A DNA stretch of 15,800 nt from a bacterium. Lineage in GTDB: Bacteria > Margulisbacteria > Marinamargulisbacteria > GCA-2716485 > JAYNIM01. The stretch is from contig JAYNIM010000002.1 in NCBI GenBank assembly GCA_038109055.1, positions 26,894-42,693 of the forward strand, in the 5' to 3' direction. Below the pieces are notes generated by a model, which was given only the letters and a program-made list of their open reading frames with translations, was not told the origin of the DNA and searched no databases. The position numbers and the translations under genes were made by a program. Positions 1-15,800 of this stretch are shown piece by piece (position 1 is the first letter of the stretch; each line of letters begins with the position of its first letter).

Positions 1-281
1 GCGTTGGTTGCATACCTTGCAATTGCTGAGGCATAGCCTGCATCTGTTGCTGTTGTTGCTGTTGCATGGTTTGTATTTGCTGTTGCATAGCTTGCAGCTG
101 TTGCTGTTGTTGCTGTTGCATGGTTTGTATTTGCTGTTGCATAGCCTGCATCTGTTGCTGTTGCTGTTGCATGGTTTGTATTTGCTGTTGCATAGCTTGC
201 AGCTGTTTCTGCTCTTGCGTTGGTTGCATACCTTGCAATTGCTGAGGCATAGCCTGCATCTGTTGCTGTCTTGGTTGCATG
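1..281 (-). repeat. Nested coding tandem repeat (CAA/CAG-rich)
   Basis: Three 51-54 nt units encode MQQQIQTMQ6-7(M/L)QA. An exact 53-nt repeat at 1-53 and 217-269 suggests a higher-order 216-nt (72-aa) period. Confidence 0.95.
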
Positions 282-382
282 GCTACAGCTAAAGATCCTC
301 TTCTTAAACCAGCTAAGTCTGAAGCTCCCTTTAGAACTTCTTCATTAAACTTTGCTCCATTTCCAGATCCTACACTAGCCAC
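1..382 (-). CDS. Gln/Met-rich repeat protein, 5' part (runs off the left edge); not in the supplied ORF track
   Basis: The minus strand reads AAGGA (SD-like) then GTG at 382, in an open frame to position 2: MASVGSGNGAKFNEEVLKGASDLAGLRRGSLAVAMQPRQQQMQAMPQQLQGMQPTQEQKQLQAMQQQIQTMQQQQQQMQAMQQQIQTMQQQQQQQLQAMQQQIQTMQQQQQQQMQAMPQQLQGMQPT... An in-frame TAA lies 10 codons upstream. Repeat length variants are all multiples of 3. Confidence 0.8.
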   Translation of the reverse strand, partial: MASVGSGNGAKFNEEVLKGASDLAGLRRGSLAVAMQPRQQQMQAMPQQLQGMQPTQEQKQLQAMQQQIQTMQQQQQQMQAMQQQIQTMQQQQQQQLQAMQQQIQTMQQQQQQQMQAMPQQLQGMQPT

Positions 383-411
383 TACATCTTTCCTTATGAT
401 TATTTTACATT

Positions 412-488
412 AAATTATCTTATTTTTATAAAAACGTCAATTATTATCATAATTACTTAATATACCGCCCATAATTTTTTGTTTTCAA
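412..488 (-). promoter_or_regulatory. Candidate sigma70 promoters for the Gln-rich gene
   Basis: Minus strand TTGACG(440-435)-N17-TAATTT(417-412) and TTGAAA(488-483)-N18-TATATT(464-459). The region is very AT-rich, so chance matches are possible. Confidence 0.35.
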
Positions 489-681
489 CTCCAATCTTAC
501 TGCACTCCGACAAATATTTGTTAAAAAAATGTGGGTTATCTTCTTTTTCTTAATATTTACACTTAAACAAGTATTTTAATATCTAAGATTATTGAACCAC
601 ACTTTTTTATTTACCTTATGAAATAAATTTTCACTAAGCTACGCTATATAAGACCTAAATTCTTGAATTAAAAAATATATA

Positions 682-3600
682 TCAAACCCTAAAATAAGCC
701 GCTTGAGGATGCTGCAACACCAATGCCGACACCGACCCATCTGGATCCATCATATAATCATCGCATAGGTTTACCCCAATATGCTTATCAGGCGCAAACA
801 AATCCCATAATAAGCGCTGATAGGCCAAGTCTGGACAGGCTGGATAGCCAAAGGAATAACGCTTACCACGATACTGTAACTTAAACAGCTCTTCGCCCAT
901 TAGTTCTGGCGGATCTGCAAAGCCCCAAGTGGCACGCAGTTTTTGATGGGTATACTCAGCAAAGGCTTCGGCACATTCAAGCCCAATAGCATTGACAATA
1001 TGCGAAGCTAAAAACTGCTCATTTTTCTTTAACTCTTTGGCATAATCCAGTATTTCCTGACCCGATGTCACCACAAAAAAAGCAATGGTATCTACCCTGT
1101 CTGGATGAATAAAATCCGTAAGACAATACTGATAACCGCCTGGCTGTCTTGGGAAGGTAAAGCGCTGTAGTTCTGTTTTTTCGTCTTCGCTTAAAACAAT
1201 CATAGTTTCAGGCGACTTAGGATCGCGTTTCACCTTAAAAAACTGCGTCATTCCTTTCGGCTGACAGACCTTTTTGGCTATAAGTTGGGCTTTTATATCT
1301 TGTATTTGGGCGTCTAACTTCATGGCTTTGGGATTTTTCTCATCAAGTAATTTGCGTGCATTACCCTTTAAACCCAAATGATGACCATAGAGCATTTGTC
1401 TATTTATGTAAGGCCACAGTGTATCAAGGTCAGCTTCTATACATTGAACCTGATAGTGTTTTTTAGCAAGCTTTTTACTTTTAAAATCATAAGAAATTGT
1501 TTTTTCTTTAAGTTTAGCAGGTGCTTTTTTTGTGGCAGATAATTTGGTATCCGTTTGTCCGGGTTTGAAATTTTGTTGATACTGTTTAATAAAGTCCTCG
1601 CGCTTACCCGGTGTTTTATCCACCAAGTGATTCACCAAATCAAGCCCATGCATGGCATCTTTGGCATAAACAACCAAACCATCATACTCGGGCTGAATTT
1701 TATTGCTGGTAAAATTTTGAGTTAATGCAGCCCCTCCCACCAAAACAGGAATATCAATTCCTGCAGCTTTAAAATCCTTAACGGTTCCTACCATCTGCTG
1801 AGCCGATTTAACCAAGAGCCCCGACATCCCAATCACATCTGGCTTATGTTCTTTGGCGGCGGCAATCAGGGTTTCGGGCGGACATTTAATGCCTAAATCA
1901 ACGACCTTATAGCCATTATTAGACATAATAATATTGACTAAATTTTTACCAATATCATGGACATCGCCCTTAACTGTGGCAAGCACCATGGTGCCTTTTA
2001 AACTCATATCCCCTTTTTCCATTTTGGGTTCTAAATACGCAACTGCTGCTTTCATAACTTCTGCTGATTGCAAAACTTCCGCCACAATCAGTTCGTTATC
2101 ATTAAATAACTTGCCCACAATATCCATACCCGCCATCAGCGGAATATTAATCACATCCAAGGGTTTGTATTTTTTTAGTGCTTCATCTAAATTTTCAATG
2201 AGTTTTTCTTTGGTTCCTTCGACAATATTATATTCAAGCCGTTTTTCAACACTTAAATGAGACTGATCAACGGCTGTTTTCTCCACTGTTTTTTTACCTC
2301 TAAAATAGGCGGTGAAGTTGGCTACCGGATCATTGCCATTTTCGGTGCGATACCATAACAGATCATCACATAATTTTTTTTCTTCTTCTGTAATGGATGA
2401 AAAACGCACCAGTTTTTCTGAATTCACAATGGCTGTATCAAGCCCTGCTTTGACACAATGATGCAGGAATACCGAATTTAGAACTTCGCGTCCTGCATTG
2501 GGCAAACCAAAAGACACATTTGAAATGCCTAAGGTTGTACGTACTTTGGGATATTTTTGCTTAATTAAGCGCACGCCTTCAATGGTTTCAAAGCCTGAGC
2601 CAAAATAATTTTCATCGCCTGTTCCGCATGGAAACACCAATGGATCAAAGATAATATCTTCTTGAGCAATACCGTATTTTTGCGTTAATAAATCGTATGA
2701 ATGAATCGCAACTTTTAGTTTATCTGCCGCAGTGACGGCCATTTCACCTTCTATACAGCCCACAACAACAGCCGCCCCATATTTTTTCACCAAGGGCAAT
2801 AACTCTTCAAAGGATTTTTCGCCTTCTTCTAAATTAACCGAATTTAAAATACATTTTCCTTGAGTGAGTTTAAAGGCCTCTTCCACCACCTCGGGAACTT
2901 GAGAATCGATCATTAAAGGAGCCTTGGTCATTTTAGTCACTTTATTTAAAAAAGCGATCATGTCTTTCACTTCATCTCGATCTGGATTTGATAAACAGAC
3001 ATCAATAATATGCGCCCCAGCCTTGACTTGTTTTCGGGCAATTTCTGCCGCCTCATCAAACTGTTCAGCCTCGATCATTTGCTTAAATTTACGAGACCCA
3101 ATCACGTTGGTGCGTTCTCCAACAATATAAGGTCCATCATTGTCTGTCATCACCAAGGTTTCAATGCCTGAAATTCGTGATACACGCTGTGTGTTATTTT
3201 CACGAACAGCTTTATCTTTGGCTATATTTGCCAAAGCGGCAATGTGCTTGGGCGTGGTCCCGCAACAACCGCCCACCATATTGACCCATTTTTCATCAAT
3301 AAAAGACGCTAAAATACCTGCTAAGGCCTCTGGTCCTTCAGGATACACCCCTTCTTCATCCGGAATACCCGCATTGGGCACTACGGATACCGGAAAGGCC
3401 GAAATCTGTGAAAGTGTGCGGATATGATCGCGCATAAACTCGGGCCCTGTCGCACAATTAAGACCAATATAAAGCGGATTCATGTGTTCGACTGAGGTAT
3501 AAAAGGCTTCGACTGCCTGGCCGGCTAGCATGGTACCCATGGTTTCGATGGTACCTGAAATTGCAATGGGAATACTTGTTTTCAATTCACTAAAGGCGCG

Positions 3601-4143
3601 CAAAATGCCTGTATAACCTGCTTTTAAATTAAGGGTATCAAGCGCTGTTTCTAATAATAAAAAATCAGCCCCGGCTGCTACCAATGCTTTGGCTTGCTGG
3701 TAAAAAGAAAAAGCTAATTCATCAAAAGAAATCCCCCCTGTCACTGATAAAGCCTTCGTGGTAGGACCCATCGCCCCTGCCACAAAGCGGGGCTTTTCAG
3801 GGGTACTGTATTTATCACAGGCCGCACGGGCAAGCTGTACGGCTTTGGTGTTAATTTCCTCGACCAAGTCTTCCAGACCATATTCACCCAATACAAAGTT
3901 AGCTCCCCCAAAGGTATTGGTTTCTATAATATCAGCCCCCGCTTCTAAATAAGCTTCATGAACATCTTGGATGACATCTGGCCGAGTACGAACCAAGTTT
4001 TCATTACAGCCATCAAAAGCCTCACCACCAAAATCCTCTGGGCTTAAGTCGCGCTCTTGAAGAGCTGTGCCCATGGCACCGTCAAGGACAACAATTTTGT
4101 TTTTGAAAATATGGGTAATGTTATTGTTCATTTTTTTAGACAT
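682..4143 (-). CDS. metH: B12-dependent methionine synthase
   Basis: 1153 aa with all four modules: Hcy/Zn domain (LDGAMGT, LNCATGP, GGCCGT), pterin-binding domain (GERTNVIGS), cobalamin-binding motif (VKGDVHDIGKN, MSGLL) and SAM reactivation domain (RYSFGYPACPDL). The start could be the fifth codon (MNNN). Confidence 0.98.
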   Translation of the reverse strand: MSKKMNNNITHIFKNKIVVLDGAMGTALQERDLSPEDFGGEAFDGCNENLVRTRPDVIQDVHEAYLEAGADIIETNTFGGANFVLGEYGLEDLVEEINTKAVQLARAACDKYSTPEKPRFVAGAMGPTTKALSVTGGISFDELAFSFYQQAKALVAAGADFLLLETALDTLNLKAGYTGILRAFSELKTSIPIAISGTIETMGTMLAGQAVEAFYTSVEHMNPLYIGLNCATGPEFMRDHIRTLSQISAFPVSVVPNAGIPDEEGVYPEGPEALAGILASFIDEKWVNMVGGCCGTTPKHIAALANIAKDKAVRENNTQRVSRISGIETLVMTDNDGPYIVGERTNVIGSRKFKQMIEAEQFDEAAEIARKQVKAGAHIIDVCLSNPDRDEVKDMIAFLNKVTKMTKAPLMIDSQVPEVVEEAFKLTQGKCILNSVNLEEGEKSFEELLPLVKKYGAAVVVGCIEGEMAVTAADKLKVAIHSYDLLTQKYGIAQEDIIFDPLVFPCGTGDENYFGSGFETIEGVRLIKQKYPKVRTTLGISNVSFGLPNAGREVLNSVFLHHCVKAGLDTAIVNSEKLVRFSSITEEEKKLCDDLLWYRTENGNDPVANFTAYFRGKKTVEKTAVDQSHLSVEKRLEYNIVEGTKEKLIENLDEALKKYKPLDVINIPLMAGMDIVGKLFNDNELIVAEVLQSAEVMKAAVAYLEPKMEKGDMSLKGTMVLATVKGDVHDIGKNLVNIIMSNNGYKVVDLGIKCPPETLIAAAKEHKPDVIGMSGLLVKSAQQMVGTVKDFKAAGIDIPVLVGGAALTQNFTSNKIQPEYDGLVVYAKDAMHGLDLVNHLVDKTPGKREDFIKQYQQNFKPGQTDTKLSATKKAPAKLKEKTISYDFKSKKLAKKHYQVQCIEADLDTLWPYINRQMLYGHHLGLKGNARKLLDEKNPKAMKLDAQIQDIKAQLIAKKVCQPKGMTQFFKVKRDPKSPETMIVLSEDEKTELQRFTFPRQPGGYQYCLTDFIHPDRVDTIAFFVVTSGQEILDYAKELKKNEQFLASHIVNAIGLECAEAFAEYTHQKLRATWGFADPPELMGEELFKLQYRGKRYSFGYPACPDLAYQRLLWDLFAPDKHIGVNLCDDYMMDPDGSVSALVLQHPQAAYFRV

Positions 4144-4343
4144 ATTTATGCATATTAGTATAGCGGAAATACGTTTAGATGATTAGAGAGCCCCTAGATA
4201 AAAACTAAAAAACATAATACCTAACATGAGATAACCCCACCAACACGTCATTCCTATATGTTTGTCTTCTAAAAACAACCCCCTTAAATAAATTAGCCCC
4301 TAGCATATTTAAAAAACTGCAAGCATCAATTTTTACATGAAAG

Positions 4344-4538
4344 CTATGTTAACCTTGGTCTCTTACCTCTCCCTTGATCACCAGAGTTTACTTGATCACC
4401 AGAGCTTACTTGATCACCAGAGTTTATTCGTGTCTGTAAAGCATCATTTTCTATTCTCAATTGTTCAATAATCTTCGACATAAAATTAGCTGCACACCCT
4501 CGTACCGAAGAATCCATAGATTCCCTACACAAGCTCAC
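4344..4538 (-). CDS. Small hypothetical protein with (N/S)SGDQV repeats; start uncertain, possibly a frameshifted remnant
   Basis: 64-aa ORF with a coiled-coil-like segment, three in-frame 18-nt repeats and a basic tail. The frame stays open upstream to 4613 without an ATG. Confidence 0.4.
   Translation of the reverse strand: MSLCRESMDSSVRGCAANFMSKIIEQLRIENDALQTRINSGDQVSSGDQVNSGDQGRGKRPRLT
4373..4426. repeat. 3 x 18-nt direct tandem repeat
   Basis: CTTGATCACCAGAG(T/C)TTA at 4373-4390, 4391-4408 and 4409-4426, with no spacers. Confidence 0.95.
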
Positions 4539-4734
4539 TAAACTTTCTTGATATTGTTTCTGAACTAATTCCTTTAGTATATAAGCGCGTGTATTGGCTT
4601 TAGCCGCATATACCTAAAATAATAGGTATTAAACCCAAAAATTAACTAAAAATAAAAATTAGTTAAAATAACGGAATAAATGCAACAAATATCAATAGAA
4701 AAACCTTCTTCTCAACTTAAAACTAAAGATAGTG

Positions 4735-4740
4735 TATAAT
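4735..4740 (+). promoter_or_regulatory. -10 box, probable leaderless promoter
   Basis: Perfect TATAAT 7 nt before ATG 4748; no SD; no convincing -35. Confidence 0.5.
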
Positions 4741-4747
4741 AGAAAAA

Positions 4748-5155
4748 ATGATCCTGTACTATGCACGTTTATTTTTACTCACCTTCATCGTCTTTTTTAG
4801 CATTGATATACTGTGGCTAGGCTTTATTGCACGTCGTTTATACCTGTATTTTTTAGGCCCCTTGTTAAGAGATCCTGTTAATTGGACCGCGGCTATACTC
4901 TTTTACATCTTATTTATCATCGGCCTGATTATTTTTGCCATAGAACCCGCCCTAAAACAACACTCGGTCACAAACGCTTTTATCAAAGGCGCCCTCTTCG
5001 GCTTCTTTACCTATATGACCTACGACCTTACAAACTTAGCCGTATTAAAAGACTGGCCAGTCGGGGTTGTCCTTATTGATATTTTATGGGGAACCATTCT
5101 CTGTTCCCTAGTCAGTGGCGTAAGCGTCTATATTTATTTAGCAATAAGCTCTTAA
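4748..5155 (+). CDS. DUF2177 family membrane protein
   Basis: 135 aa with about 4 hydrophobic segments. Motifs typical of DUF2177: IDILWLG, AAILFY, GALFGFFTYMTYDLTNLAVLKDWP, IDILWG. Confidence 0.88.
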   Translation: MILYYARLFLLTFIVFFSIDILWLGFIARRLYLYFLGPLLRDPVNWTAAILFYILFIIGLIIFAIEPALKQHSVTNAFIKGALFGFFTYMTYDLTNLAVLKDWPVGVVLIDILWGTILCSLVSGVSVYIYLAISS

Positions 5156-5159
5156 ACCA

Positions 5160-5741
5160 CTAACGAAACTCTAACGAGTTCAATGATCCCTCTTCGACAA
5201 AACAAACCTTTACAAATTGCAATTGACTCTTTTCAACAACAGGAGACAACTCAACCTTGCGACGGATTTTACCAAGACAAGAAAGTTCATCCCATAGAGG
5301 TTGCCCAGCAAATATCAAAGCCGTCCTCAAAGAAACATGAAAAACCTTCCATTCATCACTATCTTCTTTTAATTCACGCAATAGTTGATCACCAGAAGAA
5401 AAATGACAGTTATGAAACTGTACATCTACTAGTGGTTTTAGGCCTCGTTTACAAGAAACAGTCACATCAAGATGAAGTCGTGAATCCTTTTCTGGAGAAA
5501 AACATTTTATAGGCAAACCAGACAAAGTATCCGATTCAGAATTTCCCCCTTTACCTTGAACAAATACGTGAAATTTAAGAGAACCTACCAATGCACTATG
5601 AACCGATAAAGAACTTTTTCTAAAAGTGTCCCATCTTCCCACTCCTAAAGGTCCTCTCGAAACACCTCTTGGAAAACGTATAGAATTCACTAAAGGACTT
5701 AAAGGGCCTCCATAAATTACACCATTAAGTACTGAAAACAT
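5160..5741 (-). CDS. Hypothetical protein (193 aa from ATG 5741; the track gives TTG 5777)
   Basis: Long open frame with T/G-rich codon usage like the other minus-strand genes, converging on the DUF2177 gene with a 4-nt gap. No recognisable motif. The 12 codons upstream of ATG 5741 are low-complexity promoter-like DNA. Confidence 0.6.
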   Translation of the reverse strand: MFSVLNGVIYGGPLSPLVNSIRFPRGVSRGPLGVGRWDTFRKSSLSVHSALVGSLKFHVFVQGKGGNSESDTLSGLPIKCFSPEKDSRLHLDVTVSCKRGLKPLVDVQFHNCHFSSGDQLLRELKEDSDEWKVFHVSLRTALIFAGQPLWDELSCLGKIRRKVELSPVVEKSQLQFVKVCFVEEGSLNSLEFR

Positions 5742-5790
5742 GTAAAAAAAATACCATACAAAATAAAAAAGACACAATTAAACCCTAAAA

Positions 5791-5820
5791 TTGACAAACA
5801 ACTCTTTTTTAAGATAGCGT
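5791..5820 (+). promoter_or_regulatory. Sigma70 promoter for the riboswitch/btuB operon
   Basis: Perfect TTGACA (5791-5796), N18, TAGCGT (5815-5820). The predicted start at about 5826-5828 lies just before the riboswitch P1. Confidence 0.6.
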
Positions 5821-5830
5821 GTAAAATCAT

Positions 5831-5987
5831 TAACTAAGGTAGGGAAATTGGGTGTAAACCCCAGCTGGCCCGCAACCGTGTAGCAGATTGATGAATGATG
5901 CAAGCATCAAAACTGTGTAGTCGGAATGCCTACGTAAGTTAGATAAAAAATAATAAACCTTTCACTTCGTGGAAAAAGTTTAGGAGG
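5831..5987 (+). ncRNA. Cobalamin riboswitch, short class-II-like, probably controlling translation
   Basis: Core GGTAGGGAA-(T-loop hairpin TGGGTGTAAACCCCA)-GCTGGCCCGCAACCGTG...AGTCGGAATGCCTAC, closed by TAACT/AGTTA. The downstream P13 hairpin (5954-5982) has loop TTCGTGG able to kiss L5 CCGCAA and abuts the SD AGGAGG (5982-5987). It lies directly upstream of a BtuB-like gene. Confidence 0.9.
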
Positions 5988-5996
5988 TAGTTACGT

Positions 5997-8195
5997 ATGC
6001 TATATACGAACACAGCGTGTTGTTATACACGTATCAAAAAATGGGGGATCACAGCACTCATCCCAACCTTGTTGGCACTGCCAGTACAGGCCCAATCTCA
6101 GGCTGATTTTAAGCAAGCCTTAAAGAAAAAACAGCAGGCCATTGGTCAACAAAAGGTAAGTTTTACGGTAAAAGAATTGGAAGCCTTGGGAGTGCAAACC
6201 ATTGGAGAATCCATGGATGTTCTCACAAAGTTGGTTAATCCAGAGGCCGATGTCGATCAACAATCCGCATCTAGCAAACAAGTAAGCGGCGAAAATGGCG
6301 CTGATGTAACTGCGATCTTGTCTACCTTACGTTTAGATGACATTGATCGTATTGAAATTTCACGTGACGGTGAAAAAATTAAGTATCATGTCTCACGGGC
6401 AATTAGCAAAGATGGCGTAACGGCTACCTTTAGCTTTAGTATTATCGATGAACGCTTTAAACAATCAACGTTGGACCCTGTTGTAACGACGGCTACTAAA
6501 GTACCCCTGCGTCGTAGTGAGGTTGGGGATGTAATTCGGGTTCTCGAGGGTAAAGAATTAGAAACATTAGGGGTTACATCAGTAGAAGAGGCCCTCGCTT
6601 TAATAGGTGATGCAAGTATGTCTATAGGGAGCAACGAGAGCATATTTTTTAGAGGTTCGCACTCTGGCGCCACAAACGTTCTTTATAACGGCATTGATTT
6701 AAAAAACGTATCAGGAACAAATGGTGCACCTTTATTTAGACTAATCTCATTACAAGAGATTGACCGCATTGAAGTTATCTCTGGCTCTAGTAGCACCATA
6801 CAAGGGTCCAATTCATTAGGGGGTGTGATTAATATCATTTCCAAAGAAAATGATCATTCAAGTTTTGTACAAAGCCAGTTTGGTCCCGATCAGGTTGAAA
6901 CATCTGTCAGAGCGAGCAAGCAAATAGGTAACAGTAATATATATGTATTGGGTTCAAAACGTTATAACAACCAATTGTCAGCAAAAGCGGATAATACTGA
7001 AAGAGATCCTTTGGACAGACAGTCTTTAACGCTTGGAATAACTGATCAAAATTTAGGAATAGGGAAAGTCTCTGGTTTTATTTCTAAGATTGATGAAAAA
7101 ATTAATTTTGATGAAGGTGCCGATCACGCAGGCGTAAGTAAAATAAATAATGTATTAGCATCTATGCATTATCACCTGAGTGTATACCCTTATTCAAAAA
7201 CATCCCTTAGATGGTCATTTAATCAATCTGATCGTGAGTATTTTAATAAAGGCGTGAAAGGTAGAACATATCAAGGCTATTTATCGCAGCTAGATCTTAA
7301 TCACTTTGTATGTCTAAAAAACCAGCAAACGTTTTTATTAGGCCTAAACTATGGAACTGAAAAAGCAAGTTATAGCCACCCAATTTATACGATGGACAAT
7401 TTCAATGACAAAACAATGACACATACTGGTATTTACAGCCAATACAGATGGATCAATCCGCTGTTATCAACTCAACTTGGTGCACGCTATGAACACAATA
7501 ATCAATTGAAAGATGATCATGTATCTACTTATGATATATCGCTTTTCCGACAGATTCCGATTATGCAGAGTCTTCTAAAAATAACGCATAAAACAGGCAT
7601 AAGAACACCCTCCTTATATGAAGTAGCAAACAAAAAAATAGGCCTTGATGTAGAGGCAGAAAAATCTCATACAAATGAGGTTTCACTTGAGAAAAAACTT
7701 AATTCAGCAATCCTATACATGACATATTTTGAGACTAAATTAACAAATAAAATAGCCTATGATGATGGCAAATATTTTAACGTTAAATCATCTAAACAAC
7801 ATGGCCTAGTATATGGGACTGAACTTAAAAATGTAGGCCCCCTCAGCTTTATCAAGCTATCACGTAGTCATATTACAGCAAGAGACAACCAAGAGAGCGA
7901 ACAAAGCTTGCAAGTACCAGAAATAAAAACAGTGTTAACGACAGGAGTAAAAAAAGACAAGTGGACACTAGGTGCTTTATTTATTCATGAAAGTAAAAAA
8001 AGAGGATATATTGGCTGGAATATAGGTAATATACCTTCATATCATTATATCGATCTAAATCTGCAGTATCAGTTTAATAAAAAATTAACCATACATAGTA
8101 AAGTTCATAATGTTCTTGATGAAAGCTATCAAACAGTTGCTGGCTATAATGAACCCGGCCGTACACTCTACCTCGGGGCAAAATACTACTTCTAA
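5997..8195 (+). CDS. btuB: TonB-dependent outer-membrane receptor, probable cobalamin transporter (BtuB-like) with an N-terminal extension
   Basis: Signal peptide ending about VQA|Q (aa 32), TonB box TLDPVVTTATK (aa 158-168), plug motifs (FFRG, NVLYNG, IDRIEVISG, GGVINII) and barrel C-terminus NVLDESY...PGRTLYLGAKYYF. SD AGGAGG. B12 specificity is inferred from the riboswitch. Confidence 0.88.
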   Translation: MLYTNTACCYTRIKKWGITALIPTLLALPVQAQSQADFKQALKKKQQAIGQQKVSFTVKELEALGVQTIGESMDVLTKLVNPEADVDQQSASSKQVSGENGADVTAILSTLRLDDIDRIEISRDGEKIKYHVSRAISKDGVTATFSFSIIDERFKQSTLDPVVTTATKVPLRRSEVGDVIRVLEGKELETLGVTSVEEALALIGDASMSIGSNESIFFRGSHSGATNVLYNGIDLKNVSGTNGAPLFRLISLQEIDRIEVISGSSSTIQGSNSLGGVINIISKENDHSSFVQSQFGPDQVETSVRASKQIGNSNIYVLGSKRYNNQLSAKADNTERDPLDRQSLTLGITDQNLGIGKVSGFISKIDEKINFDEGADHAGVSKINNVLASMHYHLSVYPYSKTSLRWSFNQSDREYFNKGVKGRTYQGYLSQLDLNHFVCLKNQQTFLLGLNYGTEKASYSHPIYTMDNFNDKTMTHTGIYSQYRWINPLLSTQLGARYEHNNQLKDDHVSTYDISLFRQIPIMQSLLKITHKTGIRTPSLYEVANKKIGLDVEAEKSHTNEVSLEKKLNSAILYMTYFETKLTNKIAYDDGKYFNVKSSKQHGLVYGTELKNVGPLSFIKLSRSHITARDNQESEQSLQVPEIKTVLTTGVKKDKWTLGALFIHESKKRGYIGWNIGNIPSYHYIDLNLQYQFNKKLTIHSKVHNVLDESYQTVAGYNEPGRTLYLGAKYYF

Positions 8196-8228
8196 GCTAG
8201 CCCAAGCCCAGAGATTCAGCTAAGATAA

Positions 8229-8777
8229 ATGCCAATGAACAAACAAAACCTAAATCTAAACAGCCCGCATCCCCTGATGTTGGCTGGGCTATTGATACTC
8301 GCAAGCCTTTGTCGCTTTCTACCTCATCCACCCAACTTCAGCCCCGTTATTGCTATTGCACTCTTATCCGTTGCCACCTTTAAGCAACGATACTTGCAAC
8401 TTGGCTTTCCTTTAACAATTATGCTCATAACCGACACCGTCTTAGGCCTTCATCGCCTCATGCCCGTCGTCTATCTTTCTCTTATAGGTGCTGCTTTAAG
8501 TGGCATCATACTCAAACAACACGTCTCCTTTTCACGCATGTTAGCGAGTAGCTTGCTTGCTTCTATAACCTTTTTTGCACTTAGTAACTTTGGTGTATGG
8601 ATCTATAGTACTAGTTATGCCAAATCATTAGCTGGCTTAATCAACTGCTACACTCTAGCACTGCCTTTTTTTCACCATACAGTCTTAGCAACAGTGGGCA
8701 CCGTAATGAGTATTTATGGCGTGCTGTACTTATCATCAAAAGTAGGAAATAAAAATGCTATCACAGCAAAACTGTGA
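8229..8777 (+). CDS. DUF6580 family putative transporter (solitary ECF S-component-like, BtuM-like; probable inner-membrane B12 uptake)
   Basis: 182 aa, about 6 hydrophobic segments, with motifs RFLPHPPNFSPVIAIAL, FFALSNFGVW and GLINCYTLALPFF. It starts 33 nt after btuB. Confidence 0.8.
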   Translation: MPMNKQNLNLNSPHPLMLAGLLILASLCRFLPHPPNFSPVIAIALLSVATFKQRYLQLGFPLTIMLITDTVLGLHRLMPVVYLSLIGAALSGIILKQHVSFSRMLASSLLASITFFALSNFGVWIYSTSYAKSLAGLINCYTLALPFFHHTVLATVGTVMSIYGVLYLSSKVGNKNAITAKL

Positions 8778-9078
8778 ACCTTGTAAAAGCGGTGTACCTG
8801 CCCTTAGCCCTACTGAAATTCAGCCCCTTATAGCCGAACTAGGCTCAGATTGGCAAGTGGTTAAAAATCACCACTTATACCGTAAATTTAATTTTAAAAA
8901 CTTTGTAGATGCGCTTGTTTTTACAAATAAAATTGGGGCTATTGCAGAAGACCAACATCATCATCCCAATATCGCCTTAACCTGGGGAGAAGTTGAGGTA
9001 AAAATCTATACCCATAAAATAAACGGTCTTCAGAAAGCTGACTTTGTGTTAGCCGCTAAAATCTCAAACTTAATATAG
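8755..9078 (+). CDS. phhB: Pterin-4-alpha-carbinolamine dehydratase
   Basis: 107 aa with N-terminal CEPC, FKNF, the catalytic signature AEDQHHHPNI, THKINGL and DFVLAAKI. It overlaps the upstream gene by 23 nt and has an AGGA SD. Confidence 0.93.
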   Translation: MLSQQNCEPCKSGVPALSPTEIQPLIAELGSDWQVVKNHHLYRKFNFKNFVDALVFTNKIGAIAEDQHHHPNIALTWGEVEVKIYTHKINGLQKADFVLAAKISNLI

Positions 9079-9089
9079 AGAAAAAATAA

Positions 9090-10067
9090 TCAACGCCCCA
9101 ACCATTCAGCCATTTCCAAGGCCCCGTAGCTAAAAATCATATCTGCCCCAGCTCGTTTGATACACAATAGTTTTTCATACAAGGCATCTTCATAATTAAA
9201 ACACCCTTTTTCAGCGGCAAACTTCAACATCGCATATTCCCCACTGACGTGATAAGCCGCCACCGGACAATGAACACGCTGTTTAATCTGCGAAACAACA
9301 TCCAAATACATCCCAGCTGGCTTAATCATAAGAATATCAGCCCCTTCCTGTACATCCTGAAGGGCTTCTTTTAACGCCTCACGAGGATTGGCAGGATCCA
9401 TTTGATAGGTTTTTTTATCCCCCATTTTAGGTTCAGATTGAAGAGCATCTCTAAAAGGCCCATAAAAAGAAGAAGCATACTTAACCGCATACGACATAAT
9501 CCCTGTATCAATATAACCCGCCTGATCCAAGGCCCTTCGAATCGCCACAACCCGCCCATCCATCATATCAGATGGCGCCACAAAATCAGCCCCAGACTCT
9601 GCCAGTACCACAGCCATCTTTGCTAGCTGTACAACAGTTTCATCATTTAAAACCTTTCCCGCCTTAACAATCCCATCATGTCCATCAGACGAATAAGGGT
9701 CTAAGGCCACATCCGCAAAAATAACAAGCTCCGGGAAGCGCTTTTTTAGCTGTCGAATGACCTTTGGTATTAATCCCTCTGAGTTTAAAGCTTCAGCCGC
9801 CTGTTTATCTTTAAGGTCTTCCTTTATGACAGGAAACAGAGCTAGCGCCCGTATCCCACTCTCACACAACATTTCACAATACGCAAACAAATCCTCTAAT
9901 CCATAGCGATAGACATCCGGCAAAGAGTTAATCTCCGATCGCCCAGAAGACTGATCCTGAACAAACACAGGCAAAACCAAATCAGTCACCGCTAATCGTG
10001 TTTCTGACATCAAAGAGCGAAGAGCCTCTGTTTGACGCAAGCGTCTAAAACGCATAAAACTATCCAT
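9090..10067 (-). CDS. hemB: Porphobilinogen synthase (delta-aminolevulinate dehydratase)
   Basis: Motifs RFRRLR, DVALDPYSSDGHDG (Asp-rich, non-Cys, Mg-type site), APSDMMDGRV, SYAVKYASSFYGPFRDA, MIKP, AYHVSGEYAM and KRAGAD. Confidence 0.98.
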   Translation of the reverse strand: MDSFMRFRRLRQTEALRSLMSETRLAVTDLVLPVFVQDQSSGRSEINSLPDVYRYGLEDLFAYCEMLCESGIRALALFPVIKEDLKDKQAAEALNSEGLIPKVIRQLKKRFPELVIFADVALDPYSSDGHDGIVKAGKVLNDETVVQLAKMAVVLAESGADFVAPSDMMDGRVVAIRRALDQAGYIDTGIMSYAVKYASSFYGPFRDALQSEPKMGDKKTYQMDPANPREALKEALQDVQEGADILMIKPAGMYLDVVSQIKQRVHCPVAAYHVSGEYAMLKFAAEKGCFNYEDALYEKLLCIKRAGADMIFSYGALEMAEWLGR

Positions 10068-10074
10068 AAAAAAT

Positions 10075-10083
10075 ATCTTAGCA
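10075..10083 (-). promoter_or_regulatory. Extended -10 promoter for hemB, probably leaderless
   Basis: Minus strand TGcTAAGAT followed by 7 nt (ATTTTTT) and ATG 10067; no SD. Confidence 0.5.
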
Positions 10084-10434
10084 CACTCTCAAGATTTCAA
10101 CATTTATGTTATGTCATAAACACAGTCTATTTTATTACACAAAAAGAGGATCTAACAAAAGACCTTAGAAGGTTACTCAAAGAGTCCAAAGATTTAAAAA
10201 AGAAACACCCCTTAAAGAAGAGAACGCAAAAGATAAACGTCAAAATAAAGAGTATCAAAAATCTAAGTATCTACCGAAACGATCAAAAAACAATCTCACA
10301 TAAAACTCAGATCAAAATTAAGATCAAAAAAAGAATGAAAAACAATTAAAAACATGAATATATCTAAATTAGATTACATTTTATTATTAAATAAAACGAA
10401 AGATCACTATTACAAAAAAAAATAAAAAACGTCT

Positions 10435-12300
10435 TTACCACAAACGCTTAAAAACCGTCTGAAAAAATCTAACTCCCTGCGGACTCAAAATTGATTCCGG
10501 ATGAAACTGAACACTATAAAAATGTGTCCCTTTCAAGGCATGAATCTCCTTATTTTTAAGATCATAGGCCACATCCACACCTTCTACATCCTCTTTAAAC
10601 CGTCCTACAAAGGTATTATAAAAGCCCATATTTACAGACTGCCCAAAAAGGTCTATGTTTTGCTGAACACCTTGATAAGGGCTCTCTTTGCACACAATCT
10701 CAATACCTAATTCAGCACACAAGACCTGATGCGACAAACATTCAGCAAAAAAGACTTTCTTCTCGCTTAACAAAGACATTAATAACTTCCGTAAACACTG
10801 TATTTTAGGAGATTGCAAATCCAAAGGATCCCCAGGGCCAGGCCCCAAAAATACCATATCCGCCCCCATCTCTTCGGGAATGATCTCCTGCCAAGACACT
10901 CGTTTAACTTTCAAGCCAATTTTTCGTAAAATCTGTTGAATCATAAAAGAAAAATCATCCTCAAAATCCACCAACAAAAGTGTTTTTCCACACAAACCCG
11001 CAACCTCATACGACTGTCCCTGCTGCGATTCCATCCAAAAACGCGACAATCGCTGATTACGTAGCATCAACGTTTGCTGACTCTCATCACTCAACAACGA
11101 TGGATAAGGTGTAGCAGGCAAACTCTGCTCAGCCGCTTCCATAGACCGAATCACACCTGCTAACTTTGCTTCGGTCTCTTTAACTTCATCTGCAGGTTTA
11201 GACGAACGAACCAAGGTTGCTCCAACCTGTGCCAAAAGATCCCCTTCCCGACTAATCTCCAACGACCGAATCGTAATAGGCGCGTCCAAAAACACCTCCC
11301 CTTCTTCATCTCGCCCAATCATCGCAATCATGGCTGAATAATAAGACCGTGACTCCTTTTCATAACGAGTCAACACGCGAAACGCATTTTGAATAGGGCT
11401 ACCCGTCACAGTCGGGGCATACATCGACGCCCGTAAAAGATCTGCTATACAATGTTCAGAGATCCCTCTTAATACATACTCTGTATGAATCAACTGCGCC
11501 ATCTCTTTTAAAAAGGGCCCTTCAATGGTTCCGCCTGATTCACAAATCTGACACATCATTTTAAGTTCTTCATCTGTCACCATAAACAACTCAAATATTT
11601 CTTTTTCATCCTGCAAAAAAGCCAGCAAATCAGCCTTTTGCTCAATCAAGCTCTTTGAATGATCCTTACGAAAGGTCCCACTAATAGGGTTCATACTAAC
11701 CCTGCCTTGATACATAGAAATATGACGTTCAGGAGACGCCCCCAAAATAAACTCTTCTCCATCATAAAACACATAGGTCCAATAAGCCCCATATTCATTC
11801 ACCAACAACGAACGAAAAATCGCCAAAACCTGTGCCAACACATCCCCTTTCAACGTAGCCGTCAAACGACGCGATATCACAAAATTAGCCCCTTCACCCC
11901 GACCAATTTCCTCTGAAATAATACGAGCTACAATCGCCTCATAGTCTTCACCACTCCAGTTATAAGAAAAATTTTCCAAGGTAACAGCAAGGGGCTTAAT
12001 ATCTTTACACACAGTTTCCAGAGACAAATAAGACTGATGTTCAACCTTCAAACGCTTTATTTTCTCGTTATCATCATGCACCTCAAAGCCTCGTTCTTTG
12101 GCCTGACAAAAAGGGATCAACTGAATCGAATCGACACTACCCTTAGAACATCCCTCATCAGGCAAACCAATCTCATCTAAGTGATCCAAAAAGCGAATCT
12201 CCCCATAACAACTCAACACACGCTCTTCAGAGCCCTTACGCAATAAAAAAAACGCTTTATCTCTTAATGTATCTACTAACATGGCTCTATATTCACTCAA
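10435..12300 (-). CDS. PhzE-like fused chorismate-binding (MST) + glutamine amidotransferase enzyme (ADIC synthase / anthranilate synthase family)
   Basis: PhzE-type motifs GEGANFVI, GAYWT, GASPERH, MNPISGT, ELFMVTDEELKMM, GPFLKEMA..HTEY, APTVTGSP and VGATLVR. C-terminal type-I GATase with GPGPGDP, CLSHQ and QFHPES. TTG start. Confidence 0.88.
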   Translation of the reverse strand: MSEYRAMLVDTLRDKAFFLLRKGSEERVLSCYGEIRFLDHLDEIGLPDEGCSKGSVDSIQLIPFCQAKERGFEVHDDNEKIKRLKVEHQSYLSLETVCKDIKPLAVTLENFSYNWSGEDYEAIVARIISEEIGRGEGANFVISRRLTATLKGDVLAQVLAIFRSLLVNEYGAYWTYVFYDGEEFILGASPERHISMYQGRVSMNPISGTFRKDHSKSLIEQKADLLAFLQDEKEIFELFMVTDEELKMMCQICESGGTIEGPFLKEMAQLIHTEYVLRGISEHCIADLLRASMYAPTVTGSPIQNAFRVLTRYEKESRSYYSAMIAMIGRDEEGEVFLDAPITIRSLEISREGDLLAQVGATLVRSSKPADEVKETEAKLAGVIRSMEAAEQSLPATPYPSLLSDESQQTLMLRNQRLSRFWMESQQGQSYEVAGLCGKTLLLVDFEDDFSFMIQQILRKIGLKVKRVSWQEIIPEEMGADMVFLGPGPGDPLDLQSPKIQCLRKLLMSLLSEKKVFFAECLSHQVLCAELGIEIVCKESPYQGVQQNIDLFGQSVNMGFYNTFVGRFKEDVEGVDVAYDLKNKEIHALKGTHFYSVQFHPESILSPQGVRFFQTVFKRLW

Positions 12301-12330
12301 AATAAGCCTACTCTTAACCGCCTTTCTTGT

Positions 12331-15300
12331 CTAGAAAACATTAAGCGTACCATAACAAATAATAGCGCCTTTCACTGTTTGTGAGCCTAAAGGCCCTCGA
12401 TAAAAAGAAAGACCCTGAATTAAAAAAACATCCCCTCTATGATGAATATCTAAAGCTTCAGAAATAAAAAAAGACATTTGTTTAGATTGATCAACACATA
12501 TCACCTTTTGTATCTTCTCATCTTTCTTAGAAATAAAAACTGTCCAATCTCCCACACAATAAACACAATCCTCTTCACGTGAATGTTTAGTAAGTAACAT
12601 ATGTAAAAACCAATATACCCGTGGCGTGTACTCTTTCTTAGACGCTGATTTTGGATGATATGTATTTTCACATGAAATCTTACTAAAATTCCCTTGATCT
12701 TCTAATATGAATGGATCTCTTCCCGACAACATCACATAATTTTGTTGATAAAACACGTCTTGACCAGATAAAGAATAAACAACAACACGACTCCCAACAC
12801 TTATTTTTAAAAGGCTATAATCTGTATATATCTGAAGTGACACATCTCCTCCATTCAAAATAGCTTCCTGTAAGCGCGGAATATTAAAGGCTGATTGTAA
12901 AAAAGAGCTGATCTTATCTAACTCCTTGCTTGGTGTTTTACGTACACCCGTTTCAAGCTCAGTCATCCACGCATCCCGTTGATCACGTGTATCCCTATTT
13001 AACTGTTGATTTTCTTTTATGACCGCCACTGCCATAGAACTAATATACGCTTTTAACTCTGATGTTATTGAACGATTTTCTTCCTGCTCTAAATGATGAA
13101 TAATGCACAAATACCTTTCCATTCTCTGAACTTTTGTCAACTCCGTTTTCTTATCTTTTATCAACTCATCCAGCAAGCCCTTTAAAAACCGCTGAAGAAA
13201 AAGGACTTTCGAATTTTCCAACGATTTTATAAACAAATTTATCAATAAAATAAGACTCTTGCCTGTCACATTTTTCCACAAGCTAATTAACCACTTTAAT
13301 TGTGTATCATCTGCATAATTCCCATAAAAAGATGTTAATGGTATTAATGACTCATCTTTAACAGCTTTTAAATATTTAACAGCCTCATGACACATCCCCA
13401 CATGATCAGCCAGTGTTAACGCCTCATCCTGAATTAATCTAACAAGCTGTTGCCCAAATAACTCCGACACACTTTGTGTATAATCTTTGTGATCAGAAAC
13501 ATACATAGTCTGAACTATATTTCCGAAAGATTCCAAACATCTTTTAAACCCTTTCGAAGTTGTTTGCTGGCTAAGAAAAAGACTTAAAATCTCTTCATTA
13601 AATAAGACACCATTAAAAGGTTCATTTTCATTTGAATCAAATCGTTGTTGAATAATACAGGCCGAAATTGCCTGATTATCTAAAGGTAATTGACTTCCCT
13701 TTAAATATGGCACCAATTCTAAAGAATTCAGACTAATCGTTTGTCCCTTAAGCTTTAAAAAATGCAATCTTTCAAAAGGAACATCCTTAACGTCAATCAA
13801 AGCTAATACATCTTGAGAAACTGAGCATAAATCATGATCGTCATCAAGACGAGCAAAGAAAGCTTCTAAACGTTGAACAGAGCTAATCAATTGGCAAAAA
13901 ACAGCATGTTCCTTAAAATAACACTTACCTAATGTAAGCACACCTTTTAAGGTCATGTCATTTATTAAGGTCGTTTCAATTTTTAAGGGCTTGTCCTTTG
14001 AAAGACTATCATTGCCATACAACAAAGCTTTAAAACGTTGATGAAACCTCCTATCAAACGTTTGATGATCAAAATCAACAAAACACTCATCTAACAATCT
14101 AACTTTATCTGCCACCCTATCCAAAAACCTTGTTCCATCAATACAAAAATTCAAAGGGAACTGCCGAACTACATCCAAGGAACCAGAGGATATAGAAGAT
14201 ACAGAAAATGTCACATCCGCTAAATCCGTCTCAATAAGATTCTTAACAGCACTGTAAGGCTCCTGTGGTTTTTTAGTCTCTGTTGGTTTAGCTACTTGTA
14301 AAGCAACTTCTTCTTGTGCAGCTTGTTTTATACGACTTTGAGATAATTGTGCATAACCTAAAATCTGCTGAATAAGATCCTTATTATGCCAACCAAAACA
14401 TTTATCTGAATATAAAAACTTCATAGCTTTTTCACAATACGAATGAAACGAAGAATCCAAAAACCGTTCCTCTGCAATAGCCTCCATAAACTTTATCCAA
14501 GACTTCCAATTGTCACTAAATAATAATCGTCTATCTACAGAACCGTTAACCCTAGCTTTTTCATCCAGCAAAAATCCCCGAATATGAATATAGGAAGACC
14601 CGATAGATGTTGATACCAACAAAAAATCCTGAATATGCCTATACGAACACCCTATAGATATTGATGCTAGCAAAAAATCCCGAATATGATTAACTAAGCA
14701 ATCTTTAATCATTGACGCCATCAAAAACTCCTCAATAGACTCATTAGAACACGCTTGAGATATTGACGCCTTCCATAAATTCCAACTACGCTTATCAGAA
14801 CACGCATTAATTATGCAAGCTTTCCATAAAGTAAGTTGTTTTGATTTTAAAGTAGATGAAAAACCCAATTCTTGAGAATTAGATAGTTTTGATTTTAAAG
14901 TAGATATTGACTCTTGAAATTCAATCAGAAGTTTAGCAAAAGAGTCATCTAATTTTTGAGAATCCTGTTGAGAATCAAGGCTTATATCAGCACCTATTAC
15001 AACTGCAAACGTATGTTTATGTGTCTGATTAGATAAATCAAGTAAACGATCCAGAGACTTAAAAAACGATGTTAAATATGAACAAAAAGAATCTTTATCT
15101 TCCTTCGAACTACAGAAAAAAAAAGTGCGTAAAGTATGGATAAAAAACAAAGAGCCAGGTTGAAAAAAAAGAGTGAATCGAGTCAATGATCCTCCAGTAA
15201 CTTCTTTAGCCACCCCACGTCCTAGTTTCTGTGATTTAATTGTTTTTATTGCTAAATTAACTAAATTGAACTGATCTAGTATTCTTTTACTAACTTTCAA

Positions 15301-15800
15301 CGAAGAAAATAAATCAAATGAATGAAGAGTTGCATATATTAAAATTTCTAAAACAACATCACCACTAATAACAAGTTCCTTTTGTTCACATCCCTCATAA
15401 ATCCCCCTCAATTCTTGCTTATTTGTATCAGTTTGCTCAATGCTATCTAATGCAAATAATAATAAACTAAAAAAAACATGTTTTTGTTTAATATCAGAAT
15501 CAGCATTTATTAAATTCAATACTTCTTTAATATCATTTACAGTAACAGTCCGCTGATCTACATTTTTTAATAAAGAAAGAAACGATCTTTTTGTTTGTTC
15601 ATTCAGACCGTCAGAATCAAAAGCCCATTTTTTAATATACGCTTGAAGTTGTTCAGTCAAATACATATGTATCACCTCATCCTCTTTACAGCCTACAGAT
15701 GCGGGTACGGGTACGGGTACGGGTACGGGTACGGGTACGGGTGCGGGTGCGGGTACGGGTGCGGGTGCGGGTGCGGGTGCGGGTGCGGGTGCGGGTGCGG
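12331..15800 (-). CDS. Large hypothetical protein; frame open to the window edge, so probably 5'-truncated (alternative start ATG 15666)
   Basis: There is no stop upstream of the track's GTG 15675: the frame continues ...PAPAPVPVPVPASVGCKEDEVIHMYLTEQ. GAGGTG 6 nt before ATG 15666 could alternatively be an SD. Mostly helical-looking, with no recognised domain. Confidence 0.8.
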   Translation of the reverse strand, partial: APAPAPAPAPAPAPVPAPAPVPVPVPVPVPVPASVGCKEDEVIHMYLTEQLQAYIKKWAFDSDGLNEQTKRSFLSLLKNVDQRTVTVNDIKEVLNLINADSDIKQKHVFFSLLLFALDSIEQTDTNKQELRGIYEGCEQKELVISGDVVLEILIYATLHSFDLFSSLKVSKRILDQFNLVNLAIKTIKSQKLGRGVAKEVTGGSLTRFTLFFQPGSLFFIHTLRTFFFCSSKEDKDSFCSYLTSFFKSLDRLLDLSNQTHKHTFAVVIGADISLDSQQDSQKLDDSFAKLLIEFQESISTLKSKLSNSQELGFSSTLKSKQLTLWKACIINACSDKRSWNLWKASISQACSNESIEEFLMASMIKDCLVNHIRDFLLASISIGCSYRHIQDFLLVSTSIGSSYIHIRGFLLDEKARVNGSVDRRLLFSDNWKSWIKFMEAIAEERFLDSSFHSYCEKAMKFLYSDKCFGWHNKDLIQQILGYAQLSQSRIKQAAQEEVALQVAKPTETKKPQEPYSAVKNLIETDLADVTFSVSSISSGSLDVVRQFPLNFCIDGTRFLDRVADKVRLLDECFVDFDHQTFDRRFHQRFKALLYGNDSLSKDKPLKIETTLINDMTLKGVLTLGKCYFKEHAVFCQLISSVQRLEAFFARLDDDHDLCSVSQDVLALIDVKDVPFERLHFLKLKGQTISLNSLELVPYLKGSQLPLDNQAISACIIQQRFDSNENEPFNGVLFNEEILSLFLSQQTTSKGFKRCLESFGNIVQTMYVSDHKDYTQSVSELFGQQLVRLIQDEALTLADHVGMCHEAVKYLKAVKDESLIPLTSFYGNYADDTQLKWLISLWKNVTGKSLILLINLFIKSLENSKVLFLQRFLKGLLDELIKDKKTELTKVQRMERYLCIIHHLEQEENRSITSELKAYISSMAVAVIKENQQLNRDTRDQRDAWMTELETGVRKTPSKELDKISSFLQSAFNIPRLQEAILNGGDVSLQIYTDYSLLKISVGSRVVVYSLSGQDVFYQQNYVMLSGRDPFILEDQGNFSKISCENTYHPKSASKKEYTPRVYWFLHMLLTKHSREEDCVYCVGDWTVFISKKDEKIQKVICVDQSKQMSFFISEALDIHHRGDVFLIQGLSFYRGPLGSQTVKGAIICYGTLNVF
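14566..14838 (-). repeat. Degenerate 51-nt (17-aa) coding tandem repeat, about 5.3 units
   Basis: QLTLWKACIINACSDKR / SWNLWKASISQACSNES / IEEFLMASMIKDCLVNH / IRDFLLASISIGCSYRH / IQDFLLVSTSIGSSYIH / IRGFLL. An adjacent exact 20-nt repeat GTTTTGATTTTAAAGTAGAT lies at 14838-14857 and 14886-14905. Confidence 0.85.
15700..15800. repeat. Hexamer microsatellite (TRCGGG)n, at least 16 units, running off the window
   Basis: TGCGGG x1, TACGGG x6, TGCGGG x2, TACGGG x1, TGCGGG x6 plus a partial unit. On the minus strand it encodes Pro-Ala/Pro-Val. Confidence 0.98.

Follow-up and report, generated by a model that had tools for sequence, protein, structure and literature searches.

A BtuB-like TonB-dependent receptor of the Marinamargulisbacteria with a front domain that probably arose from its own plug

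The stretch of DNA analysed here (the window) comprises 15,800 nucleotides from a member of the Marinamargulisbacteria, whose genome assembly (G000) is 1.8 Mb in size and 93% complete. It encodes a TonB-dependent receptor with an additional domain preceding its TonB box, and the receptor gene and its relevant neighbours are laid out as follows:

682..4143 (-): MetH, the B12-dependent methionine synthase (Pfam)
5829..5939 (+): probable cobalamin riboswitch, AdoCbl-II-like (26.9 bits, E 3.4e-4, below the Rfam gathering score of 36.5)
5997..8195 (+): BtuB-like TonB-dependent receptor, 732 aa (Pfam Plug and barrel)
5997..6092 (+): predicted signal peptide, aa 1-32 (by eye: a basic and then a hydrophobic run that closes with VQA)
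6156..6362 (+): plug-derived part of the extension, aa 54-122, with a strand, two helices, a variable loop, a helix and the IDRIE strand (hhalign, Pfam Plug, modelled secondary structure)
6363..6455 (+): conserved beta-hairpin of the extension, aa 123-153, not plug-derived by sequence (model, conservation)
6468..6494 (+): TonB box TLDPVVTTA, aa 158-166, also the upstream border of the swapped cassette (start of the BtuB alignment, identity break between L029 and L030)
6519..6827 (+): true plug domain, aa 175-277 (PF07715, E 1.3e-15)
6849..8192 (+): beta-barrel, aa 285-732, exchanged between strains along with the plug (PF00593, model, regional identities, AU tests)
8229..8777 (+): DUF6580 membrane protein, likely a solitary ECF S-component for cobalamin (PF20221, E 7.7e-41)

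The receptor possesses a plug, a TBDT barrel and a TonB box, and its nearest relative by both sequence and fold is BtuB. BtuB was the best match in a sequence search of the PDB (E 9e-16), with aa 158 pairing with BtuB residue 4, and the receptor model superimposes on it with a Z-score of 45.0 and an rmsd of 1.9 A over 535 residues, BtuB also being the top match in Foldseek. The best-scoring NCBIfam family is TonB-B12 (TIGR01779), at 118.5 bits against a cut-off of 599.7 that is not reached, and the same holds for NF007926 (98.7 bits against 836). Like E. coli BtuB, the protein combines plug, barrel and TonB box with a B12 context in the form of a riboswitch-like leader and metH. Unlike in E. 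coli BtuB, to which it is 19% identical, the alignment begins only at model residue ~109 (aa 158), the front domain of ~100 aa has no counterpart there, and no partner of the BtuF/BtuC families was found in the window's genome. We consider the receptor to be a BtuB-like transporter, likely for cobalamin, the transport itself being putative. The order metH, leader, receptor and DUF6580 is repeated across the extension-bearing loci, in most of which metH is divergent from the receptor. Of 17 loci scanned, one (the homologous locus L031) gave an AdoCbl match above the gathering score. No promoter or terminator consensus was found at 5700-6050.

Certain other elements of the window are recorded here in their own right. 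A 205-aa ORF without a significant Pfam match (5160-5777, -) sits between metH and the receptor, and together with a DUF2177 gene (4748-5155) it parts these two genes, which are adjacent in relatives. Farther downstream lie a single protein in which chorismate-binding and glutamine amidotransferase domains are fused (10435-12300, -), presumably of the TrpE(G)/PhzE type by its architecture, and a 1114-aa ORF without a Pfam or NCBIfam match (12331-15675, -), with another long ORF just past the window's end. At the opposite end, the start of a glutamine-rich repeat ORF (1-290, -; 54-bp unit, 4.6 copies) runs into an N gap, a second Gln-rich repeat protein is found just beyond the window edge, and a Leu-rich ORF on the + strand (8-292) is the shadow of the first. 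Positions 15700-15800 are occupied by a (TGCGGG)n hexamer array of 16.8 copies that leads into a scaffold gap.

An earlier note, made from the letters of this DNA, had proposed that about 125 aa located between signal peptide and TonB box constitute a second, degenerate plug. The four motifs cited for this repeat are indeed found at aa 59-76, 186-203, 97-122 and 239-262 of the ORF at 5997-8195, and the self-alignment suggested as a check, of aa 33-157 against aa 158-283, is significant, with a local score of 71. This score was matched by none of 5000 shuffles on either side (maxima 57 and 60) and by none of 5000 window-10 shuffles (maximum 65); when the extension was aligned with the whole rest of the receptor, none of 3000 shuffles was as high (maximum 69). 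With a lower gap penalty, one of 5000 shuffles reached the self-alignment score. At the DNA level the repeat between extension and plug is not significant, 103 of 1000 shuffles being as high, from which it follows that the internal repeat is old. One of the proposed correspondences did not survive: the SGENGA/SGTNGA match needs a gap in the alignment and occurs in just 2 of the 19 extension copies, namely that of the window and its 90% relative, and is probably a chance resemblance and no feature of the family. Similarly, a domain is present before the TonB box, but its folded part spans aa ~54-153 rather than the entire ~125 aa, and aa 33-53 are not conserved. The architecture is not a product of misassembly: a contig from a second study bridges the junction without gaps (6168-6663, with 6 differences over the extension, the TonB box and the plug), the receptor gene is unchanged in two runs of the source study that cover it, and the same arrangement recurs in other genomes.

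The proposal that the extension originated by an internal duplication of the plug is supported by the agreement of this self-alignment with profile-profile comparison, a genome-wide profile search, motif spacing and a joint tree. The extension aligns with the family's own plug at an hhalign probability of 97.5 and an E-value of 8.3e-12 over 76 columns. The Pfam Plug model (PF07715) is recovered at E<=0.1 in the extensions of 14 of the 19 members (best 1.9e-4); one copy (P0013) scores 20.9 bits relative to a gathering score of 23.9. The window's own extension has no Plug match, and it reaches neither the gathering score nor the full set of FRG, LxxG, IERIE and GGVINI. Two of these, FRG and GGVINI, are both absent in the alignment, as had been claimed for the copy. 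In a search of 146 genomes, the extension profile drew in 6 extensions, and its sole other 7 matches were true plugs from the BtuB proteins of the same clade. A profile built from 18 of the 19 rows, which was used both for scoring plug preference and for residue conservation, gave on average 24.7 bits on the plugs of the same receptors (n=19), 15.8 on those of extension-less Margulisbacteria BtuB proteins (n=13) and 2.1 on other TBDTs (n=103). The conserved middle link is YxG (or NQG), the counterpart of the plug's LYNG; it is seen in 12 of 19 copies and lost in that of the window. The spacing from G to IE is 26 residues in all 11 YxG extensions and all 11 plugs measured. In the joint tree (55 rows and 84 columns, by a quick method, with five extension-bearing rows omitted for being near-duplicates, fragmentary or long-branched), the 14 extensions group in a single clade (SH-aLRT 93) nested within the plugs of the same order (90). 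It should be noted that the extension family alignment is shallow, with ~20 rows, many of them close kin.

Profile searches do not assign the extension to another known domain. A search of the kind proposed in the earlier note, with AMIN added, found the STN, carboxypeptidase-regulatory and AMIN models in none of the 19 members at E<=0.1, and a PDB sequence search with the extension profile gave chance matches (best E 0.52). A match to DUF7355 in 2 of the 19 members (E 0.011-0.05) lies below the cut-off and was treated as chance. To judge from these comparisons, the front domain very probably originates from the plug, and a single duplication within the lineage would be the simplest reading of its origin. 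Thus the plug origin in the original proposal stands, but not the description as a degenerate plug throughout: the ~30 C-terminal residues are not plug-derived by sequence and the fold match is within noise, and the extension is a plug-derived hybrid rather than a second working plug.

AlphaFold2 predicts the extension to be folded both within the full receptor (pLDDT 89.9) and alone (pLDDT 78, pTM 0.70). The model contains a strand (53-57), two helices (58-63 and 69-80), a disordered loop (~85-98), a further helix (104-109) and a strand (116-122). Disorder of the extension, which would have spoken against the proposal, is therefore not borne out, the predicted fold being compact with only its middle loop disordered. 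The succeeding hairpin (predicted strands aa 128-138 and 141-151, pLDDT ~90) occupies the place of the plug's GGVINI strand and is the best-conserved part, with Y130 and K138 present in 18 of 18 rows and H131, A143 and F147 in 17 of 18. Its profile has no match to the rest of the receptor, so that a barrel-strand remnant was rejected as its source. When it was compared with a decayed signal peptide, the best score was 5.3 bits, on the window's own signal peptide, as against 2.3 for shuffles. Structural comparison was likewise suggested as a check of the resemblance between extension and plug, and it did not confirm a plug fold: Foldseek gave no PDB match at E<=0.001 (nor any in BFVD at the same threshold), and the FyuA plug, the only TBDT among the best 50 listed, was retrieved at a within-noise Z of 3.2 (rmsd 3.8 A, 73 residues), below unrelated rows that reach 4.4. 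In this wide search, whose best row (Z 4.4) is at the noise level, no chain among 48,161 attained Z>=5, and no STN, NTE or AMIN structure was present among the best 50 listed. In the Atlas, a Plug cluster was both the third feature match (0.90) and the top structure match, the latter with a TM-score of 0.56, below the Atlas bar.

Homologues with the same architecture, for which a search had been suggested, do exist in other genomes, the extension being found in 6 of the 146 genomes of the phylum. All six belong to the Marinamargulisbacteria: besides the window's genome they comprise G003, G008, G011, G012 and G047, of which four belong to family f4 of the same order and G047 to the same class. 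A search of 1.84 billion representatives yielded 17 matches, 14 of them true relatives (full receptors or fragments); the other three (P0016, P0017 and P0020) were discarded as long repeat proteins whose scores add up from short stretches. In a profile search among longer proteins all 13 matches were Plug-bearing receptors. In relatives such as G006 the locus is the same, and the BtuB encoded there begins with the TonB box. Two peculiarities were observed in individual genomes: in G003 an in-frame TAA early in the extension (L003:3544-3546, -) marks either a broken copy or an assembly error, and in G010 a BtuB of the same family (L016:3-1205, -) has a low-complexity stretch of ~45 residues between signal peptide and TonB box, which is not the plug-derived domain.

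Comparison of individual receptors revealed that the extension and the remainder of the protein have different histories. Relative to the window's protein, the identities in extension, plug and barrel are 90%, 44% and 27% for P0004 and 44%, 71% and 49% for P0005. The mean pairwise identity is 39.8% for the extension as against 29.2% for the barrel. At the DNA level, loci L029 and L030 share 93-100% identity in the upstream DNA and the extension (98-100% over the extension proper); identity falls to 35-69% over plug and barrel (L029:3200-4900), directly past the LDPVV codons, rises in the final ~160 bases of the gene and is 89-99% beyond the stop. The comparison of L031 with L030 shows the reverse, with 51% in the extension and 93% in the plug. 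Groupings based on the extension are rejected in AU tests on plug and barrel (p-AU 0.013 and 0.0004; 0.0035 and 6e-54), these groupings having been named once the plug and barrel trees had been seen. Taken together, the regional identities and AU tests show that plug and barrel are exchanged, whereas the extension and the TonB box remain with the chromosome. The exchange takes place as a unit among near-identical strains, the breakpoints lying at the TonB box and close to the C-terminus. Phages or cobamide selectivity are plausible drivers of this exchange; one literature listing contained nothing specific on either.

The extension is kept by purifying selection. Its dN/dS values are 0.04-0.26, compared to 0.06-0.35 for the plug, over five pairs, in several of which dS is near saturation, and its invariant residues include the polar T68, E120, Y130 and K138. 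These observations bear on the idea that the extension is a relic, that is, a tolerated remnant of a tandem duplication which is folded just to avoid harm and is carried as a conserved 5' arm for swaps. The restriction to one lineage, the decay of the copy's middle in 7 of 19 rows and the early stop in G003 would all be compatible with such a remnant. However, its dN/dS is as low as that of the working plug, its mean pairwise identity exceeds that of the barrel, and its invariant positions include polar ones; we consequently hold the relic to be quite improbable.

The gene that follows the receptor, DUF6580, offers a context for the function of the receptor. Its product shows a weak profile match to chain 6fnp_A (E 0.055), 6FNP being the ECF-CbrT structure (PMC5997447). 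Its Atlas clusters are auto-named 'ECF transporter S component', and the family has an invariant RxxPHPPN motif, H75, C140 and a PFFH motif. We consider it a candidate, and likely, solitary cobalamin S-component; a literature search on DUF6580 found nothing relevant. The 93% complete G000 has no match to the BtuF, EcfT, MetE, CobS or FecR (PF04773) families, and no FecR lies beside the receptor gene. Absence of the first four suggests that the organism is likely to depend on B12 uptake, and we infer it to be a B12 auxotroph that imports the vitamin via the receptor and DUF6580. A FecCD match in this genome was rejected as btuC, the operon reading by inspection as a Mn/Zn (Tro-type) ABC system. 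Among the 28 genomes examined, many of them incomplete, DUF6580 is present in 11 and the BtuF family in 9, and both occur in one (G048).

This distribution also allows us to evaluate the suggestion in the earlier note that, with no btuF in the window, the extension might hand cobalamin on to the inner membrane. Under this proposal, the extension would hold cobalamin in the periplasm, or act as an adaptor there, and pass B12 on from BtuB to DUF6580 in BtuF's place. The lack of btuF extends to the entire G000 assembly, where it coincides with the probable need for B12 uptake, and all six extension genomes have DUF6580 and no PF01497 match; the near-invariant Tyr-His pair in the hairpin would provide a conserved feature for such a role. 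The proposal is nevertheless weakened by relatives that manage without the domain: in G006, G027 (95% complete) and G052, DUF6580 occurs alongside an extension-less BtuB and no BtuF match is found, which does not favour a hand-off. Furthermore, aa 94-103, the copy of the plug loop that lies on the ligand side in BtuB, are variable, the commonest residue being present in just 4-7 of 18 rows, and are predicted to be disordered in the window's copy. A domain tethered to the outer membrane would also lie far from the inner membrane. In one study, BtuM allowed a btuF/btuC/metE strain to grow in a B12-dependent manner in the absence of any such domain (PMC6072759). The hand-off is thus, in our opinion, improbable.

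We favour a role at the TonB box instead. We envisage that BtuB would import B12 on TonB energy, DUF6580 would carry it across the inner membrane and MetH would use it, with the ~100-residue front domain, the likely outcome of one old self-duplication of the plug and a new beta-hairpin, sitting beside the TonB box. Given that the domain works with cores 50-70% apart, close and specific binding to the plug or barrel is unlikely, and its conserved face would more probably meet something constant, such as the TonB box, TonB or another host protein. Signalling is unlikely, as there is no FecR match. By analogy, we would give an even chance to the extension being a periplasmic cap or handle beside the TonB box rather than a B12 binder. 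[quoted passage not shown] In addition, relatives whose TonB is of the same kind and whose locus matches apart from the missing extension (G006) indicate that it is not needed in principle. G000 has two TonB systems, and a predicted complex of the extension with the C1 TonB C-terminal domain scored 0.00 in two runs (mark 0.32), with unfolded controls, so that it counts neither way. Both TonB proteins of G000 are short (L036:1231-1737 and L035:1150-1740, 169 and 197 aa), as are those of many relatives with or without the extension.

The tolerance of such divergent cores would equally fit a non-specific, chaperone-like role, in which the extension would aid folding, export or stability of the receptor, as has been suggested for the SusC NTE. 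There, deletion of the NTE stopped growth at 25-50% expression, which its authors ascribe to biogenesis or a cellular function (PMC7782687). Against this analogy, the extension is unlike the Ig-like NTE in both fold and origin, and the same receptor is assembled without it in close relatives, and we consider a role in biogenesis unlikely. An additional reading, which we regard as having a rather low probability, is that the plug-built extension would be a fixed host-side adaptor, linking exchangeable plug-barrel cassettes with the TonB motor or directly with the solitary S-component. If so, this would amount to a two-protein route of B12 uptake without a periplasmic carrier, in which the outer face of the receptor would be replaceable wholesale under phage or cobamide-choice pressure. 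It may be, however, that the extension stays in place simply because recombination uses it as the upstream homology arm; the pattern would then be the same with no need of a host link.

Among related systems, the STN transducers (FecA, FpvA and FoxA; PF07660) likewise have a small periplasmic alpha/beta domain right before the TonB box (PMC11658791, PMC6699858). They differ in that none of the 19 members here has an STN match, no FecR match is seen in the genome and the present domain is probably plug-derived. The SusC/Oar-type NTE (PF13715/PF13620) is also an extra domain of similar size before the TonB box (PMC7782687, PMC1790865); it is all-beta and Ig-like, whereas the extension is modelled as three helices with a four-strand arrangement and has no Pfam match to these families. 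As for the wider locus, an S-component-like membrane protein beside btuB, without BtuCDF, is shared with the BtuB plus BtuM/CbrT uptake systems (PMC6072759, PMC5997447). Here the partner is DUF6580, which has no PDB sequence match to BtuM and whose transport function we infer. The known extensions of TonB-dependent transporters, as far as the available portions of the literature go, are of the STN/transducer and Oar/carboxypeptidase-regulatory types (PMC7782687, PMC1790865, PMC11658791), with one atypical Xanthomonas extension noted, its nature unstated (PMC1790865). A literature search for a duplicated or second plug, with most subscription papers outside its reach, found nothing relevant, and the main text of PMC6349859 contains no reference to B12, TonB or BtuB.

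The plug-derived extension is thus a further type beside the STN and Oar/carboxypeptidase-regulatory ones, confined to one lineage. It offers a clear case of a new domain arising, in all likelihood, from partial self-duplication. It provides a natural test, by deletion, of the effect that non-signalling domains upstream of the TonB box have on the engagement of TonB. The locus further singles out DUF6580 as a candidate S-component for B12, and illustrates how plug and barrel are replaced together in streamlined marine bacteria that are apparent B12 auxotrophs.
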